A stretch of 64,000 nucleotides of DNA, taken from UHGV virus genome UHGV-1384413. One strand, written 5' to 3'. This stretch comes from a virus. Below are positions 1 through 64,000 of this stretch, piece after piece. The notes beneath the pieces were generated by a model. That model was not told the origin of the DNA and did not search any database. It saw only the letters and a list, made by a program, of their open reading frames with translations. Positions within the stretch are counted from its first letter, which is position 1; each line of letters begins with the position of its first letter. The position numbers were made by a program, and so were the translations under genes.

Positions 1-249
1 TTTGTGGAGCGGGAAGTCGCTGTAGTCTTTCTCCAGATAGTCAGCCATCCGGCGTAACGCCTCTGATAAACTGCAATCTGTATACTCGTTACAGTATTTC
101 ATCCAGTATTTAAGCACATACCCTTCAAAGGTATTAGTGCATTGGGACAAAACACCCCTGCAACGACCAGTCAGATGATCATGATCTAAACAAGGCTTAC
201 GAAGTGGTTCGCACAAGATTGGATCAAGACCATCCTGCTCTTCTGACAA
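1..249 (-). CDS. HNH endonuclease-like protein, partial (gene continues beyond window start; start codon uncertain, possibly TTG 247-249)
   Basis: Minus-strand frame open from 363 to the window edge, absent from the ORF track; translation contains PCLDHDHLTGRCRGVLSQCTN, the same DHDHxTGxxRG..C..CN motif as the HNH ORF at 15907-16476; no in-frame ATG upstream of the motif. Confidence 0.4.
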   Translation of the reverse strand, partial: MSEEQDGLDPILCEPLRKPCLDHDHLTGRCRGVLSQCTNTFEGYVLKYWMKYCNEYTDCSLSEALRRMADYLEKDYSDFPLHK

Positions 250-326
250 TTCTTTCCGAAAGTCGGCTATGTCCTTAGAATCTTTTAGCCACCCGCTATG
301 GACGGGGGCTTTGACAGCTTTCTTTC

Positions 327-956
327 TTATTTTACGCTTTGCGATAATCCCTCCAGATGCGCCCTACCTATCCAATAAGCATCTGCGAGATCGGCCTTAC
401 CTTGTACTAAGTTGATCCCATCCAGGAACCCGGGTTCAGATACTTCGCAGGCCTTAACCATCAACTTTTTATCCATCGTAACAGGTTTCTTCACAGTATG
501 CTCTTTACCTGTCCTTTTGTCAAGCTTTTTCTTCTCCTCAAAAGCAAGTTCTTCAGGAAGATGACTACGAGCAAACTTTTTGGCAGTTGTTGGTGTCACT
601 GTGTGAACCTTAAACAGGCCGTCATTTTCACAATCTGCTAAAGCATCCCAAAGCATAACTTCAAGACCGTAAAACAACCCAGCCAGTTCACGTGTGGCAT
701 CTCCTCGCGATCCGAAGGAGAGCCCTTCCATAACCACGGTGTCAACGCCGTGCGTGTGGATATAATATCTAACCTGTTTGCAGATCCAGTCAATACGCTC
801 AGCAGCTGTTGCAAAAGAAACCGTCCCTGGTTTCTTCTCTTTTGCAGATGAGCTTTGTGTGCGTAACACAACCTTATGAACAGGCTTACCATCGTCCCAT
901 ACAACACAGGCTGTGTGGGTAAGAGACTGGTCTATAGACAGCAGTCTTTCTCTCAT
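327..956 (-). CDS. RuvC-like Holliday junction resolvase
   Basis: 209 aa; RuvC-type acidic motifs LSIDQS (Asp), VVMEG (Glu), KADLADAYWIG (Asp..Asp) in the expected order; start overlaps upstream gene stop (ATGA). Confidence 0.6.
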   Translation of the reverse strand: MRERLLSIDQSLTHTACVVWDDGKPVHKVVLRTQSSSAKEKKPGTVSFATAAERIDWICKQVRYYIHTHGVDTVVMEGLSFGSRGDATRELAGLFYGLEVMLWDALADCENDGLFKVHTVTPTTAKKFARSHLPEELAFEEKKKLDKRTGKEHTVKKPVTMDKKLMVKACEVSEPGFLDGINLVQGKADLADAYWIGRAHLEGLSQSVK

Positions 957-1279
957 GCTGTTTCCTCTTCATCTGGAGAATAAGCTTTGTCTTTGAATAG
1001 CACAAGAGAGCAAAGCTTAACGTCTGTTTCCACGCTGGTAAACATGCATAACCGCTCGCCCTCAATCAGCTCGCAATCTTCTTTTAAAACAGCAGACCAT
1101 ACACGATCATCTGCGTAATCATCAGTATACAGGATGTATGCAATAGTGTCATCTTCATACAACCGCCACATACCTGTGGCAACAATAAATGTATTTTTTG
1201 TTTTAAGGGTCCCTGTTGTATGATCATCCTCAAAAACAGCTTCCATAATTGCATTATCTACAGAATTTTTAGTCATCAA
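953..1279 (-). CDS. hypothetical protein
   Basis: 108-aa ORF translationally coupled to flanking genes; no recognisable motif. Confidence 0.4.
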   Translation of the reverse strand: MMTKNSVDNAIMEAVFEDDHTTGTLKTKNTFIVATGMWRLYEDDTIAYILYTDDYADDRVWSAVLKEDCELIEGERLCMFTSVETDVKLCSLVLFKDKAYSPDEEETA

Positions 1280-2415
1280 ATTGCTCCAACATTTCTAAGA
1301 ACGTTAACAAGTTTTGTTTGATCATTGAATGTTCGCTTCATATACAAACAGTCAAAAATTATACTCATCCACTGGCCTACGGAAATCCTACGGTCGATAC
1401 CATTGAAATCGGTATACTTAACAGCACCTTTCGGAAACCATTTTTTATACTGATCAATGATTGTTAACCACATCTCTTTCGGTGTGCTGCACTGGGACAG
1501 CAAGGAGAATGCAGATGCATCTCCAAACTTCCCTTTACCAATAAGACCTTGGTAAGGCTTAATATTGTCAGCTGAGTCACCACACAGCATTTGATAACCG
1601 AAGAACAACATTCCATACCCACCAACATCGCCGTTTGGTTTCATGAATATGTTACCCATACCGTTATCAATGAGCATAGGTGTCTCTCTTACAAAATCAC
1701 CTTTATCGTTCCTCATCGGATCGAATACAAGCCCAGGAAGTGTTCGCTGGTCCTTATCTATAGAGATAATAAACTTGTTGAACTTTCCTGTTTTCTGGTA
1801 GTGGTTCCAACCTTCAAATTGCTGGATAGCTAACCAGTCGTCAGCTTCAATACCGTTGATCACTTGAGCGTTATATTGCTTTTGGAGATACTGTCTTGCA
1901 TCTTCAAGCAACAGTGGTCGAAGAGTATTGTTACGGTTGGCTTTATATCGTTCCGGCATGGGAAGATCTAGTCTGAAATTACCAGTACCCCCAAGCACTC
2001 CTACGCACCGATCTTCAGGAATACCGAGATAGTTAAGGACTGCATTAGCTTTACACTTAATTGTGTGCAAGCAGTTCTCTACAGGATCAGGGGTTTGGAT
2101 ATCCAAGACATCGAAATCTTCTCGTGTCCACGGAATAAACTCCTTACCAGCTTTTTTACATGCAGCTTCACGGTTGGTGTTCTCAGCCTTTAACCAACCA
2201 CCAACTGCGTTCTTCTGTCTCCCCCAAAACTCTGTTCGTGTTTTAAACACCTTCTTACGTCCTGAGGCTTTATGTGTTACCTCAATTGTCCTTTTTTCAC
2301 AACTTGCTGCAGCTTGATATGCAACCTGATCGAAGTCATAATAAACTATAGCGTCAGGTTCAAGAAGATCAGCTAGACAATCTATGGACTCAATAAGCGG
2401 ATATTCTCTACTCAA
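1276..2415 (-). CDS. 5'-3' exonuclease / flap endonuclease (FEN family)
   Basis: 379 aa; motifs GIEADDWLA, SIDKD and GDSADNIKPYQGLIG match the acidic and helix-hairpin-helix signatures of phage and Pol I 5'-3' exonucleases. Confidence 0.65.
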   Translation of the reverse strand: MSREYPLIESIDCLADLLEPDAIVYYDFDQVAYQAAASCEKRTIEVTHKASGRKKVFKTRTEFWGRQKNAVGGWLKAENTNREAACKKAGKEFIPWTREDFDVLDIQTPDPVENCLHTIKCKANAVLNYLGIPEDRCVGVLGGTGNFRLDLPMPERYKANRNNTLRPLLLEDARQYLQKQYNAQVINGIEADDWLAIQQFEGWNHYQKTGKFNKFIISIDKDQRTLPGLVFDPMRNDKGDFVRETPMLIDNGMGNIFMKPNGDVGGYGMLFFGYQMLCGDSADNIKPYQGLIGKGKFGDASAFSLLSQCSTPKEMWLTIIDQYKKWFPKGAVKYTDFNGIDRRISVGQWMSIIFDCLYMKRTFNDQTKLVNVLRNVGAI

Positions 2416-2716
2416 AGACCCTCCTGTTAGTTATTCTGCAAGATGGTTGGATGCTGTAATGGAATGCATCATCACTCTCTGCAATAAGCGACTCAACATC
2501 CCAATATTTTTCAAAAAGGAACGGATTAGACCCCCAGTGGTGGGTTATTTTCATCAAGGAGTCTGGTATCAGATAGCCACAGATCTTAATTACATCGCCA
2601 GGTTGAATGGTGTTTTCATGAAGGTTGCTTGCCTTCTTCAGGATCATACCTTTATGATTCTCGTTTGCATACAACTGGACAATATCTTTATCTTCAACAA
2701 TAAAAATTTTAAGCAT
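2408..2716 (-). CDS. hypothetical protein
   Basis: 102-aa ORF in the co-directional early block. Confidence 0.35.
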   Translation of the reverse strand: MLKIFIVEDKDIVQLYANENHKGMILKKASNLHENTIQPGDVIKICGYLIPDSLMKITHHWGSNPFLFEKYWDVESLIAESDDAFHYSIQPSCRITNRRVFE

Positions 2717-2775
2717 GTCTAGTTCTCCTAGTTTATAAATATCTGACTGATAATATCAGATTAATAGCACTTTTG

Positions 2776-3069
2776 TCAAGACTTTTTAGTCTTTCTTGGA
2801 GAGCCTTTTGTTGATCTTTTCCTTTTGTGGTAGATTCCAAGTGCGGCGTTTTCTTGGGCGCACGTTTTAACAGTTCTCAGACAAGAACTTTCAGCTTTAG
2901 GTAGGTTTAACTCCCACCAACCAAGCCAGTAAAGTTCTGATTCAGACAACTGCTCAGATTCAGCCTTTCGATACAGTGCTTGCATACCTCTGATAATGTC
3001 GTCCAGAGGCGTATCAAATACAAAAGCTGTCTTATCGAATTTCTCTTTTACAGGTTTCTTAGCCATCAA
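2776..3069 (-). CDS. hypothetical protein
   Basis: 97-aa ORF with lysine-rich C-terminus. Confidence 0.35.
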   Translation of the reverse strand: MMAKKPVKEKFDKTAFVFDTPLDDIIRGMQALYRKAESEQLSESELYWLGWWELNLPKAESSCLRTVKTCAQENAALGIYHKRKRSTKGSPRKTKKS

Positions 3070-3562
3070 GGTAACCCTCTATCCACGAAAAGTCAGTCTT
3101 CCATTCTGGAACTTTACTAAGCTCACGCCACTCTGCAAAGCAGTCTCGGTAATACGCCTCTGCCATACCCTTGGTGATCTTATTCACCTTAGCCAACTGA
3201 TTAACTGCCTGAGCATACTTTCCACGGATATTTGCTAACCCAGGATGCACCGATGTGTGACAATCTGGGCACAACGCTATCAGTCCGACAAGCCGGATCA
3301 CTCCCTCTTCGAAAGTGTAAAGTTCATGACACTCCACCGGATGTTTGCTGCCTTTACCACCACACACCTCACAAGTGTAGTTGGCTTCTCTGTAACACTT
3401 CTTACGGATCTTATCCCACTCACTCTTCTTCACAGCGTTTCTGAGGTTATTATACCAAGCTGTCTCCGGGATCAGTTGCACAATAAGCCTGCGTTCAGAC
3501 TTCATTAAACGTCCGTCTTCCATCAGCCCTCCAATTTGACCATACAATGACCATCTTTCCAC
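3059..3562 (-). CDS. zinc-finger protein, possibly HNH-like nuclease
   Basis: 167 aa; CEVCGG..HPVECHE..CPDCH Cys/His cluster; the HNH assignment is weak. Confidence 0.3.
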   Translation of the reverse strand: MERWSLYGQIGGLMEDGRLMKSERRLIVQLIPETAWYNNLRNAVKKSEWDKIRKKCYREANYTCEVCGGKGSKHPVECHELYTFEEGVIRLVGLIALCPDCHTSVHPGLANIRGKYAQAVNQLAKVNKITKGMAEAYYRDCFAEWRELSKVPEWKTDFSWIEGYLDG

Positions 3563-3741
3563 TTAGAAATCGATCTTTCGCCATTAGAGTAATAAACTTC
3601 AAGCTTAGCACGGTCATTCTTGATCTGTATGACCTTCGCTGTTTCTAGGGAACCATAACCGTAGTATACTGCAACAGTATCTCCCACATACACTACACTC
3701 CCGCGATAATCGTGAATATAATCAGTGCCTTCTAAAGCCAT
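3523..3741 (-). CDS. hypothetical protein
   Basis: 72-aa ORF. Confidence 0.3.
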   Translation of the reverse strand: MALEGTDYIHDYRGSVVYVGDTVAVYYGYGSLETAKVIQIKNDRAKLEVYYSNGERSISKWKDGHCMVKLEG

Positions 3742-3751
3742 ATTACCACCC

Positions 3752-3958
3752 TTATTCGAAGAAGTGAGTCCGAGGACAAGATCCAGCCTCGCCTTGTTTC
3801 ACAAGCTCGTAGAGCTCACCTTGGCTTGTTTCATAAAGGCAAATACGTTTACCATTGTCCCGATATACATCTACAAGATACGCTGTTTCACCTGCAAACA
3901 CGACACCACAGGCAAGGCATGCTGCCATGAACAAAATTGCCAACAGAAAATCTTTCAT
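3752..3958 (-). CDS. small membrane or secreted protein (holin candidate, speculative)
   Basis: 68 aa; N-terminal hydrophobic segment FLLAILFMAACLACGVVFAG; lies immediately downstream of the endolysin on the same strand. Confidence 0.35.
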   Translation of the reverse strand: MKDFLLAILFMAACLACGVVFAGETAYLVDVYRDNGKRICLYETSQGELYELVKQGEAGSCPRTHFFE

Positions 3959-4021
3959 GGTTAAACTCTCCTTAACATTTTACTGGGTAACAATACCACA
4001 TCCATGTGGTCATGTCAATGA

Positions 4022-4492
4022 TTAATCTAGAACAACACCGCCTGACTTTTTAAACACCTCGATCAACTTTTCGATCTTCTGTTCGTGCTGACCATACCCT
4101 GCACCGGGGAGGCTTGCCCATCGGGATCTGCAAAGATGGATGGCCTGATGAATACGACCTTCATCAATATCATCGAGCGCCTTGCACTCACGGATCAATT
4201 GTAGTGCGATCTTATCCTGACTGGCAGGGCCAAAATCTGGTAATCCTAACTGTTTCATATAGTGTTTAGCAAACTTCTCCAAAACTTGGTAGCGCCCCGC
4301 AGCAGAGGAGGTAAGTTTAGCATTTAGCTTAACGTACACACCTGGATGCTTACTGTAATCGCTAAACAGCTTGCCACCGACTATGACATCATAGCCCCGA
4401 TCCTTGGTAGGTTGTCTACCATTATCTGTACCTTCTGAATATGCGATCATGTCCAAGAAAGCTTTTCGTTGAACATTTTTATCAAGTCTCAT
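4022..4492 (-). CDS. endolysin, lambda R-like lytic transglycosylase
   Basis: 156 aa; N-terminal NVQRKAFLDMIAYSEGTDNGRQ and C-terminal WASLPGAGYGQHEQ closely resemble phage lambda R as recalled from memory. Confidence 0.8.
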   Translation of the reverse strand: MRLDKNVQRKAFLDMIAYSEGTDNGRQPTKDRGYDVIVGGKLFSDYSKHPGVYVKLNAKLTSSAAGRYQVLEKFAKHYMKQLGLPDFGPASQDKIALQLIRECKALDDIDEGRIHQAIHLCRSRWASLPGAGYGQHEQKIEKLIEVFKKSGGVVLD

Positions 4493-4616
4493 TTTTCATA
4501 CTCTCCAATTTACTCATAACTAACCCGATCAACAACACTGCATAATGTGGTTATGTAGGTGCCAATTGAAAAACCATCATTCAATTGGCTACCGTTACCT
4601 ACTAAACCTTCCTACA

Positions 4617-5900
4617 TCATTCCAGAACCTCCCAAGTGTCAGGGTTAACATTTCGGACGCAGATGCCGACAGGGAATTGGTAGTTGTTGTCTTCTGTCCT
4701 TGCTTGATATTTGAAGGTGACAAACTTGCCGATCATTTCCTGCATCCTGTCATAGCTACGCTCCTCGTGCGTGCCTTTCATCTTCATTTTAACAACGATA
4801 CCTTCCTTGTCAACGCAGATAAGAACACCTTCATCATTCTTATCTTTCTCAACGTCAATAACTTTCACCTCAGCATCGTTGAACTTTTTCCATTTCAATG
4901 CTTCAGATGTTCGCTGACCATATTCATATTTACCGCAGAAGTTACGCATGATAGTACCTTCATATCCTTCGGACATGAATACACCAACAGATTCTTCGCA
5001 ATGATCAACTGTGTACGCAAGCTCTGCGTCAACAACCTTGATATGGTCAAGCATCAGGGTGGTAATGGTATCTTCTGCATCCATAAGATCCTTGCATCGT
5101 CCAGATTCTGTTTCTGGATCCCACCATACCTTGTCACTAGGGATGTCGAAAATATGATACTCTAAGTCATAGCTACAGTACCCTCCGTAACGCAAATCAT
5201 CACGAATAGGCTCAACATCAACAGGAATATCTACCTTATTGAAGTTTTTGTATGTTGATAAGCCTGCCTTAATTGCGGCATGACGGCGTTTTTTATCTGC
5301 CTCGTAGTCTTTATCGATCTCGGCCTGAATCTCTTCCTGTGTGCGCCACCGTTTAGCAAGAGACACTATTTTCTGCAGAGGCAGACCATGAATATAGATC
5401 TCTCCGTCGAGCTGTTTAATCCCGGTGGTGAAGTGGAAAGAACGAAGTTGCTCCAGAAGCTTTCCTTGAATAGGGTAGGACTTATTACCACGGGAAATAA
5501 ATTTAGGCTCACCGTTTTGGAAAACAACCAGTAGACGAAGGCCATCTAATTTACGCAAAATCCAGCAAGGTAATTTAAGTGCCTTTCCACGCTTCAGGTA
5601 GTCATGCACCAACATGGGTAAAAGGTCAACACCCTGCTCGCAATCTTCCATATTTTCAACATATCCCAGACGGACTTGTTTTTCCCACTTACTGATCGCT
5701 TCCAGCTCAGCCTGTTGCTCAGCTGTAGTTTCATTGGCACGACCCACGTTCTTAGGTGTGCAGATCGTCTCTTTGTATTGCAGTTTACCATCAAGCTTGC
5801 CAAACTCTACAATAACCTTATCACCATCCGTGAATACTTTCCACTGCTGGTAGCTGCCATCTTTGTTCAGTGCGTACAGTGTTGTTTTGATCTGATGCAT
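4617..5900 (-). CDS. ATP-dependent DNA ligase
   Basis: 427 aa; adenylation motif I KLDG within ILRKLDGLRLLVVF; length and layout fit T7-type phage ligases. Confidence 0.75.
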   Translation of the reverse strand: MHQIKTTLYALNKDGSYQQWKVFTDGDKVIVEFGKLDGKLQYKETICTPKNVGRANETTAEQQAELEAISKWEKQVRLGYVENMEDCEQGVDLLPMLVHDYLKRGKALKLPCWILRKLDGLRLLVVFQNGEPKFISRGNKSYPIQGKLLEQLRSFHFTTGIKQLDGEIYIHGLPLQKIVSLAKRWRTQEEIQAEIDKDYEADKKRRHAAIKAGLSTYKNFNKVDIPVDVEPIRDDLRYGGYCSYDLEYHIFDIPSDKVWWDPETESGRCKDLMDAEDTITTLMLDHIKVVDAELAYTVDHCEESVGVFMSEGYEGTIMRNFCGKYEYGQRTSEALKWKKFNDAEVKVIDVEKDKNDEGVLICVDKEGIVVKMKMKGTHEERSYDRMQEMIGKFVTFKYQARTEDNNYQFPVGICVRNVNPDTWEVLE

Positions 5901-6169
5901 TACTCAGCCTCTTCCTTAAAAATTTTAAACATCTCTTCTTTGCTCATTACCAACCAGTCTCCCATAAAGTCAACTAACCAATCCCCTTGGTACAAGACCA
6001 GGTTACCAAACGGCTCGACAAGCTCACACATGCGAAGAATATCTCTGGTCCGAACAGGTGACGGTGTAAACACACCTGTATCAATCCACCGTTGTAGATC
6101 AGATACTGATGAAGAGCTTCCGTCAAACTGGTGTGCTTCTACAGGTTTAGCAAGATTAAATAACGGCAT
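5900..6169 (-). CDS. hypothetical protein
   Basis: 89-aa ORF whose start overlaps the ligase stop. Confidence 0.35.
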   Translation of the reverse strand: MPLFNLAKPVEAHQFDGSSSSVSDLQRWIDTGVFTPSPVRTRDILRMCELVEPFGNLVLYQGDWLVDFMGDWLVMSKEEMFKIFKEEAE

Positions 6170-6464
6170 TGCAGTCCTCCTTCTCTAATAAGTCTTTTAT
6201 CGGGTAAACAAGCAGGTGCGGATCGTAATAATTTATAGTTTTATTCTGCCACACTATGAACTTAATTACAACTAAATTTACCACATCTTTATCTCCATGC
6301 AGTCCAACACACAGATTTGTCCATATTTTGTGGTTGAATACTTTGCTGTCGATGTAGATCTTAGTGTCAAACTTATCCTCTATCCTACCTATAAGTTTAA
6401 CCAATTCTTTCATCTGATCCCCAAACACAGCATCGTTTTCAAGATCTCTGGAGTGCTTGTACAT
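6156..6464 (-). CDS. hypothetical protein
   Basis: 102-aa ORF. Confidence 0.35.
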   Translation of the reverse strand: MYKHSRDLENDAVFGDQMKELVKLIGRIEDKFDTKIYIDSKVFNHKIWTNLCVGLHGDKDVVNLVVIKFIVWQNKTINYYDPHLLVYPIKDLLEKEDCNAVI

Positions 6465-6505
6465 AACTTTCTACCTCACTTGCATACTTTCCTAAACAAG
6501 TAAAG

Positions 6506-6526
6506 CCGGGATCGCCCCGGCTATGT
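6506..6526 (-). terminator. GC-rich hairpin between minus-strand genes (possible terminator or attenuator)
   Basis: gccggg..atcgcc..ccggc inverted repeat between the MazG-like gene and the next gene; weak T-tract. Confidence 0.3.
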
Positions 6527-6528
6527 TA

Positions 6529-7242
6529 TTAAATATATTCTGTTACATCCTTGAAGCTTGAAGGCTTCATAATCTTACCTTTACTGTCGAGGAATATGAT
6601 AACTTTATTTCCGTTGTAGAATTCTTCTTTAGCAACAAAACCTTCATAGCGACCATCAAAGCGTCGCTCAAGATCTTTAATCTCCAACTCGATAAGTTGT
6701 TCAGCAGGCATATCTGCACTGGCACCGTGTGAATACCGCAGATGGTTGACGCGTGCAAACTTGCTGTCATTAGATTTTAGAACCTTCCGCATCATCCCGC
6801 ACACATCACCGCGAAGCTGGAACAGCAAAGCTGTTGACAACTCTGCTAAGCGGTAAGCAGACGCTCTTTGCTTAGAGGTATTTTTCGCAGCGATCAGTGT
6901 ATCATAAAATTCACCGATCTTAAACTTAAGACCTCGCGGATTATCAAACAGGTTTGACCACTTTTCATGGTTATCGTTAACAAGATAAGCGGCATAACTT
7001 GTGACAACGTGAAGATCGCAGGCCTCTTTTAGGAGATGATCCCCACCATCACCTTTCTCCAACTCTTCCAAAACTTCATTGAACTCTTCCTCAATGAAAC
7101 TCAGCTGAAGTTCGAATGGTGTGTATGATTTTTTCACTTTAGCTGCTACACGGTTCCAATTTTCCACCCAGTTGGCAGACCAAAGGTAGTTTTCAGGCTG
7201 AGACAGTTTTTCCAAGTTGTCAATCAGTTTAGTATTCAGCAT
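6529..7242 (-). CDS. MazG-like nucleotide pyrophosphohydrolase domain protein
   Basis: 237 aa; EEEFNEVLEELEKGDGGDHLLKEACDL matches the MazG/HisE EExxE..D metal-binding helix pattern. Confidence 0.5.
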   Translation of the reverse strand: MLNTKLIDNLEKLSQPENYLWSANWVENWNRVAAKVKKSYTPFELQLSFIEEEFNEVLEELEKGDGGDHLLKEACDLHVVTSYAAYLVNDNHEKWSNLFDNPRGLKFKIGEFYDTLIAAKNTSKQRASAYRLAELSTALLFQLRGDVCGMMRKVLKSNDSKFARVNHLRYSHGASADMPAEQLIELEIKDLERRFDGRYEGFVAKEEFYNGNKVIIFLDSKGKIMKPSSFKDVTEYI

Positions 7243-7256
7243 TAAAAGGCCTCCGC

Positions 7257-8018
7257 TTACAGTTCCATAAAGTTTTCTACGATGTCAATGAATGTTTTAT
7301 CAGAGAAAGCGTCAACAGCCCCGTTAAACCAAACTGGGATGCCGCGATCCTCATACTGGTAAATGTCACTACGTGAAATGCCATTCTCCCCTAAATGCTG
7401 TGAGTCGTATTTGTTAACGATCAGCAGTTTGGTCCCCTTATTACAGGCAGGGAATAGCTCCCAGTTAAAATTGATAACTGTGTTGGAGCACCCTATAAGG
7501 ATAACCATATCATTGCTCGTCAGAGAAGTCAACAGGTCATACATGTCTGTATACTTTGGAGCTACTTCTCCGAAGAACACGACATTAGGCTTAACCCAAG
7601 TATACTTGCTTGCATCTACCTCAGAGTATCCAATGTCTTTAATGACGTTACTCCCTTCATCATCCTCGTAGACTATTTCTGGCAAATATCCGTGGACATG
7701 TAAAATATCTTCATGTTTTACACCAGCACGCTCCAGCAAATCATCTACATTGGTTGTCAGGTTGATCACGCGACCAGACCAGCGGGAATACCATTCAGCG
7801 ATCCGGAGATGTGCAAGGTTAGGATCAACACTGCCCAGAGCTACACGCCGTGCATTGTAAAAGTCATGAACCTTATAGTAGTTCTTGGCAAAGGTGTGGA
7901 TGTTACACACCTCATCGATGCTGAAATTCTCCCACATTGCAGTGCCACCAGATCGGAAAGTTGGGATACCAGATTCAGCGCTCAAACCAGCACCGGAGAT
8001 AATGATCAGTCGTCGCAT
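7257..8018 (-). CDS. Sir2-family (sirtuin-like) NAD-binding protein
   Basis: 253 aa; GAGLSAESGIPTFR, TTNVDDL, VHGY, KPNVVFFGE, IGCSNTV and LLIVNK match sirtuin motifs in order; no CxxC zinc-ribbon insert. Confidence 0.6.
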   Translation of the reverse strand: MRRLIIISGAGLSAESGIPTFRSGGTAMWENFSIDEVCNIHTFAKNYYKVHDFYNARRVALGSVDPNLAHLRIAEWYSRWSGRVINLTTNVDDLLERAGVKHEDILHVHGYLPEIVYEDDEGSNVIKDIGYSEVDASKYTWVKPNVVFFGEVAPKYTDMYDLLTSLTSNDMVILIGCSNTVINFNWELFPACNKGTKLLIVNKYDSQHLGENGISRSDIYQYEDRGIPVWFNGAVDAFSDKTFIDIVENFMEL

Positions 8019-8026
8019 AAGTGTCC

Positions 8027-8377
8027 TCAGTAGATGTTTTGTTTAATCTCTATTCCAAACTTTTTAAACGAGTCAGCAGCAAGCATGAATTTACGAGCAG
8101 CTGATGGGTTAGAAGTATGCACGAAAATCTTCACGTTGTCAACTACAGGAGGCTTACCAAATATAAATTTTTCCTCCAGCATAGATAGGCAATCGTACCC
8201 TTCAAATACCTCTCCAAGGTCGTTGTCCATGTGCCACTCAGAAACGCGCCTGTAGAGCTTTCCCTTATCGTTAATAAAATCCATAAACTCAGAGGAATTC
8301 TTTAGCCAAAGAGCATCTGGGAGCCCATAATTTGACGGATCTCTCAAGTCATCCAGCCACACAATCAACTTCTTCAT
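8027..8377 (-). CDS. hypothetical alpha/beta protein, receiver-domain-like pattern (speculative)
   Basis: 116 aa; MKKLIVWLDDLRD..HTSNP..K pattern; translationally coupled (ATGA overlap) to the RNA ligase gene upstream. Confidence 0.35.
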   Translation of the reverse strand: MKKLIVWLDDLRDPSNYGLPDALWLKNSSEFMDFINDKGKLYRRVSEWHMDNDLGEVFEGYDCLSMLEEKFIFGKPPVVDNVKIFVHTSNPSAARKFMLAADSFKKFGIEIKQNIY

Positions 8378-9288
8378 TGCATATAGTCCTCGTTGTGGAA
8401 ATAGTAGTCAAGTATCTCACGACGTTCTTGCTCCAGGAGGCAGTTCCACACATCTTCTGTGTAATTGCTACGAATGAAGTTTACCATGCCATAAAACTCT
8501 TCGTCAACACGTTTAAAGATATCATCATCCCAAATCTTCCAAGCTTTACCCCTCATTACGGCCTTCCGTGCCAAATAGTATGGAGACTTGATCTTCAGCT
8601 GCAAATCATAAGGGTAGTAAGGCTTACGAATCATATACCCTTCACCTCTTGTTTCTGCAGCTAATTCTTTTGCATAGCTGAACGGAATTTCACGCACAGT
8701 GTGAGGACGTTTTGCACCAAGGTATTTGGCAATCCCATCTAAAGCTGCTTCTGGTAGCATTATTCCAGAATCATTATATCTGCAACCTATCAAATATGCG
8801 CCATGATCTTCCTGAACAATATGCGGATCTGAAGGGTGGCAAATTTCAAACATGAATGTCATGTTTTCATGGCCCATAACCCTCTTGATAAGATCTAAAT
8901 TACCACATTGCTCCTGGATTGTTTCTTTTGCGAGGTTACAATATGGAGAATCAAGAGACCCGGTTGTTGAGAACAATAGTTCACCTTTATGAGATGATAC
9001 CACACCAAGGAATCCGTTCTTTTTCTCTACCGCCGTCACAAGTTTATTGTCAGGCAGGTTGGTGGAATTTTCTCCCAAGTTAAACACTTTTGTGAAGGGC
9101 CATGCCACAACATTTCCTTCATTACCGACAACAATGCCTCGGCACTCCAGCAAACGAGGAGACAAATGCCATAAATTGTTGTAGAATACTTTTCTGGCAT
9201 ATTTATAGATCTTTAACCCAAGATCCGGGTAATATCTGCTGGTTACAAGACCTTTGTCAACTAGGTCGTCTGCATTAAAATACTTCAT
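8374..9288 (-). CDS. ATP-dependent RNA ligase-like nucleotidyltransferase (Rnl2-like)
   Basis: 304 aa; motif I EKKNG (Kx[DN]G), motif IV-like EGYMIRKP and motif V-like LKIKSP, as in T4 Rnl2-type ligases recalled from memory. Confidence 0.6.
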   Translation of the reverse strand: MKYFNADDLVDKGLVTSRYYPDLGLKIYKYARKVFYNNLWHLSPRLLECRGIVVGNEGNVVAWPFTKVFNLGENSTNLPDNKLVTAVEKKNGFLGVVSSHKGELLFSTTGSLDSPYCNLAKETIQEQCGNLDLIKRVMGHENMTFMFEICHPSDPHIVQEDHGAYLIGCRYNDSGIMLPEAALDGIAKYLGAKRPHTVREIPFSYAKELAAETRGEGYMIRKPYYPYDLQLKIKSPYYLARKAVMRGKAWKIWDDDIFKRVDEEFYGMVNFIRSNYTEDVWNCLLEQERREILDYYFHNEDYMQ

Positions 9289-9352
9289 TATACATTCCTC
9301 ATTTGTTATTTTGTCCCTTTATCCTGCCACACAAATAACTTGGTGTCAACAC

Positions 9353-9381
9353 TTGAAATTAACAAAACAGTTAGGTATACT
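9353..9381 (+). promoter_or_regulatory. sigma70-like promoter upstream of kinase gene
   Basis: TTGAAA, 17 bp, TATACT; about 30 bp upstream of the 9410 start. Confidence 0.45.
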
Positions 9382-9409
9382 ATCATTAAAATTAAAACGG
9401 AGAGTTACT

Positions 9410-9820
9410 ATGTCTAAAATGCTATATATCGTGCGTGGTCTACCAGGGTCTGGCAAATCAACACTGGCAAATGCGCTATCTTTAGAAGGTCTGTATCCAC
9501 ATTTTGAGAACGATATGTTCTGGTACGACGATGACGGCAATTACAATTGGGATGCAAGTAAAGTAACACTTGCAGCAAAATGGTGCAAAGATAACGTAGA
9601 AGATATGATGCGTATGGGCTACGACCGTATCGTGGTAAGTAATACGTTTACAAAAGAAAAATATGTGCAAGAATATATTGACATGGCGATCAGTCATGGA
9701 TATAGTTATACCGTGATCGTGGTTGAAAACCGCCATGGTAATAAAAGCATTCATGATGTTCCAGACAGGGTTGTGGATCGTATGGAACGCCAGCTTAAAA
9801 ACTGCATTAAACTTAAATGA
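9410..9820 (+). CDS. polynucleotide kinase (P-loop)
   Basis: 136 aa from ATG 9410 with RBS acggagag; Walker A GLPGSGKST at the N-terminus; the track start 9254 is rejected. Confidence 0.6.
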   Translation: MSKMLYIVRGLPGSGKSTLANALSLEGLYPHFENDMFWYDDDGNYNWDASKVTLAAKWCKDNVEDMMRMGYDRIVVSNTFTKEKYVQEYIDMAISHGYSYTVIVVENRHGNKSIHDVPDRVVDRMERQLKNCIKLK

Positions 9821-9827
9821 GGAATGT

Positions 9828-10382
9828 ATGAAATACTTTGTAACAAGCGACACACACTTTCTCCACCAGCGGGTAATGGAGTTCGACTCATGTCAAAAAC
9901 ACAGATCTCAGTATGATCACAATCTTGACAGTATGAATGCGGGAATCATCACCAAGTGGAACTCTGTTGTGTCACCTGCAGACACTGTGTTTCACTTGGG
10001 GGATATTGCGTGCACTAATGATAAGAATATCAACAAATTGCTTCCAGATGTTCTAAATATGTTGAACGGACATATTATTCTTGTTCGTGGTAACCATGAC
10101 ACAAGGACGACTGTCAGAATTATGAAAGAGTTCGGTCATGAGGTTGTAGATTATTACGAGCTTCGCCACAACAAGAATTTGATCTGTATGAGCCATTACC
10201 AGTTTGCAAAGTGGAACAGAAAGCCTCACGGATCAGTCCAACTGTTCGGTCATGCTCACGGAACCACACAGCAGTTGTTTGGCAGGCAGTTTGATGTCGG
10301 TTGGGATGTGTGGGGGAGACTCTTACCATTAGAAGAGGCATACCGTATTGCAATGAGTCTTGCTATTGACAGCGGGGAGTAA
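9828..10382 (+). CDS. metallophosphoesterase (calcineurin-like), candidate RNA 3'-phosphatase / 2',3'-cyclic phosphodiesterase
   Basis: 184 aa from ATG 9828 with RBS gaggaa; complete MPE signature SDTHF, HLGDI, GNHD, GHAHG. Confidence 0.7.
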   Translation: MKYFVTSDTHFLHQRVMEFDSCQKHRSQYDHNLDSMNAGIITKWNSVVSPADTVFHLGDIACTNDKNINKLLPDVLNMLNGHIILVRGNHDTRTTVRIMKEFGHEVVDYYELRHNKNLICMSHYQFAKWNRKPHGSVQLFGHAHGTTQQLFGRQFDVGWDVWGRLLPLEEAYRIAMSLAIDSGE

Positions 10383-10429
10383 TCCCTGCTATTTTAAAGA
10401 AAATTGCCACACAAGGAGAATCAGGAGAT

Positions 10430-10780
10430 ATGAAAGATGGGGATAAGCTGCTATATCTTAAAGTCCCCCTTGAAATACTGTCTATGTCAAAAGTTTTGAA
10501 TGACACAACTGGGGAGGTTGTTGTTCTTGACTTATATGACAAGATCGTATACTGCTACCTGCACAACTGGTATAAGCTTGGAGAAAATTCACGCTTCACA
10601 CCCAGCACAAGGAAAATTGCAGCAGATGTTGGGATAAAGAAAACAAAAGCAGCAGCGTGCGTTAAAACTTTAGAATGTGCAGGAGTGGTTGAAATATCCA
10701 CACAAGGGAGAGGTAAAAGATGCACATTTTCCAAAGTTTTGCCACCAGAAGAAGTTATTCGAATGTCAACAACTGGTTAG
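10430..10780 (+). CDS. winged-helix DNA-binding protein (possible iteron-binding regulator or initiator)
   Basis: 116 aa; helix-turn-helix-like STRKIAADVGIKKTKAAACVKTLECAGVV; sits directly upstream of the palindromic repeat array. Confidence 0.4.
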   Translation: MKDGDKLLYLKVPLEILSMSKVLNDTTGEVVVLDLYDKIVYCYLHNWYKLGENSRFTPSTRKIAADVGIKKTKAAACVKTLECAGVVEISTQGRGKRCTFSKVLPPEEVIRMSTTG

Positions 10781-10855
10781 ACCAGTAAAAACTTAAACAT
10801 CTGTACTATAAGGATTTGTATGTTTTATGTTCACTCTGGAACAGAGGTTAGTAAC

Positions 10856-10936
10856 TGTCCGTGATACGGACACTACTGTCCGTCACGCGGACACATCTGC
10901 CCGTAGTACGGACACTAACTGTCCGTGATACGGACA
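10856..10936. repeat. array of four imperfect palindromic iterons, GTCCG-N5-CGGAC, on a 21-22 bp period
   Basis: Half-site starts at 10857, 10878, 10899 (gcccg variant) and 10921; units 1 and 4 are identical (taactgtccgtgatacggacac). Confidence 0.8.
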
Positions 10937-11075
10937 CATAAAGAATATAACTAAAATAACTAAATAATAAAAATAAAAGATCTAGCACTTATGGTACTAA
11001 AGTACATATACTTAACTTATGTAGAATATACTAGATCCTAAGTACCATGTTTTAAATTTATTACTTATTACTTAT
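10937..11075. other. AT-rich tract with short direct repeats (possible DNA unwinding element)
   Basis: ataactaaaataactaaataataaaaataaaag and ttattacttattacttatta; no ORF on either strand. Confidence 0.4.
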
Positions 11076-11300
11076 TATGGGTAGTGTCGGCCCTTCATTG
11101 GCACTCGCCTACGAGGGGCGAGATGCCGGGCCTCCGTAGTGCACACAATAACAGAAGTGCATACATGCAGGACTGTTAACATGTGTGGGAGCGAAGCGAT
11201 AGCGCAGGCCAAAGGCCGAGCACTAATGTGGATCACCGACGAAAGCTTGCCAGCGCCGGAAGGAGTCGGTTGAGAGCCTCCCGCGCGAGTTCTGATAAAG
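11076..11300. other. GC-rich ORF-free segment with multiple hairpins (candidate structured RNA or cis-element)
   Basis: Local inverted repeats ctcgcc..ggcgag and ggcc aaa ggcc; composition contrasts sharply with the flanking AT-rich DNA; no ORF of 60 aa or more. Confidence 0.3.
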
Positions 11301-11447
11301 TTTATGTGTGGAAACTGACAAGAAGGCTCCTAAATCGCTCCACAGCTATATAAACTATACCAAGTAAGGCAATCGCACCAGTTTGATAGAAAAGCTCGTT
11401 ACAAAGCGATACAGTGAGTTTTTCTATAACTTGAAGAGGAGGCTGCT

Positions 11448-12026
11448 ATGAGTTCACGCAAAGATGCCCGTGAAAAGATTGCAAAACGTTATCAGGATGA
11501 AGAACAGATGGAGAAAACTTTCAAGTGGAAGCCAGGTTTCCAGCGTAATCATTCTAACGCCCGTGATCGTAAGCATCCTGATAAGTGGCTAACACCGCCA
11601 AATGATGGCATGCAGGTTGGTGATGAGAAGGAGCTATCACCTGGAAAAGATGGCAACTACATTCGCACTAAGGACGCCAGTCCAAAGGATGACAGCTATC
11701 TTGTAGATAAGGTTCTTGATGGTATTGATGTAGATGTTGACACTGCACGAAACCTTTTTCTTGGTTGGTATCGTACAGGGTTTTTCGACATCAAGGCTAT
11801 TCGTCGTGTTTGTGATATTAAAAAGTCTGCATATGATGACGACTCGTTACATCGCACCCTGAGACAATATTCAGAAAGATATGGTCATCCGGTTATCACT
11901 CTTGACGATGTTAACGAAGTGATGTATCATGCAGAGGTTGTTGCAGGCAGATTTGGTGATGCATATCTTGATATCCTTTCTGCAAACGATGAGGTAATGT
12001 TGAATAAGATTTACTATGAACGTTGA
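11448..12026 (+). CDS. hypothetical protein
   Basis: 192 aa; RBS gaggagg upstream of the ATG. Confidence 0.45.
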   Translation: MSSRKDAREKIAKRYQDEEQMEKTFKWKPGFQRNHSNARDRKHPDKWLTPPNDGMQVGDEKELSPGKDGNYIRTKDASPKDDSYLVDKVLDGIDVDVDTARNLFLGWYRTGFFDIKAIRRVCDIKKSAYDDDSLHRTLRQYSERYGHPVITLDDVNEVMYHAEVVAGRFGDAYLDILSANDEVMLNKIYYER

Positions 12027-12225
12027 GGAGAGCTTAATGAACAATCCGGTAGCAAAGAACTGTAATAAGTTCAACAAGTCTGCAATTCACACCGACAGGA
12101 AAAAGAGCTGGTCACCGGACATTGACGAGGAGCTTGAGAATTACTTTGAAGATCTAGTCACCAATGCAGGTGAGGTTGCGATTAAAGAATACGCAGACAG
12201 GAAGGATAAGGCCGGAATCTGTTGA
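12016..12225 (+). CDS. hypothetical protein
   Basis: 69-aa ORF overlapping the preceding stop. Confidence 0.3.
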   Translation: MNVEESLMNNPVAKNCNKFNKSAIHTDRKKSWSPDIDEELENYFEDLVTNAGEVAIKEYADRKDKAGIC

Positions 12226-12272
12226 CAAAAATAATGTTACCTGATAAGATCTGCAATATGATGTGATACAAT
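12222..12272 (+). promoter_or_regulatory. promoter region (TTGACA-17-TAAGAT, plus downstream TGATACAAT extended -10)
   Basis: TTGACA 12222-12227 and TAAGAT 12245-12250; TGATACAAT 12264-12272 is identical to the motif at 30669. Confidence 0.4.
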
Positions 12273-12301
12273 TTTAACTTACGAGGTCTACAGGTAATGC
12301 T

Positions 12302-12544
12302 ATGTTTAAGGTTAAGCTCGTTTTCCGTTCCATGAATGAGGATTATTTAGAAGATGAAGGTGAATTTCGTGCACTAGATGATGCAATAGATTTTGCCAAC
12401 GACTTAGCTTGTATGAATACTGGTTATGGTTTATGTTGTTGGGATGGTGGTGTTCAGATTGGTGATAGCAAGATCTTCTACTTCTACCCTGAGCCCGATA
12501 ACAAACAAATTAAGTATGTTTTATTTATTTGTGCTTTACAATAA
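12302..12544 (+). CDS. hypothetical protein
   Basis: 80-aa ORF. Confidence 0.4.
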   Translation: MFKVKLVFRSMNEDYLEDEGEFRALDDAIDFANDLACMNTGYGLCCWDGGVQIGDSKIFYFYPEPDNKQIKYVLFICALQ

Positions 12545-12832
12545 GGTTGTTTTCGTGTATCATGATGAATATCCAATTTAAAGATGAGTTTGATGGCTTT
12601 ATCTCCGGATGCTTTGAAACAGGGTTCGGAGAAGACTGAGTTCCCCTTAGAGGGCTTGATAGTGCACCACACTTAAAATGGTAGGGGCAGCCAGCACATG
12701 ACGATGTGACCCCAGCCAACCTGTAATAAGGTCGAGCCAGAGCGCGGTAATGGGTATCTGGTAACCCACTTGTTGGGTCTTGCTGGTCCAGGACGCTGGG
12801 CAAGTCGCAGGGAATACCACCCTGCGGCGAAC
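12545..12832. other. GC-rich non-coding island (candidate structured RNA)
   Basis: No plus-strand ORF; all three minus frames stay open with Pro/Arg/Ser-rich low-complexity translations (track ORFs 12484-12954); perfect hairpin cgcaggg-aatacca-ccctgcg at 12806-12826. Confidence 0.35.
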
Positions 12833-12861
12833 TTGACAATCAGTATTTGCCGTGATAAAAT
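12833..12861 (+). promoter_or_regulatory. consensus sigma70 promoter with extended -10
   Basis: TTGACA 12833-12838, 17-bp spacer, TGaTAAAAT ending at 12861. Confidence 0.55.
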
Positions 12862-12889
12862 CCACCTATCACGTGATAATGGAGGAAAC

Positions 12890-13228
12890 ATGGCGGATAC
12901 AACTAAAAAGCGTCGCCGTAGAGGCAGACCTCTGAAAGAGGAGTCCAACGCCATTCAGCTAGAGAAGAACATTCTTGATATGAAGGAATCTTTTATAGCG
13001 ATGGTTCCAGAAGCTCACAAAGTTTTAAGAGAGCTGATGTTGGACCCGAAAACCAAACAAAATATTCGTCAAAGCATTGCAGAGTATGTTCTTGATAAGG
13101 CAGACCGAATGCAGGAAGAATATGATGAGATGTTTGGTGAAGAGGAAGAGGTGGTAGTAGAAGAGGCTGAAAAACCAGCACCTTTTATGCCATTTACCAC
13201 AGAAATACAGCCTGTTGGCAATAGTTAA
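12890..13228 (+). CDS. small DNA-binding-like protein with basic N-terminus and acidic C-terminus (terminase small subunit candidate, speculative)
   Basis: Start moved to ATG 12890 (RBS ggagga, promoter at 12833); MADTTKKRRRRGRPLK AT-hook-like N-terminus; track start 12770 lies in the GC island. Confidence 0.4.
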   Translation: MADTTKKRRRRGRPLKEESNAIQLEKNILDMKESFIAMVPEAHKVLRELMLDPKTKQNIRQSIAEYVLDKADRMQEEYDEMFGEEEEVVVEEAEKPAPFMPFTTEIQPVGNS

Positions 13229-13237
13229 AATATTTTC

Positions 13238-13266
13238 TTGACAAACTTTGCTTAACAGTGTAATAT
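13238..13266 (+). promoter_or_regulatory. sigma70-like promoter for the tRNA cluster
   Basis: TTGACA 13238-13243, 17 bp, TAATAT 13261-13266. Confidence 0.5.
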
Positions 13267-13324
13267 TGTAAACATGGTCTCCCACCTTTTCTGGCGGCTC
13301 AGGTGTAAAAGAAAGCCACCCAGT

Positions 13325-13399
13325 GCCCTGTTAGCTTAGTGGATAAAGCAGCGGCCTTCTAAGCCGTTGACACTGGTTCGAGTCCAGTACGGGGTGCCA
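13325..13399 (+). tRNA. tRNA-Arg (anticodon TCT)
   Basis: Manual cloverleaf: acceptor gccctgt/acggggt, D stem gctt/aagc, anticodon loop cuUCUaa, T loop ttcgagt, CCA encoded. Confidence 0.7.
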
Positions 13400-13403
13400 A
13401 ATT

Positions 13404-13490
13404 GGGGAGTTATCCCGTAGAGGTAGCGGTGTAGACTGTAAATCTATTGTCATTGCGACTCGGGTGGTTCGACTCCACCACTCCCCACCA
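13404..13490 (+). tRNA. tRNA-Tyr (anticodon GTA), long variable arm
   Basis: Acceptor ggggagt/actcccc, anticodon loop cuGUAaa, variable arm tgtcattgcgactcg, T loop ttcgact, CCA encoded; D stem imperfect. Confidence 0.65.
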
Positions 13491-13604
13491 AATTTACATT
13501 TTTAAATGCATAAATTATACAGATAATGACATTGATATTTATCGTCGTTTATACTAGTCACTAACTGCTCGAAAATCAGTGTCATTATCAGTGTAATTTA
13601 TAAA

Positions 13605-13695
13605 GGAGAGTAGGGAGCAATGGTGCTCAAGCGGTCTTGAAAACCGTCCCATTGAGGACGACTTGATGATGGTTCGATTCCATTACTCTCCGCCA
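13605..13695 (+). tRNA. tRNA-Ser (anticodon TGA), long variable arm
   Basis: Acceptor ggagagt/actctcc, anticodon stem gcggt/accgt with loop cuUGAaa, 20-nt variable arm, T loop ttcgatt, CCA encoded. Confidence 0.65.
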
Positions 13696-13793
13696 TATTG
13701 TTAACCTTGTAATTAAGCGAAAGCCGGAAGCAGAACCGGATTATCAAATGTTACAGTCGTCATCGCCGACTAGCAACATGGTTAACATTATTC

Positions 13794-13890
13794 GCTAGGT
13801 AAGCCCTTTGGCAAGGGCGAGGATTTTTAATCCTGAAAATAGACGAGGTAGTCGTTGAATACATAGGTGGTTCGATTCCATCACCTAGCA
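13794..13890 (+). tRNA. atypical tRNA-like gene (best fit anticodon TTT, Lys-like) with ~30-nt variable region
   Basis: Perfect 7-bp acceptor gctaggt/acctagc and canonical T arm ggtgg-ttcgatt-ccatc, but the anticodon arm is 4 bp plus a G.G pair around loop uuUUUaa, followed by a 30-nt stem-loop region; no CCA. Confidence 0.4.
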
Positions 13891-13896
13891 CCTTTT

Positions 13897-13972
13897 GCTG
13901 ATGTAGCACAATTGGCAGTGCAATTGATTTGTAATCAATAGGTTGCAGGTTCAAGTCCTGCCATCAGCACCA
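13897..13972 (+). tRNA. tRNA-Thr (anticodon TGT)
   Basis: Acceptor gctgatg/catcagc, anticodon stem attga/tcaat with loop uuUGUaa, T arm gcagg-ttcaagt-cctgc, CCA encoded. Confidence 0.7.
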
Positions 13973-13973
13973 T

Positions 13974-14048
13974 GGCCCTGTAGCTGGAAGGTTCAAGCAA
14001 GCGACTCATAATCGCCAGACGGTGGTTCAATTCCACCCAGGGCCACCA
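13974..14048 (+). tRNA. tRNA-Met or tRNA-Ile2 (anticodon CAT)
   Basis: Acceptor ggccctg/cagggcc, anticodon loop cuCAUaa, T arm ggtgg-ttcaatt-ccacc, CCA encoded. Confidence 0.65.
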
Positions 14049-14059
14049 AATAATAAATA

Positions 14060-14136
14060 CTCCGCGTAGCTCAGCTTGGTAGAGCGCCTGATTTGGGATC
14101 AGGAGGTCGAGTGTTCGAATCACTCCGTGGAGACCA
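14060..14136 (+). tRNA. tRNA-Pro (anticodon TGG)
   Basis: Acceptor ctccgcg/cgtggag, D arm gctcagcttggtagagc, anticodon stem cctga/tcagg with loop uuUGGga, CCA encoded. Confidence 0.7.
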
Positions 14137-14182
14137 CCTTTAGTTATACTTTAAATATATACACACAAAAGGAACCTTTAAA

Positions 14183-14452
14183 ATGTATACACTTAAAATT
14201 GTAGAACGTGTAAATCCAACCCATACTTTAGATCTTCGTGACGATTTCAACCCTCTTGCTGTAAATCTTCGAGAGTCGTATCATGAACTAAGCTGCGATG
14301 CAGTTGTGGTCTTCTTTGAAGACAACTCTGAAGGGGCAGTAGCTTGTGTTGTTGATAGCGAGCAGAAGTTTTATATTTACAGAGATGTGGATGCTTACTT
14401 GATGAATGAGAATGCGGTTACTGTCAGAATCATCCACCGAGTGCCTCGATAA
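14183..14452 (+). CDS. hypothetical protein
   Basis: 89-aa ORF with RBS aaaggaacc; followed by a hairpin terminator. Confidence 0.45.
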   Translation: MYTLKIVERVNPTHTLDLRDDFNPLAVNLRESYHELSCDAVVVFFEDNSEGAVACVVDSEQKFYIYRDVDAYLMNENAVTVRIIHRVPR

Positions 14453-14505
14453 GTATTAGTCTCCTTTTAGTTAGTTTCGATCTATTTAGGTTACTCAATT
14501 TTAAC

Positions 14506-14540
14506 CCGCCCCGTTAGCTGTATAGCTGCGGGGTTTTTTC
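14506..14540 (+). terminator. rho-independent terminator
   Basis: ccccg..cgggg stem followed by TTTTTT. Confidence 0.5.
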
Positions 14541-14558
14541 GTTTCTGGAGCCTTAAAA

Positions 14559-14957
14559 ATGATTTCAGTTTTAACATTGATGAGTAAACACAGAGGGATC
14601 ATAAAAGGTTTAGTTTTTGCAGCGGCTATAGGCATGGCTTATCTTGGGGCCGTGTATTGGTTTAACTCTAAGCTCAATGATGCTTATCAAGAAGGTGTGT
14701 TAGCAACAGAGTTAAAGTGGGAACGGATCCTTGACCAACAACAAAAGCAGGCCGACAAAATTAAAATGGGCCACGCAGAGGAGGTTAAAAACCTTGAAAA
14801 ATCTCTTTCTGATCTACAGGATAAATTAAATATGGCTGAGAAGGCAGGTAAAGAAAAGCAGATTATCTACCTCCAATCTCCTGAAGGTAAGAAGTCAACA
14901 CTTCCTGATCAGCTAATAGATATTTATAATGAGAGTATCAATCAGGAGGTTCGATGA
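14559..14957 (+). CDS. i-spanin-like protein (inner-membrane anchored, coiled-coil)
   Basis: 132 aa; N-terminal TMD GLVFAAAIGMAYLGAVYWF then charged helical periplasmic region; stop overlaps the next start (ATGA). Confidence 0.5.
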   Translation: MISVLTLMSKHRGIIKGLVFAAAIGMAYLGAVYWFNSKLNDAYQEGVLATELKWERILDQQQKQADKIKMGHAEEVKNLEKSLSDLQDKLNMAEKAGKEKQIIYLQSPEGKKSTLPDQLIDIYNESINQEVR

Positions 14958-15241
14958 GAGTTACTGCACTGGTTGTTTTGTGCTTGTTATTGTGTGGGTG
15001 TGCAACCAGCGTTGAGAGAGAATACAAGATTGACCCTCCGGATGTAGGAAGGTTGATTGTTAAACCTCCCGAGGGTGCTATGAAACCACCTGCTAAAGCT
15101 ATCCCTTTGAAGAAAGGTGCGCCAGATGCGGTGAATTCTGGCATTATGAGGGATAATAACCTGTCTTGTAGTAATGATAGGGCTAAATTGATCATTTTGC
15201 AAGACTATATAAGAACACTGTTTCCAAAGGAGAGAGGTTAA
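14954..15241 (+). CDS. o-spanin-like lipoprotein
   Basis: 95 aa; signal peptide ending in lipobox-like LLCGC, proline-rich mature part; coupled to the i-spanin gene. Confidence 0.5.
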   Translation: MRVTALVVLCLLLCGCATSVEREYKIDPPDVGRLIVKPPEGAMKPPAKAIPLKKGAPDAVNSGIMRDNNLSCSNDRAKLIILQDYIRTLFPKERG

Positions 15242-15666
15242 TGTCTAAGATTTACGGACCGTGTTCTGAAAAGCAGAAGATGATCCTAGAGAACGATGCA
15301 GATATTTTGGTGATCGGAGGTGCAGCTGGGTCTGGCAAGTCGTTCCTCTTGCAGCTAATGCCGCTTAAAATTATTGATGACCCGCACAGCTCTGTGGTTA
15401 TGTTCCGAAGAACAACTCCCCAGTTGGAAGGTGAGGGTGGGCTATGGCCTAAAGCAGTAGCTATTTACAGTGATCTGCCTGAAAACATTAAACCAAAGTT
15501 CAGAGAGAAGGATCATAAGTTTATTTTTCCACGGTTTGATCCGAGCACTGGCAAGTGGGATAGGAGCAAAAAGGGGGCCGTTGTAAAATACTGCCACATG
15601 GAGTATGTCCAAGATAAGCTTAACCATCAAGGCCTTGAGTACACCATGGTTTGCTTCGATGAGGGT
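15241..15666 (+). CDS. terminase large subunit, ATPase N-terminal part (exon 1)
   Basis: Walker A GGAAGSGKS; ORF ends straight after Walker B MVCFDEG with TAA at 15667. Confidence 0.7.
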
Positions 15667-16550
15667 TAATTTGTAGCTCTCGTAAAACCTCCCTAATTGC
15701 GGGGAAATCTTTATTATTGACACCACCAACCTGTCATGGTAACATGATAGAGGCTTCGAAGAGAGATCGAAGGTATGGTAACAGTGTGTTAATTTAGATA
15801 ATCCGCAGCGAAGCATCCGAGAGGATGAACGTTCAACGACTAGTCGAAAGACGTAGAATCAAGCGATTCGAAACGGGAGGGTGAATGTGTAATACTAAAA
15901 AAATGTATGGATTGCCAAAGAGTTCTGCCTCTTGATGATTTCTTTTTATCATCTAAGAGCAAGGATGGATACTCAGGTACATGCAAGGAATGCTATATGT
16001 ACTACAGGAAGAATGGATCTCGTAGAAACAAAAATATGGTTAAGAGAGATGATGCAGCATCTTTTGTTCAAGACTTGCTGAAGAAAGGTGAGCTTTTTGA
16101 ATGTAAATCTTGTCATGAAAGTATGCTTGCTGATAGTTTTTACACAAAGCGTGACTATGGTAAAGTGTATCTGGTTACGAACAGGTGTAAGATGTGTGAA
16201 AAGTTTTATCAGATTGAGAAGAAATTTCACATAACAAAAGATGAATACTATCGTTTACTCTCAGATCAAGATCATAAGTGTGCCATTTGTAGAATATCTC
16301 TTGATGAGTATAGGACGCAAGGGTACAGAGATTTCTTTTGTGTTGATCATGACCATAAAACTGGTGCTGTAAGAGGGTTGCTTTGTGATAAATGCAACAG
16401 AGCTTTAGGGTTCTTCCAAGAGGATGAGGAAACCATTCTTAGAGCAGCAGAGTATTTGCACATTCATAAGATATAGTCTGGTCTGCATGGAGACATGCAG
16501 CTGCCTGAAAATGGCGGGGCAAGACTAGCGACCTTGCCCGAACATAAACG
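15667..16550 (+). mobile_element. probable group I intron (boundaries approximate) carrying an HNH homing endonuclease ORF
   Basis: Interrupts the terminase reading frame right after Walker B; ORF-free flanks 15667-15906 and 16477-16550 contain hairpins such as gggcaag/cttgccc; stop at the 5' junction, candidate omega-G at 16550. Confidence 0.5.
15907..16476 (+). CDS. HNH homing endonuclease
   Basis: 189 aa; several CxxC pairs and canonical FCVDHDHKTGAVRGLLCDKCNRALG HNH core. Confidence 0.75.
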   Translation: MDCQRVLPLDDFFLSSKSKDGYSGTCKECYMYYRKNGSRRNKNMVKRDDAASFVQDLLKKGELFECKSCHESMLADSFYTKRDYGKVYLVTNRCKMCEKFYQIEKKFHITKDEYYRLLSDQDHKCAICRISLDEYRTQGYRDFFCVDHDHKTGAVRGLLCDKCNRALGFFQEDEETILRAAEYLHIHKI

Positions 16551-17672
16551 ACGCAATTCGAATGGGAGCAGATAGACTACCTGATGTCTCGTTTGCGATC
16601 TCAGTCAAAGTATCCATCAAGAATGGTTATCAGCTGTAACCCCGACTCAGAACACATGCTTGCCAAACTGGTTAGGTGGTGGTTGGACGATGAAGGGTAT
16701 CCAGATCCGGAGAAATGTGGTAAGAAAAGATATTTTATCCGACGCGACGGTGAATTTATTTGGGGAGACTCTAAAGAAGAGTTAATAGAGAAATACACCA
16801 CGGTTAACGGACTGGGTGTGGAGATCAAGCCAAGACCGTTGTCATTCTCGTTTATAGGCGCAACAATTTTCGATAATCCTGTCTGCTTGAGAGACAACCC
16901 AGAATACCTTGCTTTCCTTGAAGGTCTGCCAGAGCTTGAAAAAGCCCAGCTTCTTCATGGAAACTGGTTTGCCAAACCTGAGGGTGCAAACTATTTCCAA
17001 AGATCTTTCCTTCGGGATGCCGATAGAGTACCTCTTGGATCAGTATCTTGCAGGGCATGGGATAAGGCAGGAACCGAGAGAACTTCCGGTAATAAATTTC
17101 CTGACTTTACTGCCAGTGTTAAGGTAAGTAAAGATAGCGACGGCTTTTATTACCTGTCCGGGGATTATTGTCCTGAGAACGTGGATGACGGTAGGTATTC
17201 CACAGGTCTGGAAGGAAAGTTCTGTAAAAAGGCTGGGGAACGAGATGTGATCATCAGGAAACAGGCGCAGTTTGATGGAGATGATTGCATAATCGTATTT
17301 TCTGTGGACCCCGGTCAGGCAGGTAAGAGTGAGTTCTTAACCTCGTCCAGATCCTTGCTCGCCGAAGGGTTCAGGGTTGAAGAAGATCCAATGCCTTCCA
17401 ACAAATCTAAGCTGACAAGGTTCTCACCTTTTGCCAATCTTGCCCAACAAGGAATGGTGAGGATTGTAAAATCCAGTTTCCATCCTGACACTCTGGAAGC
17501 ATTTCTGACTGAACTTGAAAAGTTCAACGGGGAAAGATCAACATTTAACAGAAAAGACGACTGGGCCGACTGTGTAGCTTCTGCGATTAATTTCCTGGAG
17601 AAAGAGGAGGTAGCGCTGCCTTGTGTGATTCCATCAATCTCATCACCTTCTATGTTCAAGCGTTTTATCTAA
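16551..17672 (+). CDS. terminase large subunit, nuclease C-terminal part (exon 2; 5' boundary approximate)
   Basis: Frame open from 16548; TQFEWEQIDYLMSRLRS..VISCNPD continues the ATPase C-motif region, then a nuclease-domain-like region FSVDPGQAGKSEF. Confidence 0.6.
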   Translation, partial: TQFEWEQIDYLMSRLRSQSKYPSRMVISCNPDSEHMLAKLVRWWLDDEGYPDPEKCGKKRYFIRRDGEFIWGDSKEELIEKYTTVNGLGVEIKPRPLSFSFIGATIFDNPVCLRDNPEYLAFLEGLPELEKAQLLHGNWFAKPEGANYFQRSFLRDADRVPLGSVSCRAWDKAGTERTSGNKFPDFTASVKVSKDSDGFYYLSGDYCPENVDDGRYSTGLEGKFCKKAGERDVIIRKQAQFDGDDCIIVFSVDPGQAGKSEFLTSSRSLLAEGFRVEEDPMPSNKSKLTRFSPFANLAQQGMVRIVKSSFHPDTLEAFLTELEKFNGERSTFNRKDDWADCVASAINFLEKEEVALPCVIPSISSPSMFKRFI

Positions 17673-17774
17673 GTGTTGCCAATCTTAATTAGATGTGGTA
17701 GAATAGAGTAATCGGAGATACTGGCCCTCTGACACGAGGGCTATTTTGTTATACTGTTTTGAGGGGTAAAGCTT

Positions 17775-19331
17775 GTGTCCAAAAAGAACCGCAGGAAACA
17801 CAACGCCACAGCCAAAACTGTGAATAAATCTGGGAACGCAGGCGCACCAACTCATAATGTTCGTATGAGTGAGATCGGTTCTGGCGCACTTTCCCAAATT
17901 ATGGCAGAATCACAATCTATGATGGTTGAGGAATTGCGTTGGCCTCAACTGATTGCCACAGTGGAGACTATGAAATGTGATTCCACAGTTGCTACTGCCT
18001 TAGATACAAAATATGTTTTCATCACGAAAGCATTCAATGATTTTAAGATCCTTTATAATGTTAAAAGTGAAGACTCTAAGAAAGCCGCCGAGCTTATAGA
18101 GTATTCTTTGCGTAATTTGGCAAACCAACAAACTCTTCGAGATATTGCAAGAAGCGCAGCTACCTTTAACGAGTATGGTTTTTCACTGTTTGAGAAAGTA
18201 TACCGCAGAGAGAAAGAAGGTAAATACGCCGGGATGCTTCTTATTGATAAGATTGCGTTCCGACCACAGGCCAGTTTGTCCAGATCAGAGCCGTTTGTCT
18301 TTGACAAGAATAGTAGAACACTGACAGGTATTTATCAATCACCTAATGCATTTCTAAACACGCAGAATGCACGCTGGGCTGGTCCTCTCGCTGCAATGCC
18401 TTCAAAAGGCTTTAATGAGCCTGAAATTTTCATCCCTGCTAAAAAGCTTATGCTCATGACTCTGTCAGGAACAGAATCTAACCCTGCAGGTGTGTCACCG
18501 ATGATAGGTTGCTACAGATCTTTCCGTGAGAAAGTTTTGATTGAAAACCTTGAGGTTGTTGGCTGTTCCAAAGACCTTGGTGGTGTTCTTGAGCTGAAAA
18601 TTCCTTCCAATATTTTGAACAAGGCCAGTATTGACCCGAATTCAATGGAAGGGAGAATGGTTGCAGATCTTATGCTTGACGCAGCAAACGCCCATAGTGG
18701 GGAGCAAAGTTTCTTTATACTTCCGTCTGATAGAGATAAGTCTGGTAAAGAGCTTTACTCCATGACCCTGAAGGGGGTTGATGGTATGGGTAAGCAGTAT
18801 TCCACTAAAGATTTGATTGATGCCCGTAAGAAGGCGATTCTTGACCGTTTCGGTGCTGGCTTTATTAACCTTGGTAACGATAACGTTGGATCCTTCTCTC
18901 TGTCTGAGTCAAAACAATCTATTCATGGTCATTTTGTTCAGCGTGATATAGATATTATCACTGAGGCCTTCAATAAAGATCTTATTCCACAGCTTCTGGC
19001 ATTGAATGGTATCATCCTTGAAGATGATGATATGCCTAAACTGAAACCTGGTCTGATTGAAGAAGTGGACATGGAGAGCTTCTCCAAGTTTGTCCAGAGG
19101 ATCGGTGCTGTAGGTTACTTGCCAAAAACTCCTGCAGTAATTAATAAGATTCTTGAAGTAGGTGGGTTTGATGAAAGATTTGACGAGGACATGGATCAGG
19201 AAGAGCTAATGAAGCTCTTGGGCCAGGACATCAGCAGGGCTGGCGATGGAATGGCTGCAGGATCCACTGGCAACGGCACTTCTAAGATGTCATCAACCAG
19301 AGATAATTCCATATCCAACATGGAAAATTAA
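17775..19331 (+). CDS. portal protein (putative; GTG start)
   Basis: 518 aa directly after terminase and before scaffold and capsid; acidic C-terminus; call is by position and size. Confidence 0.5.
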   Translation: MSKKNRRKHNATAKTVNKSGNAGAPTHNVRMSEIGSGALSQIMAESQSMMVEELRWPQLIATVETMKCDSTVATALDTKYVFITKAFNDFKILYNVKSEDSKKAAELIEYSLRNLANQQTLRDIARSAATFNEYGFSLFEKVYRREKEGKYAGMLLIDKIAFRPQASLSRSEPFVFDKNSRTLTGIYQSPNAFLNTQNARWAGPLAAMPSKGFNEPEIFIPAKKLMLMTLSGTESNPAGVSPMIGCYRSFREKVLIENLEVVGCSKDLGGVLELKIPSNILNKASIDPNSMEGRMVADLMLDAANAHSGEQSFFILPSDRDKSGKELYSMTLKGVDGMGKQYSTKDLIDARKKAILDRFGAGFINLGNDNVGSFSLSESKQSIHGHFVQRDIDIITEAFNKDLIPQLLALNGIILEDDDMPKLKPGLIEEVDMESFSKFVQRIGAVGYLPKTPAVINKILEVGGFDERFDEDMDQEELMKLLGQDISRAGDGMAAGSTGNGTSKMSSTRDNSISNMEN

Positions 19332-19398
19332 AAATTATCAACACAGGGGGTTGCAAAACCTCCTTTGGCGTGATAAAATAATCCACATGGGGAATAAG

Positions 19399-19818
19399 AT
19401 GCCACAGGAAGAAATGATTTCCTACGAAATCATCTACGAACCGGACACTAAAGACGCTCACGGTGAGTGGATGAGTAAAGACACCATCAAAAAGGCTAAA
19501 GATAATTGGGACGCAGCATACGCCGCAGGCCTAGTTTCTGAAAACCTTTTCCACTTGACCTCTACAGATGCTTTCACTATTGAAAAGACGTGGATTCAAG
19601 AAGAGTTTGATGTTGTAGTAATTGGCACTGAGCAGGTCATCAAGGCTGGCTCTTGGGTTGCTAAAGTTAAATACAATAATCCTGAATTATGGGAAGCTAA
19701 GAAGGCTGGCATTGTTGGTGGCCTAAGCATTCAGGCAACAGGTAATGTTGATGAAGAAACTGGTGAAATTACCAACGTAAACTTCGGGATCAGTGTTGTA
19801 GAAGAGGGCAATGAATAA
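19399..19818 (+). CDS. head morphogenesis protein (in the position of a prohead protease)
   Basis: 139 aa from ATG 19399 (RBS gggga); track start 19246 overlaps the portal gene and is rejected. Confidence 0.3.
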   Translation: MPQEEMISYEIIYEPDTKDAHGEWMSKDTIKKAKDNWDAAYAAGLVSENLFHLTSTDAFTIEKTWIQEEFDVVVIGTEQVIKAGSWVAKVKYNNPELWEAKKAGIVGGLSIQATGNVDEETGEITNVNFGISVVEEGNE

Positions 19819-20795
19819 TGTCTGAAAAAACGATTACTATTAAAGAGAAGGGGATTGCCCTGTGCCATAAGGCGCAAGGCTATAGCGCTAACAACAGACC
19901 TGTATCTCTTTTGATGAAGAGTGATCTTCAGCCTGAGCAGTTGACAGACGATATTGTTAAGGCACTTCGCCAAGTTACTGTGGAGCTGAGTTTTGAAGAA
20001 TACCTGCGTCGTTTCTTCGATATGTGGTATGATGATGCCAAAGCACTTGCACACATGCTTGGTTTTGAGATTGAAGAGGAAGCTTGGGCTAAAGAGCATC
20101 CTGATTGGGAATGGGCACAAGCTGACGCAGAGTCTTGCATTGCATGGCTGGAAGAGCGTTGTGATAACGTGACCATTCATAAAGCTGCAAAAGAAGGCAA
20201 GCAGCTTAGTGTGGTAGATCAGTACAGTCTGTTAAAAACACAACAGATTTTTGAACAAGTAACCGCTGATCTCTTCGATAAAGAAGGGAACCTGATCAAG
20301 GCGGTACAGGAACCTACTGAGGTGGATAAAACTACCGAGGTGGATGATGTTGCAAAATCCGCAAATACCGAGGAGAATCCGGTGGACGTAACCAAAACTA
20401 AAGAGTATCTGGATCTGCTGAAGCAAGTAGAAGAGCTGAAAGCAACCCAGAGTAAAGCTGAAGAAATCATCAAGGCCCAGGTTGAAGTTGAAAAAGCTAA
20501 AATGCTGGCTAAAGCTCAAGCTTTAAGCTTTGTTGGTGAAGAAGATCATGCAACCCTGGTTGACTTCATGCTGGAAAAAGCTAACGAACCTATCGTAGCT
20601 ATGCTGGAGAAAGCTCAAGCCAAAATTAAAGAGCTGGAAGCAGAGGTGCATAAAACCAAAGAAGAGTTTGCCACCACTGAACATGGTAATGATGGCGAAC
20701 CTGTTGTGGATGATATTGCAAAATCCGCAGAAGAAATTCTTGCTGAAAACGTTGCAAAAGCACTTGCTCGTGCACGTGCAGAATCTACCAAATAA
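19818..20795 (+). CDS. scaffolding protein
   Basis: 325 aa, acidic, helical/coiled-coil character (AKALARARAESTK); located between portal and capsid genes. Confidence 0.5.
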   Translation: MSEKTITIKEKGIALCHKAQGYSANNRPVSLLMKSDLQPEQLTDDIVKALRQVTVELSFEEYLRRFFDMWYDDAKALAHMLGFEIEEEAWAKEHPDWEWAQADAESCIAWLEERCDNVTIHKAAKEGKQLSVVDQYSLLKTQQIFEQVTADLFDKEGNLIKAVQEPTEVDKTTEVDDVAKSANTEENPVDVTKTKEYLDLLKQVEELKATQSKAEEIIKAQVEVEKAKMLAKAQALSFVGEEDHATLVDFMLEKANEPIVAMLEKAQAKIKELEAEVHKTKEEFATTEHGNDGEPVVDDIAKSAEEILAENVAKALARARAESTK

Positions 20796-20815
20796 GACAT
20801 TAACGGGGGAAATAA

Positions 20816-21202
20816 ATGATTACCGCTCAATATTCTGATATCGTGCTCGGCAAAGTTGATTCTAGCGATGCTGGCTACAATTTTAAAGAAATCAAGGTAA
20901 CACTGACAGAGCATCACCACGCTGGTACTGTTGTAACAAAAACTGGGACCATCGCTAACGCAGACGGTTCTGATGTGTACGGCGTTCTTGTTGACCGTGC
21001 TCTTGTCAAAGATGCTGGTACGGTTCATCTTGCAAAACCGTTAGAAGTTGGTCAATCCTATAACCTGGTTGTTGCCGTTCACGGTGTTACCTTTGCAAAA
21101 GACATGCTGTTAGGTGCAGATGGAGCTAAAGCAGACCAAAGAATTCTGGATAAGTTGGAAGCTTTAGGTAACAAAGTTCACGTCCAAACTGTTGGTGAAT
21201 AA
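20816..21202 (+). CDS. head decoration protein candidate
   Basis: 128 aa immediately upstream of the major capsid gene, as in lambda D-E order; no motif. Confidence 0.3.
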   Translation: MITAQYSDIVLGKVDSSDAGYNFKEIKVTLTEHHHAGTVVTKTGTIANADGSDVYGVLVDRALVKDAGTVHLAKPLEVGQSYNLVVAVHGVTFAKDMLLGADGAKADQRILDKLEALGNKVHVQTVGE

Positions 21203-21252
21203 TAAGCCCTAAATTGTTCGGGAAATATTTAAGTTTTACTTTGGAGAAATAA

Positions 21253-22263
21253 ATGATTACTCGTAAAGATGAATTTGGCATTGTCGATTTAGGTGCTACT
21301 CTGGACCTTGTTCCGCGCCAATTCCGACTGATTACCGGTATGGATCTGTTCGAAACCCGTCTCGGCACCTCAACAATTGCTCAGATCGAGCGTGTTGATG
21401 AAGTTGTAACCGACATTCCGGCACGCCGTCGTGGTGGTGAGCGTAACTATGTTGGTAGTGAACGTGCTCAGGTTAAAAACCTGAACATCCCGTTCTTCCC
21501 TCTGGACAAAGGCATCACTGCTGCAGATGTTCAGAACTTCCGTCGTTACTTCACCCCTGATGCTCCGAAAACTGTTCAGGATGTAGTAACCCGCGTTGTT
21601 CGCCGTATCCGTGTTTCTCATGAAGCACTGCGTGAGAAAGCGCTGTTCCAGGCTATTCTGGGTAAATCCTATGCGCCTGGTGACGCTACCTGCCAGTATG
21701 ATTACTACACTCTGTGGGGTGTGTCTCAGAAGTCTGTTGAGATCGACCCTGCAAAAGCAGATCAGGATCCTATGGAGGTTCTGGAAGAAGCTCGTCTGCA
21801 CATCGCACTGCAAGCTGGTGATAACGCAGCTGGCTATCGTATTGTAGCTCTGTGCTCACCAGAGTTCTTCAGTGCTATTACCCATCACCCGCTGGTAGAA
21901 CTGGCATACACCTATTACGGCTCTGCTCAGGAACCTCTGCGTCGCCGTCTGGGTGCTGGCGGTCAAGACAGCGTATACCGTGTGTTTGAGCATAAAGGTA
22001 TCACCTTTATCGAAGATATCTCTGGCAATATTCCTAAGAAAGAAGCTCGCATTCTGCCGATGGGTATTGATCAGATGTTCCAGCTGCACTTTGCTCCGGC
22101 AGACGATGTTAACGAAGCAAACACTCCAGCACAGGAACTGTACATGTGGTATAAACACTCTGCATACCTGCGTGAAGAGAAGATTGAATCTGAAACTTCT
22201 ATGCTGGCAGTTAACACCCGCCCAGAGCTGGTTGTTAAAGCAACTCTGAAAAACGGTGACTAA
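21253..22263 (+). CDS. major capsid protein
   Basis: 336 aa; strongly biased codon choice typical of a highly expressed gene; strong terminator follows; position after scaffold. Confidence 0.65.
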   Translation: MITRKDEFGIVDLGATLDLVPRQFRLITGMDLFETRLGTSTIAQIERVDEVVTDIPARRRGGERNYVGSERAQVKNLNIPFFPLDKGITAADVQNFRRYFTPDAPKTVQDVVTRVVRRIRVSHEALREKALFQAILGKSYAPGDATCQYDYYTLWGVSQKSVEIDPAKADQDPMEVLEEARLHIALQAGDNAAGYRIVALCSPEFFSAITHHPLVELAYTYYGSAQEPLRRRLGAGGQDSVYRVFEHKGITFIEDISGNIPKKEARILPMGIDQMFQLHFAPADDVNEANTPAQELYMWYKHSAYLREEKIESETSMLAVNTRPELVVKATLKNGD

Positions 22264-22286
22264 TCACTAAGGTGATTCATCCCATA

Positions 22287-22318
22287 TGGGGAGGGGGTTC
22301 TCCCCCTCCCCTTTTTTA
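22287..22318 (+). terminator. rho-independent terminator
   Basis: ggggaggggg-ttct-ccccctcccc followed by TTTTTT. Confidence 0.8.
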
Positions 22319-22345
22319 TTTATTAGGGTTTAACAGGAGTGTCCC

Positions 22346-23200
22346 GTGAAGAGAGCCGTATATCCAGTTGAGTATGATCCTCTATTAAGAGTTTTCAACA
22401 ATCAGTTAAGTTTCTATCAATTTTTAGCACAATATAACCCAGAAATCAATGTTGGTTTATCAGCCTTGCTGCCACCAACAGAATTCGTTATTGGCAGTGT
22501 TCACTATCCATGTAGAACTATTGTAGACTTCTTCGAGAAGATTGCAAAACATACAGGCCTGCCAATTGATACTGGTATTTCAACCATCCGTATGGGTGTT
22601 ATTCTTCTGTTCTTCACAGAGAACCTTGATGAAAGCACTTTAACACTGCAAAGCGGTGATGTCAATATCACACTCACCCCGTCAGTGTTTAAAGAGGTAG
22701 ATGCCGCTTTCAAAGTTTCAGTGGCAGAAGGTCATCTGTGGGACCCTGAAGGGATGCCCAAAAAAGTGACCATAAACGATGAGCAATGCGATGTTGCTTA
22801 TGCAGAAGATACCCAAACTTTCACCATTGAGTGGCCTAAGAAACGTTCTCAGGTTGTAAATCTTGGGCTGACTTCTACAGTAGCCCCAGAACCTGAACCA
22901 GAGCCGGAGCCACCTGTAGGCCCTACTGAACCTGGTGGTGGCAGTGAGGAATCACCAGGTCCGACCGCACCGGATGGTACGGAAGGTACTGAGCAGGATC
23001 CTGAACAGGCACAAGAATCAAGATCTTCTCACGGCGATGTTGATGCCATACTGCACCAAGCCGCAGCTCTTAACAACGAAGAGGACAAGAGTGGTTCAAA
23101 AGATGCACTCCAAACCTTCGCTAAAGAGTACGGTGTTACCTTAAGTAAGGCAAAAACTTTCCAAAATATGATGAAAGATTTTGAGGCTGCACTGGCATAA
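22346..23200 (+). CDS. structural protein with Pro/Glu-rich linker
   Basis: 284 aa from GTG 22346 (RBS aggag); PEPEPEPEPP linker and acidic C-terminal region. Confidence 0.35.
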   Translation: MKRAVYPVEYDPLLRVFNNQLSFYQFLAQYNPEINVGLSALLPPTEFVIGSVHYPCRTIVDFFEKIAKHTGLPIDTGISTIRMGVILLFFTENLDESTLTLQSGDVNITLTPSVFKEVDAAFKVSVAEGHLWDPEGMPKKVTINDEQCDVAYAEDTQTFTIEWPKKRSQVVNLGLTSTVAPEPEPEPEPPVGPTEPGGGSEESPGPTAPDGTEGTEQDPEQAQESRSSHGDVDAILHQAAALNNEEDKSGSKDALQTFAKEYGVTLSKAKTFQNMMKDFEAALA

Positions 23201-23208
23201 TTTTGTTA

Positions 23209-23245
23209 AGGCCCCTTCCAAATCAGGAATGGGGCTTTATTTTTA
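23209..23245 (+). terminator. hairpin terminator
   Basis: ggcccc..ggggc stem then TTTATTTTT. Confidence 0.4.
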
Positions 23246-23259
23246 CGAGGTATTTTCAA

Positions 23260-23880
23260 ATGGCATGGTATGAAGATGAAGAGATTATCCCGTCACCGCC
23301 TAACCATGATGGTGTAGTCGATACCCCAGAAGAACCACCAAAAGAAGATCCTGTGCCTCCGGAACCTGATCCAGACCAACCTCTTATTGATATTATGAGG
23401 TTATTGCTTGGCAATGTTGACGAGGAAACACTCCCTGATGAGGTAATTAAAACATTCCTTGACATGGAGAAGCTGAAACTAAATTATCCGGCAGACCCTG
23501 ATAAGCTACCCCTGCTTAAGTACAATGTGCTTGTGCAGCTTGTGCGGTGGCTGATGATGCAGGAAGTTTCCAGCGGTAATGCAAGTATAACTTCTCGTCT
23601 GGAAAAAATAGGTGATGAGACCATAGAGATTCGTGGTGGATCTTCCTACGCTCAGTGGAAAGATTTTCTTGATTGGCTGCTGGCACACCCAGATTATGTA
23701 GACTCTGAGCTAGATGCTTATAGCAGAATGATTATCATTGGTGGTGTTCGTGTAGACGAAGGAATTCGGGTTAAATTTAATGAAAACAGTAACGGCCCGT
23801 TCGATGTTCAGGGGATTACACCTATTAGTGGTCTAAATAATCAACCTCCTCGCCACCCAAGACGCAAACGCAGTTTTTAA
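23260..23880 (+). CDS. head-tail joining protein (putative)
   Basis: 206 aa from ATG 23260; track start 23203 overlaps the terminator. Confidence 0.35.
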   Translation: MAWYEDEEIIPSPPNHDGVVDTPEEPPKEDPVPPEPDPDQPLIDIMRLLLGNVDEETLPDEVIKTFLDMEKLKLNYPADPDKLPLLKYNVLVQLVRWLMMQEVSSGNASITSRLEKIGDETIEIRGGSSYAQWKDFLDWLLAHPDYVDSELDAYSRMIIIGGVRVDEGIRVKFNENSNGPFDVQGITPISGLNNQPPRHPRRKRSF

Positions 23881-23906
23881 AAATTGTTGCTTTTGATGTA
23901 TCTTTG

Positions 23907-23916
23907 TGGTAAAATA
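23907..23916 (+). promoter_or_regulatory. extended -10 promoter element TGGTAAAATA
   Basis: Identical 10-mer recurs at 27428, 41570 and 47388 in front of structural operons. Confidence 0.45.
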
Positions 23917-23933
23917 CATTAGTGAGGAATATA

Positions 23934-24392
23934 ATGCTAAAGGTTAAATGTCAAACAAGGTTCAACCTAAAGCGTTTAGATCGCTTTTATAAAGACCTTG
24001 TGAAACTTGAAAGCAAAACAATAACCTACGGCTTTTATGATGAACCTCACCCGTCAGGCTTAAATATGGCAACATTGGCAGCTATTCACAACTTCGGTTG
24101 GAACGGGCTGCCTGTTCGCAATTTCATGGAGACGGCCTTTGCATTTCACAGCACGCAACTACAGACCTTGACAGAAAAATTGTTGAGAGCTATGGCTAGA
24201 GGATCAAGTGCAGAGGCTGTTCTTAGGCAGATGGGGGACACAGGGGCCAAAGCTATCCAGTTTGTTATTGAGGCTGGTCAGTTTAGTAACCCTACTGTTA
24301 GTGAGCAGTGGGCACAAGAGAAGGGCTTCAACGAGGCTATGCGGCATTACGATGTGCTGCTTGAATCTGCAACCTTTAAAATTGGACAGTAA
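23934..24392 (+). CDS. head-tail connector or tail completion protein (putative)
   Basis: 152 aa from ATG 23934 with RBS gaggaa. Confidence 0.35.
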   Translation: MLKVKCQTRFNLKRLDRFYKDLVKLESKTITYGFYDEPHPSGLNMATLAAIHNFGWNGLPVRNFMETAFAFHSTQLQTLTEKLLRAMARGSSAEAVLRQMGDTGAKAIQFVIEAGQFSNPTVSEQWAQEKGFNEAMRHYDVLLESATFKIGQ

Positions 24393-24407
24393 AAATAAGG
24401 GGGTTGA

Positions 24408-24833
24408 GTGGCAGCAGGTTATAAGCTGATAGGAAAGAACAGGCTAATACCTCGTAAAACATTCAAAGGTCGCCACAGAGTGTATAACAAAACAGTTGGT
24501 GGTCCTTTTGCTAACGAGGGGTTAGAACTTGAGTATGAAGAGTTTGATGTCTTAGAGTGTGTTGTGCAGCCGTTGACAGGAAGGGCAGCTAAAGATTACT
24601 CCTCTCAAATAAATCCTGAGGGTGACAGACAGTACGAGGCTTTTACAGTTTACTCCTCAACCAAGTTGTATAGTCCAGACGAAGGAACATATGCAATGGC
24701 TGATCAAATTCAACTGCCTGACATCCGTGGTGACCTGAAGTGGTTTACCGTTTTAAAATGTGATGCTTATGTCACGTCTGGTGGTGGAAGATATAGATTT
24801 TTTGTGGTAGAAGAGCCTGAAGGAGAAAACTGA
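24408..24833 (+). CDS. structural protein
   Basis: 141 aa; GTG start with RBS aagggggttgag. Confidence 0.35.
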   Translation: MAAGYKLIGKNRLIPRKTFKGRHRVYNKTVGGPFANEGLELEYEEFDVLECVVQPLTGRAAKDYSSQINPEGDRQYEAFTVYSSTKLYSPDEGTYAMADQIQLPDIRGDLKWFTVLKCDAYVTSGGGRYRFFVVEEPEGEN

Positions 24834-25384
24834 TGGAAGCTTTCGAAAAAGTTTTTTCTGATCTTGAAACAACCATCGCTAAGCTTGTCAAGGTTGCCAC
24901 AGGAAGAACTGTAGTTCTGGCAGAAAGCTCTACCATACCGAAGCCGGAAGGTGAGTTTGTACTTTTGCAAACCCTGGCGATCAATCCCACCACTTGGGAA
25001 GATAATGAGTTTCAAGATGCGGAGGGTAATGCTTACGTCACCCACAGTTACACTGTTACTTATCTGTTAACAGCTTATCGCGGCAGGGCATATGCTGCAC
25101 TTAGCAGAGTATTGCAAGCAATAAACCTTCCAATGTTTTATGACAAGTATTTCCCTCTGGGATCGTGCTTTGCCTACTCTAACAATTCAACAATCTCACC
25201 TCAAAGAGTACCGTTGAATAAGCAGACGTATGAAAATAGAGCCACGGTAATGCTGACATTTAACGTAAGGTTTGTTGAGACAGACATTGGGGCTTTTGAG
25301 GATCTTCAGGGAATTAAGGCTGAAATAACCACACACTTCCCTTCACCCAATTCTGATAAATCGGTTACAGACAGTGGTCAGTAA
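24833..25384 (+). CDS. structural protein
   Basis: 183 aa; start overlaps the previous stop. Confidence 0.35.
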   Translation: MEAFEKVFSDLETTIAKLVKVATGRTVVLAESSTIPKPEGEFVLLQTLAINPTTWEDNEFQDAEGNAYVTHSYTVTYLLTAYRGRAYAALSRVLQAINLPMFYDKYFPLGSCFAYSNNSTISPQRVPLNKQTYENRATVMLTFNVRFVETDIGAFEDLQGIKAEITTHFPSPNSDKSVTDSGQ

Positions 25385-25456
25385 TCGTTATAATTGTGTA
25401 GTGTAATGATTACACTGCGTGTTTGATATCCGTGCACAGATATTAAGAGGAAACAA

Positions 25457-26833
25457 ATGCCATATTTAGATAAAGTGGTAGATGTTACAGTTAACCTCGG
25501 AACCCAACCTATTGACACTGTAGGTTTCGAAACTCCCCTGTTCATCGCTATCCACAACAACTTTACTGAGCGAGCTCGCGTATATGCGGAGCTGGATCAG
25601 ATGGTGGAAGATGGTTTCGCACAAGGCTCTGCAGCGTATGAGTTTGCAGCAAAAGCTTTTGGTGGTGTATTCCCTCCACAATATGTTATGATCGGCAGAC
25701 AGGCCAAAGAAAAAACCACTGTAGATTTTAAAGGTATTGCTGCCGCAGCTGATACCGATGTCGTAATGACCATTGCAAAAGGTGGCTACAATACTTCTTT
25801 GATAGTCCCTATCTCTGGTGGAACAGGTGCAACTCAGATTGCAGAGTCTATGAAGACTAAGATCGAAGAAGATGATAGCTTGGATGGTATCTCTGTAGAA
25901 GCTGCCGATGGTGTTATCACCATCACTGGTGACTGTACTGTTGGTTATCATACTGGTAACTATACAATCAAAAATATCGCCAATTCTGAAAAACCTTCTA
26001 CAGTAGTTGATAAGATCAATGCTGAGCGGGACAATTGGTACTTCCTGTGCCATGAAGACCACACCGACATTGAGGCATGTGCTAAGTGGGCTCAGGCCAA
26101 CTACAAGCTGCACGTCTACTCTACTGCAGAAGATGTGACTGGCAAAGATAGTAACATCGCTACCAAACTGAAAGCTGCACAATATGACAGTGTTGGCATG
26201 TACGATCCTCGCGCAGATAAGGACTTCCCGGAGGGTGGTATCATAGGTGCTATGGCATCCAACGATCCGTCCTACGGTGACAGCTTGCACTTAAAACAGA
26301 TGCCAGGTGTGATTGCACCATCTCTGACTTTAACTCAGCGTATGGCGATTTGGGAAAACCACGTTAACTTCTACAGAATGATTAACGGTGTTGGAGCTTT
26401 CTGGGAAGGTAAGTGTGCTTCAGGTCAATATGCAGACGCTATTCGTTTTGCACACTGGATCAAGTTCAGATCTGAAGAATCCATGTTTGGGTACATGCAT
26501 CGCCGCTCCAATATGGGTTTAAGCATGAAGATGTCTGATGATGATCTTCCGGTTATCAAGTCTGTTCTGATGAACAACCCGATCAATACTGGCATTAAGA
26601 ATGGCGCGATCCTGACAGGTTTTGACGAAGACAACAATGTGTTCTACGACCCGATCATTACAGTTCCTAAACGTGCAGAGATCCCAACCAATCAGTTGGC
26701 TGCTCGTGTTCTGGAAGGTGTGAAAGTAGAACTGGTGTATAACAACGCCCTGCACTTCGTTCGTATCCGGATCAACGTCCTCCTGGACAAAGTTGGTTCT
26801 AAATCCACCAATGCTGTTGCAATGACTGAATAA
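25457..26833 (+). CDS. tail sheath protein (alternatively a major tail protein)
   Basis: 458 aa followed by a 157-aa tube-sized gene, chaperones and tape measure; C-terminal region resembles sheath proteins; gp25-like and V-like baseplate genes downstream support a contractile tail. Confidence 0.45.
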   Translation: MPYLDKVVDVTVNLGTQPIDTVGFETPLFIAIHNNFTERARVYAELDQMVEDGFAQGSAAYEFAAKAFGGVFPPQYVMIGRQAKEKTTVDFKGIAAAADTDVVMTIAKGGYNTSLIVPISGGTGATQIAESMKTKIEEDDSLDGISVEAADGVITITGDCTVGYHTGNYTIKNIANSEKPSTVVDKINAERDNWYFLCHEDHTDIEACAKWAQANYKLHVYSTAEDVTGKDSNIATKLKAAQYDSVGMYDPRADKDFPEGGIIGAMASNDPSYGDSLHLKQMPGVIAPSLTLTQRMAIWENHVNFYRMINGVGAFWEGKCASGQYADAIRFAHWIKFRSEESMFGYMHRRSNMGLSMKMSDDDLPVIKSVLMNNPINTGIKNGAILTGFDEDNNVFYDPIITVPKRAEIPTNQLAARVLEGVKVELVYNNALHFVRIRINVLLDKVGSKSTNAVAMTE

Positions 26834-26843
26834 GGAAGACTAG

Positions 26844-27317
26844 ATGGAAACTCAAATTTTAACTCCTTATGCTTATGACCCTAAAAAGGTCAAACTGTAC
26901 CTGATGCAGCAGCGTGTCACTGGCTTCGCTGCTGACACCAAGATCGTTGTTTCAAGAAACGAAGACAACATCTACCCTCATGTTGGTGTGGATGGCGAAA
27001 TGTCTGCAGCCCTGTCTCGTAACCAATCTGGTGTTATGACTGTGTCTTTGCAGAACACTTCTGTATGGAACGCCTACCTTTCTGACTGGCAGAAACAGGC
27101 ATCTATTACTGGTCTGGTATTCTTCCCGGTTCTGCTGGAAGGTAGCCAGGGTCCTGGTATTGCTACAATCGGTTGGATCCAAAAACAGCCAGACCTCACT
27201 TACGGAACCGAAGTAGGTCAGCTGGACTGGGATATCGGTATTCTGGATGCATGGCTCAACCGTGACAACATCACTGGTGCTCTCACTGGCCTCGCAGGTC
27301 TTGCAGGTATTATCTAA
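26844..27317 (+). CDS. tail tube protein (putative)
   Basis: 157 aa directly after the sheath candidate; terminator follows. Confidence 0.4.
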   Translation: METQILTPYAYDPKKVKLYLMQQRVTGFAADTKIVVSRNEDNIYPHVGVDGEMSAALSRNQSGVMTVSLQNTSVWNAYLSDWQKQASITGLVFFPVLLEGSQGPGIATIGWIQKQPDLTYGTEVGQLDWDIGILDAWLNRDNITGALTGLAGLAGII

Positions 27318-27335
27318 GGGCACACTTTAGTATAA

Positions 27336-27366
27336 GCCTCACCTTCGGGTGGGGCTTTTTGCTTTT
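27336..27366 (+). terminator. rho-independent terminator
   Basis: gcctcacc-ttcg-ggtggggc then TTTTTGCTTTT. Confidence 0.7.
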
Positions 27367-27407
27367 ATGGTTTTGACAAACTCTTTTGGATTGCTTGAAA
27401 GGTTAAA

Positions 27408-27437
27408 TTGACAATGCACCATAATCATGGTAAAATA
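27408..27437 (+). promoter_or_regulatory. sigma70 promoter with extended -10
   Basis: TTGACA 27408-27413, 17 bp, TGGTAAAATA 27428-27437. Confidence 0.55.
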
Positions 27438-27479
27438 CACAAATATGGTGCACAACATGACTAATAAGGATGCTATAAA

Positions 27480-27953
27480 ATGGCTATAAACTTTAGACCT
27501 ACAACAGAGATTGATTTAGCAGGGCACAACTTTGTGATCACCCACTGGGGACCGATGAAAGCAATGAAAAACATGCCTAAAATCGGTAAGATTGTAGCTG
27601 TCCCGCTAGGAGCTGTCGGCGGATCTATTCTCTCAGGTGGTCAGAATATGGCAGAGGTCCTTCCTACAGCCCTGGCTTACCTGTTTCAAGAACTTGATGA
27701 TAACTCTATTGAAGAGTTATTTAAAATCTTGTTCGAAGATATTACCGTGGATGGTGTGGATAAGCTTAACCCTGATGTTGTGTTTGCAGGGCATCTGCTG
27801 GAGATGATTAAGCTGGCAGGTAAGGTTCTGGAGGTTAACTACGGCTGTTTTTTCACACAAGACGGTTTAGGAAGCCTTCTGGAGATGTTACAGCAGATGG
27901 GTATGATCCAGCAGGTGAACAATCTGGATCAGGCTCCGGAAGAGCAGGAATAA
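27480..27953 (+). CDS. tail assembly chaperone
   Basis: 157 aa immediately upstream of the tape measure gene; acidic C-terminus; contains slippery heptamer T TTT TTC. Confidence 0.45.
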   Translation: MAINFRPTTEIDLAGHNFVITHWGPMKAMKNMPKIGKIVAVPLGAVGGSILSGGQNMAEVLPTALAYLFQELDDNSIEELFKILFEDITVDGVDKLNPDVVFAGHLLEMIKLAGKVLEVNYGCFFTQDGLGSLLEMLQQMGMIQQVNNLDQAPEEQE

Positions 27954-28213
27954 GCAAGGTTGTTGTGAGGGCCAGTGAGTGGGCAGCCAAGAACAGTTCA
28001 CTTAACTGGTTCGACTTTCTTTGGTGCAGGGTGCTCAAGAATTTCAAAGGGGAAAATTTTGAATCGCTAAATCTTGCAGATATGGCGTATTTCCTGAAAC
28101 TCTGTGAGTATCTTGATATCGAAGAATTCCTAGATACCGTCCAAAACAGGGAAATGGAGCGGGAGCAGAAGGCTGCCGCAGCTGCTGCGAAAGCTAAGCG
28201 CAGGAGAGGATAA
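27848..28213 (+). CDS. -1 frameshift extension of the tail assembly chaperone (G/GT-like product)
   Basis: -1 frame open from 27824 to 28213, overlapping the 3' end of the 27480 ORF; slippery site 27848-27854 in the zero frame; ends in an Ala/Lys/Arg-rich tail. Confidence 0.4.
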   Translation, partial: FFHTRRFRKPSGDVTADGYDPAGEQSGSGSGRAGISKVVVRASEWAAKNSSLNWFDFLWCRVLKNFKGENFESLNLADMAYFLKLCEYLDIEEFLDTVQNREMEREQKAAAAAAKAKRRRG

Positions 28214-28218
28214 TCTAA

Positions 28219-28253
28219 GGGCCGGATTCCTTTTCTGGGATCTGGCCCTTTTT
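28219..28253 (+). terminator. hairpin terminator or attenuator
   Basis: gggcc..ggccc stem then TTTTTATT. Confidence 0.4.
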
Positions 28254-28267
28254 ATTATGAGGAAAGC

Positions 28268-30604
28268 ATGGCTACAAACAAAATAGTTGCCACAACAGTC
28301 AACAAGATTGGCTTTGAGATAGAGAACTCCTCCTACAAAAAAGCTGTAGAGAAAATTCGCAGTATTGGGAGAGAGTTCAGGAAACTGGGCGAGGATTTTA
28401 ACTCAGCCAACCCAATGAGTAGATGGCAGGCAGTGGCTGTTAAAACCCAGCAAACAATGCAGCGGGTTGCCAGACAGCAATCTCAGGCAAATGCTAAATT
28501 GCACAGGGAGAGCGTAACACAAGCCAAGAAAGAGGCTGCAGTAAGGGCTGCAATAGAACGTAGGGAGAACGCGAGACGTAAACAAGCTGTAGGTAATCTT
28601 ACCGCTAAAAATCCAGAAATGGCTAGGATGCGTAAGTTCTACCAGCAGCAAGCTAAAGAGGCCAAAAAGGCTGCCAAATCTGCACCAGTGTCTTACGGAG
28701 GTTATAAGGCACCTAAGGCAAGAGTTTTGGCTAATGCCAAATCTTTCAAATATATCCCCGGTAACCCTAACATGGGTGGTGTGGCTTCCGACCCTAATCT
28801 TGTGAAAGCTCAGACAGCGGCTATGAACCGTTACCATAGGCAGCTAAGAAGGGACAGTAAAGCTGGTATGGATAATAGGCTTATGTCGGATCGTGAGGCA
28901 AGAAGAACCCACCTCTACAACTCTGCGATAAGACTTTCTGCCAAGTATGGGGCTGGATTCCGTGGAAGCTTGCCAGGATACTCAGAGTTAGAGTCCAGGT
29001 TTGCTCGCGGAGAGATGAAAAAGTCAACCTTTAACGCCCACCTGTCAGCTCTGCAGTCTGGGTTTAAAAGCGCCACCAGCCAAACGCTTACACTAGGCGA
29101 TGCCCTGAGAGACTTACGTAGATCTGTTATTAATGCAACAGCTGCGTATACAGCTTTTTCTGGATTTGCTGCGGTGAACAGATCCGGTCACATGATGGAG
29201 GGGGCAAGTGCTGCTCTTACTGCTGTTACTGGAGATCCAAACAAAGCCAACAGTGAAGTTGCGTTTGTCCAGCAGGAGGCTATGCGTCTTGGTTTTGATC
29301 TCAAATCTGGTCTTCAGGGTTATTCTCAGATGGCGGTGAACGCCAAAAATCAGATGACGAACCAAGAGGTCCATGAGCTATTCTCTGCATACTCACAGTA
29401 TGCTGCTGCTTATGGTGCCGATGAGGTAAAATACCAGCGCGGTATTATGGCAATCCAGCAAATGCTCGGTAAAGGGCAGGTAATGTCAGAAGAACTTAAG
29501 CAACAGCTTGCTGAGGCGTTACCTGGGGCATATGAACCTTTCATCAAGGCCACCAAAGAGGCTTTTGGTCTTTCTGAACTCTCCATGGATCAGTTCATGG
29601 ACATGATGAAGAAAGGTGAGGTTAAAACAGCCAAGATCATGAAGTATGTGGCTAAGTACATGAACGAGGCATCTGCAGCTGGTTATGAGAGAATGCAGAA
29701 GTCTAACGTGCTGGCAGAAAACAGACTGAAAACCTTCATCGAACTGTCCCGTCAGAAACTGTTCACCCGTTGGGCTGACGAACTAACAGAGTTCTATTAT
29801 ACACTGATTCGCACTGGTGAGACTTTGCAATTTGTGTGGGATGCCTCTGGTGATTTTGTTAGCGGGTTTGTGAGAGGTCTCAACTGGGTAGTTGGTGAAC
29901 TAAACAATACCATAGTCAAGATCCGCCTGTTTTTCCTTGAATGGGGGATTAAATGGGGATTCATAACAGCTAAGACGAAGGAATATTCTGAAGAGCTTCA
30001 TGACACCTTTAGTTATGCTAAATGGGCAGGGTTTGCTGCTGCCATCATGCTGGTCGTCAACGCCCTAACAAAAGGTTTTGTCATGGCATCTATGCTTGTA
30101 AAAACCTTTAAATTCCTTAGCTCTATAAGAGGCGCAGCTGGAGCAGCAGGTGCAGCTACTGCAGAAGGATCTGGTGGTGGTGGCGCGGCAGGAAAAGGTG
30201 GAGGTGGCCTCAAGACACCTGGTGGTAAAGTTGGCCTGCTTGGTAAGCTGGGTATTATCGGTACAATATTGAGCGCCGGGGAGTTATTTAATGACCGTTT
30301 CAACCCACTGAGTGAGAGAAATCAGCAACTGGATACTATCAGCGATATGATTCGCAAAGATATCATATCTGGAGGTAACGGGTTTGTTGATCCTTTGGAC
30401 ACCTTACCGGGCGGTACTCTTCCGTTGCCGGGTGGCCCTGGTTTTGCTTCTCAATTAAGAACTATGGAAATGCTCCCTTTAGAGATTAGTGATGGGAAAA
30501 TCACGATTTCAATAGATGAGGGTGAGTTTAGCAAAATACTTGATGCAAAACTTGAGTGGGAGAACAACAAAGATATTAACTTTATGTCAACAGATCTTTG
30601 GTAA
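28268..30604 (+). CDS. tail tape measure protein
   Basis: 778 aa, Ala/Gln/Lys-rich helical N-terminal half, Gly-rich hydrophobic segment AAGAAGAATAEGSGGGGAAGKGGGG; follows the chaperone pair. Confidence 0.6.
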   Translation: MATNKIVATTVNKIGFEIENSSYKKAVEKIRSIGREFRKLGEDFNSANPMSRWQAVAVKTQQTMQRVARQQSQANAKLHRESVTQAKKEAAVRAAIERRENARRKQAVGNLTAKNPEMARMRKFYQQQAKEAKKAAKSAPVSYGGYKAPKARVLANAKSFKYIPGNPNMGGVASDPNLVKAQTAAMNRYHRQLRRDSKAGMDNRLMSDREARRTHLYNSAIRLSAKYGAGFRGSLPGYSELESRFARGEMKKSTFNAHLSALQSGFKSATSQTLTLGDALRDLRRSVINATAAYTAFSGFAAVNRSGHMMEGASAALTAVTGDPNKANSEVAFVQQEAMRLGFDLKSGLQGYSQMAVNAKNQMTNQEVHELFSAYSQYAAAYGADEVKYQRGIMAIQQMLGKGQVMSEELKQQLAEALPGAYEPFIKATKEAFGLSELSMDQFMDMMKKGEVKTAKIMKYVAKYMNEASAAGYERMQKSNVLAENRLKTFIELSRQKLFTRWADELTEFYYTLIRTGETLQFVWDASGDFVSGFVRGLNWVVGELNNTIVKIRLFFLEWGIKWGFITAKTKEYSEELHDTFSYAKWAGFAAAIMLVVNALTKGFVMASMLVKTFKFLSSIRGAAGAAGAATAEGSGGGGAAGKGGGGLKTPGGKVGLLGKLGIIGTILSAGELFNDRFNPLSERNQQLDTISDMIRKDIISGGNGFVDPLDTLPGGTLPLPGGPGFASQLRTMEMLPLEISDGKITISIDEGEFSKILDAKLEWENNKDINFMSTDLW

Positions 30605-30617
30605 CAAACAGCACACA

Positions 30618-30641
30618 GGGGGCTCCGGCCCCCTTTATTTT
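30618..30641 (+). terminator. rho-independent terminator
   Basis: gggggc-tccg-gccccc then TTTATTTT. Confidence 0.7.
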
Positions 30642-30668
30642 ATCGGTGTTGTAAAAACGGCTATTTTA

Positions 30669-30677
30669 TGATACAAT
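30669..30677 (+). promoter_or_regulatory. extended -10 promoter element TGATACAAT
   Basis: Identical 9-mer at 12264; about 35 bp upstream of ATG 30711. Confidence 0.35.
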
Positions 30678-30710
30678 ATTTAGATGGTATCGGAGTGTCC
30701 TGGAGAGGTT

Positions 30711-31595
30711 ATGCCAAGCAATATAGTTGATGAAAAAGACCTGTACAAGCCTCAAGAGGTTAAATCTCCAAAGGCTGAAAAGGCAGAGCAGCAAACTGAA
30801 AGCGATGTAAAGTACACTATGTTTGTCAGCGGTCTTAACTATGGTGGTCGCAATACGGAGATGAAGGGTAAAAACTTTACTAACGATCTTGCCATTATCT
30901 TCGATCAGGTTGAGAACTACTCTTTCAAACATTCTGTTGATAAAACTGGTTTTGCAGTGGAAGATAAATCTACCATGTCAGACCACGCTGTAATTAAAGA
31001 TGGTGTATTTTCTTTTACTGGTAGAGTAAATACATCTCCACATATAATTTATGAGCAAAACTACATTGATAGGAATACTGACTCTAAAAACCCTGCAGCA
31101 TCTATGCGACCAGGCGCTGCATTGGAGGCTTTGACTGAGATTATCAATAAGCGACAGTTGGTTTCTTTGGTTACCGAGGAGAGACTCCTTGAGAACTACA
31201 TCATAACCAGTCTTTCTGCCAACAAGTCTGCTGGTGAAGGCGCTGCAATGGTGTTTGATGTAGAGCTTACAGAGTTCCGCACATTCTACTTGAATAAGGT
31301 TGTTAATGCAACTGTATACAGCAATCCTAAGAAAGTAGGCAAGACCCAGCAAAAAGGCGCTGTCAACGATTGTAAGAATGGCAGTAACGTGGGTAACAAA
31401 AGGGACACAGGAGCATTTGCAGACACTGCATCCACAAATGCCGCAGAAGAGTGGCAGCCATACAAATCTATGATGTGGACAGATGAAAACGGTGTCACCC
31501 AATCTGCTGCGGATTGGTACTATCAGGAGTATGGAAGACCTTCTACCATAGTCCCATCTGAGCAGGGAAACTACAACAAAGTTAACGGAAAATAA
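30711..31595 (+). CDS. tail/baseplate protein
   Basis: 294 aa from ATG 30711 with RBS ggagagg; track start 30684 rejected. Confidence 0.4.
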   Translation: MPSNIVDEKDLYKPQEVKSPKAEKAEQQTESDVKYTMFVSGLNYGGRNTEMKGKNFTNDLAIIFDQVENYSFKHSVDKTGFAVEDKSTMSDHAVIKDGVFSFTGRVNTSPHIIYEQNYIDRNTDSKNPAASMRPGAALEALTEIINKRQLVSLVTEERLLENYIITSLSANKSAGEGAAMVFDVELTEFRTFYLNKVVNATVYSNPKKVGKTQQKGAVNDCKNGSNVGNKRDTGAFADTASTNAAEEWQPYKSMMWTDENGVTQSAADWYYQEYGRPSTIVPSEQGNYNKVNGK

Positions 31596-31606
31596 GGGGG
31601 CGTGCA

Positions 31607-31987
31607 ATGGAGCTTAAAGATTGGTGCATAATCACCTTTGTGTGGGACATTGACGGCTTTCCTGATCAAACCATGCGTGTTGTTTTAGACAATGAAACAT
31701 ATGAAATGCGTATGCAATGGAATGAGAGGGATGAGTCTTGGTGGTTATCCCTTGGTCCGGTAGGTGACAGCCCTTTAGTAACCAGAAAAGTAACAGCTTG
31801 TCAAGATATCTTAGACGGACTGCATTACAGAGACGATTTACCGAAAGGTAGATTGATGGCGCTGTCGTTTAAAGATGATCAATATTGGGGCAGGGTTGGA
31901 AGATACAACCTTGGAGCAAGATCCGAGCTACAGCTTGTATACGGCACCCCAGTTGATCTTTACAAGGAACAGCAAGGGTTAGAATAA
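31607..31987 (+). CDS. baseplate or tail protein
   Basis: 126 aa, coupled to neighbours. Confidence 0.35.
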   Translation: MELKDWCIITFVWDIDGFPDQTMRVVLDNETYEMRMQWNERDESWWLSLGPVGDSPLVTRKVTACQDILDGLHYRDDLPKGRLMALSFKDDQYWGRVGRYNLGARSELQLVYGTPVDLYKEQQGLE

Positions 31988-32985
31988 TGGCAGAGTACAG
32001 ACGTAGAACATGGCGATTATTATTTGGTCGTCCTGTAGAACATGGCGGTAAATCAAAAACCAATATCCCAAAATCTGTTGAAAAGAAAGGAGAGAGTGAT
32101 TCCGGAGTTTATGAGATTAGCTCTGACACTGGTGCTGCCAATATCGAGTTTGACATACAAAAGGACAATACCAAAGAGCCAAACAAAGGCTATGTGACAG
32201 TTTACAACCTGTCTGACGATACAGTTAACTATTTAGATATGCATCAAGCTGATGCTCTTGCAGTTATGTTTGAGGCTGGCTATGATAATGAGAACCAGTT
32301 GATATTCTCCGGAACTGTAGAGTTTGTTGAGGACAGATGGGAAGGTCCGACCAGAAAAACTAAGTTCATCTTTGGGGATGGTACTGAGAACATCATTAAG
32401 TGCCAAAGCACAAGGTCTTATCAGAAAGGCACACCTCTGAACTCTGTGCTTAATGACCTGCTGAAGGATATGAACTTGCCAAAAGGTAGGGTTGTTGGTT
32501 TTGGAAACCAGACTTTACAATACTCTATGGCTTTCTCTGGGAACACTGCAGAGAACCTCCGCAGGTTTGCAAGGCTGACAAACTCAACATTCAGCGTTCA
32601 GGACGGTGCTCTATATTGGACCAAGGTTGGAAAAAGGTTCAAGGACTCTGTATTTGAAATAAGTGCAGAGTCTGGGATGCACGGATCACCCACACCTAAA
32701 AACCCAGAACCTGCTAAAAAACGAAAAGCTAAAGCTGCTGCGAAAGGTGGCACAAGTAAGAAAAAGAAAAACCCGAGAGAGGATGTTGGTCTTACTGTAA
32801 CCACATGTCTTAACGGAGCTATCCTCCCAGAGTCCACCATTTATCTTAAAAGCAGGCAATACACAGGCTTCTATAAGGTGATCACAGTCCATCATAAGGG
32901 CACCATAGAAGGTGGTGATTACACTACAGAGCTTGGCCTTGGGGAAACAATAGGTGGAGTTGTTGACAAAACTGAGGAGGTATAA
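31987..32985 (+). CDS. baseplate hub-region protein (putative)
   Basis: 332 aa; Lys-rich flexible linker PAKKRKAKAAAKGGTSKKKKNPRE; position between tape measure and spike. Confidence 0.4.
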   Translation: MAEYRRRTWRLLFGRPVEHGGKSKTNIPKSVEKKGESDSGVYEISSDTGAANIEFDIQKDNTKEPNKGYVTVYNLSDDTVNYLDMHQADALAVMFEAGYDNENQLIFSGTVEFVEDRWEGPTRKTKFIFGDGTENIIKCQSTRSYQKGTPLNSVLNDLLKDMNLPKGRVVGFGNQTLQYSMAFSGNTAENLRRFARLTNSTFSVQDGALYWTKVGKRFKDSVFEISAESGMHGSPTPKNPEPAKKRKAKAAAKGGTSKKKKNPREDVGLTVTTCLNGAILPESTIYLKSRQYTGFYKVITVHHKGTIEGGDYTTELGLGETIGGVVDKTEEV

Positions 32986-33662
32986 TGGCAATAAATAGGA
33001 AAGATGCTGCTGTAAGATCCTTTATAGAAAAAATAATGAGGGACTACCACACCAGTATCAGGGCCAGAGTTGTCAGTGTAGATTACAGTATCCCTTCTGC
33101 AGCCGTGCAGCCGATAGCTGAAACCACGTTTGATGACGGAGATGTTGAGAGATACCCTCTTATCTATGATGTTCCAATCCAGGTGATGTCTGCAAACAGT
33201 GGGAAGGCAAGGTTAACACTACCAATTAAGGCTGGGGATGTTGTAGGGTTGCAGTTTTCAGAGAGAAATGAAAACAATAACGATGATCAACAAACTCACG
33301 GCCTATTTCCAGGGTGGGCAATAACCTCTGTTCATTCAGACTCGAATGCTTTGCAGATCGATCCTGATAATGTAGAGTTATGGAATGATAGGGTTTATTT
33401 TAAGCTAACACCCTCTGGTGATTTTGAGCTTCAAACACCTGGTGGGACATTACGGTGCGACAGTAGCGGGGAGTTTTCTTTCACCAACGGGGCTGCCAAT
33501 TTACGAGCTGCTGTGGATGGAAATATTAGAATGAATGGTGCCACAATAGACCCATCAGGTAGAATTATAACGGCTGCTGGTGTGGATTTGGACTCATTCT
33601 ATGCAGAATATAAAGGTCATACCCACTCTTGCCCTGATGGCGAGACAAGTGGACCGCACTAA
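32985..33662 (+). CDS. baseplate spike protein (P2 gpV / Mu gp45-like)
   Basis: 225 aa; C-terminal apex motif YKGHTHSCPDGETSGPH resembles the His-containing tip of gpV-type spikes. Confidence 0.6.
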   Translation: MAINRKDAAVRSFIEKIMRDYHTSIRARVVSVDYSIPSAAVQPIAETTFDDGDVERYPLIYDVPIQVMSANSGKARLTLPIKAGDVVGLQFSERNENNNDDQQTHGLFPGWAITSVHSDSNALQIDPDNVELWNDRVYFKLTPSGDFELQTPGGTLRCDSSGEFSFTNGAANLRAAVDGNIRMNGATIDPSGRIITAAGVDLDSFYAEYKGHTHSCPDGETSGPH

Positions 33663-33674
33663 TAGAGGGCTTGA

Positions 33675-34391
33675 ATGGCTACGCTTTATAGTGATATATT
33701 GATGGACCCACAGACAGGTGATTTGGCGATAGACAAAGGTCTTGAGTTGATAGATTCAAACCAAGTAAGTCTGCGCCAGCGCCTGTGGATGAGGTTTAAT
33801 ACATGGAAGGGGAGCTGGTACTTTGATGAGTTGTTTGGCTTCCCTTATATGGACTTTCTCAGTAAGAAGGTCATGAAGACTGTTCTTGATAACAAGATTA
33901 TGGAAGTGGCAAGACAAGAGCCAGATGTGCTAAACATCATAAACTTCCAGTCTACTATGGATCGAAGATCGAGAACATACCAAGCGTTCTTTGAGGTTGT
34001 TACCAAGGAGAACGAGATTGTAAGGCTGGCTTTCGTAGGTCTTGATCAGTTTACCTACCCACAGCCTGATGACGGGGCAACCTCTCTTTGTGATGATGAA
34101 GGTTGGATTAAGTGGGCTAATAAACTGTACTACCTGATCAACTTCAGATTGCCTAGAACTGGAGATGCTACGTGGTGGAACCAGTATGCTGGTCCTGAGA
34201 TGGAAAACCCGATCCCTGTAGGTTCTCTGTTGACTCAGGATAAAGATCTGCTGATGACTGATGCAGAACAAACCATTAACCGCAATACCTGGACGCTTGC
34301 TCCAGATGAGCGCGAATATTCTGGTGTTATTGCTACCTCTAATGATGAGGCTATTGCCAACCAGTCTGGTCGTGCTATTGATGTTAACTAA
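33675..34391 (+). CDS. baseplate wedge protein with gp25/gpW-like N-terminal domain
   Basis: 238 aa; N-terminus MATLYSDILMDPQTGDL..GSWYFDELFGFPY parallels T4 gp25 (LYSDIDPE..FDPEFG) as recalled from memory. Confidence 0.55.
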   Translation: MATLYSDILMDPQTGDLAIDKGLELIDSNQVSLRQRLWMRFNTWKGSWYFDELFGFPYMDFLSKKVMKTVLDNKIMEVARQEPDVLNIINFQSTMDRRSRTYQAFFEVVTKENEIVRLAFVGLDQFTYPQPDDGATSLCDDEGWIKWANKLYYLINFRLPRTGDATWWNQYAGPEMENPIPVGSLLTQDKDLLMTDAEQTINRNTWTLAPDEREYSGVIATSNDEAIANQSGRAIDVN

Positions 34392-34400
34392 GGAGAAATC

Positions 34401-35069
34401 ATGGCTGTAGCTTATCCTACAATACCAATCCCAGATCTTGAAGATGCAGAAACAGTCTTGAGTGATGACTTCTTGGTTGTCAACCAGACTGACGGGACAA
34501 GAAAGGCTAAGATTGATGATGTTGTCAATGATCTTAGCATTACTAAAATAGTTTATTTCACAGAGGGCGGTTATCTTAAGAGCAAGAAGGATTTTGCTTA
34601 TGATCCGGAAACTAAGCGCTACTACACATGGAATGGAGATTATCCTAAAATAATCCTCCCAGATTCCACTGTAGAGGGTGCCGGAGGTGTGTCTGCAAAA
34701 GCATGGTCTGTTTTTGGAGAGCTTGCTGCAACTTCTTCAGGTAGGATAGTTGATTACGGCTCTATTGGTGGTCAACTTGACATGGATCTTGACGTTGCAG
34801 ACACGTTTAAAGTTCGGCTCACTTCAAACACCACAATCTCTTTTGAAAATCAAACAGAAGGGCTCGACGGAGTGGCAAGAACTATAACTGTATGCATAAC
34901 GCAGACCTCTGGTGGTAACAAAGTTTATTGGCCTGACAATGTTAAATGGGCCTACGGAAGAGATCCTATCCTAACATTTACAGCTGGTGCAACAGACATT
35001 TTCAAGTTGGAAACATATGATAATGGACTAACTTGGTACGGGGCACTGATCATCGCAGGAGCTATCTAA
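34401..35069 (+). CDS. tail fibre or adaptor protein sharing the N-terminal anchor domain with the 37704 fibre
   Basis: 222 aa; N-terminal DDFLVVNQTDGTRKAKIDDVV..FTEGGYL..DFAY parallels DDYLVVQQPDLTRRVKIGDVV..FKEGGKL..DFAY of the 37704 ORF. Confidence 0.45.
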   Translation: MAVAYPTIPIPDLEDAETVLSDDFLVVNQTDGTRKAKIDDVVNDLSITKIVYFTEGGYLKSKKDFAYDPETKRYYTWNGDYPKIILPDSTVEGAGGVSAKAWSVFGELAATSSGRIVDYGSIGGQLDMDLDVADTFKVRLTSNTTISFENQTEGLDGVARTITVCITQTSGGNKVYWPDNVKWAYGRDPILTFTAGATDIFKLETYDNGLTWYGALIIAGAI

Positions 35070-35070
35070 G

Positions 35071-37668
35071 ATGCGTATTCAACACAACATTGATAACGTA
35101 TTTCAGATGATCGAGGGGCACAGGAAGTGCCTCGATAATAACACAGGTATTACCAATCTTCCTACACAGAACAAACTGGTAAACCAGGATGGACTTATAG
35201 CGTCAGGTTGGTCAGGGAGTAAGATAAATAATGATTGGGCAATGCATGAGTCCCAAGCTGTGTTGATTCTGGGATACATTGAGGCATACAGGGCATCAAA
35301 AAGCGATTTTTATCTAGACAGGGCCAAAGAGGCTTGGGAAGCCTACAACAGTCATCTTCTGGGCGTATATGCAGTAGAAAGTAAAATGCAAAGATTGTCC
35401 CACTACCCGTTATCCACAGATGGGGTTCCATCGCATGGTGGGTTTAAAGATGTGGTTGTGTCTTTTAACAAAGGTAGAGGAAAAATCCCAGCGGGATCCC
35501 CGACATGGGGAGAATACTTAGACAAGGCTTTTCAGGCGTATAACGGTGTTTTAGGAAGAAACACGGTAGACTCTGATGTTTACGGCGGCACAGATGCTAA
35601 TCCTAATTGGACAACTTCCGGATTAAGTTGGTGGGTTGAGTGGTATATAGCATGGGATGGTAACCGCTATTGGGCCAACGGTAGCATAGCCGACAGTGGT
35701 CATACGTCTGCAGAGTTCGGCACAATCCAACTGCAAGATAAGGGTGTTACAGGCAACCACAAGGTTACCTATTGTGTGAGATTGCCTCAAGAGCAGGGCG
35801 GATCGGTGATACCTGCTGGATCCCCTGTAATTGTAAACCCTATAAACGTGGTTGCAGACAATCAAGCCCCAGAGTTAGACGGAGAAGAGATGTGGTGTGA
35901 CGCTTGTTATCAACTCTATACCTTAACAGGCGAGGAAAAGTATTACACCGCGTTTAAACAGTCTTACAATAAGTTGCTTAATTTCAGCGATATAAACGCC
36001 TACGACAAGCTGTTCAGAAAGACCACGTTGATTAAGGCACCGTTCACGGATGGTACTTGTCTCGTCGCAGGAACAGTTCCTGTCATGAGCAGGGACAGTG
36101 ACGGGTATATCAATTTTAGAATGAACGCTCGCCAGCCTTGCGAAATAATCCAAAAAGGGACTACATACAAAATAGGCAGAGATGCTGAAATTGTTATGAA
36201 TTTCGGAGGAGAAGGGGTTCTGTTCCAGCCACATTTCATCCTTAATGATGGCAACAATAACAAAAAACAGTACAGAATAGGTGTCCCTTTTGGAGGAGCA
36301 GAGGTAACAGAAACAGTTGCCAAGGTTACTGATTTTGTAGAGGTGGTTGGTAAAGACGGTAACCCATATCTCTTGCCAAAAGAGGAAAACATTGCCGTAA
36401 GCGGTGGCGCTAGTGTTAGTATGCAGTATGATACCGACATTTACAACCACTCTGACAACTTCACCCGTTGCAACATAGTAAGAGGCAAGGTAACTTTCAA
36501 TTTTGGAAGAGAGATTTCTTTAAACTCAGTAACTTATCGATCAGATGATGAAATGGTAAGGGTCAAATTTCTTGACAAAGACCGTTGGTTATGGTATGCT
36601 GATCTATATGCCACTAATGGACAATGGATAACAGAAACTCTTACTCTGGGGGATTTTAAACTAGACCCTACACAACCTCATCACACCGAAGAGGAGATTA
36701 AACCTTTCTTTGCTAACACCAAAGGGATCACCTCTGTGGATTTCAGTCTGAGCGACAGGCAGATAGGCAATGGCTTGTTTGATCTGTATTGCGTCAACAC
36801 GCTACCGCAATTTTATGTTGCAGATAGAGATGCTTACCTAATTTGGTTTAGTGTATGGATGGCAAGCAAGACAGAATCAACCGCTAAGGTTGGCGATTGT
36901 TATGTCAGAAACTACAAGCAAGGTGCATACAGGCACACGCCCGGTGTGTTCCCTGCCGGAAAGGTGATAGATAAGGAAAATTATCTCTTAGAGGAAAGGC
37001 CAAGTTGGCCCTATCCTGGTATGCAATACCCAGCAGTTTACTGCATGGGTGCAGAAAACATAGACCGCCATAGATTGTCAAATACAATAGGCTTTCTGTA
37101 TGACTCTCAAGCCTGGTATAACAATACATTTAAGACAGAGGGTCCAGTTGCCTCACGTTATGTATGGCAGAGAGGTAATGAAGGGTTGACTGGTTGGTGG
37201 GAGATGGTAGATAACTCTAAACTCCAGTCAAGATCTTTTGTTGCTGCGTGCCGCACAATATATGAGCTCAAGAAACATAAAGAGCCTGTTGATGAAAGAC
37301 TATTCCTGTTCTGCCAGAAATGGGCATGGTTCCTCAACAGATTCCAGTCATCCCATTCAGGAAATTTGCCTACAGACTTTAACACCTCTGGTGGATACTC
37401 TTATCAAGATAGGGGAGATAGGATGTGGGTGGTAGGTGAATGGCTTGCAGGTTGCTGCTGGCTAGGTCTTTGCGGGTATTCAGAGACAATACCTCAAATA
37501 GATATTGTTGTAGAAGCCTGTATGAAGCTACTGCAAAAGCACCACTTTATTAATGGGGATAATGTTTTAAATGGCTGCTGGGCAGTTTCTGATCCGGTAG
37601 GCTATCACTCTGGCGAAATCCTTCGCGGTCTGGGCCTTTATGCTCAATACCGTGGATTGTACCTTTAA
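35071..37668 (+). CDS. large tail-associated protein, Trp-rich (possible carbohydrate-active tailspike)
   Basis: 865 aa; Trp/Tyr-rich segments such as WWVEWYIAWDGNRYW; no catalytic motif assignable by eye. Confidence 0.35.
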   Translation: MRIQHNIDNVFQMIEGHRKCLDNNTGITNLPTQNKLVNQDGLIASGWSGSKINNDWAMHESQAVLILGYIEAYRASKSDFYLDRAKEAWEAYNSHLLGVYAVESKMQRLSHYPLSTDGVPSHGGFKDVVVSFNKGRGKIPAGSPTWGEYLDKAFQAYNGVLGRNTVDSDVYGGTDANPNWTTSGLSWWVEWYIAWDGNRYWANGSIADSGHTSAEFGTIQLQDKGVTGNHKVTYCVRLPQEQGGSVIPAGSPVIVNPINVVADNQAPELDGEEMWCDACYQLYTLTGEEKYYTAFKQSYNKLLNFSDINAYDKLFRKTTLIKAPFTDGTCLVAGTVPVMSRDSDGYINFRMNARQPCEIIQKGTTYKIGRDAEIVMNFGGEGVLFQPHFILNDGNNNKKQYRIGVPFGGAEVTETVAKVTDFVEVVGKDGNPYLLPKEENIAVSGGASVSMQYDTDIYNHSDNFTRCNIVRGKVTFNFGREISLNSVTYRSDDEMVRVKFLDKDRWLWYADLYATNGQWITETLTLGDFKLDPTQPHHTEEEIKPFFANTKGITSVDFSLSDRQIGNGLFDLYCVNTLPQFYVADRDAYLIWFSVWMASKTESTAKVGDCYVRNYKQGAYRHTPGVFPAGKVIDKENYLLEERPSWPYPGMQYPAVYCMGAENIDRHRLSNTIGFLYDSQAWYNNTFKTEGPVASRYVWQRGNEGLTGWWEMVDNSKLQSRSFVAACRTIYELKKHKEPVDERLFLFCQKWAWFLNRFQSSHSGNLPTDFNTSGGYSYQDRGDRMWVVGEWLAGCCWLGLCGYSETIPQIDIVVEACMKLLQKHHFINGDNVLNGCWAVSDPVGYHSGEILRGLGLYAQYRGLYL

Positions 37669-37671
37669 CAT

Positions 37672-37692
37672 AGGGGGCTGTTTGCCCCCTTT
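37672..37692 (+). terminator. hairpin terminator
   Basis: gggggc-tgtttg-ccccc then TTTC. Confidence 0.5.
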
Positions 37693-37703
37693 CAGGAGAA
37701 AGA

Positions 37704-40700
37704 ATGGCTGATATTAAAGTTGTCAGAATTGAATCTCTTCCTGCCACTACCGCAGTGACAGAGGATGATTACCTGGTTGTTCAACAACCAGACCTGACCC
37801 GTCGTGTAAAAATTGGCGATGTTGTCCATGTTGATGGGACTGTTTCTCATGTAATCTCCTTTAAGGAAGGTGGTAAGTTAAACGGCCCAATGGATTTTGC
37901 CTACTTCGAAGAGGAAGACCTCTACCTGCGTTGGAAAGGCGAATTTCCACACACTGTCCCTGCACTGTCTTCACCATACTCTGACGGTGGGATTACTGAC
38001 GCTGCATGGATGGTGTATACAGACCCGTCATTAAGGGAGGAGCTGGAGTCTACCATTGGTGCGTCTATGATTATGACAGCCGAAGGGCAGTCTGTCCAGG
38101 ATGTAATGGATGTTACTGTTCAGACAGCCAACGATGCTAAAGCACTTGCACAGCGGGTAGATTTTGGCACAGTGCATACTGTAGGCGATGTTATTCACCT
38201 TGTCAACTTTGTTGGTCCTGCAGTTATTGAAGAGGGAAGAACTACTAACTACCCTTCTGAAGCAGCTGGTGAAAAATTTCTGAACGGTGTGGTATCTCGT
38301 CGTGATACTACAACTGTTGATGGCATTTTCCGTGGCGCTACCTCCGGAGCTATGTATACCATTGCAGTAACCAACGGTGTAGCAACAACAAAAAGAATAG
38401 CACTTCGTGACGAATTTAAACGCCTGGAGGCAAACAACCCAACAAGAACAGTTATCCGTGCCGGAGATGATTTAAACACGGCAGGGTACTTGCAGCTTGA
38501 TGCAACAGGCCGTTGGGGTATGTGGAACCAACAAACAGCCTCGTGGCAACCTCTTGCTATAGAGCAAGGCGGTACAGGAGCCAGAGATGCCGCAGGTGCA
38601 CGCATTAACTTAGGGGCTTTCTATAAGCAACGTGCAGCCCTTGAGGCAAATTTCAATATCAATAACTTAACTGGTAATCAGGATGGTGTATACTACCAGC
38701 CGATGACTGCTAATGCAACTGAGGCAAATGGTTACCCTGCGGGTTCTGGTGCGGGTCACTTGATTGTTTGGCAGAACAATGCTAACGGCGGTACAGGTTG
38801 TCGTCAGGAATACTATCCATTCTCTAACGTAGATGTTTGGTATTTGAGAACCTATCAGGCCAACACAAATCAGTGGACTGCATGGCAGCCGATGGTCAGA
38901 CCTCGTAACGATGATACCTTTAGAGCGCACATCGGTCTCGGGTCTAGAAATTCCCCTACCTTCGGGCACCTTTACCTGTCTCAAAGTTCTGCTGATGTTA
39001 AGTCAGCATCAGGTATTGTTAACGGGGACAAATACAACGCTGACGGTGTCCTTGAGCATGGTTATAGGATCTACTCTGAGGTAAGAAACGACAATAAAGC
39101 TTGGTTGACAATCCACCTGCACAAAGGTGCAAAAGGATCTGAAACTCACAGATATTTAGGTTTCCGCGAAGACGGAGTATTAGACTGCCCTAAATATATG
39201 CAGGTTGGTGATCTGAACGGTCAGCTGGCAAACTGGGGACTTGGAGAATGGATCCGCAGTTCAGGGGCAGAAAGAGGTTTCTGGGGATCTAAGAAAGCCG
39301 CCAAGATGGTCATCTGGGATGGCGGGATGGACGAATCCGGTAACGGCAGTTTGGAATGGGGTGTTTATAACACCCGGAAAGCTAAATGGGAACCACTGCC
39401 GATAGCTTGTGGTGGTACCAGTGCCAGGACTGTAGGGGATGCTCAAGCACAATTCAGAATCCCTCTGGCAGCAGGCGCTAGACCCTATGTAAACCTGCCT
39501 AGAACTGCAGCTATGCAGGACGGTAAGTATTATCCTATTATCGTCAGAACTGACCCCAACTTTGCAGCAACTATCGGGACAGATTTGACCATTGTCACCA
39601 GATCTTCTTCTGGCGGTGACCCAATGAACTGTGCTACACTACAGTGTCACTACAGAACTGGTGGCTGGACAGACAGAGGTGATTCTTTCCAAGGGGTTAT
39701 TAATTTCTACCAAAACGAGAGAGCAATCCTCGGATGTGTATCTCCAACCAGAGGTAAGCAGGAGTATGTTGCATTCTATGTAGAGGCACGTGCATTCCCT
39801 GTTACAGTATATGCTGGCGCTACTGTAATAGAAGTGTCAACCAGGGAGGCTGATTGGCAAGTAGGCAACGTGACAGGTAACCAAGATGGTGTCAAGTTCT
39901 GTGCTCCTCTGGAATCTGCAGATTTGAGTCTTGCAATCAAAGGTGATGATGTAACAAACACCAGACCTCTGGTTGAGTTCAAAGGAACATCAGGTTTCTA
40001 CACTGGTGGTGGAACTATGTGGCACTACCTGGGGACTCCTGAACGCTATGCAGTGATGAGCAAAACGAACATGCCTAAAGTCGAGCTGTGGGCAGACGGT
40101 CTTGACTATTTGTGCTACGGCAGTCCTAGAAAGGCATTATTCTCTAACGCGGGATTCCAGTGTGCATCTGACGGAACAGAGGATCTAACTAACGGCACGT
40201 TTACCTCTAAATGTGGTAATGGTGCTGGCCTTAAAGGCCAAGCAGAGTTCAGGTCTACTCCAGAAGCTGGTCAAGTTATTGTTCGAGATGTTGTGGGAAC
40301 AGCTCATAGATTCTACAACTTCAACAAAGATGGTACTTTCTCAGCCCCAGGTGGTTTTGTATGTCATACTGGTGGAGACTGGAACAACCAGTTCGGGCCT
40401 AATAACCCGTCAAAAATAATGGCTGGCAACGTCAACGGACCAGAAGGTTCGATGGTTGTTGGTGGACTGTCTGTGGCGTTTTCTGGAAACTATGCTTTCC
40501 AAATGGCTGGTCGCCTTGATCAGTTATACACCAGATCTATTGAGGGTGGTAACCACAGGGCGTGGAACAAAGTTATTCAGCACCGTGGTCAAGGTCTGGG
40601 GACAGAAGACCTTAATGACTACGATGGTAGCCGTGAAGGTTTCTATCACCAAGGTTCAAACGCTGACGCACTTGTAATAGATCGCCACTACCCTGCTCCA

Positions 40701-41510
40701 TACGCTGGTACACTGCTTGTTTACAAAAACACAGCTAACAGACCTCAAGGTTGTGTGCAGGAATATATCACCTATTTTGGTGACAGATATACTCGTGCTG
40801 GTAACTACGTTGGCGATGTCTTTACTTGGGAAGAATGGAGACACGATGCTGGTAAGGGCATTCAGTTAAGACCTAATTACACTTTCGGTGAAACCAGTAA
40901 TCAACTGGAAATTCATGTCGGTTCTAATAGTCTTTCTAGCAACGCCGATAACTTACCCACCAATACAGGTAGAATGTTCTATTGGGGAAACACAGCCAGG
41001 AAGAATGTGCTTGAGTTTCAGATAAACGACAACGCTGCGTCTGCTGGTTGGGTATTCCACTGTGGTGCTAGGTCAGACGAGGCTAAGTCAAGATATTTTG
41101 CTGTCAACGGTGTAGTAGAGTGCACCACTGTAAGCCAGAGCTCTGATAGAGACCTGAAGGATAACATAGAGGTTATTCCTAACGCGCTGGAAGCTATCCG
41201 TAAGATGAAGGGCTATACCTACACTTTAAAAGAGAATGGTATGCCTCACGCGGGGGTAATTGCTCAAGAGGTCATGGAAGCATTGCCAGAGGCAGTAGGG
41301 TCTTTCGTGAAAAGGAAGGAAATCCCAAACCCTGATCAAGATGGGACTCCTTTGATAACAGAAGAAAGGTTCTATAACGTTGACTACGCAGCTGTAACAG
41401 GCTTGCTTGTCCAGGTTTGCAGGGAACAGGACGATAAAATAACCGCCCTTGAGGAGCAGGTTAAAAAATTGACAGAGGTTGTTACTGGGTTGCAAGAGAA
41501 ACTGAAGTAA
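37704..41510 (+). CDS. long tail fibre with C-terminal intramolecular chaperone domain (peptidase S74-like)
   Basis: 1268 aa; two GG[TS]GA..AR.NLG-type hinge motifs (IEQGGTGARDAAGARINLG, IACGGTSARTVGDAQAQF); C-terminus SDRDLKDNIEVIPNALEAIRKMKGYTY plus coiled coil, typical of auto-cleaving chaperone domains. Confidence 0.65.
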   Translation: MADIKVVRIESLPATTAVTEDDYLVVQQPDLTRRVKIGDVVHVDGTVSHVISFKEGGKLNGPMDFAYFEEEDLYLRWKGEFPHTVPALSSPYSDGGITDAAWMVYTDPSLREELESTIGASMIMTAEGQSVQDVMDVTVQTANDAKALAQRVDFGTVHTVGDVIHLVNFVGPAVIEEGRTTNYPSEAAGEKFLNGVVSRRDTTTVDGIFRGATSGAMYTIAVTNGVATTKRIALRDEFKRLEANNPTRTVIRAGDDLNTAGYLQLDATGRWGMWNQQTASWQPLAIEQGGTGARDAAGARINLGAFYKQRAALEANFNINNLTGNQDGVYYQPMTANATEANGYPAGSGAGHLIVWQNNANGGTGCRQEYYPFSNVDVWYLRTYQANTNQWTAWQPMVRPRNDDTFRAHIGLGSRNSPTFGHLYLSQSSADVKSASGIVNGDKYNADGVLEHGYRIYSEVRNDNKAWLTIHLHKGAKGSETHRYLGFREDGVLDCPKYMQVGDLNGQLANWGLGEWIRSSGAERGFWGSKKAAKMVIWDGGMDESGNGSLEWGVYNTRKAKWEPLPIACGGTSARTVGDAQAQFRIPLAAGARPYVNLPRTAAMQDGKYYPIIVRTDPNFAATIGTDLTIVTRSSSGGDPMNCATLQCHYRTGGWTDRGDSFQGVINFYQNERAILGCVSPTRGKQEYVAFYVEARAFPVTVYAGATVIEVSTREADWQVGNVTGNQDGVKFCAPLESADLSLAIKGDDVTNTRPLVEFKGTSGFYTGGGTMWHYLGTPERYAVMSKTNMPKVELWADGLDYLCYGSPRKALFSNAGFQCASDGTEDLTNGTFTSKCGNGAGLKGQAEFRSTPEAGQVIVRDVVGTAHRFYNFNKDGTFSAPGGFVCHTGGDWNNQFGPNNPSKIMAGNVNGPEGSMVVGGLSVAFSGNYAFQMAGRLDQLYTRSIEGGNHRAWNKVIQHRGQGLGTEDLNDYDGSREGFYHQGSNADALVIDRHYPAPYAGTLLVYKNTANRPQGCVQEYITYFGDRYTRAGNYVGDVFTWEEWRHDAGKGIQLRPNYTFGETSNQLEIHVGSNSLSSNADNLPTNTGRMFYWGNTARKNVLEFQINDNAASAGWVFHCGARSDEAKSRYFAVNGVVECTTVSQSSDRDLKDNIEVIPNALEAIRKMKGYTYTLKENGMPHAGVIAQEVMEALPEAVGSFVKRKEIPNPDQDGTPLITEERFYNVDYAAVTGLLVQVCREQDDKITALEEQVKKLTEVVTGLQEKLK

Positions 41511-41515
41511 CTGTT

Positions 41516-41547
41516 TTGCCCTCGCTTCGGCGGGGGCTTTTTGTTTG
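41516..41547 (+). terminator. rho-independent terminator
   Basis: gccctcgc-ttcg-gcgggggc then TTTTTG. Confidence 0.75.
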
Positions 41548-41569
41548 TATTGCGTATTAACTCAAAATC

Positions 41570-41579
41570 TGGTAAAATA
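41570..41579 (+). promoter_or_regulatory. extended -10 promoter element TGGTAAAATA
   Basis: Same 10-mer as at 23907, 27428 and 47388; 30 bp upstream of ATG 41610. Confidence 0.45.
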
Positions 41580-41609
41580 ACTATCATGATTGTTTAACCT
41601 GGAGGCACA

Positions 41610-42200
41610 ATGTTTTTATGGGAAAGGCCTAGATATCTTCCAGATATTAGATTGGAGTTGCTGGCAGATATTGTTACGTTTAAAAGCCCGTTTACAGGTA
41701 AGACGCAAAAAGTAACCTATGCCACGCCCAACTGGAAAGGAACTTTGACGGTTTCCAATATAAGTGAGTCCCAGCTATTGGAGCTTAAAAGTTTTGTTGA
41801 TCAGGTGTATAAAGATGGGAACATCTTTCTTATTAAAACGTACGGTCACTCAGTAACAGCTAATGAGCCAATCGCCCTTGGGCCTACTGGTAACGACGAT
41901 TTTTTGAAGACGGTCGGATGGGAGCCAAACAGAGACATAGCCAGAGCTGGGGATAAAATATCTGTCAATGATGAATTGAAAGTGGTAACAGCTCCAGTGC
42001 GCAGCGATGGTGTTGGGTCTGCTGTCATAAGCATATCCCCAAGACTTAGAAAACCTATTGCTGCAGGGGACACTATGAAGATAATAACTCAATCCCCAAA
42101 GGGTAGGTTTCATATCAGAGATATTTATAAAATTAAGCAAAAAGTCGATGCTATGCAAAAAGGTGATAATATAGTTATCAACTTCTTTGAGGATTTCTAA
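41610..42200 (+). CDS. tail-tip-associated protein
   Basis: 196 aa; first of three coupled genes preceding the J-like fibre gene. Confidence 0.35.
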   Translation: MFLWERPRYLPDIRLELLADIVTFKSPFTGKTQKVTYATPNWKGTLTVSNISESQLLELKSFVDQVYKDGNIFLIKTYGHSVTANEPIALGPTGNDDFLKTVGWEPNRDIARAGDKISVNDELKVVTAPVRSDGVGSAVISISPRLRKPIAAGDTMKIITQSPKGRFHIRDIYKIKQKVDAMQKGDNIVINFFEDF

Positions 42201-42753
42201 GATGATTAGAGCGCCATTAGATAATTTATTTCTTGAAAAGCTGGAGCTTGATAGTGTTGAGATCTTAATTGCTGCAAAGCTAGAGCTACCAACAGGGACT
42301 GTCAGGGTGTGCTCAGGAACTGGTGTTGTGGTGATTGAGGGGCAACATTTTATAGGGATAGGTGGATCAGCAACATTGACTGCTGTGTCTGAGAAAGATG
42401 CCACCAACTTCGGATCTGTGGTAGCAACATTGAACGGATTTGATCCCAAGTATGTAGGTGATCTGCTGAAGACAGAGTATTCGGGTTGTCGTGCCACGTT
42501 GTATATCACAGCTATGGAGAATGGTTTACCTGTTACAACCAATGGCTTGTTTGACGGCCTTATAACAGACATGGCTATTCAGACAGGGGAGAATAGTGCT
42601 TTGTCCATATCCATATCTTCCATCTTCAACAGCTGGTTAAGAGGTTTTCCTTATCGATACACAGAGGAGAGCCATAGCTCAAGAAACGATAATGACAGAT
42701 TTTTTAAATATGTGGATCAGGTGGCAAGCCGCCCGATCATTTGGGAGGTTTAA
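42187..42753 (+). CDS. tail-tip-associated protein
   Basis: 188 aa; overlaps both neighbours. Confidence 0.35.
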   Translation: MRISKMIRAPLDNLFLEKLELDSVEILIAAKLELPTGTVRVCSGTGVVVIEGQHFIGIGGSATLTAVSEKDATNFGSVVATLNGFDPKYVGDLLKTEYSGCRATLYITAMENGLPVTTNGLFDGLITDMAIQTGENSALSISISSIFNSWLRGFPYRYTEESHSSRNDNDRFFKYVDQVASRPIIWEV

Positions 42754-43178
42754 TGAGCACACACCCTCGTTTAGTGGACTGGCAAGAAAGATTGTGGAAA
42801 GTGTTTGACGAAGAAGCCACCGTCCCGTTTGAATGGGGATTCCACGATTGCTGCACTTTTGCGGCTAAGTGTGTTGATGCCCAATACGGAACAGATTTTC
42901 TTTCTAACTTTGAAGGAACGTATAAAACAGAGTTGGAAAGCAAGAGATGGTGCATGCTTCGTTTCAAAACCACACATCTGCCTACTATTTTTGATCTCTT
43001 TTTGACTCGACTGGATACTCCTAAACAGGTTCAGCGTGGGGATATTGTTATTTTCGAAGGTCTGAACGGGCTCACCGCTGGTGTGTTCTGGAACAACCAG
43101 ATTTGGGCGAAAGGTGATAAAGGGATCTTTATGTTTGACATGAAAGATTCTATCGTTGTTGATGTCTGGAGGTATTAA
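42741..43178 (+). CDS. tail-tip-associated protein (possible gpK-like Cys-containing domain)
   Basis: 145 aa; WGFHDCCTF Cys-containing motif; stop overlaps the J-like start. Confidence 0.3.
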   Translation: MGGLMSTHPRLVDWQERLWKVFDEEATVPFEWGFHDCCTFAAKCVDAQYGTDFLSNFEGTYKTELESKRWCMLRFKTTHLPTIFDLFLTRLDTPKQVQRGDIVIFEGLNGLTAGVFWNNQIWAKGDKGIFMFDMKDSIVVDVWRY

Positions 43179-46100
43179 TGCCAATTGCAATGATTGATAA
43201 CATCGTTGCTTCTGCAAGATCTTCGAGCTATGACTGGAACGCATCCAAGGCAGCTCTGGCTGACAGCCTGAACACTGTTACCACCAGAACCTTGGATAAG
43301 ATTTTCGAAGGCAACAAATCTTACAGAAGTCAGCAAGATAGACAAAAGCTCCTCAGATCTTCTGCTGCACCTTGCTCTGTAGTGTATGGGAAGACACGCA
43401 CATCTGGATTGCTTGCGTTTTTGGAGCAGGACAGGGACAGAACCCTTCATTGTGCTATTGTTCTTGCCAATCACCCTCTGGAAGGTGTAGAAGATATACT
43501 TATCGACGGTAATCCTATTTCCTCATATGGAGATTTGGTATCTTGGGAGCTACATAACGACAGAAAAACCTCTGATCCTTTCATGGGCACACACTGCCCT
43601 TCGTGGTCACCAGACATGATAGGTAGAGGGATCAGTTGGCTACGTGCCAGCTTTAAGTTTGACCCTAACAAGTTTCCTTTTGGGTTGCCGAACGTTACAC
43701 TCGTCAAAGTTGGTAAAAAATGTTATGATCCTCGTATCAGTAAAGAGGTGTATACCAATAACGCTGCCTTGGTGATTCTGGACTATCTAAGAACGTACCT
43801 TAAATGTCCTGACGAAACCATCAACTGGGAGTCCTTCAAGGAGGCTGCCAACATATGCGACGAGGCTGTAAGAAACGCAGACGGAACCAGTGAGCGTCGT
43901 TACACCATTAATGGAGAGTTCGACATGGATGAAGCACCAGCAAGCATTATGGCAGAAATGCTGAAAGCTTGTGGTGCAGATCTTAGCTATGTAGCTGGCA
44001 AATATGGTCTGCTGGTAGGTGCATATTATGGCCCGGCAACAATGACACTGAGTGAGGACTGTGTTTGCGGTGAGGTTAAGATCTATCCGGAAGCCTCTTT
44101 CGACAAGAGATCGAACACAATAACTGGCAGATTTACTAGTCCAACCAAAGGGTATTCTGAAACAGATTTTCCATCAGTGTTTGTCCCAGAGTGGATAGAG
44201 AAGGATGGAGAAAGAAAGATAATCGATATAGATTATCGCTTTGTTACCAGCCCTTATCAAGCTCAGCGTGTTTCTGCAATCTTCTTAAGACGTGCCCGAG
44301 CTGGCAGGATTATTGAAGTAACCTGCAATATGCGAGGTTTTAAATTTAAACCTGGGCGTTACGTTACGATGAATCTTCCAAGTATTGGTATAGTGGGCCA
44401 AGAAATGAGGGTTCTTGAGTGGGAGTTCACCAAAAAGGGAGGTGTCAAGGTAAAACTTCGTCAAGATGCCAAAGAGTGGAACGATGCCACAGGACAACTT
44501 CCGGATTCTGGAGATGTAGATATTCCGATATCTCCATCCGGCGTAGCTCAACCGCAAAACTTCAGATACTCTGTTCTTCAAGCTGGAGAAGTAACTCACG
44601 GTGTTTTGGCTTGGGACAACGTTGGAACTTATGCTCAAAATATTGTGCAGGTAAGAAAGAACGGAGAGATTATTTGGACAGCACAAACAGTAGAGCAGTT
44701 TGTCCGTGTAGAAGGATTGACCAAAGGGTCATACACAGCAACCGTGGTTGCAACATCTTATAAAGGTGGTGTATCTCCAGAAGCGTACTGCGAGTTTAAC
44801 ATTCAGGCACCTGAAGCTCCGGTTTCTGTAGAAGTTAAGCAGGGATACTTTGCTATCACCTTGATTCCGCACAGCAGGGACTTAGCAAGTGTAAGCACCC
44901 AGTATGACTTTTGGACATCTGGTATGACAAGGTTGCCAGACACAAGTGATGCAACCGTTACTTCAAAAGCCACTCGTATGGGTGTTGGTTCAACTTGGAC
45001 ATCTGAAGGTCTGCAGAACGATAAGATCTATTATTGGTATATTCGAACCACAAACGCTTTTGGTAGTTCTCAGTTTATAGAATGCGCTGCACGCTGCTAC
45101 ACCTCTATTGAAGATTTGATGCCTCAGATAGATGCTGAATTTAAAAAGACAGAAACTTATAAAGAGTTGATGAGCACTTTAGATTCCTCTATCGAAGAGG
45201 TTGAAAATCGTGTCACAGAACTTAACAGGTACATGGATGGTAGAGTTGACGAGGCTTTTGACCACATGGAAGGTGAGTTCTCTAGAGTAGACAAGCTGTA
45301 TGCTCAGTTGGGGGATAGGGTTGGAATATTCATCCAAGAAACCCACGACAACTTCCAGGACGTTAATGGAACGCTTACCACTCTAGACCAGAAACTGGTA
45401 GCCACTCAGAACAAGTTTGCAGATGATCTTTCTAAAGAAAGTGGTAAGCTGACTTCTCTAATACAGACCACTAACAAAGCTACAACCGATCTGTTAAATC
45501 AGAAAACTGAAGCTTTGGACGAGAAGATTTTTTCAACAAGGGGTGAATTGGAAGATGCTTTGGCACAGGAAAGCTCTGAGCTGAACTCTCTGATTGTTTC
45601 AACCAATAAAACGACTACAGATCTCCTTAATCGGAAAACCGAGGCTTTAGACAATAAGCTGACAGCAACGAAAGGTGAGTTGACCAACAACCTGCAGAAT
45701 GAGAGTGCTAAACTATCATCCTTAATTGAGTCAACCAACAAATCCACCACTGATCTTCTTAATAAGAAAACAGAGGCGTTGGATGAAAAACTGGTTGCTG
45801 CACAGGGCGAGTTGACTGAGCAGATCGGAGATGTTGAAAAAGGCTATCTGGCTGGTGATAAGAGCCTAGAGGGCAAGTTGAATACTCAAAGATCTGAGTT
45901 GGATGCGAGCATTCTGAGCACTAACCAGGCCACTGTGGACTTGCTGAACAGAACTTCTGAGACTCTTGACCAGAAGATTAGCCAGACCAACGCCACAGTG
46001 TCCAAAAACTACACCACGCTTGATGGTAAGATAAACACCGCCAAGTCTGATCTTAATACGTTGATTTCTACCACCAACAAGGCCACAACTGACCTATTGA

Positions 46101-47323
46101 ATCAGAAAACGGCAGCTTTGACTGAGCAGTTAACCACTGCTAAAGGGCAGATTACAACCAACACCAATAACATTACCGGGTTGGATAATAAGCTGACTCA
46201 GACTAAGAAAGAATTGTCTGCGAATATTTCTGAAACTAATAAGTCTACTGTTGACCTTATTAATGGCACAGCGTCAGCTATTCGTCAAGAACTTGCTGTT
46301 GCTAAGCAGGAGATTATTGATGATGTTGGAGATGTGACCGAACTCAGAGCTGCAGTGGCTACAACATCTAAGGCTGTGACCGACTTAGAGGGCAAAGTAA
46401 ATGCTCAATGGGGCACAAAAATACAGGTAGACTCTGCAGGGAATAAGTATGTGGCAGGTATCCAGTTAGGCATGGAAGGCTCTGGAGGCCAAGTTCAGTC
46501 ATATTTCATGGTTAGCGCAAACAACTTTGCGGTATACAACCCAGGCAATGGAACAGCAACCCTTGCTTTCGCAATCAAGAACAACCAAGCGTTCTTGAAA
46601 GACGCTTTTATAGAGAACGGCACGATCTCTTCTGCCAAGATCGCGCAAGAAATTTCGTCAAACAACTACGATGGCAACGGGTACCACAAATACGGTTGGT
46701 ATATTAACAAGAACGGGCACGCCCAGTTTATGGATGTGTGGGTGAAAGGTAACATCAACGCTAGTGCAGGTAACTTCACAGGGGCAGTTAACGCCACCAG
46801 TGGTACCTTCCGTGGAGATGTTTATGCCAACAATGGTAGCTTTAGAGGGACCATAGATGCAACAGGAGGTACATTCCGTGGACGTGTAGAAGCTTCCGTT
46901 ATCCGTGCTAACCAGTTCGAAGGTGCGATTGTTGCACACAGGACTTACGGAGATTGTGCTCCAGTATATAACTCGCAGCAAAGGGTTTGCCGTTGGAGGT
47001 GGAGATATGTGGACAACGTGCAAGGCCAAGGTAAGAACGTAACATTCTTCTTTAAACTGAATGGTACTCTTGCCAGCTCCCAACTGAATGCATGGATAGC
47101 TGGTCATCAGATCCTTGCTGGCAAGAAGTATTTTAACGACAACAACGGCATGTGTGCGGTAGGGATAACAGGTCTGGGTGAACAAACTATAGACATTGTT
47201 ATCGAGATTTACACACCGTGGTCAACGTCCAGCGTGACAGGTGTCACAATCTCCTGTCCCACTGTGATCGTTAGTCGTTCTAACTCAAGCTTCCAGGGAC
47301 CTTGGAACGAGTCTCACGACTAA
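43178..47323 (+). CDS. central tail fibre, lambda gpJ-like, with inserted coiled-coil repeat array
   Basis: 1381 aa; QGYFAITLIPH..YYWYIRTTNAFGSSQFIECAA and C-terminal KYVAGIQLGMEG..NAFLKDAFIENG parallel lambda J (PGYFQITATPH..YYFYIRSVN; HYVAGIGLSMED) as recalled from memory; about six tandem ~40-aa repeats STNK[AS]TTDLLN.KTEALD.KL. Confidence 0.65.
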   Translation: MPIAMIDNIVASARSSSYDWNASKAALADSLNTVTTRTLDKIFEGNKSYRSQQDRQKLLRSSAAPCSVVYGKTRTSGLLAFLEQDRDRTLHCAIVLANHPLEGVEDILIDGNPISSYGDLVSWELHNDRKTSDPFMGTHCPSWSPDMIGRGISWLRASFKFDPNKFPFGLPNVTLVKVGKKCYDPRISKEVYTNNAALVILDYLRTYLKCPDETINWESFKEAANICDEAVRNADGTSERRYTINGEFDMDEAPASIMAEMLKACGADLSYVAGKYGLLVGAYYGPATMTLSEDCVCGEVKIYPEASFDKRSNTITGRFTSPTKGYSETDFPSVFVPEWIEKDGERKIIDIDYRFVTSPYQAQRVSAIFLRRARAGRIIEVTCNMRGFKFKPGRYVTMNLPSIGIVGQEMRVLEWEFTKKGGVKVKLRQDAKEWNDATGQLPDSGDVDIPISPSGVAQPQNFRYSVLQAGEVTHGVLAWDNVGTYAQNIVQVRKNGEIIWTAQTVEQFVRVEGLTKGSYTATVVATSYKGGVSPEAYCEFNIQAPEAPVSVEVKQGYFAITLIPHSRDLASVSTQYDFWTSGMTRLPDTSDATVTSKATRMGVGSTWTSEGLQNDKIYYWYIRTTNAFGSSQFIECAARCYTSIEDLMPQIDAEFKKTETYKELMSTLDSSIEEVENRVTELNRYMDGRVDEAFDHMEGEFSRVDKLYAQLGDRVGIFIQETHDNFQDVNGTLTTLDQKLVATQNKFADDLSKESGKLTSLIQTTNKATTDLLNQKTEALDEKIFSTRGELEDALAQESSELNSLIVSTNKTTTDLLNRKTEALDNKLTATKGELTNNLQNESAKLSSLIESTNKSTTDLLNKKTEALDEKLVAAQGELTEQIGDVEKGYLAGDKSLEGKLNTQRSELDASILSTNQATVDLLNRTSETLDQKISQTNATVSKNYTTLDGKINTAKSDLNTLISTTNKATTDLLNQKTAALTEQLTTAKGQITTNTNNITGLDNKLTQTKKELSANISETNKSTVDLINGTASAIRQELAVAKQEIIDDVGDVTELRAAVATTSKAVTDLEGKVNAQWGTKIQVDSAGNKYVAGIQLGMEGSGGQVQSYFMVSANNFAVYNPGNGTATLAFAIKNNQAFLKDAFIENGTISSAKIAQEISSNNYDGNGYHKYGWYINKNGHAQFMDVWVKGNINASAGNFTGAVNATSGTFRGDVYANNGSFRGTIDATGGTFRGRVEASVIRANQFEGAIVAHRTYGDCAPVYNSQQRVCRWRWRYVDNVQGQGKNVTFFFKLNGTLASSQLNAWIAGHQILAGKKYFNDNNGMCAVGITGLGEQTIDIVIEIYTPWSTSSVTGVTISCPTVIVSRSNSSFQGPWNESHD

Positions 47324-47329
47324 CTTTTA

Positions 47330-47356
47330 AAGCCCCGCTTCGGCGGGGTTTATTTT
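47330..47356 (+). terminator. rho-independent terminator
   Basis: agccccgc-ttcg-gcggggtt then TATTTTTAT. Confidence 0.75.
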
Positions 47357-47366
47357 TATGCTCAGA

Positions 47367-47397
47367 TTGACTATTGTTACAAAATTTGGTAAAATAC
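47367..47397 (+). promoter_or_regulatory. sigma70 promoter with extended -10
   Basis: TTGACT 47367-47372, 17 bp, TGGTAAAATA 47388-47397. Confidence 0.55.
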
Positions 47398-47428
47398 CTT
47401 GTAGAGATTTTCATACCGGAGGAGTGAC

Positions 47429-48919
47429 GTGGCTAAGTATGGATTGACAGAGGCTGGTTTCGTTATACCAACCCTAAATGACCTAATCGTTGAAACTAAG
47501 CAAAGCCTGATCCGTGCTTTTGGCGAAAACTTCAACGTACAGAGTAACTCCGTTGCAGATAAGCTGACCACTATCTTCAACGAGCGAGAGTATCAACTTA
47601 TTCTTATGGCAGCATCTGTATACGCATCGCAGACGCTGTATGGGGCAGAAGGTATTTACCTGGATGAGCTTCTTGGAAGACAGGGTATTTACCGAAGAGG
47701 CCGTTCTAAATCATCAGGTACCTGCCAGTTGACAATCAACACAACTGTGCCGTACAATATGATTTATGATTCCAAAACTTATACACTGGACAGTGGCAAC
47801 TTTGTTCTTAGCAACGATGTGCAGGTGGCGGGAAATCTTATTGCTCACAGAATAAACGCTCCAGACCTAAGAATTGGGAAATACAACTTTCAAATTACCA
47901 ACCAGACAGACGGAAGTATCAAAACAAAAAGTCTGGTTTTAACAGATAAGGCTCTGGACTCTTCTGATTTGCCAAGCTTTTACGGCGAGATTAAGCAATT
48001 CATTGTCGATAATACAACCCTGCTGAATGATGATTTAATTCAGATAGATATGTTGACAGGGACGTTGTGGATAGGGTACAATTCGAATCTTGATCAAGTT
48101 GGACTTAATAGTAGGGTAGATTTCAGAGTATCCCCGATTGTAGGGGAAAGAACTATCACCCTAGATGTTATCGCTAACGAGGCTGGTGAGCTGTCAAGAG
48201 AGGCAGAAACCGTGACAACAATGTCACCTACTCCCAGCGGATTTATCAAGCTTACCAACCGAGAAAGATTCAATGAGGGCAGGGATGTTGAGAAAGACTC
48301 TGAGTATCGCCTAAGAGCTTCCAGCACTAAGCAGTTAACATCTAAAGCTACCCGCCCTGCAATTCTTAGCGCTGTAAGCGAGGTGAAAGGTGTTGAGAAA
48401 GTAAGAGTGTTCTCCAACAACACCGATAAAACGGATGCGAAAGGTATACCACCTTATAAGTTTCAAGTGGTGGTGTTTGGTGGTGCAACAGAGGATATCT
48501 GTCAGGCGCTGTATCAAACCATAGCTTGCACAAACAGAACTTATGGGAATATCTTCTACGATATTACCACATCAGACGGTCAAACTGAAAGGATTTATTA
48601 CTCCAAGGCAAATACCTACCGCCTAGATGTAAGAATTACCTACTCAGGTGCTGCGCTTTCCACAACCGAAAAAGATGCCATTGTAGAGGCTCTTTTGCAG
48701 GTTGTTAACGGACTGGATGTTGCAGATACGTTGTACAATATCCAATTGGTTGGTGCTGCATCAGCTGCTGTGTCAATAGGCAGATTTAACAGACTTGTAA
48801 TTCAAGTCAAACCTGTGGGGGCCTCTGATGAAGCTTACACTACAAACGATATTGTTGCAAACATGACTGAGGTGTTTGACCTAGACGAAAGTAATATAAC
48901 TTTCCAACAAACTATTTAA
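47429..48919 (+). CDS. baseplate J-like wedge protein (P2 gpJ / T4 gp6 family; GTG start)
   Basis: 496 aa; N-terminal region and C-terminal AKGIPPYKFQVVVFGG..YRLDVRITYSGAA resemble Baseplate_J proteins. Confidence 0.5.
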   Translation: MAKYGLTEAGFVIPTLNDLIVETKQSLIRAFGENFNVQSNSVADKLTTIFNEREYQLILMAASVYASQTLYGAEGIYLDELLGRQGIYRRGRSKSSGTCQLTINTTVPYNMIYDSKTYTLDSGNFVLSNDVQVAGNLIAHRINAPDLRIGKYNFQITNQTDGSIKTKSLVLTDKALDSSDLPSFYGEIKQFIVDNTTLLNDDLIQIDMLTGTLWIGYNSNLDQVGLNSRVDFRVSPIVGERTITLDVIANEAGELSREAETVTTMSPTPSGFIKLTNRERFNEGRDVEKDSEYRLRASSTKQLTSKATRPAILSAVSEVKGVEKVRVFSNNTDKTDAKGIPPYKFQVVVFGGATEDICQALYQTIACTNRTYGNIFYDITTSDGQTERIYYSKANTYRLDVRITYSGAALSTTEKDAIVEALLQVVNGLDVADTLYNIQLVGAASAAVSIGRFNRLVIQVKPVGASDEAYTTNDIVANMTEVFDLDESNITFQQTI

Positions 48920-48930
48920 GGCGGTGAGAT

Positions 48931-49617
48931 ATGGCAGAGATTAAGTCGGATGTCAACCACATCCACACTCTGCCAGATTTTGTTCAGGGAGGTCTTGATT
49001 ACCTGCCTGGGGATTTTCTGGCTGAGAAGGTTAATTTAGTCACATTCTTAACCGTGTACCTTAAAAGGTTGGAGAATGTTGATAAGATGCTGGTAGGTTT
49101 GGCTGAAGGAAGATTGCTTAACAATGCCAGCGGAAGATACCTTGATGAAGTTGGTAATCAACTTGGTATTCTTAGGAATGGGCTTTCAGATGCTGATTTT
49201 CGTGCTACGCTGATTATTCAGCAGGCAGCATCATCAAGAGGTGGTACTCGCGAAGATGTCATCTCCACCTTACGGCAGTTGTTCGGAAGAGACAATTTCG
49301 ATACGTGGAAAGGTGACAACTTCAGATTTGACATAAATATTAGAAAAACTTGCTTCGACATATTACAGTCCATCGATCAAATCTTAGATATGCTACCATT
49401 ACCTTGTCATTTGCGTCTTACAGAGTCGCAAGGGCAAGCTTTTGGTTTTGAAGGGGACTCTACAGCTCTCGGCTTCGGGTCGGTGTGGGAAGAAAACCAG
49501 TTCGGTGTCGGTGGGTTGGCTACTTTGTTATATGTTCCTGACGTAAGACCTGATTGGGATACCACAACTATTTATTGTGAAAGTATTACAGTAAACGCAA
49601 CTAGACAGGAGGGTTAA
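48931..49617 (+). CDS. baseplate protein, P2 gpI / Mu gp48-like
   Basis: 228 aa immediately after the J-like gene; ..LDYLPGDFLAE.. N-terminal pattern and gene order match tail protein I. Confidence 0.45.
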   Translation: MAEIKSDVNHIHTLPDFVQGGLDYLPGDFLAEKVNLVTFLTVYLKRLENVDKMLVGLAEGRLLNNASGRYLDEVGNQLGILRNGLSDADFRATLIIQQAASSRGGTREDVISTLRQLFGRDNFDTWKGDNFRFDINIRKTCFDILQSIDQILDMLPLPCHLRLTESQGQAFGFEGDSTALGFGSVWEENQFGVGGLATLLYVPDVRPDWDTTTIYCESITVNATRQEG

Positions 49618-51689
49618 TGGCAACAGCTGTTTTTAAACCTTACCGTGATTACTCTACAATGGCTGCACGGTTTCATTACCGCACAGTTCAGGATACTGCA
49701 GTTCCGGGTAGGGATTATGATCATGTTGAGGGCGATGTAACTATCCCGGTTGGGGCAACCAGTATTGAGATCCCTGTAGAAATTGTTGACAAATTGCCAA
49801 ACAGGTTGCCAAGAAGCTTCTTTATGGAGTTTTCATCAAACTCCCAAGGGGTTATGATTGGAACACAAAGAGCGAAATGTACAATAGTTTCAGATGAGAA
49901 TCTTGACAGAATATCTTGGGATACCGTTGAGGAGAGAATGTTTCACCCAAGATACTGGGTTACAACCACACAGCAGACTGAAAGCACCTGTATTGTTGCG
50001 GATAATAACTGCTGTATTAACCGTTTAGTGTCAAGAACATATGGAGGCATGGCTGGGTGCATTTGGGAAACAGTTGACAAGTATGACCATTTCGGCATTG
50101 GATTTGATGATCACTACGAGATGAGAAACACCAAGCTTTGGTTCAGAATGTCAATAACCAATGCCAGCAACTTCTCCACCCCTGAAAAGATGATTATGAC
50201 TGTAGACCTTGTTGATGGTACAATCATCTATGTTCCTTTAGCTCAATATGCTGTCAGCATCTCAGAGGATAAGAATGTTGCAGAAATTCATATTGATTTC
50301 GAGGACTGCGTCGGGATGGACCAGAACAACAACATGATGGGTGTTGATCCTCGGCAGGTGAGAAGGATTTTAATACCGCTTATGCCTAAAGATTGGGTAG
50401 GTAATAGCACAGACCCGAGAACGGAAAATGTAGAATGTGAGTTGCGTCTAGATCTTCTTCAGCCAGACACAGGCTGGAAAATGATGCAACTTAACAATAT
50501 TCAGGTGAAAGAACACGATGTTGGGATCTGCACAGCATATGACGATATGTGGAACGTATCCCCTTTAAGGGTGTTGAGTAATATCAAGCGTCTGGGCTAT
50601 ACAGGAACCATAAACCATTATGTTGGTATGAGCCATTATTATGACTACACATGGTCAGGAACCCAATGGTCTATAAACAAAACAGGAGCTCTAAACGCTG
50701 CAGCTTATAAATGGCATGATGATTTTATGTACAATGCCAAACGGCATGACTTCGACGTTATGCAGTCTGTAAGCTTTGAGCTTTATAGCGATGCCTGTCC
50801 GTTGGAATGGACCCAGAGAGACTGGAACGATAACTATGCTAAAACAGGCTATACGCCTTGCAGTTACCTCCTGTCTCCAACCATTGAAGAGGGCATGAAT
50901 TTCCTTACTGCAGTATTTAAGAATTTTGCATCAGCCGCTATAAGAAACAACCTGCCAGTGATTATGCAGATTGGTGAACCGTGGTGGTGGTTCAATACCG
51001 ATACCCGTAAGCCTTGTATTTATGACTACCCTACAAAGCAGGCGTTTTATGATGAGACTGGTGAATATGCACTAGACATTGGGACTATTGACGATCCTAA
51101 AACTGGCGGTGTTTATGACAAGTATGTAGCATTTTGTCGTGGTAAGCTTGGCGCTCGTATTGCAGCTATTTCAAAGGCAATAAAAGCACACGCTGCATCA
51201 GCTCAGATGACAGCTTTACTGTTTTTCCCCACTATTATGGAAACCGAGCTTACGCAAAAACTGAACCTTGCTGACCAATATAAAAAGGAAGCAGGTGCTC
51301 TTGATTTCTTCTGCACTGAGTGCTACGATTGGGTGATGCAGGGAGGTATTGAAAAGGCAAAAGAGTCTGTAAACATACCTATCGTTAAGTTAGGTTGGAA
51401 ACCGTCTGAAATACAATACCTTGCAGGGTTCGTTCCTAGCAAAGAGCTTGCTCCGGTATATGGCTACGACCCAACCAGGAATTACCAAGAATTTTTATGG
51501 AGATGTATTTGCGGAAACATGGCAACCATAGAGTATAGATACCCTGAGGTAAAACAGTATGTGTGGGCATACCCGCAAGTAATGTCTGACAGCATCACTG
51601 TTACCGCCAGAGATTCTACTGTTCTGCATATGGGGCAGGTTGCTCTGAAAGGGTATGTAGAAGATGTTGTTCCGCCAGACTTCTCATAA
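49617..51689 (+). CDS. tail fibre or spike with N-terminal Calx-beta-like domain
   Basis: 690 aa; GRDYDHVEGDVTIPVGATSIEIPVEIVD fits the Calx-beta pattern; Trp-rich C-terminal domain (IGEPWWWFN) of unknown, possibly enzymatic, function. Confidence 0.4.
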   Translation: MATAVFKPYRDYSTMAARFHYRTVQDTAVPGRDYDHVEGDVTIPVGATSIEIPVEIVDKLPNRLPRSFFMEFSSNSQGVMIGTQRAKCTIVSDENLDRISWDTVEERMFHPRYWVTTTQQTESTCIVADNNCCINRLVSRTYGGMAGCIWETVDKYDHFGIGFDDHYEMRNTKLWFRMSITNASNFSTPEKMIMTVDLVDGTIIYVPLAQYAVSISEDKNVAEIHIDFEDCVGMDQNNNMMGVDPRQVRRILIPLMPKDWVGNSTDPRTENVECELRLDLLQPDTGWKMMQLNNIQVKEHDVGICTAYDDMWNVSPLRVLSNIKRLGYTGTINHYVGMSHYYDYTWSGTQWSINKTGALNAAAYKWHDDFMYNAKRHDFDVMQSVSFELYSDACPLEWTQRDWNDNYAKTGYTPCSYLLSPTIEEGMNFLTAVFKNFASAAIRNNLPVIMQIGEPWWWFNTDTRKPCIYDYPTKQAFYDETGEYALDIGTIDDPKTGGVYDKYVAFCRGKLGARIAAISKAIKAHAASAQMTALLFFPTIMETELTQKLNLADQYKKEAGALDFFCTECYDWVMQGGIEKAKESVNIPIVKLGWKPSEIQYLAGFVPSKELAPVYGYDPTRNYQEFLWRCICGNMATIEYRYPEVKQYVWAYPQVMSDSITVTARDSTVLHMGQVALKGYVEDVVPPDFS

Positions 51690-51701
51690 TCAGGAGATAA
51701 A

Positions 51702-52742
51702 ATGTCAAAACCTAGTTTTCCATTAGAGATTTGGGCAGAGGAGGATCAGGTTCTGCCTAACACCCACAGACAGAACAGGCTACGCCCGATTGATGATTTG
51801 TGGAGAAAAGGTTGGGATCTTGGTCAAAAGCCGTCATGTGAAGAACTTAACTATATTTTCAATATGCTCGGGACTTGGGCAAAATATATTGCTGACGAGC
51901 AGATCCCTGCCCAAGAGGGCCGTTATCTGGTACGTGATAATAACCTGAGCGATCTTTTGAACATTCCTGTTGCCCGTAGAAACCTTGGGATTATTACTAA
52001 GGAAGAGGCAGACGCCAGGTATGTAAAAGTTACAGGCGATACAATGACAGGCCCCTTAGGTTTGCAGCGTATCAACTTTAAAGCTGCCGAGACAGATAAG
52101 GCTTGGATAGAGACAACTATTGGTCCAGATAAGACAACTCTCGACTTTGGGTTAAGTGATAACACTGGGGCGTTTGATGATGGTGGCACATCTACAGTAG
52201 ATGCGTTTCGTTGGAGATTCCAGCCAACTCAGCCAGACATTAATCCAGAGTTCACTTTGATGTACCTGAACGCGATCACGGCTAACCGTGCGCTGTTGAA
52301 AGTGGTAGGTAATGTTGAAGTTGTCGATAACATGCGGTGTAACAACCTTACCATTAGCAGCACAGCAACATTCACCAACTGTAATGTGGCTAGTCAGTTG
52401 ACAGCTGGGTCCGTATATGTTAATGGCGGCGCAAGTTGTGACAGTATGGTTGTAAGAAGCCAGCATTGTGTTGTCGGTAACAGGAATGTGGTGCGCTCTG
52501 TGAATGGAGTGACGGCTAACGGTAACGGAGATGTAACGATCACCATCCCGCAGACAGGGGTACAGGATATCAGAATCGGTGCAAGACTTGTTGATGGTGT
52601 TTCTGAATCTCCAGTTCGCAACGGCTACGTTGTCACAGGTTGGCATTTTGGTGATAAAAAAGAGATGCGTGGTTCAACCTACTGGGCAGGACCTTTACAA
52701 AAACTTGTAAATGGTCAATGGATCACTGTTAATTATGCGTAG
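51702..52742 (+). CDS. tail fibre / receptor-binding protein, paralogue A
   Basis: 346 aa; conserved N-terminus (SFPLEIWAEEDQVLPNT) and C-terminus (LQKLVNGQWITVNYA) shared with the 53755 ORF, divergent middle. Confidence 0.45.
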   Translation: MSKPSFPLEIWAEEDQVLPNTHRQNRLRPIDDLWRKGWDLGQKPSCEELNYIFNMLGTWAKYIADEQIPAQEGRYLVRDNNLSDLLNIPVARRNLGIITKEEADARYVKVTGDTMTGPLGLQRINFKAAETDKAWIETTIGPDKTTLDFGLSDNTGAFDDGGTSTVDAFRWRFQPTQPDINPEFTLMYLNAITANRALLKVVGNVEVVDNMRCNNLTISSTATFTNCNVASQLTAGSVYVNGGASCDSMVVRSQHCVVGNRNVVRSVNGVTANGNGDVTITIPQTGVQDIRIGARLVDGVSESPVRNGYVVTGWHFGDKKEMRGSTYWAGPLQKLVNGQWITVNYA

Positions 52743-52756
52743 ATCGGAGGACTAGC

Positions 52757-53341
52757 ATGAAAATACTTCAAGAGTTTAAACTTTACCAGCCGGGATCTGG
52801 CGAATACTACACCAACAAGGAGACCAAGGAGCTGACTCCTCAGGAGGTTGAGGATTACACAGCATACACTGGATATTTTTTACGTAATGATGATGGCGAT
52901 TGGTATGTGCAATCACGAACACTGCGACAAGAAAATCCAGGCTGTATCTTCCTACTTGTTGACGAGAAGGGTATTCTTAAGACATCTACAGAAGAACCTG
53001 ATGCCTTGTGGCCTGCTCCAGGTCTTCGTGTGGTTATCGCCAAAAAAGAAGAGGTACCAGAAAACATTATGCTCCACCACGACGCTTTGCGTTTAGTTGG
53101 TGATGAATTTGTCACAGACAATGAATTCTTTGTTCAACAGGCAGAGGGTGTCATAGAGACAGAACTTGCTTGGGCTACTGCTAGAATTGGTGCCTATCAA
53201 GACATGATTGACCTTGAATACGATCTTACTGATGACCAAAAACGCAACATCAGAGATTTGAAAATGTACAGGGTAAAACTTCTTGAAATAGATACATCTA
53301 AAGCCCCTGACATTTTCTTCCCGGAACGACCTACCCTCTAA
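52757..53341 (+). CDS. tail fibre assembly protein (Tfa-like chaperone)
   Basis: 194 aa; C-terminal YRVKLLEIDTSKAPDIFFPERP matches the conserved Tfa C-terminal motif. Confidence 0.6.
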   Translation: MKILQEFKLYQPGSGEYYTNKETKELTPQEVEDYTAYTGYFLRNDDGDWYVQSRTLRQENPGCIFLLVDEKGILKTSTEEPDALWPAPGLRVVIAKKEEVPENIMLHHDALRLVGDEFVTDNEFFVQQAEGVIETELAWATARIGAYQDMIDLEYDLTDDQKRNIRDLKMYRVKLLEIDTSKAPDIFFPERPTL

Positions 53342-53352
53342 GAGGAGGTGTT

Positions 53353-53667
53353 GTGGAGTTGGATTTGGCGGCATTGTACGGTATCTGCATGGGTACCGTT
53401 GTCCCGATCTGTGTATGGGCTTTCAACCAGTGGCACACCAAATGGAAAGGCATTTCCAAGAGGTTGGATGAGCTGGAGAAAGACCTCATCTTAGTGAAAA
53501 ATAGCATGGTTACAAAAGATAGACTTGATTCCATTATCGAGACCCGGTTAAGTAAGCTAGAGGCCGATATTAACGACCTTAAGCAAGATGTCAGGACAGA
53601 TGTCTCCGGTATCAGAGCTGATGTGCAAAAGATTTTACACATGCTTGTAGAGCATAGTAAAAGGTAA
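53353..53667 (+). CDS. small membrane protein with coiled coil (function unknown)
   Basis: 104 aa, non-ATG start with RBS aggagg; one N-terminal TMD LYGICMGTVVPICVWAF then charged helical region. Confidence 0.35.
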   Translation: MELDLAALYGICMGTVVPICVWAFNQWHTKWKGISKRLDELEKDLILVKNSMVTKDRLDSIIETRLSKLEADINDLKQDVRTDVSGIRADVQKILHMLVEHSKR

Positions 53668-53675
53668 ACAAAGGT

Positions 53676-53710
53676 CAGAACGGCAAGGATGCCGTTCTTG
53701 CATTTTGTTC
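53676..53710 (+). terminator. rho-independent terminator
   Basis: cagaacggc-aagga-tgccgttctt then TGCATTTTG. Confidence 0.6.
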
Positions 53711-53717
53711 TCTAAAG

Positions 53718-53726
53718 TGTTAAAAT
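53718..53726 (+). promoter_or_regulatory. extended -10 promoter element TGTTAAAAT
   Basis: Variant of the recurring TGnTAAAAT motif; about 30 bp upstream of ATG 53755. Confidence 0.35.
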
Positions 53727-53754
53727 AGTCCTTAAGGAATTTTCTCAGGAGAAC

Positions 53755-54801
53755 GTGATGACTAAACCAGTTATCCCTCTTGATATTTGGGCCAATCAGG
53801 ATGTTGTGCTTGAAAATACAGGAGAGTTGAACAAATCTCAACCGAACAAAGAAGAGAGATTGAAAGGTTGGGATATGACACAAAGGATAGCATGTGAAGT
53901 TGTTAACTTTGAACTCCACATGCTTTCTGCGTGGCTAAAGCATTTAACAGAAGATGTTGTCCCTGGATGGGATAATAGATTCTTAAGGGTCACTAATAAT
54001 CTGGCAGATGTTCCAGACAAAGCTGCTGCACGTAAAGTTCTCAATGTATACTCGCCTGAAGAAATGGATGACCTGTATGTTGACAAGACTGGGGACACAA
54101 TGACCCAGACTCAAACTTTAGGTCTTCAAAGAATCGAGTTTGCATCCGCGTCAACAGACAATGCGGCGATATATACCACCATAACTCCAGACAAGACGAT
54201 GATGGATTTCTGGATTATGGACAACATCGGCGGTGCTGACGGCACGGACCTTGATGATCCTTCTCACCAAATAGACGGTTTCCGTTGGAGATTTCAACCC
54301 TCTGGTGGGCAGCCTGTGTTTTCGGCTATGAAGCTCAATGCTATAACTGCCAACCGTGCAAGACTGGCTATCCAAGGAAATCTTGAATGCAATGATGCAA
54401 AAAGCTCCTCTGCAAATGCTAATGCGGTAACGATACCAAGAGCCACTGTTAATGGACAACAATCCTGCGGCAGCGCTCAAATAGGTGGAAGAGTAGATTG
54501 TAACGATAAAACCGCCAGGGGTCAATATGCAACAGTTGGTGGGAGAAACGTTGTCCGCAGGGTAAATGGTAGTAGCGCAGATAGCAGTGGTAACCTTACT
54601 ATCCCTATGCCTAGTAGGGGTGTTGAAGATGTAAGGATAGCAAACCGCTTCAGAACCACCTACAGAGAATCAAGAGTATACCCTGGGCATGTAATGTGCT
54701 CCGGCAATTACGCCTATAAACACCCGTATCAAGGTGACTATTGGACTGGTGCTATTCAAAAATTTGTAAACGGTCAATGGATCACTATATCTTATGCTTA
54801 A
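53755..54801 (+). CDS. tail fibre / receptor-binding protein, paralogue B
   Basis: 348 aa; N-terminus PVIPLDIWANQDVVLENT and C-terminus IQKFVNGQWITISYA parallel the 51702 ORF. Confidence 0.45.
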   Translation: MMTKPVIPLDIWANQDVVLENTGELNKSQPNKEERLKGWDMTQRIACEVVNFELHMLSAWLKHLTEDVVPGWDNRFLRVTNNLADVPDKAAARKVLNVYSPEEMDDLYVDKTGDTMTQTQTLGLQRIEFASASTDNAAIYTTITPDKTMMDFWIMDNIGGADGTDLDDPSHQIDGFRWRFQPSGGQPVFSAMKLNAITANRARLAIQGNLECNDAKSSSANANAVTIPRATVNGQQSCGSAQIGGRVDCNDKTARGQYATVGGRNVVRRVNGSSADSSGNLTIPMPSRGVEDVRIANRFRTTYRESRVYPGHVMCSGNYAYKHPYQGDYWTGAIQKFVNGQWITISYA

Positions 54802-54810
54802 AGAGGGTAA

Positions 54811-55077
54811 ATGAAATTAACTCAGTTTTTATGGGGGTTGGTTGCGGCATCTGATGACCCTACGAAAGTGTCCCAATCTAAGCTATGGTCAAACATAGGC
54901 ATGGCAGTGATGACTGGGGTGTTTATTCATATGGGGTACAATGATACGCTTCCTGAATGGTATGCGTGGATATACGCACCTTCGGTAGCTTGCCCCCAGC
55001 TTATTAGCAAATTCATCTCGCTCCGGTGGGGTTGCCAACACCCTGACCACGTTAAAAACGAAGAGCAAAAAGCTTAA
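54811..55077 (+). CDS. small hydrophobic protein (function unknown)
   Basis: 88 aa with two hydrophobic stretches (FLWGLVAA, IGMAVMTGVFIHMGY). Confidence 0.3.
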   Translation: MKLTQFLWGLVAASDDPTKVSQSKLWSNIGMAVMTGVFIHMGYNDTLPEWYAWIYAPSVACPQLISKFISLRWGCQHPDHVKNEEQKA

Positions 55078-55086
55078 GGAGAAATC

Positions 55087-56832
55087 ATGGCGCAAGACAT
55101 GACAAGCTTCGAGCAAGCGGTAGATCAAGTAATTGTTGATTCTGAACGTTTGCACTTGATTGTCAACGGTAACGCTGTGGATGAAGTTGTCGTAGAGGAT
55201 GGGACCACTATCCCTACGGTACGAAAAGCCATGCTTGACACCCTTTATTTTAAAACGCCACCAATCCCTTGGGCGTATGGTGCATCCACAACAGTTTTTA
55301 ACCAGTTGTACGAGTTTAAAGGGGATACAGGCACTCAGTGGTGGTACGCCCCAGCAGCATCAAAATCTAACCCGGTTAGGATGCCAGCAGATCCTTCACA
55401 ATCTCCGAACTGGAGATTATACACCGATTCTGCAGTAATGGCAAAATACTACGCAAAACTTAACAGCCCAAGGTTCGAAGGTGACCCGAGAGCACCTACA
55501 CCTCCAATGGATGATAAGTCTGAGTCTATAGCAAACACAGAGTTTGTTGTTGACTATGTGGATAGCATATTTAAAGCCATGGAGGGGATGAAAGTTACTG
55601 TAGGATCTTTGGTGGTAAAAGGTCTTACAGAACTTGCTAACACTATAGTTGGGGGCACCCTTACCTTACACGGACCTGTTAATGGAGCAGATTCTACTGC
55701 ACGCTTCAGGAACCTAATCCTTACGGCAAATACTTCTACACTGACTTTTGCGTGGAGCGATCCTAAGCATGCAGACTGGAGAAGCACAGAGCTGCAACCT
55801 CATGAAGTATCAACTCACAGAGTTATAGCTGACACTATAACTTCTGGGAAACCAGTGGCTAATAACAACGATGTGCATTTTGATGGTCTAGGTAATAACT
55901 TTTTTGACTACGTGTACATTCGCGGTAATGCCATGAAGGCAGCCACCGAACCGACATTGCAGGTTGATGGGACCACCAGGGTTAAGAACCTTGAGGTGAC
56001 AGGGACCGTTACAGGGATAACCTACTCTGTAGATGGCACCATGATCTACCCTAGCTATATTGAAAGCACGGGAGATGCACTGATCAATGGGGATTTAGAG
56101 GTTGGCGGATCTATAGTCATTCGTGGCACAGCATCTGTCCAGAACATATCTTTAAATACTCTGAGGGTGAATGAGCGTGCCACTTTTGAAGGAGAAGGGC
56201 TTACAGCCAACAAAGGTGCAATTACCGAGCTGACAACCACCACTCTAACTGCAACAACTGCAAACTCTGAAAACTGCAACGTTACCAGAAACTTGCAGGT
56301 AAATGGAGATGTTAGTTTAAACGCAGCAGGGACGGGCACCACCTACCTTCACAACCTTGAAATATCAGGTACAGTGACTGGGTGGCTGCCAGACTTCTCT
56401 AATGTCAACTTTGTCTGTAACGGCATTAACTCCAGTGGCAAGATAACCACCTCTCAAGAAATTGAAGCTGGTAAAACTATTACTGCCCCTGCTTTCCATG
56501 CAGGGAAGGTGGAGTTTGACTTAGAGGAGGCTGACGCATCTGGTGGGACATGGACACCTAACGGGCAGGCCAATATGTATGTTGTCCACGCGAAAGGGGA
56601 TTTTACAATAGGGCCATGGCCTGGAACATCGGCTGAAGATAAACCTTACCCGTTCACTGCAATCATCTATGTCATTCAGGATGCTGTAGGCCACAACGTG
56701 ACTTTACACGATAAATATGCCATACTGTCGGCTACTCCTGTTATTAACAACAAAGCCAACAGCGTCACTTTGCTACAATTGACATATTGTGGTGTTGGTG
56801 ATATTGTGGATGTGGTTATTGCACAACGTTAA
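55087..56832 (+). CDS. tail fibre protein
   Basis: 581 aa; Thr/Gly/Asn-rich beta-strand repeats; terminator follows. Confidence 0.45.
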   Translation: MAQDMTSFEQAVDQVIVDSERLHLIVNGNAVDEVVVEDGTTIPTVRKAMLDTLYFKTPPIPWAYGASTTVFNQLYEFKGDTGTQWWYAPAASKSNPVRMPADPSQSPNWRLYTDSAVMAKYYAKLNSPRFEGDPRAPTPPMDDKSESIANTEFVVDYVDSIFKAMEGMKVTVGSLVVKGLTELANTIVGGTLTLHGPVNGADSTARFRNLILTANTSTLTFAWSDPKHADWRSTELQPHEVSTHRVIADTITSGKPVANNNDVHFDGLGNNFFDYVYIRGNAMKAATEPTLQVDGTTRVKNLEVTGTVTGITYSVDGTMIYPSYIESTGDALINGDLEVGGSIVIRGTASVQNISLNTLRVNERATFEGEGLTANKGAITELTTTTLTATTANSENCNVTRNLQVNGDVSLNAAGTGTTYLHNLEISGTVTGWLPDFSNVNFVCNGINSSGKITTSQEIEAGKTITAPAFHAGKVEFDLEEADASGGTWTPNGQANMYVVHAKGDFTIGPWPGTSAEDKPYPFTAIIYVIQDAVGHNVTLHDKYAILSATPVINNKANSVTLLQLTYCGVGDIVDVVIAQR

Positions 56833-56841
56833 TATATCTGA

Positions 56842-56866
56842 CCGCTCCTGACGGGGCGGTTTTCTT
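56842..56866 (+). terminator. hairpin terminator
   Basis: ccgctcc-tgac-ggggcgg then TTTTC. Confidence 0.5.
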
Positions 56867-56880
56867 ATCTGGAGAACACA

Positions 56881-59800
56881 ATGCTTCCAATCCCTTTGCT
56901 AAAACTTGGTCGTCATTTCCTCGATAAGAGGGGTGGAGTTAAGGAACTTGCTGTTCTGTCATACCCAATAGACAACAGTGACGGTACAAGCACTACAGTA
57001 GCTTATGTAAACAGCTTAGCTATACTTTTTGACGATGGTCAGCTTAATATTACTGGCTATAACAAGTTCGGAGAGTGTCGCACTGGGGATCGTAGCCCTA
57101 TAAACTACCCGAGCGAGACAGCTTGGAATGTTGATCATGTGTGGAGAGCAGACCGTGCGTTTGTGATCCGGACTTTTGATAACCAGTTTTTCTACATCGG
57201 CTGCACTGCAGGTCTTATCGGATCCACTGCGGCAGGTGGTAACGATGTTTGCGTAAACGAGTGGACACCTCTTCCTGAACAGATTGTTAAAGGGTTACAC
57301 CTTGACACGCACCCAGAGCGCCTTGTTGAGGTGATGGGTGGTATTAACAACACTGTTTGGGTTATTGCAGAGGCAGAAGGCACTGGCATACTGAACTTGT
57401 ATGGATCTGGTAACAACACCTACGGATCTTTGCATGTAGATAAAAACCAGCATGCAACTCCTGTAAAGATTGGTGAAACATCAGAAAATCCTGAAACAGG
57501 CCCTTGGAAAAACCCAAGCATTAACTGCGAGGTGCATGATAACTCTGTTATTTTCGGTGGGCCTAGAGGTTTTTGGATTGCTGGATACGACTTTCTGAGA
57601 AACAACAGTAGAAACGACCTTGTTTGGCCCCCTGCTCAGATTACTCGCAACGATTTGAAAGGCATTCCTGCAGATGAGGAGTGGAAAGGATTCATGTGTG
57701 GTCCGAACGGGGCGATAATTGCAACGCAGAGGATGCACAAGCCTAATGATCAGCAGCTTGTTAACGTATTCTACGGGCAAGATGTCTGGGGAGATGATAC
57801 ATGGCGTTCCTTAAATATTACCTACACCCATGAAGTAATAATGGCTCGTGGGTACGGAACAAGTGGCATTTTCTTCAATAATGGCACTAAGCAGTATCGC
57901 GGATTCTCTCGCAACTTATGTAATGATATTGGCGCACAATCTGCAAACAATAACCCTAGGGCCAATTTTATCCACTATCAAGCTCTTGCCACAGCCAAAT
58001 ACGTTGAGCAACGCCTCCCAGTTAGCTGGACAGAGAGTGTTTATTTCCAAGGCATTCACAGAGAAGGTTTTTTAGGGACCTTTACTGTTGTTAATGGTAA
58101 ACTTTGGTGGTCAGGTATCCCAAGGGGAAGTTTTGCAGGTTCTAATAACCTGTTTGGCGGCAGACTTAATAGTCAAGGGTTCACAGAGGTTCCTGAGAAT
58201 TGGTATAAAAATGTCCCAGTAGACAGTTGGGGTGTTGATGATATTTTTGACGTTAACGGTGTTAGCAGTGTTAGCAATATTTACATTGGTGACACGGTCA
58301 AGATGAAATTGAAGCCTCAGCCAGAGGGGGCTACGTTCATTATTGACAAGATTGAACTGGTAAATGCTGCGGGTACGGTTGTTACAGATGCAAATTACCA
58401 ATTCTCCACCAACTGGAACCACGGCGGGGCCAACGAAGTTGTTGTTACACAGTATAACAGGAATGTTAACAGACGTGGCCTGTACTCTGTAAAAATAACC
58501 TATCACGACAAGCATGGCACAGGTAGAACGCACACGACAAGGACTTTGAACTGGAACACCATAGTTCCTGCGTATCCTTCTGACGGTAAGTGGCATACTG
58601 TCGGTAGAAACAAACAGTTCCATGTTAATGACACTGTATACTTCGGGTTGAATGGGACTCAGCCTGCGGTAGAAGGAGATACATCGTACATGGTCCGACT
58701 CCACAGAATGGATGCTGGATCAGTAACTTATGATGTTACCCAAGAGATTTATAATCAGCGACGGAATACCTATAATAACTTGGTGCAGACACAGGCCTTA
58801 TGGGAGTTCAACCCAAACGGTAGAGGTGGTAAAATGCTGCAGGTCAACGAACAAAACGGAACGTCGTTGACTGTCCACGAACACCCAGACCCTTGGCCTG
58901 ATCCTGGAAAACCTCACCCAGGTGCTCGTACACTGAAAATTGTCAGCCATGATGCAGGATATTTCGGAATACGCTGGGAAGCCACAGTAAGATATGCCGA
59001 CGGGACAACAAACAACATAGGGATTACACTCGGCGGTACTAGTGAGGATAACTCGCTGAAAATTGCCTACACCCCTAGAGGTATCTCTGTTGATAATATG
59101 GATGTTGTTCGCAATGGTTACGGCGATGTGAATGTCAAAGTTACTCTTGGCGAACATCTTGGTGGGGAAAGGATCATTATGTATGCCTTTGATCATGACC
59201 CACGAACCGATGGAACTTATGCAAATCAGGCATGGAGTTACCTGATAAATGCACCTGAGCCGAATACTAAAGAGTTCTACTACGGTATGAAGCGAGATGC
59301 GTGCAAGAAAACAGGAACACATGACTGGATTGCTATCTGCGTTAAAGATGAGCGCACAGCTTGGGATGAGCCTGTTAACAGATGGTTCATAGGTATTCCT
59401 ACCCGGAGTGATAAGTATGTCGCAGAGTATATTGTATGCATGGGCGGTACCAACCTAAACATGTGTTGGAACGAAGATGCAAACAAATACTCTGATTATG
59501 ACTATATGAGAGATTACTCTTGTAATCAGTGGTTTAACCAATCAACAGGGTATCCTCCACGTCAGGCGAGAGTAAACCCTGCAATCTTTACAGATACGCA
59601 GGTTTTCTTGACAAAACAGGCCAATGAGGTTCAGACCTTCAAGAACAAATATGACCCTAACAAATGGTTTTATAACTGTTATGGCGCATTTTTCTGGGGT
59701 CCTGGCGAACTGCCTAATGGAGGATCTTGCTTCGAGGCTGCAACTTACGCCAGTGATTACATCATGGGCCAGGTTAAGAAGTATAAGATAATTCCAGGTC

Positions 59801-62508
59801 CTGAAACTCTTGGTAATGCCGTTGACCCTTATATCATCATGACTGCGCTGAGATCAAACATGGACGGGACATCCATGTCTATGCAGATTCCAGTAACAAA
59901 TGGGTACAAACGTGTTGTGATGATTATTAAGTGTGACTTAATAGGTAAACAAGTCCTTGCAGAAAACGGGACCTCCACACATCCTTTTGAGATTGCTCTG
60001 CACTATCAGTTTGCTGACTCACCCTTTTCAGGGGATAAGAGAATATCTGATACAGATGCGCAGCGTTGTAAGAAGGTATTGTTGGGTGCAGGTTGGTGGT
60101 GGTATGAATTTGATTTAACAGACAAATTCACCGACACGTCAAAAGTTGTAACAGGGCTTCGTCTAGACCTTGGCGAGAACATGCACAAAGCTGTTTGTGA
60201 TGGCACCTATGGTGACCCTACAGTATATCTGAAGTATGTCTCTTTTGAGCATCCGGAAGATGTTGTTTACGGTCCAAAACTGAGATTGTTTGGCAGTTGG
60301 ATTGCAAAAGACAGGGTAGGCATGGGTAAAAAGGTAAGAGGGTTCTTAGTTGATGCAGGAACAGAAGACATGCTGGTTAATGCAGTATGGCCTGAATTAC
60401 CTGGGACTCAGTGGAATAACTCAGCCAAGTCTATAAACTGGTTCAACATTCACAGAGCTATGTGGACCACTAACTGCTACTTGTGGAGAGAGCTTAACGA
60501 TCAGGCTTTTGGCTTCGGTAACGGCAGAAGGATGGCGATCATTTGCTGGACAACGCTGCAAAGATGCTATGACCATGATTACGAGATTGGTGGTAGGGCA
60601 TGGAAAAATATCAGGGATAGAATCATAACCAATTTTGCAGACGACAACGGCGGTGGAGCACATAACTTTGGCACAAGCCGACTTATCCATTTGAACGGAT
60701 CCTCAGCCTACAAGAAAGAAGGTTACTCTGGGTCTATGATTGAGTGGGGTTTGGTGAAAGATGCTCGCGTATTGATGGGTCAACAACTTGCTGCTGCAAT
60801 AGGTCCTAACGCAGTGCAGTCTGTTAAGCCAGCGTGGTTCGATATACCAATATGGTCATCTGGAACACCGGGAACTGCGGCAATCAACCCTACCACTGGG
60901 GATTTGGAAATCTCTTGGGAGGACTTAAAGCAGGTTGGCGGCTGGGATAAGACAGGGTACCAGGTGCAATGGTGGAGATCTGACGGATCGTTAGCAGCTG
61001 ATGAGTTTGTTAAGGACAATTTCTACACCATGTCCTCTGCAAAAGCCCAGCAATTGTTTGGTCAGGCCACTCCGTCAACGATCACTATGTCTATGTGTTG
61101 TAAAGACAACAGAACTGGAGCTTTGGGACCAAGGGTTGCTAAAGTTTTCTCAGGTATTAAATGGAATCTCCCTGTTCAAAGTGTTTCATGGAAGCAAATA
61201 GGTGATAACAAGCTACTGGTTACTCCTGCCTGCCAGTTCAACGCAACCCTCAACGTTGATCCGGCTGTTGCAGCAAACTCAGCTAAAGCTTCTGACTTCT
61301 CTGTGTCTAACACTGCTATGGCAGATGTGAGAAAGATTGACACACTGAATGCCAGAATTACCTGTAAAAACACTTATGGCACATTCCAGATCATCAACAA
61401 CTTCACAGATGCTGATTCTAAGGTAGTGAGGACAGCAAGCCAGACTATGCAGTTGGGAACTCTGGCATACTCTGCCTTGATCACTGAACAATCTCCTACC
61501 CTTCAGGGTGGGGGTGTTGGTAAGTTGATCACAACACCTGTGTGGAAGCCAAATGAGTGGGTTGTGTTTGATTTGACTGTAGACTTCTCCAGTGACAATA
61601 ACTGGACATGGGTAAGGAATTGCTTGTCACAGTTGATGGGTGGTCCAAGCTCTGTTAGTGATAGCCACGACTCTACTGACCCGAGCGTGTTCCAGGTGGG
61701 TAAAACTCACCCAGAAACTGGGGCACAGTTGCCTGACAGGAAGTATGCTTTGGTTTGCATCTCCAACGGCAAGGCAGATGTAACCTTCTCAGGGACACAC
61801 ACATATAACGGCACTTACAACTTCTCTAAAAAGTACAGCCTCAAGGCAGGTAACATTGTAGATGAAGTTGGTGCGTTGTATAATCCAGGTAACGGCATAG
61901 GGATTGTGGGCGGTAAACTGCAGATGCAGGAACCTTCTATAACCCCAGCCAACGTGCCTGGTATCAGAAAAACTTGGGAAAGTAGCAATACCAATATTGC
62001 AACAGTGGATGCTACCACAGGACTGGTAACATTTAAGGCTACCGAGAATGTCACCATAAGGTTTGTAGTTACAGATGATGCAGGCCGCAAAACGTCTTCA
62101 ACATCGTTTACTGTCAAACAGATGGCACCTCAGTGGTTTATTTGGGAAGGAAATCCTCTTGACGGGGCTTACCCTAGACCTGCAGGAACGTCTAATATGA
62201 GGGTCTTTACCGGTCCAGTCATGGACAATCCAACCACAACCACCAACCCTGCATTTTTTGGTGCTTACATACCTGAAATTATTGGCCTACCAAGGAACCA
62301 AATACAATTGCTTTTCGGGGCAGGCGTTGATGGTCTAGCCACTTTCGGGTACAGTGACAACATTGATGCAGCCAGAAGCTCCGGTTGGATTGGATTTAAG
62401 TTCCAGTGGAACCCTGGTGGTAGAACATTAGGTCTCGCAAGTATAGGTGTTATGCTGCCTGGCAACCAGCAATACCATCTCGAAGCTTATACAAACTTCC
62501 CTAGTTAA
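56881..62508 (+). CDS. giant tail fibre / adhesin-like protein with Ig-like (Big_2-type) domain
   Basis: 1875 aa; N-terminal Gly/Asn-rich repeats (LYGSGNNTYGSLHV) suggestive of a beta-propeller; Big_2-like segment TWESSNTNIATVDATTGLVTFKATENVTIRFVVTDDAGRKTSSTSFTVK. Confidence 0.5.
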   Translation: MLPIPLLKLGRHFLDKRGGVKELAVLSYPIDNSDGTSTTVAYVNSLAILFDDGQLNITGYNKFGECRTGDRSPINYPSETAWNVDHVWRADRAFVIRTFDNQFFYIGCTAGLIGSTAAGGNDVCVNEWTPLPEQIVKGLHLDTHPERLVEVMGGINNTVWVIAEAEGTGILNLYGSGNNTYGSLHVDKNQHATPVKIGETSENPETGPWKNPSINCEVHDNSVIFGGPRGFWIAGYDFLRNNSRNDLVWPPAQITRNDLKGIPADEEWKGFMCGPNGAIIATQRMHKPNDQQLVNVFYGQDVWGDDTWRSLNITYTHEVIMARGYGTSGIFFNNGTKQYRGFSRNLCNDIGAQSANNNPRANFIHYQALATAKYVEQRLPVSWTESVYFQGIHREGFLGTFTVVNGKLWWSGIPRGSFAGSNNLFGGRLNSQGFTEVPENWYKNVPVDSWGVDDIFDVNGVSSVSNIYIGDTVKMKLKPQPEGATFIIDKIELVNAAGTVVTDANYQFSTNWNHGGANEVVVTQYNRNVNRRGLYSVKITYHDKHGTGRTHTTRTLNWNTIVPAYPSDGKWHTVGRNKQFHVNDTVYFGLNGTQPAVEGDTSYMVRLHRMDAGSVTYDVTQEIYNQRRNTYNNLVQTQALWEFNPNGRGGKMLQVNEQNGTSLTVHEHPDPWPDPGKPHPGARTLKIVSHDAGYFGIRWEATVRYADGTTNNIGITLGGTSEDNSLKIAYTPRGISVDNMDVVRNGYGDVNVKVTLGEHLGGERIIMYAFDHDPRTDGTYANQAWSYLINAPEPNTKEFYYGMKRDACKKTGTHDWIAICVKDERTAWDEPVNRWFIGIPTRSDKYVAEYIVCMGGTNLNMCWNEDANKYSDYDYMRDYSCNQWFNQSTGYPPRQARVNPAIFTDTQVFLTKQANEVQTFKNKYDPNKWFYNCYGAFFWGPGELPNGGSCFEAATYASDYIMGQVKKYKIIPGPETLGNAVDPYIIMTALRSNMDGTSMSMQIPVTNGYKRVVMIIKCDLIGKQVLAENGTSTHPFEIALHYQFADSPFSGDKRISDTDAQRCKKVLLGAGWWWYEFDLTDKFTDTSKVVTGLRLDLGENMHKAVCDGTYGDPTVYLKYVSFEHPEDVVYGPKLRLFGSWIAKDRVGMGKKVRGFLVDAGTEDMLVNAVWPELPGTQWNNSAKSINWFNIHRAMWTTNCYLWRELNDQAFGFGNGRRMAIICWTTLQRCYDHDYEIGGRAWKNIRDRIITNFADDNGGGAHNFGTSRLIHLNGSSAYKKEGYSGSMIEWGLVKDARVLMGQQLAAAIGPNAVQSVKPAWFDIPIWSSGTPGTAAINPTTGDLEISWEDLKQVGGWDKTGYQVQWWRSDGSLAADEFVKDNFYTMSSAKAQQLFGQATPSTITMSMCCKDNRTGALGPRVAKVFSGIKWNLPVQSVSWKQIGDNKLLVTPACQFNATLNVDPAVAANSAKASDFSVSNTAMADVRKIDTLNARITCKNTYGTFQIINNFTDADSKVVRTASQTMQLGTLAYSALITEQSPTLQGGGVGKLITTPVWKPNEWVVFDLTVDFSSDNNWTWVRNCLSQLMGGPSSVSDSHDSTDPSVFQVGKTHPETGAQLPDRKYALVCISNGKADVTFSGTHTYNGTYNFSKKYSLKAGNIVDEVGALYNPGNGIGIVGGKLQMQEPSITPANVPGIRKTWESSNTNIATVDATTGLVTFKATENVTIRFVVTDDAGRKTSSTSFTVKQMAPQWFIWEGNPLDGAYPRPAGTSNMRVFTGPVMDNPTTTTNPAFFGAYIPEIIGLPRNQIQLLFGAGVDGLATFGYSDNIDAARSSGWIGFKFQWNPGGRTLGLASIGVMLPGNQQYHLEAYTNFPS

Positions 62509-62520
62509 CAGGAGGCAAAT

Positions 62521-62550
62521 AAAAAGGGGCCGTTTGGCCCCTTTCTTTTA
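62521..62550. terminator. bidirectional hairpin terminator between convergent genes
   Basis: aaaaaggggcc-gttt-ggccccttt flanked by A- and T-tracts on both sides. Confidence 0.7.
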
Positions 62551-62553
62551 TAA

Positions 62554-62754
62554 TTAGTAATATTCCCAACACGACCCATCTTCAGACGGCTGGACACGCT
62601 TACCTTTGTAGTCAACATAGGTGTAACCACAACCTTCGCAGATAACAGGTGCTGCATAGCCTTCCTTCCACTGATCCTCAGTGATCAGACCTTCAAAATC
62701 TTTGCAGTCAAAGCCAAATAACTCTTCAGAGCAATCTTTACAAAAATCAGCCAT
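62554..62754 (-). CDS. small zinc-ribbon protein
   Basis: 66 aa; CKDC..CEGC Cys pairs. Confidence 0.35.
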   Translation of the reverse strand: MADFCKDCSEELFGFDCKDFEGLITEDQWKEGYAAPVICEGCGYTYVDYKGKRVQPSEDGSCWEYY

Positions 62755-62757
62755 TTC

Positions 62758-63240
62758 TCAGTCCTCGCATTTAACAAATTTTTCTACAGATCCACCAAGC
62801 ACAGCTTGTTGTTTGATGGCACTTTCTTCATCATAGTGGATAGACTTATGTTCCGTACCTCCAAACTTGCCTGTGTGGAAGGTGTGCACCCAAATCTCTT
62901 TAGGAAGGGATTTATTCTCTTCTTCCACCAACTCCCACATTCCCCATAAGTGATCTGTGATATCTCTGATGAAATATCCCTCGCCGAGGTTTGTATTCAC
63001 ACTGTAGGCCGATTCGTGATCTCCGCAAATATAACGGAAGGCAGTGTACTCTTTCCCTGGCGTGAAGTGGGTATCCATTAGTATGGCTGTTAAAGAATTA
63101 GGGTCTCGAAATCCCAAAAACTTTAGTTTAACAATTTCGACGTTCACACTTGCAAGATTATCCATGACAATCTCCTCTGCTTGGTTGATGAGATAATCAT
63201 ATATAAATCTGGTGTTGATGTCAAGCTTAATTTTAAGCAA
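62758..63240 (-). CDS. hypothetical protein
   Basis: 160-aa ORF; first gene of the next minus-strand block. Confidence 0.35.
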   Translation of the reverse strand: MLKIKLDINTRFIYDYLINQAEEIVMDNLASVNVEIVKLKFLGFRDPNSLTAILMDTHFTPGKEYTAFRYICGDHESAYSVNTNLGEGYFIRDITDHLWGMWELVEEENKSLPKEIWVHTFHTGKFGGTEHKSIHYDEESAIKQQAVLGGSVEKFVKCED

Positions 63241-63328
63241 TTTGAGAGGGTATTTTATTTAGAGAGGTAATCACACAGAGGTAGGTAGTTTATGAAGGCA
63301 CAGGCCTCGTTTGAGGCCTTAAAACAGA

Positions 63329-63709
63329 TTATGACGATTTGACGTAGCGCTCTGACAAAGCTGGGAAGCCAAAAGCAGCACCTACACTACCGTACGCTAT
63401 CCACCATTGAAGTTCATCGTGACACCATTTTCCGATCAGAAAGGTGCTGGGGTAGCGAGTTAATATTTTGGCATAAGCTTTAGGGTCTGCATCCTCTGGG
63501 ATAATGATGCTTGGAACATCTTTGTTATGACCACAGCAGCAGTTTAGAGTTTTCAATCCTGCCGCCCATAGGCTCATGATAGGCTTAGCCATGCACTTAT
63601 CAAGGCACACACGTTTTTTGCCGTCACGGAGCTTTTTAGGCACATCAACGATAACATTTTGATGCTTGGCACCTTTCACTTTCCAATTATAGGATTTACA
63701 CTTGCACAT
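63329..63709 (-). CDS. Cys-rich hypothetical protein
   Basis: 126 aa with CKCK, CLDKC and CCCGHN clusters. Confidence 0.35.
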   Translation of the reverse strand: MCKCKSYNWKVKGAKHQNVIVDVPKKLRDGKKRVCLDKCMAKPIMSLWAAGLKTLNCCCGHNKDVPSIIIPEDADPKAYAKILTRYPSTFLIGKWCHDELQWWIAYGSVGAAFGFPALSERYVKSS

Positions 63710-64000
63710 TTAATCAGTCTCCATCTAGAAAGCAATACTTTACTTAAAATCTTTGTCACCTATTACGATTGCACGAATCCACTCATTGTGATGTTCAATG
63801 GCGGTAAGGTGTAACATAATGCAGTGATTGTCATTACTAAACACGGTACGGTAAGCTTTAGCAGCACCATGATATAACTTCCACATTAAGTAATGATACC
63901 TTCGTTTCATGGCTCTTTCTCCGGTTCAGGATCTGGGTAATCTTCAATAATAAAAGGCCATCCATTACGCTTTGCGTCAGACTTATATTTAATCTCCTTC

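Follow-up and report, generated by a model that had tools for sequence, protein, structure and literature searches.

The DNA analysed here, a stretch of 64,000 nucleotides from the virus genome UHGV-1384413 (hereafter the window), comes from a Vequintavirus (rV5-like) coliphage. Its stretch from 3000 to 6000 is 99% identical to Escherichia phage ECP2303 and is matched by 124 Vequintavirus records; across rV5-type relatives the DNA identity is 93-99%, and the lysis genes are identical in kind and order. The features considered below are collected in Table 1. The endolysin gene has minus-strand genes as its neighbours: one for DNA ligase and three for nucleases (HNH endonuclease, FEN-type exonuclease, RuvC-like). 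A pair of spanin genes on the plus strand abuts the large terminase gene (TerL), and two small membrane proteins are encoded in the fibre module.

Table 1. Coordinates of the genes and sequence features of the window discussed in the text
Feature	Coordinates	Strand	Evidence or remarks
72-aa DUF7205 gene	3523-3741		present in the window, absent in Murica
68-aa protein, rV5 gp90 equivalent	3752-3958	-	PHROG 4641, function label: unknown
Predicted sigma-70 promoter, extended -10 (TTGACA-17-TGgTATTGT), between endolysin stop and 68-aa gene	3990-4018	-	consensus scan; PhagePromoter annotation in Gotham
Soluble lambda R-type endolysin, 156 aa, rV5 gp89 equivalent	4022-4492	-	PDB 1am7/3d3d; PHROG 90; rV5 paper and gene table
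Shine-Dalgarno GGAGAG of endolysin gene	4501-4506	-	8 nt upstream of ATG at 4492
Perfect 10-bp inverted repeat GCCAATTGAA-N9-TTCAATTGGC	4561-4570 and 4580-4589		begins 28 nt past ligase stop codon
ATP-dependent DNA ligase, upstream of endolysin, same direction	4617-5900	-	Pfam DNA_ligase_A_M and DNA_ligase_OB_2; ligase annotation in Gotham and Murica
Sigma-70-like promoter match in 3' end of ligase gene	4786-4813	-	consensus scan: TTGACA-16-TAAAAT, 11/12, TG-extended
i-spanin, 132 aa	14559-14957	+	PHROG 4297, Rz-like spanin, E 6.3e-48
o-spanin, 95 aa	14954-15241	+	PHROG 1267, Rz-like spanin, E 4.3e-22
Tail-fibre assembly protein (Caudo_TAP / T4 gp38-like)	52757-53341	+	Murica annotation; rV5 gene table; Caudo_TAP Pfam matches in L079 and L081 equivalents
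104-aa protein, rV5 gp31 equivalent	53353-53667	+	holin/antiholin candidate
Terminator-like hairpin after 104-aa gene	53677-53698
Late-promoter-like motif TGTTAAAATA	53718-53727	+	upstream of fibre gene 53755-54801 and 88-aa gene
88-aa protein, rV5 gp29 equivalent	54811-55077	+	best in-window holin candidate

The preliminary description of this DNA had recognised a lambda R-like endolysin among minus-strand replication genes, and the identification is borne out by structural homologues (PDB 1am7, E 3e-56) as well as by the ligase and nuclease neighbours. Each feature that it located is present at the position it gave. In phmmer searches of the PDB, residues 4-154 of the protein align with 1am7_A (E 3.1e-56) and 3d3d_A (E 4.2e-56), and it matches PHROG 90 ("endolysin") with E 4.9e-55; a search of Pfam-A gave no match at E <= 0.01. 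The catalytic region is kept (AYSEGTDNGRQ in the query versus AWSEGTDNGRQ in lambda in the phmmer alignment), including the glutamate of the N-terminal SEG(T) motif, the catalytic residue of lambda R. The N-terminus (MRLDKNVQRKAFLD) is polar, and a hydropathy scan of all 156 residues reported no hydrophobic window, at the N-terminus or elsewhere. Judged by these sequence features, the endolysin is a cytoplasmic lambda R-type muralytic enzyme with a lytic transglycosylase fold and no signal, SAR or export sequence. Having neither a signal nor a SAR sequence, it would therefore depend on a canonical holin, and, because it is soluble, lysis would have to be timed by a hole-forming membrane protein encoded outside the endolysin locus. 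That no canonical holin adjoins the gene was also correctly noted earlier: the sole nearby protein on the coding strand with a hydrophobic segment is the 68-aa ORF (residues 4-22 in the hydropathy scan), and it matches no holin family.

The endolysin gene would be transcribed together with the DNA-metabolism genes of the minus strand, by polymerases reading through from promoters that lie within the ligase gene or upstream of it. The promoter predicted in the 3' end of the ligase gene is a possible origin of transcripts that cross the intergenic hairpin discussed below and enter the endolysin gene, whose Shine-Dalgarno sequence is invariant in 7 related genomes. The late-type promoter motif of these phages, which was described in the rV5 paper (PMC3606486), is absent from positions 4493-4616 upstream of the endolysin. 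This motif (TGGTAAAATA, allowing at most one mismatch) occurs 16 times against an expectation of 6.25 +/- 2.5, mostly on the plus strand, and is enriched in the late region. We infer the timing of transcription from gene layout and such motifs.

The scattered layout of lysis genes in rV5-like coliphages, missing holin included, has been described before, in publications on rV5, LL12, Gotham and CB7. In rV5 (Kropinski 2013, PMC3606486), gp89 was assigned as the lysin and no holin homologue was found; the announcement of LL12 (PMC6658697) describes an endolysin separated from the spanins, with no holin positively identified; and the annotators of Gotham did not identify a holin either. In both rV5 and PVP-SE1 the spanins adjoin the terminase, and a classic lysis cassette is lacking. 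Compared with rV5 (gp89 lysin, gp66/gp67 spanins, gp90, gp29 and gp31), the window displays strain-level differences only. As for its spanins, Kongari 2018 (PMC6139136) lists "rv5" spanin families. The i-spanin has an N-terminal transmembrane segment (residues 14-32 in the hydropathy scan) followed by a charged, helix-like periplasmic domain. The o-spanin carries a lipoprotein signal, LLLCGC, with the lipobox MRVTALVVLCLLLCGC preceding AT as read from the sequence. The two genes overlap by 4 nt (ATGA), and the o-spanin gene shares a single nt with the TerL start at 15241. These matches and junctions show a two-component Rz/Rz1-type spanin pair in the late unit, with translation coupled to that of the large terminase gene, which agrees with the earlier placement of a plus-strand pair beside the terminase, more than 10 kb from the endolysin. 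We regard the endolysin locus as one part of a dispersed Vequintavirus lysis system, in which the 68-aa gene does not encode the holin, the inverted repeat is not a lysin switch and the holin gene lies elsewhere. To this explanation as a whole we assign a probability of roughly 0.7.

The 68-aa protein had been listed among the holin candidates, and here the present results part company with the preliminary description. As a holin, or as a single-TMD class III-like holin/antiholin, it would form a minimal two-gene cassette with the R-type endolysin. It is the only protein with a strongly hydrophobic segment beside the endolysin, and the two genes have a nearly equal distribution, with about 124 Vequintavirus records each. 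Moreover, their adjacency is kept both in Vequintavirus and in a divergent sister lineage with rearranged flanking genes, which leaves room for a functional link between them. However, the hydrophobic N-terminus is the least conserved part of the protein and ends in V-F-A or A-W-S before a G, that is, in a -3/-1 small-residue site, whereas the conserved part comprises the C-terminal ~45 residues with two invariant cysteines. AlphaFold models this part as a small beta domain (pLDDT 84-92 over residues 21-50). A charged cytoplasmic tail is lacking, searches of Pfam, NCBIfam and the lysis-category PHROGs returned no holin-family match, and the equivalent protein was not flagged as a membrane protein in the TMHMM and Phobius scans of the rV5 authors. 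The gene is also preceded by a sigma-70 promoter of its own, with an extended -10 as is typical of early genes. In the sister lineage (L010 and L014-L016) a promoter stands in the corresponding position, with the -35 and -10 hexamers kept but another spacer between them. The family is genus-restricted except for 4 weak matches. A distant homologue in phage SSBI34 occupies the same region of the genome, but there no R-type endolysin lies near it. Taking both sets of observations together, we consider a holin role for this protein very unlikely.

The variable hydrophobic stretch, with its small-residue site placed before an invariant mature domain, is the reason why we read the N-terminus as a cleaved signal peptide. 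The 68-aa protein thus probably combines a Sec signal peptide with a two-cysteine beta domain, is predicted to be periplasmic, and is probably not a holin. The idea that it is a lipoprotein was rejected because its N-terminal cysteines are not conserved, and no lipobox cysteine is retained across the family. Also discarded was a palindrome in the promoter of the gene (3990-4015): Gotham and Murica carry changes that disrupt its inner pairs, and in the sister lineage the spacer is unrelated. A further reading would make the protein a periplasmic regulator of lysis or exclusion tied to muralytic activity, by analogy with T4, where Spackle inhibits incoming tail lysozymes and RI is an antiholin that senses superinfection. 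Such a Spackle-like inhibitor or RI-like antiholin would explain why the gene has stayed beside the endolysin across lineages, it fits the traits of a small secreted disulfide protein with an early-type promoter, and rIIA/rIIB homologues do exist in these phages. Against this, the protein has no sequence or fold likeness to known proteins (Foldseek searches with the domain retrieved only generic small beta barrels, best E 0.02), the homologue of SSBI34 is not beside an endolysin, and the reading draws solely on analogy with T4 biology. We therefore hold a regulatory role of this kind to be unlikely. On the preferred explanation, the 68-aa gene would instead be an independent, sigma-70-driven accessory early function, for example in superinfection exclusion or envelope modification.

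The inverted repeat between the ligase and endolysin genes is real, with a perfect stem of 10 bp rather than the 9 bp first described, but statistically it does not stand out. The motif occurs once in the window. Perfect inverted repeats with arms of 10 bp or more and loops of 3-20 nt number two in the window, as against 1.5 +/- 1.4 in Markov simulations. It can be extended via GTAGGT/ACCTAC into a longer, bulged hairpin. The earlier suggestion that it controls lysin expression could take the form of an operator for a dimeric regulator, or of an RNA hairpin that holds down early lysin synthesis through attenuation or processing of read-through transcripts, by analogy with T4 gene e. Non-coding gaps are few, and the position of the repeat in the one that separates the ligase stop from the lysin start would suit such a role. 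So would the stability of the hairpin, with folding energies of -17.1 kcal/mol for the 39-nt form (z -5.7) and -25.1 kcal/mol for the extended form of 82 nt (z -3.0). Across 7 genomes the arms are mostly kept, and better so than the loop, which would fit a functional hairpin; the single-base variants in the hairpin are among the strain-level differences from rV5-like relatives. Against such control, none of the stem pairs is changed on both sides, and 3 of the 10 show pair-breaking variants only. The Murica version is eroded and folds no better than shuffled sequences (z -0.48). A fixed-spacing operator is argued against by the loop, which varies in sequence and in length (7-10 nt).

Other lines of evidence also weigh against control of the lysin by this element. 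Upstream of the endolysins of the sister lineage L010 and L014-L016, which are 64-83% identical, the repeat is absent; there the endolysin gene follows some 10 nt behind another gene, without an intergenic gap like that of the window. The repeat is unique in the window, where such repeats are as numerous as expected by chance, and it matches no family in Rfam. Sequestration of the ribosome-binding site in the style of T4 gene e was rejected, the repeat being ~55 nt upstream of the Shine-Dalgarno sequence, which is largely unpaired in the centroid fold. A rho-independent terminator was ruled out by the AU-rich stem (4 G-C pairs in 10) and by the missing U-tract in the downstream minus-strand sequence (ACCUACAUAACC); the terminator scan did not report the repeat. 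Regulation of the endolysin by the repeat appears improbable to us: the lack of covariation, the shuffle-like folding in Murica and the absence from the sister lineage tell against that part of the preliminary description. We propose instead that the ligase message would end, at its 3' side, in an AU-rich hairpin formed by the repeat and peculiar to the ligase-endolysin junction of this lineage. It would at most be an mRNA 3'-end, processing or pause element and not a conserved lysin switch.

The search for the holin thus turns to small membrane proteins encoded elsewhere. Within the window, the two from the late fibre module had been put forward earlier as candidates, and they are reasonable ones. 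Both families are conserved in Vequintavirinae and Stephanstirmvirinae. The 88-aa family was found in 369 phage records and the 104-aa family in 224, from several host genera. AlphaFold models the 88-aa protein with a short N-terminal helix followed by two helices of transmembrane length (residues 22-44 and 49-72) joined by a 4-residue loop, at a low confidence (mean pLDDT 59). Its hydropathy is moderate, below the threshold of 1.4-1.6, and the annotators of PVP-SE1 predicted one TMD for the homologue. An invariant LRWG motif is followed by a charged tail of variable length (10-50 aa), which is acidic or mixed and not basic. The 104-aa protein has one N-terminal transmembrane segment and a charged, probably coiled-coil domain, and its gene is always preceded by that for the tail-fibre assembly protein. 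The two genes are directly adjacent in L079, and in PVP-SE1 and Av-05 they are separated only by the gene for the four-TMD protein gp43. The latter was itself considered as a candidate and dropped, since neither the window nor those segments of Murica that were searched have a homologue.

Searches of Pfam, NCBIfam and PHROG assigned none of the candidate small proteins to a curated holin family; the 88-aa family corresponds to PHROG 1322, which is labelled "membrane protein". A relationship of this family to T7 gp17.5 was rejected (hhalign probability 0.6%, with only an L.EW(F/Y) loop motif in common). The "DUF2644" label of two metagenomic homologues, together with one precomputed PF10841 match, could not be reproduced with current Pfam, and we found no mention of the DUF2644 family in the literature. 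Separately, an 81-aa class-II-like holin has been proposed in the related phage BME3, and, judged by size only, it may belong to the 88-aa family. We tentatively favour the 88-aa two-helix protein as the holin, possibly acting with the 104-aa single-pass protein, while holding this well short of even odds. The broader proposal, that the two form an unrecognised holin/antiholin or holin/regulator pair serving all Vequintavirinae and Stephanstirmvirinae whatever their endolysin type, is more doubtful still. In all contexts examined, the 88-aa gene lies among fibre or baseplate genes, a constant association that might point to fibre assembly or exclusion as its function instead.

The holin might equally be sought outside the window, among two-TMD proteins specific to the genus, in which case the fibre-module membrane proteins would have another role. 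One such protein, rV5 gp129 (Murica117; 75-78 aa), which combines two strong transmembrane segments with a basic C-terminus, is the putative holin of the rV5 paper (PMC3606486); another, Bas51_0117 (Murica168; 123 aa), was deposited as "putative holin". Both types have a genus-level distribution equal to that of the R-type endolysin. Against them stand the lack of any holin-family match, the position of their genes among small early-region genes, the related genera that have neither gene and still require a holin, and the fact that those who annotated LL12 and Gotham refrained from naming one. We see this as a serious alternative, if one that probably does not hold. The preliminary description would be at odds with a canonical holin elsewhere in the genome; the candidates advanced by others, gp129 and Bas51_0117, are not canonical and match no holin family.

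On the preferred explanation, the dispersed lysis system would be arranged as in T7 and, in part, as in T4. In the annotation of T7, the gene for the amidase gp3.5 lies between endonuclease and HNH/primase genes, and here the endolysin gene lies among those for DNA metabolism, with an HNH endonuclease beside it. The T7 holin gp17.5 is encoded after tail fibre gene 17, and here a small membrane protein, in a candidate role only, is encoded after a tail-fibre gene. The T7 spanins gp18.5/18.7 are encoded between the terminase subunit genes, and those of the window directly before the large terminase gene. There are differences as well: the enzyme is a lambda R-type transglycosylase and not an amidase, the 88-aa family has no detectable homology to gp17.5, and the present phage, a large myovirus, relies on the RNA polymerase of its host. 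With lambda, the system shares an endolysin that aligns with R over nearly its whole length and is alike in the catalytic region, as well as spanins of the two-component Rz/Rz1 type. In contrast to lambda, however, no S-type holin gene is found upstream of the endolysin, which would belong to an early or middle unit and not to a late cassette, and the spanin genes overlap by 4 nt without being embedded and are more than 10 kb away on the opposite strand. As a side observation, when 57 lambdoid contigs were crudely scanned for a holin ORF ahead of the R-type endolysin, 6 gave one, so that the scan was too insensitive to use.

The T4 holin gene t lies after the tail-fibre assembly gene 38, and here the 104-aa gene follows a gp38-like gene in the same manner. 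Further, T4 has dispersed genes for endolysin, holin and spanins (e, t, pseT.3/pseT.2, with rI and sp), as does the present phage, and homologues of its rIIA and rIIB are present in these phages; the dispersed T4 spanins were noted by Kongari 2018 (PMC6139136). Nevertheless, no fibre-module protein has a Pfam match to the T-holin, and the 104-aa protein, which has half the length of T, shows a charge distribution that suggests the opposite topology. The rV5-like phage also lacks homologues of gp55, gp33 and gp45 for late transcription.

Phages of the rV5-like and phi92-like groups are widely used in therapy and biocontrol cocktails, and to our knowledge the holin, their lysis timer, has never been identified. 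The present analysis re-describes a published layout and does not settle the identity of this protein; its gain is a modest one, in that the 68-aa protein is dropped as a candidate, the proposed regulatory repeat is left without support, and the candidates within the window are narrowed to the conserved 88-aa and 104-aa pair of the fibre module. The secreted 68-aa protein is a possible new periplasmic modulator of muralytic activity or superinfection. If the proposal for the 88-aa and 104-aa proteins is true, the pair would fill the place of the "missing holin" of several genome papers on rV5-like phages and their relatives. More generally, once the holin is known, lysis timing could be engineered and the endolysins of rV5-like and phi92-like phages could be used more cleanly.

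Over nucleotides 3000-6000 the window shares 99% identity with Escherichia phage ECP2303. Matches to this segment at no less than 90% identity come from 124 rV5-like myovirus records (genus Vequintavirus); in many of them just ~92% of the 3-kb query is covered, in two pieces. The annotations of Gotham and Murica place on the minus strand, in order, ligase, endolysin, a 68-aa hypothetical protein, an HNH endonuclease and more nucleases. The 72-aa DUF7205 gene, found between the 68-aa and HNH endonuclease genes in the window and Gotham and missing from Murica, is a presence/absence polymorphism. About 17-21 records titled "Campylobacter phage" barely differ from rV5-like phages of E. coli, which suggests a wrong host label or contamination; A140, the only one opened, bears an UNVERIFIED mark.

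Positions of lysis genes and associated features in the window
Feature	Position	Strand	Remarks
72-aa DUF7205 gene	3523-3741		
68-aa gene	3752-3958	-	rV5 gp90 equivalent
Promoter of 68-aa gene	4018-3990		predicted
Endolysin	4022-4492	-	
Inverted repeat	4561-4570, 4580-4589		arms
Sigma-70-like match	4813-4786		
tRNA cluster	13325-14136	+	
99-nt tRNA call	13794-13892		
i-spanin	14559-14957	+	Rz-like spanin PHROG; TMD
o-spanin	14954-15241	+	Rz-like spanin PHROG; lipobox
TerL segments	15241-15669, 16584-17672		
HNH-type endonuclease ORF	15907-16476		
Second inverted repeat	22288-22311		
104-aa gene	53353-53667	+	rV5 gp31 equivalent
Hairpin	53677-53712		terminator-like
Tail-fibre gene	53755-54801		duplicated
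88-aa gene	54811-55077	+	rV5 gp29 equivalent

The preliminary description placed a lambda R-like endolysin among minus-strand replication genes and a spanin pair beside the terminase on the plus strand, and both assignments are borne out. Residues 4-154 of the 156-aa endolysin, including the SEGTDNGRQ catalytic region, align to the lambda lysozyme structures 1am7 and 3d3d (E 3e-56), and the protein matches PHROG 90 "endolysin". Lacking a hydrophobic N-terminus, it is thus soluble and dependent on a holin. The spanin genes share 4 nt with each other, and the second shares 1 nt with the TerL start. TerL itself is split around an HNH-type endonuclease ORF, matching published accounts in which an intron and homing endonuclease interrupt the rV5 and LL12 genes. 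Just upstream of this block lie seven clustered tRNA genes, one of which is an unusual 99-nt prediction whose anticodon has four bases; it may contain an intron or be a pseudo-tRNA.

The T4-late-promoter-like motif TGGTAAAATA, described for rV5 (PMC3606486), occurs at 16 sites in the window with up to one mismatch allowed, against 6.25 +/- 2.5 expected. These sites span 15522-60610, 14 of them on the plus strand of the structural (late) region; rV5-like phages are without gp55, gp33 or gp45 homologues. The motif is absent upstream of the endolysin, and a sigma-70-like match (11/12) lies within the ligase 3' end, so that the simplest reading of the sequence is that the endolysin would be expressed by read-through inside the DNA-metabolism unit. 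In phage EduardKellenberger, a putative homing endonuclease gene (MZ501061.1 121381-121653) replaces the endolysin start immediately after the conserved ligase-endolysin intergenic region, reusing the Shine-Dalgarno context. Outside the window, Murica gene 2 (L003 1980-2480), adjoining rIIA, encodes a SleB-like cell-wall hydrolase that seems to begin with a signal peptide. This hydrolase could act as an additional lytic enzyme exported through Sec, and lysis may therefore rest on more than the R-type enzyme.

The ligase-endolysin gap contains the inverted repeat proposed earlier to control lysin expression; the repeat is present, with perfect arms of 10 bp rather than 9. Perfect repeats of this class number two in the window, where 1.5 +/- 1.4 are expected, and the motif itself has no second copy. 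On the transcribed strand the repeat begins 28 nt past the ligase stop. Its folding energy is -17.1 kcal/mol, and reaches -25.1 kcal/mol (z -3.0) when an outer GUAGGU/ACCUAC stem is included; no U-tract follows, and the predicted fold does not sequester the Shine-Dalgarno sequence. A comparison of seven Vequintavirus genomes shows largely constant arms around a loop of 7 to 10 nt; all three variable pairs are broken and none is compensated, which amounts to zero covariation. In Murica the repeat has no folding advantage over shuffled sequence (z -0.48), Rfam yields no matching family, and in a sister lineage ~10 nt separate the endolysin from a preceding 184-aa gene, with no inverted repeat whatsoever. 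Frequency, folding, variation, the sister lineage and Rfam provide no evidence for lysin control; the hairpin may serve mRNA-end formation or processing in this lineage alone. FV3, EduardKellenberger and A140 carry a 28-nt insertion just downstream of it. The sole other perfect 10-bp repeat in the window, GGGGAGGGGG-N4-CCCCCTCCCC, falls among the structural genes and is probably a strong terminator.

No canonical holin adjoins the endolysin, as first described: among nearby coding-strand proteins, the 68-aa ORF alone has a hydrophobic segment. Its proposed candidacy as a holin is not supported. Among eleven homologues (63-97% identity) the hydrophobic N-terminus is variable and ends in V-F-A|G or A-W-S|G, followed by an almost invariant domain, (E/D)TAYLVD.YR..G...C.YETSQGE.YELVK.GEAGSCPRTH, with two invariant cysteines. 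These homologues share no conserved N-terminal cysteine, hence no lipobox, which rules out a lipoprotein; as judged from the alignment, the pattern fits a small periplasmic protein made with a Sec signal peptide that is cleaved off. The AlphaFold model is a four-stranded beta domain (pLDDT 84-92 across residues 21-50) with no significant structural neighbours. The gene has its own predicted strong sigma-70 promoter with an extended -10 (TTGACA-17-TGgTATTGT), and the divergent lineage, with endolysins 64-83% identical, keeps the same -35/-10 hexamers around an unrelated spacer. Outside Vequintavirus only four weak matches were found; the one examined, from SSBI34, retains the signal peptide and both cysteines, and no R-type endolysin was found near it. 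Together, these features disfavor a holin, and we consider the protein a secreted accessory protein rather than a holin, with a probability of about 80%. Since the endolysin and 68-aa genes remain neighbours where their flanks are rearranged, there is a modest chance of a functional link, e.g., as a periplasmic modulator.

The two fibre-module membrane proteins, both candidate holins, are conserved far outside the genus Vequintavirus. Homologues of the 88-aa and 104-aa proteins occur in 369 and 224 phage records, respectively, with hosts in Escherichia, Klebsiella, Salmonella, Cronobacter, Pectobacterium and Erwinia, and additionally Aeromonas for the 88-aa family; a profile search with the latter recovered 173 relatives, the long contigs among them being ~130-155 kb. 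Members of the 88-aa family are predicted to begin with a short helix, followed by two helices of transmembrane length (22-44 and 49-72) with a 4-residue link between them; an invariant LRWG then precedes a charged tail that varies and is not basic. Neither protein matches known holin families, and no similarity of the 88-aa family to T7 gp17.5 was detected. An 81-residue class-II-like protein proposed for a related phage in the BME3 paper may, by size alone, belong to the 88-aa family. The 104-aa gene follows a Caudo_TAP (gp38-like) assembly gene in all contexts examined, and the constant fibre context of both proteins could instead reflect a function other than that of a holin. PVP-SE1 and Av-05 have three contiguous membrane-protein genes, gp44 (1 TMD), gp43 (4 TMD) and gp42 (the 88-aa homologue), gp43 (157 aa, PHROG 7451, four predicted TMDs; L006 and L007 3812-4285) lying between the 104-aa and 88-aa homologues. 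In rV5-like phages the slot of gp43, which has no homologue in the window or the Murica segments covered, holds the duplicated tail-fibre gene separating the two; in a metagenomic contig (L079) they overlap directly. A terminator-like hairpin, AGAACGGCA-AGGA-TGCCGTTCT with a T-rich tail, follows the 104-aa gene, and a late-promoter-like motif comes next; thus the 104-aa gene seems to close one late transcription unit, with the 88-aa gene in the next.

In the rV5 paper (PMC3606486) gp89 is the lysin and no holin homologue turned up; its authors put forward gp129, a 78-aa protein with two TMDs, as a holin apart from the lysin "as in T4". The LL12 (PMC6658697) and Gotham announcements likewise named no holin. 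The two-TMD candidates of other authors, gp129-like (Murica117) and Bas51_0117-like (Murica168), are confined to the genus and lie outside the window. According to the CB7 paper, the rV5 and PVP-SE1 spanins adjoin the large terminase and are not within any cassette, and Kongari et al. (PMC6139136) list "rv5" spanin families. The annotation of T7 shows lysis genes spread over the same three kinds of site, with the amidase gene flanked by endonuclease and HNH/primase genes, holin 17.5 downstream of tail-fibre gene 17, and the spanin genes flanked by those for the terminase subunits. The separation of the lysis genes in the window, correctly observed, is a known, ordinary architecture for rV5-like phages.

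Follow-up and report, generated by a model that had tools for sequence, protein, structure and literature searches.

The Sir2/CobB proteins of the KVP40-type Vibrio phages phiSt2 and phiGrn1 lack the zinc ligand, and deacetylation of acetyl-CoA synthetase (Acs) has been proposed as their role from modelling and transcript evidence alone (Skliros et al., 2016; PMC5107563). The same study named T5 and other phages as sirtuin carriers. A clade of phage ‘RNA-repair’ sirtuins was described by Iyer, Burroughs, Anantharaman and Aravind (2022; PMC9503650, section 3.7.3). In their computational prediction, the sirtuin resembles KptA/Tpt1 in stripping 2'-phosphates from RNA, and the associated enzymes open cyclic phosphates or process ADP-ribose cyclic phosphate. 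Escherichia phage V5 and Proteus phage Mydo are the prototypes of their neighbourhood type 2, and a MazG superfamily pyrophosphatase is placed in the sirtuin neighbourhood. Searches of the open-access literature turned up no biochemical characterisation of a phage sirtuin.

We analysed a 64,000-nucleotide stretch of the virus genome UHGV-1384413, hereafter the window, which carries a sirtuin gene (Table 1). The source phage is a coliphage of the rV5-like group; over 4 kb it shares 99.5% identity with Escherichia phage vB_EcoM-ECP32, and it is 95-97% identical to FV3 and rV5 derivatives. [quoted passage not shown] We found no substantive difference, and the source phage is a further isolate of the prototype group of Iyer et al. 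(2022). The gene family, the zinc loss, the RNA-ligase neighbourhood and the leading hypothesis are all already known. The details added here are the mapping of the zinc ligands, the TTN signature, the terminator-bounded four-gene unit, and the observation that only a minority of family members have the ligase beside the sirtuin.

Table 1. The sirtuin gene and surrounding features in the window
Feature	Position	Strand	Size	Matches and remarks
ATP-dependent DNA ligase	4617..5900	minus		downstream of the terminator-like hairpin
Terminator-like hairpin	6504..6522	minus	8 pairs, 6 G-C	tail rich in T; immediately follows the MazG-like stop
MazG-like nucleotide pyrophosphohydrolase, candidate	6529..7242	minus	237 aa	PHROG 671 E=5.4e-22
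Sirtuin (Sir2)	7257..8018	minus	253 aa	class-III-like; zinc module without ligands
cREC protein (cyclic-phosphate processing receiver domain)	8027..8377	minus	116 aa	PF20274 E=4.5e-14, 53.3 bits against a cutoff of 27
T4 Rnl1-family RNA ligase	8374..9288	minus	304 aa	PF09511 E=1.1e-14; PHROG 562 E=1.9e-65
P-loop kinase AAA_33, polynucleotide-kinase-like	9404..9820	plus	138 aa	PF13671 E=2.9e-10; PHROG 2071, PHROG 505 (polynucleotide kinase)
Calcineurin-like metallophosphoesterase	9828..10382	plus	184 aa	domain/PHROG matches
Cluster of phage tRNA genes	13325..14136	plus	seven genes	~3 kb from the cassette

A CobB/SIRT5-type sirtuin

The initial annotation had described an ORF of 253 residues in a lytic phage, with the sirtuin NAD-binding motifs in order. 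Each of these points is borne out. The phage is of the lytic type, the gene lies on the minus strand, and all four motif stretches were located with the catalytic residues intact. Made from the ORF alone, that annotation was right about the sirtuin identity but missed the informative operon (Rnl1, cREC and MazG-like genes) and the prediction already published for it (PMC9503650). The glycine-rich NAD-binding stretch GAGLSAESGIPTFR spans residues 9-22. TTNVDDL covers residues 88-94, in which TTNVD is a variant of the TQN[IV]D motif. VHGY (residues 108-111) contains the catalytic histidine, H109, and VFFGE is found at residues 147-151. A Y54-x-x-R57 motif is also present. The Pfam SIR2 profile (PF02146) matches the protein with E=7.6e-27 and 94.8 bits against a cutoff of 24; residues 9-181 cover profile positions 1-178 of 180, that is, the whole catalytic core. 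The match to PHROG 2162 ‘Sir2’ has E=1.2e-108, and among PDB entries the closest in sequence are CobB of E. coli and human SIRT5 (E ~5e-21). The ORF encodes a genuine CobB/SIRT5-type (class III) sirtuin, the match being far beyond chance. Against the NCBIfam CobB models it scores 102.2 for the equivalog NF040867 (cutoff 320) and 120.9 for the subfamily NF001753 (cutoff 243).

Structure prediction, the check that had been recommended, gave a Sir2-like model. The AlphaFold model, built from a 32-sequence alignment, has a pLDDT of 89.3 and a pTM of 0.87 and consists of a single 253-residue domain with no sensor or oligomerisation domain. CobB is its best Foldseek match (TM 0.84-0.86, normalised to the target), SIRT5 comes next, and all of the top 50 matches are sirtuins. 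Across 32 clade members G9-A10-G11, S16, G17, F21-R22, N90, D92 and H109-G110 are invariant, as are F149, E151, G176, S178 and N202. The same holds for Y54; R57 does not vary in the close clade and is kept in at least 90% of the distant relatives. The sole departure from the standard set of NAD-binding and catalytic residues is the Q of TQN, which is replaced by T89. Since the NAD-binding and catalytic residues are all kept, we call the protein active-looking; judging from its sequence, it is probably a catalytically competent member of a phage-specific clade of CobB/SIRT5-type origin.

The phage sirtuin shares with the lysine deacetylases/desuccinylases CobB and SIRT5 the GAGxS...GIxTFR and Y-x-x-R motifs, the N and D of TQN[IV]D, the catalytic HG and FGE. 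It differs from them in having TTN for TQN, in the loss of the four zinc ligands, in GCSNxVINF at the place of the GTSxxVYP tunnel motif and in an extended C-terminal segment, and its identity to CobB is only 30%. The stretch F53-Y54-N-A-R57-R58 aligns with FYNARR in CobB, which is identical, and with FYHYRR in SIRT5, where Y102 and R105 form the acyl-carboxylate-binding motif. The Vibrio phage sirtuins are homologous to the phage protein, with 44-47% identity over residues 3-202, and likewise lack the zinc ligand (PMC5107563). Unlike the rV5-like sirtuin, they have a shorter C-terminus and no RNA-ligase neighbours.

The zinc module and the TTN motif

It had been noted initially that the protein has no CxxC..CxxC zinc-binding insert. 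The absence of CxxC is correct, but the module itself is kept and only its ligands are lost. The protein has three Cys (C38, C177 and C192) and none between residues 110 and 176, and the Cys4 site CxxC...CxxC is absent. The segment from H109-G110 to K143-P144 still comprises 33 residues, compared with ~36 in CobB, and forms three strands in the model (110-118, 124-128 and 142-146). When the protein is aligned with relatives that bear zinc, its first knuckle has Y117 in place of C1 and D120 in place of C2, and its second CxxC knuckle is deleted, which makes this stretch ~5-8 residues shorter. An ‘IGY’ motif in the hairpin of the module is common to zinc-less and zinc-bearing relatives, so the module is ancestral and the ligands alone were lost.

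The zinc-less trait, which the initial annotation had singled out, turns out to be less notable. It was published before (Skliros et al., 2016), and 41 of 73 bacterial relatives, mostly from Bacteroidales, have 0-1 Cys in the zinc-module segment, so that the Cys4 site is not universal in the sirtuin family. Since Cys-less sirtuins also occur in Bacteroidales, zinc loss is not special to phages and does not imply a new function. The TTN motif is found in none of the 73 bacterial relatives with a readable motif, all of which keep TQN; within this sample, TTN is a signature of the phage clade. Among 88 distant representatives, the Q to T change co-varies with Cys loss (29/6 versus 8/45, odds ratio 27; p=3e-10, uncorrected for phylogeny), and 29 of the 35 representatives with TTN have at most two Cys. 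Bacterial genomes contained no close homologue of the sirtuin (identities were 40% or lower) and no RNA-repair neighbour. Fusion partners of the distant homologues were limited to tandem SIR2, WG repeats and LRR, which are uninformative.

The sirtuin operon and its recurrence

On the minus strand, the genes are arranged in the order Rnl1 RNA ligase, cREC, Sir2 and MazG-like, with the sirtuin third of four. The Rnl1 and cREC genes overlap by 4 bp, the cREC stop is 8 bp upstream of the Sir2 start, and 14 bp separate the Sir2 stop from the MazG-like start. A Shine-Dalgarno sequence is present at both the cREC-Sir2 and the Sir2-MazG junctions. The 64-bp gap after the MazG-like gene holds the strong terminator-like hairpin, which closes the four-gene unit. 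The kinase and phosphoesterase genes are transcribed divergently from this unit; the phosphoesterase is a candidate 2',3'-cyclic phosphodiesterase or 3'-phosphatase. All five partners of the published type 2 neighbourhood (PMC9503650) are within 3 kb of the sirtuin, MazG through the PHROG match only. The MazG-like protein had no match in Pfam, NCBIfam or PDB sequence searches, and its assignment, which combines the PHROG match with the published MazG-superfamily call (PMC9503650), is weak. The PDB sequence search with the RNA ligase also gave no match, and the NCBIfam scan of the sirtuin neighbours gave weak, sub-threshold matches only; the ligase matched TIGR02308 with E=4.9e-10, below the cutoff. 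No Macro gene is found in the sirtuin neighbourhood, the only one annotated in the related rV5-like genome being ~50 kb away. There is no NAMPT or Acb1-like gene near the sirtuin in the window, nor is one annotated in the rV5-like genome.

The sirtuin family comprises 842 proteins at E<=1e-5, and the clade profile at E<=1e-10 collects 2028 representatives of 50%-identity clusters, cellular sirtuins included. A phmmer scan of 85 sirtuin loci with the window's neighbour proteins gave matches to Rnl1 at 12 loci, to cREC at 9, to the kinase at 13, to the phosphoesterase at 15 and to the MazG-like protein at 14. These loci belong to rV5-like phages, Mydovirus-type phages and one further ~147-kb group. 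The gene set recurs in 12-15 IMG/VR loci. Mydovirus KpS11 carries the same gene set as the rV5-like phages in a different order, an argument that the linkage is selected for. In Mydovirus-type phages, an ATP-dependent DNA ligase directly follows Sir2. At 30 loci of T5-like phages, a HAD_SAK_2 phosphatase (PF18143, E=1e-19) lies within 0.8-1.3 kb of the sirtuin, and the two genes occur in two different orders. About 30 sirtuin loci have no recognisable partner, for instance those of the phi92-like phages, L091, Vibrio and SE131. In phi92-like phages, Rnl1 and cREC adjoin each other and the sirtuin is ~30 kb away. The Salmonella phages have 289 sirtuin records versus 14 Rnl1 records, and the T5-like carriers are mostly without the ligase. 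Rnl1 occurs in 177 records of Pseudomonas phages, while the top genera for the sirtuin do not include Pseudomonas.

Other neighbours point in a different direction. At 12 of the 85 loci, spread over several lineages, the sirtuin has a NAMPT-like gene no more than 8 kb away. The sirtuin of jumbo phage 7t3 has genes for an Acb1-family 2H phosphodiesterase (PF23474, 60.7 bits, cutoff 27) and a Nudix enzyme on its flanks and is located just downstream of NAMPT and NMNAT/ADPR pyrophosphatase genes that are 3.7 kb away. In the phi92-like phage ECO340P2, an Acb2/Tad1-hairpin gene lies 4 kb upstream of the sirtuin. The Acb1 family takes its name from an anti-CBASS nuclease, so the ‘2H’ partner in jumbo phages may have a function other than RNA repair. 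One of the three neighbourhood types behind the published argument (PMC9503650) thereby loses weight, and a role in anti-defence or with ADP-ribose metabolites stays in play.

Proposed RNA end repair and alternative roles

From the operon structure, RNA end repair is the best-supported reading in the rV5-like phage, and Tpt1-like removal of 2'-phosphates is the most specific mechanism that fits sirtuin chemistry. We tentatively regard the latter as the most likely role of the phage sirtuin, on the basis of gene context only. The reaction of Tpt1/KptA parallels that of sirtuins: it depends on NAD+, releases nicotinamide and proceeds in two steps, with the ribose 2''-OH as the attacking group. 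Tpt1/KptA is proposed as the functional analogue of the phage sirtuin, and both occur in phages. However, its fold and sequence are unrelated to those of the phage protein (which has the Sir2 fold and no tblastn similarity), so any relation is one of functional analogy only.

In the proposed scheme, the sirtuin would carry out the NAD+-dependent step of a tRNA/RNA heal-and-seal pathway directed against host anticodon nucleases, and would be co-expressed with the Rnl1 RNA ligase, cREC and the MazG-like pyrophosphatase. The kinase would phosphorylate the 5'-OH end, and cREC or the phosphoesterase would open the 2',3'-cyclic phosphate. Rnl1 would then seal the break, and the sirtuin would move the leftover 2'-phosphate to NAD+ in the fashion of Tpt1/KptA. 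A phosphate oxygen would attack C1'' with departure of nicotinamide, and H109 would activate the ribose 2''-OH, freeing ADP-ribose 1'',2''-cyclic phosphate, which cREC and the MazG-like enzyme may break down. The class III Y-x-x-R anion site could be re-used for the phosphate, and the Q to T change could tune the ribose pocket. We infer both the RNA substrate and all chemical steps of this scheme. The phage tRNAs are possible substrates or beneficiaries of the repair. It is rather doubtful that the whole clade acts on nucleic-acid phosphate and not on proteins, which would make it the first such sirtuin clade and a non-homologous replacement of Tpt1/KptA in tRNA repair.

A number of observations count for the Tpt1-like reading. 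The genes form a tight operon with Shine-Dalgarno sites and a terminator-like hairpin, and RNA ligase, cREC, kinase and phosphoesterase recur in other gene orders. The HAD_SAK_2 phosphatase near the T5-like sirtuins, of the ‘Swiss Army Knife RNA repair’ kind, provides an independent link to RNA ends. The anion-binding motif with invariant Y54 and near-invariant R57 is also in favour, as are the seven tRNA genes close to the cassette and the published prediction that names phage V5 as a prototype (PMC9503650). KptA was not found in the rV5-like genome, which counts for the same reading: a tblastn search with E. coli KptA, covering the window and the complete related rV5-like genome, gave a best E of 0.93, and no KptA is annotated in the latter. 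KptA is present in 98 phage records, at most 3 of which could be from Escherichia or Salmonella phages. We rejected the apparent exclusivity of KptA and the sirtuin as evidence, as with 98 and 1014 carriers in 50,697 records the overlap expected by chance is only ~2 records. In two jumbo phages, no ligase, cREC or 2H cassette was recognised in the KptA neighbourhoods, and therefore no displacement argument is possible.

Other observations count against it. Rnl1 is near the sirtuin in a minority of the loci only, and in phi92-like phages the two are far apart. A post-ligation role fails in T5-like phages, which mostly lack Rnl1, unless another ligase is used, and the Pseudomonas phages suggest that the ligase works without the sirtuin. 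A kinase, a phosphoesterase and Rnl1 suffice for a T4-type pathway (T4 Pnkp/Rnl1), which leaves no 2'-phosphate. The activities of cREC and HAD_SAK_2 are themselves computational predictions. Finally, the sequence and fold of the phage protein resemble those of lysine deacylases and of no RNA enzyme.

This last point leads to a strong rival reading, a CobB-like NAD+-dependent lysine deacylase that acts on host or phage proteins in infection, probably on acidic acyl groups such as succinyl and malonyl. It could, for example, re-activate enzymes with acylated catalytic lysines; the adjacent RNA and DNA ligases both operate through a lysine-AMP intermediate. CobB and SIRT5 are the closest proteins by both sequence and fold, the full catalytic residue set is retained, and the FYNARR stretch is the same as in CobB and coincides with the acyl-carboxylate motif of SIRT5. 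The many loci without an RNA-repair neighbour are consistent with such a role, and so are the Cys-less sirtuins of Bacteroidales chromosomes, which make zinc loss no sign of a new function. Acs deacetylation has also been suggested for the Vibrio phage homologue (PMC5107563). However, a deacylase leaves the tight, recurrent coupling to cREC/Rnl1 or HAD_SAK_2 unexplained. The Q to T change is phage-specific and falls in a motif that contacts the nicotinamide ribose, the NCBIfam CobB scores are far under their cutoffs, and the host already encodes CobB. We consider this role somewhat unlikely. That the activity cannot be fixed from sequence alone, as the initial annotation stated, is supported by our analysis.

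The jumbo-phage neighbourhoods raise a further alternative, in which the sirtuin serves NAD+/ADP-ribose metabolism or counter-defence, either as an ADP-ribosyltransferase on a host protein or nucleic acid or as an enzyme on NAD-derived small molecules, with 2H/Acb1-like, Nudix/MazG and cREC enzymes and NAD-salvage genes as partners. The arrangement in 7t3, the NAMPT-like genes, the Acb2/Tad1-hairpin gene in ECO340P2 and the Macro-domain gene in the rV5-like genome all fit it. However, the NAMPT and Acb1-like partners are missing around the rV5-like sirtuin, and linkage to NAD salvage is expected for any NAD consumer and is hence non-discriminating. SirTM-type ADP-ribosylating sirtuins have a Macro-domain operon partner, unlike the phage sirtuin, and the known immune signals, we infer, all lack a nicotinamide leaving group for a sirtuin to work on. 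This role appears improbable. The option of an NAD-depleting defence effector, raised by the initial annotation, is unsupported. An NADase of the ThsA/DSR/SIR2-HerA kind would deplete NAD+ for host shut-off or superinfection exclusion. Sir2 domains can be NADases, and ThsA, DSR1/DSR2, SIR2-HerA and SirTM have the Sir2 Rossmann core and the catalytic Asn/His in common with the phage sirtuin (N90 and H109). On the other hand, PADLOC gave a single 13-bit partial match to an unrelated model (PDC-S65), the SIR2_2 profile (PF13289) reached 14.1 bits, below its cutoff of 24.5, the sensor domain of these effectors is absent from the single-domain phage protein, and its fold and sequence are closest to deacylases. 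Depletion of NAD+ would also be self-defeating, as related phages co-encode NAD salvage. We rejected this reading on the PADLOC and PF13289 results and consider it very improbable.

The sirtuin gene is abundant, with 1014 phage records in the clade, including T5-like and rV5-like therapeutic candidates, although neither the object nor its likely role is new. If the sirtuin is a plain deacylase, a virulent phage would be editing the host acyl-proteome. If the published prediction of RNA 2'-phosphate removal is true, sirtuin chemistry would reach from acyl-lysine to RNA phosphate, and phages would own a complete yeast-like heal-seal-dephosphorylate pathway of tRNA repair assembled from unrelated parts.

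Apparently zinc-free sirtuins in Bacteroidales

In the compared loci L097-L159, from Muribaculaceae, Bacteroides and other Bacteroidales, a large set of CobB-like sirtuins encoded on the chromosome lacks Cys in the zinc-module segment, the part of the small domain between the catalytic His-Gly and Lys-Pro; one such segment is HGELMKVRAIDDETKVYTLKPEALDTTPDTIIDGHHVRPHIVFFQE. Zinc-free sirtuins therefore seem common in Bacteroidales. The zinc ligands of these proteins might be replaced by conserved His and Asp.

Gene calls and record labels

Two starts are possible for the kinase gene of the window (Table). The ATG is the start annotated in related phages; translation from the TTG would make the ORF overlap with the divergent RNA ligase gene at that gene's 5' end. 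Promoter-like sites are located at 9353-9386 in this kinase/RNA ligase region. In the tRNA cluster, the call with a four-base anticodon could represent a pseudo-tRNA, a tRNA that carries an intron or insertion, or something akin to a frameshift suppressor.

In the closely related HMD-6 record, the annotation divides the terminase large subunit between two CDS that are ~350 bp apart. The split could reflect an intron, an intein or the annotation itself. In the same HMD-6 genome, an HNH homing endonuclease interrupts the anaerobic ribonucleotide reductase.

Coliphage sequence, rV5-like or T5-like, was also found under the labels ‘Campylobacter phage’ (A116, A140, A150) and ‘Listeria phage LM 4-14-1’, examples being MG065676.1, MG065674.1, MG065639.1 and OR848287.1. 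The proteins in these records share 91-97% (rV5-like) or 58% (T5-like) identity with those of the window's genes. Probably these assemblies were mislabelled or derive from contaminants, and they make the host range look wider than it is.

NAD-related and anti-defence genes near sirtuin homologues

The rV5-like genome PQ505080.1 has, far from the sirtuin cassette, a gene for a second polynucleotide kinase and one for a Macro-domain protein. Either possible product of the sirtuin, O-acyl-ADP-ribose or ADP-ribose 1''-phosphate, could serve as a substrate for the Macro domain. In Mydovirus-type phages, the ligase-cREC-sirtuin cassette is adjoined by Prs-family (ribose-phosphate pyrophosphokinase-like) and NAMPT-like genes, a pair that we take to resemble the NARP1 NAD+ reconstitution pathway.

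Anti-defence families appear in two other neighborhoods. The Acb2/Tad1 hairpin-domain gene of the phi92-like Escherichia phage ECO340P2, from an anti-CBASS/anti-Thoeris sponge family, sits among a run of small early genes. In the Salmonella jumbo phage 7t3, the sirtuin homologue is flanked by a Nudt16-like Nudix enzyme and a 2H phosphodiesterase that matches PF23474 (60.7 bits) and belongs to Acb1, an anti-CBASS family; genes for NAD metabolism lie just upstream. The sirtuin region of phage 7t3 has the look of an NAD or anti-defence island, not of an RNA-repair island.

Features of the window and of compared loci (L-numbers) or records
Feature	Source	Position	Strand	Remarks
Kinase ORF	Window	9254-9820	+	TTG 9254 (188 aa) or ATG 9404 (138 aa)
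‘tRNA-???’	Window	13794-13892	+	ARAGORN; 99 nt, anticodon atcc; inside seven-gene phage tRNA cluster
Terminase large subunit CDS pair	L001	18235-18663 + 19012-20100		
Same pair	Window	~15230-15660 + 16010-17100	+	Offset from L001
Macro-domain protein and second polynucleotide kinase	PQ505080.1 (HMD-6)	3103-3561 and 113322-113795		Outside window; annotation
Prs-family gene	L083	1-133		Klebsiella phage KpS11
NAMPT-like ORF	L023, L024, L028, L031, L059	~8 kb upstream		
Acb1-family 2H phosphodiesterase and Nudt16-like Nudix enzyme	L081	4513-4959 and 6107-6670		Phage 7t3
NMNAT/ADPR-pyrophosphatase and NAMPT genes	L081	1-2739		Phage 7t3
Acb2/Tad1 hairpin-domain gene	L090	1940-2215		4 kb upstream of sirtuin

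What the first reader, a model, noticed from the sequence alone, without database searches (positions are those of the whole stretch)
10430..10936. Iteron array downstream of a winged-helix gene: candidate origin or operator
Four palindromes GTCCG-N5-CGGAC start at 10857, 10878, 10899 and 10921, a 21-22 bp spacing that places all sites on one face of the helix; units 1 and 4 are identical 22-mers. They sit just 3' of a 116-aa helix-turn-helix gene and are followed by an AT-rich tract with short direct repeats. This layout is typical of replication origins or of repressor/partition-site arrays.
Basis: partly seen in the sequence, partly recalled or inferred. Interest (0 to 1): 0.6.

Follow-up and report, generated by a model that had tools for sequence, protein, structure and literature searches.

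The report
Likely replication origin of rV5-like phages
Four evenly spaced DNA palindromes next to a small DNA-binding gene, followed by the most easily melted DNA in the genome, look like a lambda-style replication origin for rV5-like E. coli phages, whose origin has never been located.

Summary
Four 17-bp palindromes TGTCCG-N5-CGGACA (10856-10936, spacing 21/21/22 bp) lie 75 bp after a 116-aa winged-helix gene (10430-10780). The window is an rV5-like Vequintavirus. The array is unique in the 64-kb window and in the whole 138-kb rV5 genome. It is the best conserved non-coding stretch of the locus. The tract right after it (10938-11075) is the most AT-rich and least stable DNA of the whole genome.

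The same palindrome arrays turn up in 18 unrelated viral contigs (7 lineages). There they always sit directly 3' of a winged-helix coding segment. Often they lie inside a longer lambda-O-like "replication initiation" gene, with an AT-rich island on the far side.

A metagenomic family of 108-120-aa winged-helix proteins from large phages shows the same cassette: stop codon, 4-7 palindromes, AT-rich tract, GC hairpin. The half-sites differ between lineages (TGTCCG, TGTACG, TGTGTCG), as expected for cognate protein-site pairs.

Best reading (about 0.55): a lambda-type iteron origin whose initiator is reduced to its DNA-binding domain. Main rival (about 0.25): an operator array. No experiment exists. 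Novelty: new variant of a known kind.

The parts
10366..10395 (+). Sigma-70-like promoter (TTGACA-18-TATTTT, TG before the -10 hexamer) just upstream of the winged-helix gene. Transcription from here would run through the array and the AT tract.
   Evidence: 10 of 12 consensus matches. The same site is annotated 'promoter P76' in rV5. The segment 10383-10429 is 94-100% conserved in 6 relatives. No terminator-like site is found in 10300-11600. Function is inferred.
10430..10780 (+). 116-aa winged-helix protein (rV5 gp075/ORF79), the proposed iteron-binding mini-initiator.
   Evidence: ORF. Pfam DUF6945 and HTH_36. PHROG 12838 'replication initiation protein' E 2e-79, plus weaker hits to O-like PHROGs 8102, 428, 270, 678, 391. 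PDB 4RO3 E 1e-5. AF2 model with H-H-H-beta-beta winged-helix topology, pLDDT 67.5. dN/dS 0.13 against the most distant relative. Present in 119 phage records, all Vequintavirus.
10852..10937 (.). Array of four 21-22-bp repeats. Each holds a 17-bp palindrome TGTCCG-N5-CGGACA (10856-10872, 10877-10893, 10898-10914, 10920-10936). These are the proposed iterons.
   Evidence: Unique in the rV5 genome. The arms are invariant in 6 genomes except for a C/T difference in unit 3; the other changes fall in the central 5 bp. The p-distance to the most distant relative is 0.047, against synonymous pS 0.37 in the adjacent gene.
10938..11075 (.). AT-rich tract (about 80% A+T; 92.5% in the first 40 bp) with short tandem repeats. 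This is the proposed DNA unwinding element.
   Evidence: It ranks first for A+T and for lowest nearest-neighbour stability at 40, 60, 100 and 140 bp in the window and in the whole rV5 genome. Its start (ACACATAA...TATAA...AAAATAAAAG) resembles the junction after the arrays of the metagenomic relatives.
11076..11345 (.). GC-rich, strongly self-complementary, ORF-poor block that bounds the AT tract. It is possibly the counterpart of the GC hairpins that end the cassette in relatives. Its role is unknown.
   Evidence: Fold z-score -3.0 on the + strand and -4.05 on the - strand. No Rfam family matches. Conserved at 88-98%. GC hairpins follow the AT tract in L025, L090, L092, L094, L097, L098 and L099.

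Best explanation
This is most likely the replication origin of rV5-like phages (genus Vequintavirus), built like the lambda origin. Dimers of the 116-aa winged-helix protein would bind the four dyad-symmetric 17-bp sites. The sites are spaced two helical turns apart, so all dimers sit on one face of the DNA and can form a wrapped, O-some-like complex. The strain, helped by transcription entering from the gene's own promoter, would open the adjoining AT-rich tract. The phage's own T7-gp4-like primase-helicase and Pol A would then load there.

Unlike lambda O, the initiator here is only the DNA-binding domain, and the origin lies 75 bp outside the gene rather than inside it.

Shown: the array, its uniqueness, its conservation, the extreme AT tract, and the recurrence and co-variation of the cassette in other phages. 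Inferred: binding, melting, helicase loading and origin activity.
For: (1) The array is non-random and unique in the genome.

(2) Purifying selection acts on the palindrome arms. The array p-distance is 0.047 against 0.197 for the neighbouring spacer and pS 0.37 in the gene.

(3) The flanking tract is the most AT-rich and least stable DNA in the 138-kb genome.

(4) Tandem TGTCCG-N5-CGGACA arrays occur in 18 IMG/VR contigs, about 7 lineages. In every lineage the array lies directly 3' of a winged-helix coding segment. In 5 lineages the ORF continues through the array into a C-terminal domain, for 284-387 aa in total. Proteins of 5 of the 7 lineages match PHROGs named 'replication initiation protein' or 'replication initiation O-like'. 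In most lineages an AT-rich island lies on the distal side. [quoted passage not shown]

(5) A family of 108-120-aa winged-helix proteins from 120-180-kb phage contigs carries the same cassette: stop codon, 4-7 palindromes, AT tract, GC hairpin. The half-sites differ by lineage: TGTCCG, TGTACG, TGTGTCG, TGTATG/TGTGTG.

(6) The window protein hits the same O-like PHROGs weakly. Its own PHROG is annotated as a replication initiation protein.

(7) The locus lies about 1.5 kb from the main divergent-transcription point and the global cumulative GC-skew minimum of rV5.

(8) No origin is known for rV5. A skew analysis could not define one (PMC3606486).
Against: There is no experimental evidence of any kind.

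The protein has no helicase- or loader-recruiting domain, and no remnant of one lies downstream.

Sequence and fold place it only among generic winged-helix proteins, most of which are transcription factors. All fold-search E-values are above 0.03. The profile comparison with the array-linked proteins is weak: hhalign probability 44%.

The GC-skew minimum coincides with a change of transcription direction, so it is not independent evidence.

The palindrome alone is not diagnostic. About 35 arrays with a 20-bp period in Myxococcota and Burkholderiales chromosomes sit beside housekeeping genes.

Other genera of the same subfamily lack this gene and region, so the module is not universal for this replisome type.

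PHROG function names are themselves inferred.
Confidence: 0.55

Rival explanations
1. Operator array. The winged-helix protein is a transcription factor, and the four sites let it regulate expression cooperatively. It could repress or roadblock its own read-through transcript, or control the downstream cluster (gp073 onward, tRNAs). There would be no role in replication.
For: The fold and sequence matches are mostly to repressors such as CggR, DtxR, GntR-type, MarR and LexA. Many GenBank records call the gene a putative transcriptional regulator. In the metagenomic relatives the last palindrome abuts a conserved TATAAT-containing tract, so it could sit over a promoter.
Against: No conserved sigma-70 promoter overlaps or follows the array in the window. 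The only + strand hit after the array (11051-11078) depends on a 7-bp duplication that relatives lack. The sites lie downstream of the gene, not at its promoter. Identical arrays lie inside O-like initiator ORFs elsewhere. In L099 a perfect TTGACA-17-TATAAT promoter for the downstream genes lies after the hairpins, so the AT tract is not needed as their promoter. This reading does not explain why the flank is the least stable DNA of the genome.
Confidence: 0.25
2. RNA-level element. The palindromes act as four hairpins in the 3' untranslated region of the winged-helix mRNA, serving as stabilisers, processing sites or terminators.
For: Each unit can form a 6-7-bp stem with a 3-5-nt loop. The region is probably transcribed from the promoter at 10366. 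Loop positions vary while stems are kept.
Against: No U-tract follows any unit, and no terminator-like site is found. No compensatory stem changes are seen. The single arm change (C/T in unit 3) makes or breaks a pair rather than compensating. No Rfam family matches. The 21-22-bp phasing and the same palindromes inside protein-coding sequence in other phages fit DNA recognition.
Confidence: 0.04
3. Packaging (pac) or partition site. The repeats are recognised by a terminase small subunit or by a centromere-binding protein.
For: The genome is reported as circularly permuted, so a pac site must exist somewhere. The large terminase gene lies about 4.7 kb downstream. Small winged-helix proteins such as TubR bind repeat centromeres (own knowledge).
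Against: No partition NTPase and no terminase subunit gene is adjacent; the neighbours are a kinase, a phosphoesterase and unknown proteins. rV5 is a virulent phage. The same arrays occur inside O-like replication genes. The one record that starts at the array is an UNVERIFIED assembly with a garbled junction.
Confidence: 0.05
4. Inert repeat. This would be a REP- or MITE-like palindromic repeat with no specific function.
For: Arrays of the same palindrome with a 20-bp period lie between housekeeping genes in Myxococcota and Burkholderiales genomes.
Against: It is a single copy in the phage genome. It is conserved well above the neutral level in all 119 records that carry the gene. It sits in a fixed position relative to a co-varying protein gene in many lineages.
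Confidence: 0.03

Closest known systems
Phage lambda origin (ori-lambda) and O protein, including Stx-phage variants with six iterons
   Same: It has four (or more) imperfect inverted-repeat iterons of 17-19 bp in phase. They are bound by the winged-helix N-terminal domain of the initiator. An AT-rich unwinding tract follows on the downstream side, and the whole is transcribed from the initiator's promoter (PMC7466680). Viral contigs with the very same palindrome have the full lambda layout with the origin inside the gene.
   Different: The initiator here is 116 aa and has no C-terminal (P-binding) domain. The origin lies 75 bp beyond the stop codon. The iteron sequence differs (TGTCCG/CGGACA against TCCCTC/GAGGGA; the lambda sequence is from my own knowledge). 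There is no Pfam Phage_rep_O hit. The host phage is a large virulent myovirus with its own primase-helicase.
Iteron plasmid origins (RepA of pPS10, pi of R6K, RepA of pSK41)
   Same: Repeated initiator sites lie next to an AT-rich unwinding element, and the initiators are winged-helix proteins. The RepA N-terminal domain structures 4PQL and 4PT7 appear among the fold matches.
   Different: Plasmid iterons are usually direct, not dyad-symmetric, and are bound by monomers. The initiators have two winged-helix domains and need host DnaA and DnaB. Here no DnaA-box enrichment is seen. The fold matches are not significant (E 0.045-0.05).
T7 primary origin and T4 oriF/oriG (promoter plus AT-rich element, transcript-primed)
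   Same: The replisome type is the same: T7-like Pol A and a gp4-like primase-helicase in rV5. Transcription runs into an AT-rich tract.
   Different: Those origins have no initiator protein and no iterons (own knowledge).
Metagenomic 108-120-aa winged-helix cassette in 120-180-kb phage contigs (L025, L090, L092, L094, L097-L099; undescribed as far as I could find)
   Same: The protein size and fold class are the same. The array of 4-7 17-21-bp palindromes sits right after the gene, followed by an AT tract with the junction ACACATAA..TATAA..AAAATAAG, then GC hairpins. Several members have the same TGTCCG/CGGACA half-site.
   Different: Protein identity to the window protein is only 14-22%. In those contigs the array starts at the stop codon, whereas here there is a 75-bp spacer. 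Their AT tract is about 50 bp against about 140 bp here. They have a conserved upstream HTH_3-DUF5659 gene pair that is absent here. No cultured member was found.

Membership tests
Lambda-O-type iteron origin | Four or more dyad-symmetric initiator sites in helical phase | tested here: met
   Four 17-bp palindromes at 21/21/22-bp spacing.
Lambda-O-type iteron origin | AT-rich unwinding tract immediately flanking the iterons on the downstream side | tested here: met
   10938-11075 ranks first for A+T content and lowest duplex stability in the window and in the whole rV5 genome.
Lambda-O-type iteron origin | Origin located inside the initiator gene | tested here: not met
   The stop codon ends at 10780 and the array starts at 10852. 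The feature is met in L019, L022, L023, L024, L026 and L031, which carry the same palindrome.
Lambda-O-type iteron origin | Initiator with a C-terminal domain that recruits the helicase loader | tested here: not met
   The protein is 116 aa and is a single winged-helix domain. tblastn of C-terminal domains of array-linked O-like proteins against 10300-13300 gave only noise.
Lambda-O-type iteron origin | Initiator belongs to Pfam Phage_rep_O or a demonstrably homologous family | tested here: inconclusive
   There is no Phage_rep_O hit. HTH_36 scores 24.8 against a cut-off of 25. Weak hits go to O-like PHROGs 678, 391 and 8540, and stronger ones to 'replication initiation protein' PHROGs 8102 and 12838. 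hhalign to array-linked winged-helix domains gives probability 44%, E 2e-4.
Lambda-O-type iteron origin | Protein binds the iterons, and the region starts replication | not testable with these tools
   This needs EMSA or footprinting and marker-frequency or origin-cloning assays.
Pfam DUF6945 / winged helix | Score at or above the gathering threshold, and winged-helix topology | tested here: met
   28.5 bits against a cut-off of 28. The AF2 model shows three helices plus a beta-hairpin wing at pLDDT 67.5. All top fold matches are winged-helix domains, though none is significant.
Operator array of a phage repressor | Sites overlap or adjoin a promoter that they control | tested here: not met
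   No conserved sigma-70-type promoter lies at or after the array. Non-sigma-70 phage promoters are not covered by the scan.
Intrinsic terminator | GC-rich hairpin followed by a U-tract | tested here: not met
   Zero terminator-like sites in 10300-11600. No T-run follows any unit.
Partition centromere (TubR/ParB/ParR type) | Adjacent partition NTPase gene | tested here: not met
   The neighbours are a polynucleotide kinase, a phosphoesterase, unknown small proteins and tRNAs.
REP-like dispersed palindromes | Many dispersed copies per genome | tested here: not met
   There is one cluster in 137,947 bp of rV5.

The most novel reading that the evidence does not exclude
Single-domain winged-helix proteins of about 110-120 aa, together with an external cassette of palindromic iterons, an AT-rich tract and GC hairpins, form a widespread and so far undescribed class of phage replication origins. 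They would work without any helicase-recruiting domain in the initiator, perhaps through transcription-assisted melting and self-loading of a gp4-type primase-helicase. rV5-like phages would be the first cultured, genetically tractable members.
Probability: 0.4. Interest if true: 0.7.

Novelty: new variant of a known kind. Interest (0 to 1): 0.55.

Why it matters
rV5-like phages are among the most frequently isolated E. coli myoviruses and are candidates for biocontrol and therapy. Their replication origin is nevertheless unknown: the original genome paper tried skew analysis and could not define one. This work gives a precise candidate of about 220 bp and a candidate initiator, which makes the question directly testable.

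If it is confirmed, it would show that a lambda-type iteron origin can be run by an initiator stripped to its DNA-binding domain. It would also annotate at a stroke a large metagenomic family of small "hypothetical" winged-helix genes in big gut and rumen phages. A defined origin is also useful for engineering, for example phage-dependent amplifying plasmids and minimal replicons.

Tried and rejected
1. Homologues of the protein outside the genus. tblastn on 50,697 phage records, a word-indexed search and a full HMMER scan of 1.8 billion representatives gave only Vequintavirus proteins, plus weak hits to generic winged-helix domains.

2. Synteny in other Vequintavirinae and phi92-like phages. 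The phosphoesterase neighbour is conserved, but the winged-helix gene and the array are absent. An apparent resemblance of the AT tract to a Seunavirus intergenic region was not supported by alignment.

3. A decayed C-terminal O domain downstream of the array. None was found.

4. gp073 as a trans-acting C-terminal domain. It has no family hit beyond its own PHROG of unknown function.

5. Host-factor sites. DnaA boxes, IHF sites and GATC are not enriched.

6. Rfam families over the region. None matched.

7. A sigma-70 promoter in the AT tract. The only hit depends on a window-specific 7-bp duplication.

8. The first AF2 model from 5 near-identical sequences was useless (pLDDT 40). The second reached pLDDT 67.5, but the fold search does not separate regulators from initiators.

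9. Treating the palindrome as diagnostic of O-like origins. Rejected: many bacterial chromosomal arrays with a 20-bp period lie next to housekeeping genes.

10. A physical genome end at the array, suggested by record MG065672.1 starting there. Judged an assembly artefact.

11. Literature search for this iteron sequence. Nothing relevant turned up.

12. Cultured relatives of the metagenomic family. None found.

Full report
**Identity of the window.** The region 10380-11450 matches 119 phage records at 89-98% identity. All are rV5-like phages of the genus Vequintavirus. The window is the reverse complement of about 76-12 kb of rV5 (NC_011041). The ORF 10430-10780 is rV5 gp075 (ORF79). Records call it variously 'putative transcriptional regulator', 'replication initiation protein', 'DsrC like protein', 'DNA-binding protein' or 'hypothetical protein'.

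- GTCCG-N5-CGGAC occurs four times, at 10857, 10878, 10899 (one mismatch) and 10921. Chance expectation is 0.43, and 0 of 100 shuffles gave four.
- The full unit is a 17-bp palindrome TGTCCG-N5-CGGACA within a 21-22-bp repeat spanning 10852-10937. Units 1 and 4 are identical 22-mers.
- Half-site centres are about 11 bp apart and successive palindromes are 21, 21 and 22 bp apart. Dimers bound to them would all face one side of the helix; this is geometric inference.
- With up to three mismatches, only one weak three-mismatch match (at 1482-1500) turns up elsewhere in the 64-kb window. In the complete 137,947-bp rV5 genome the only cluster of half-sites is this one, at 65152-65232.

**The protein.**
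- It is a single winged-helix domain. Pfam gives DUF6945 (28.5 bits, cut-off 28), HTH_36 (24.8, cut-off 25) and a tail of other winged-helix families.
- Its PHROG (12838) is annotated 'replication initiation protein'. Weaker hits go to PHROGs annotated 'replication initiation protein' (8102, 428, 270) or 'replication initiation O-like' (678, 391, 8540).
- The only solved relative is a hypothetical protein, 4RO3.
- An AlphaFold model built on 77 sequences (pLDDT 67.5) has three helices followed by a beta-hairpin wing.
- Foldseek matches are all winged-helix domains. They are mostly repressors, with plasmid RepA N-terminal domains (4PQL, 4PT7) among them, and none is significant. The fold therefore does not decide between regulator and initiator.
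- The gene is under purifying selection: dN/dS is 0.13 against the most distant relative.

**Conservation.**
- In six genomes spanning the genus, the palindrome arms are invariant apart from a C/T difference in unit 3. The other substitutions fall in the central five bases.
- Against the most divergent genome, the array differs at 4 of 86 positions (0.047). The spacer just upstream differs at 0.197, and the synonymous p-distance in the adjacent gene is 0.37.
- The gene and the non-coding region are each found in 119 phage records with the same organism breakdown.

**The flank.**
- The tract 10938-11075 is about 80% A+T. It ranks first for A+T content and for lowest nearest-neighbour duplex stability at windows of 40, 60, 100 and 140 bp (A+T) and 50 and 100 bp (stability). 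This holds both in the window and in the whole rV5 genome.
- It holds short tandem repeats: ATAACTAAA x3.4 and TTATTAC x2.9.
- DnaA boxes, IHF sites and GATC are not enriched.
- A sigma-70-like promoter lies just upstream of the gene at 10366-10395 (TTGACA-18-TATTTT); rV5 annotates it as P76. No terminator-like site exists between it and 11600. Transcription probably crosses the array and the AT tract; this is inference.
- The only + strand promoter-like hit after the array (11051-11078) depends on a 7-bp duplication peculiar to this window.
- Beyond the AT tract lies a GC-rich, ORF-poor, strongly self-complementary block at 11076-11345, with fold z-scores of -3.0 and -4.05. It has no Rfam match.

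**Genome position.** The locus is about 1.5 kb from the main point of divergent transcription, which is also the global minimum of cumulative GC skew in rV5 (66 kb). Kropinski et al. noted that all skew switches coincide with changes of transcription direction and could not define an origin. They do not mention these repeats (PMC3606486). Some GenBank records mark the array only as a Tandem-Repeats-Finder 'repeat_region'.

**Comparative evidence 1: the same palindrome elsewhere.**
- A scan of IMG/VR for two adjacent TGTCCG-N5-CGGACA units found 18 contigs. The pattern has 23 specified bases, so by my estimate well under one chance hit is expected.
- The contigs fall into about seven lineages with G+C from 40 to 70%. 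Arrays have 3-7 units at a 21-25-bp period.
- In every lineage the array lies directly 3' of a winged-helix coding segment. In L019, L022, L023, L024 and the L026/L028/L031/L034 group, the ORF runs on through the array into a C-terminal domain, giving 284-387 aa in total.
- Proteins of five of the seven lineages match PHROGs annotated 'replication initiation protein' or 'replication initiation O-like'; L019 and L024 had no PHROG hit.
- In most lineages an AT-rich island lies on the distal side of the array. In the L026/L028/L031/L034 group, for example, the maximum A+T over 40 bp is 0.75-0.78, against locus means of 0.34-0.39.
- A cyanophage relative of one of these proteins (MED4-184, annotated 'replication initiation protein') has different repeats at the same position, followed by an A-rich tract.

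**Comparative evidence 2: co-variation.**
- A profile search with the winged-helix domains found 92 proteins. Most are 108-116 aa, and several sit on contigs of 120-180 kb.
- Seven loci were read: L090, L092, L094, L097, L098 and L099, plus L025 from the DNA scan. Each gene is followed, starting at the stop codon, by 4-7 palindromes of 17-21 bp. Next comes an AT-rich tract with a shared junction (ACACATAACAATATAATA...AAAATAAG), then one or two GC-rich hairpins.
- The half-sites differ between lineages: TGTCCG/CGGACA in L025, L090, L097 and L098; TGTACG/CGTACA in L092; TGTGTCG.C/G.CGACACA in L094; and TGTATG or TGTGTG...ACACA in L099.
- A fixed architecture with lineage-specific site sequences is what cognate protein-site pairs produce.
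- In L099 a perfect TTGACA-17-TATAAT promoter for the downstream genes lies after the hairpins. The AT tract therefore belongs to the upstream transcript and is not needed as their promoter.
- The window's junction (GGACACATAAAGAATATAAC...AAAAATAAAAG) resembles the family's.

**Limits of the comparative evidence.**
- The same scan of bacterial genomes gave 53 loci. A crude HMM of the winged-helix domains found such a domain just upstream of the array in eight of them: L038, L045, L049, L050, L051, L055, L082 and L085. In seven of these the array lies inside the ORF.
- About 35 other loci are arrays of 2-5 units at a 20-bp period in Myxococcota and Burkholderiales. They sit next to housekeeping genes such as ComM, ClpX and a sigma-54 activator. 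The palindrome alone is therefore not diagnostic.
- Direct homology between gp075 and the array-linked proteins is weak. phmmer E is about 0.004 in a small local database, hhalign probability is 44%, and identity to the profile-search family is 14-22%.
- Other genera of the subfamily lack the gene and the region.

**Interpretation.** The best-supported reading is a lambda-type iteron origin with a minimal initiator. Dimers bind four phased palindromes. The complex and incoming transcription open the adjacent, uniquely unstable AT tract. The phage's T7-gp4-like primase-helicase and Pol A take over from there. The anatomy, its conservation and its recurrence are shown. Binding, melting and initiation are inferred. 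I put this at about 0.55.

The main rival, at about 0.25, is an operator array for a transcription factor. It fits the fold matches and the older annotations. It does not explain the position downstream of the gene, the extreme AT tract, or the identical arrays inside O-like initiator genes. RNA hairpins or terminators, pac or partition sites, and an inert repeat are each unlikely for the reasons given under the rival explanations.

**Comparison with known systems.** The locus works like ori-lambda. It fails three membership features of the lambda O family: the origin is not inside the gene, there is no C-terminal recruiting domain, and there is no Phage_rep_O match. I therefore file it as a new variant of a known kind, not as a member of that family. 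I found no description of the small-protein cassette in the literature searched and no cultured relative of the metagenomic family.

Noticed in passing
window 11076-11345 (to about 11447): A GC-rich, ORF-poor, strongly self-complementary block lies between the AT tract and the next gene. Fold z-scores are -3.0 (+ strand) and -4.05 (- strand). It has no Rfam family and is conserved at 88-98%. rV5 carries an 18-bp deletion between GTGCA(C/T)ACA direct repeats. It could be a structured RNA, a 5' leader, or a DNA clamp that bounds the unwinding tract. Several GenBank records call short 'hypothetical proteins' here.
   Followed up: partly
L037-L089 (bacterial genome contigs), e.g. L041 6348-6451, L044 5829-5908, L056 1017-1113: Arrays of 2-5 TGTCCG-N5-CGGACA palindromes with a strict 20-bp period lie in intergenic DNA of Myxococcota (Kofleriaceae) and Burkholderiales genomes. 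They sit next to housekeeping genes such as ComM, ClpX and a sigma-54 activator, with no winged-helix gene detected nearby. Their nature is unexplained; they may be REP-like elements or sites of a host regulator.
   Followed up: partly
L010 2146-2482 (Salmonella phage SSE-121, Seunavirus): This divergent intergenic region has two to three palindromes ATTCCC-N4-GGGAAT at 24-bp spacing, followed by an AT-rich tract with repeated AGATCT motifs. It lies beside a winged-helix plus T5orf172 gene. It may be an analogous element in a sister genus that lacks gp075.
   Followed up: partly
L090, L092, L094, L097-L099, upstream of the winged-helix gene: In the metagenomic large-phage family, the small winged-helix gene is always preceded by the same pair of tiny genes. 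One is 65-67 aa (HTH_3 in some contigs) and the other is a 56-78-aa DUF5659 protein. This suggests a conserved three-gene early cassette.
   Followed up: no
MG065672.1 ('Campylobacter phage A141', UNVERIFIED), L016 1-180 and L017 200-370: This linear record starts exactly at the first repeat of the array and ends with a garbled version of the upstream spacer, which is probably an assembly break at the repeats. Eighteen records labelled 'Campylobacter phage' are in fact rV5-like Vequintavirus genomes.
   Followed up: partly
window 10827-10928 (+) and 10848-10988 (-): Short ORFs run across the palindrome array. The + strand one is annotated 'hypothetical protein' in several records (e.g. L001 3448-3549). 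They are likely spurious calls over a repeat.
   Followed up: no
window 15657-16500: A group I intron (Rfam RF00028, 50.9 bits, right at the gathering score of 50) lies in the large terminase region. This agrees with the published split terminase gene and HNH endonuclease of rV5.
   Followed up: no
window 13325-14133: This is a cluster of six tRNA genes. Two score weakly and are unusually long (13794-13890, 97 nt, 35.5 bits; 13406-13485, 80 nt, 29.9 bits). Different GenBank records annotate them differently (Lys or Ser, or not called).
   Followed up: no
window 11058-11077: A 7-bp tandem repeat (TTATTAC x2.9) has one extra copy here compared with five relatives. The extra copy creates the only sigma-70-like promoter match in the AT tract.
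   Followed up: yes
rV5 NC_011041 104013-106618 (L009 4013-6618; outside the window): A 2.6-kb stretch without annotated genes lies at the convergence of two transcription units; it is the 'non-coding' box of the rV5 paper. It holds some of the next most AT-rich segments of the genome (about 105,964-105,993).
   Followed up: no
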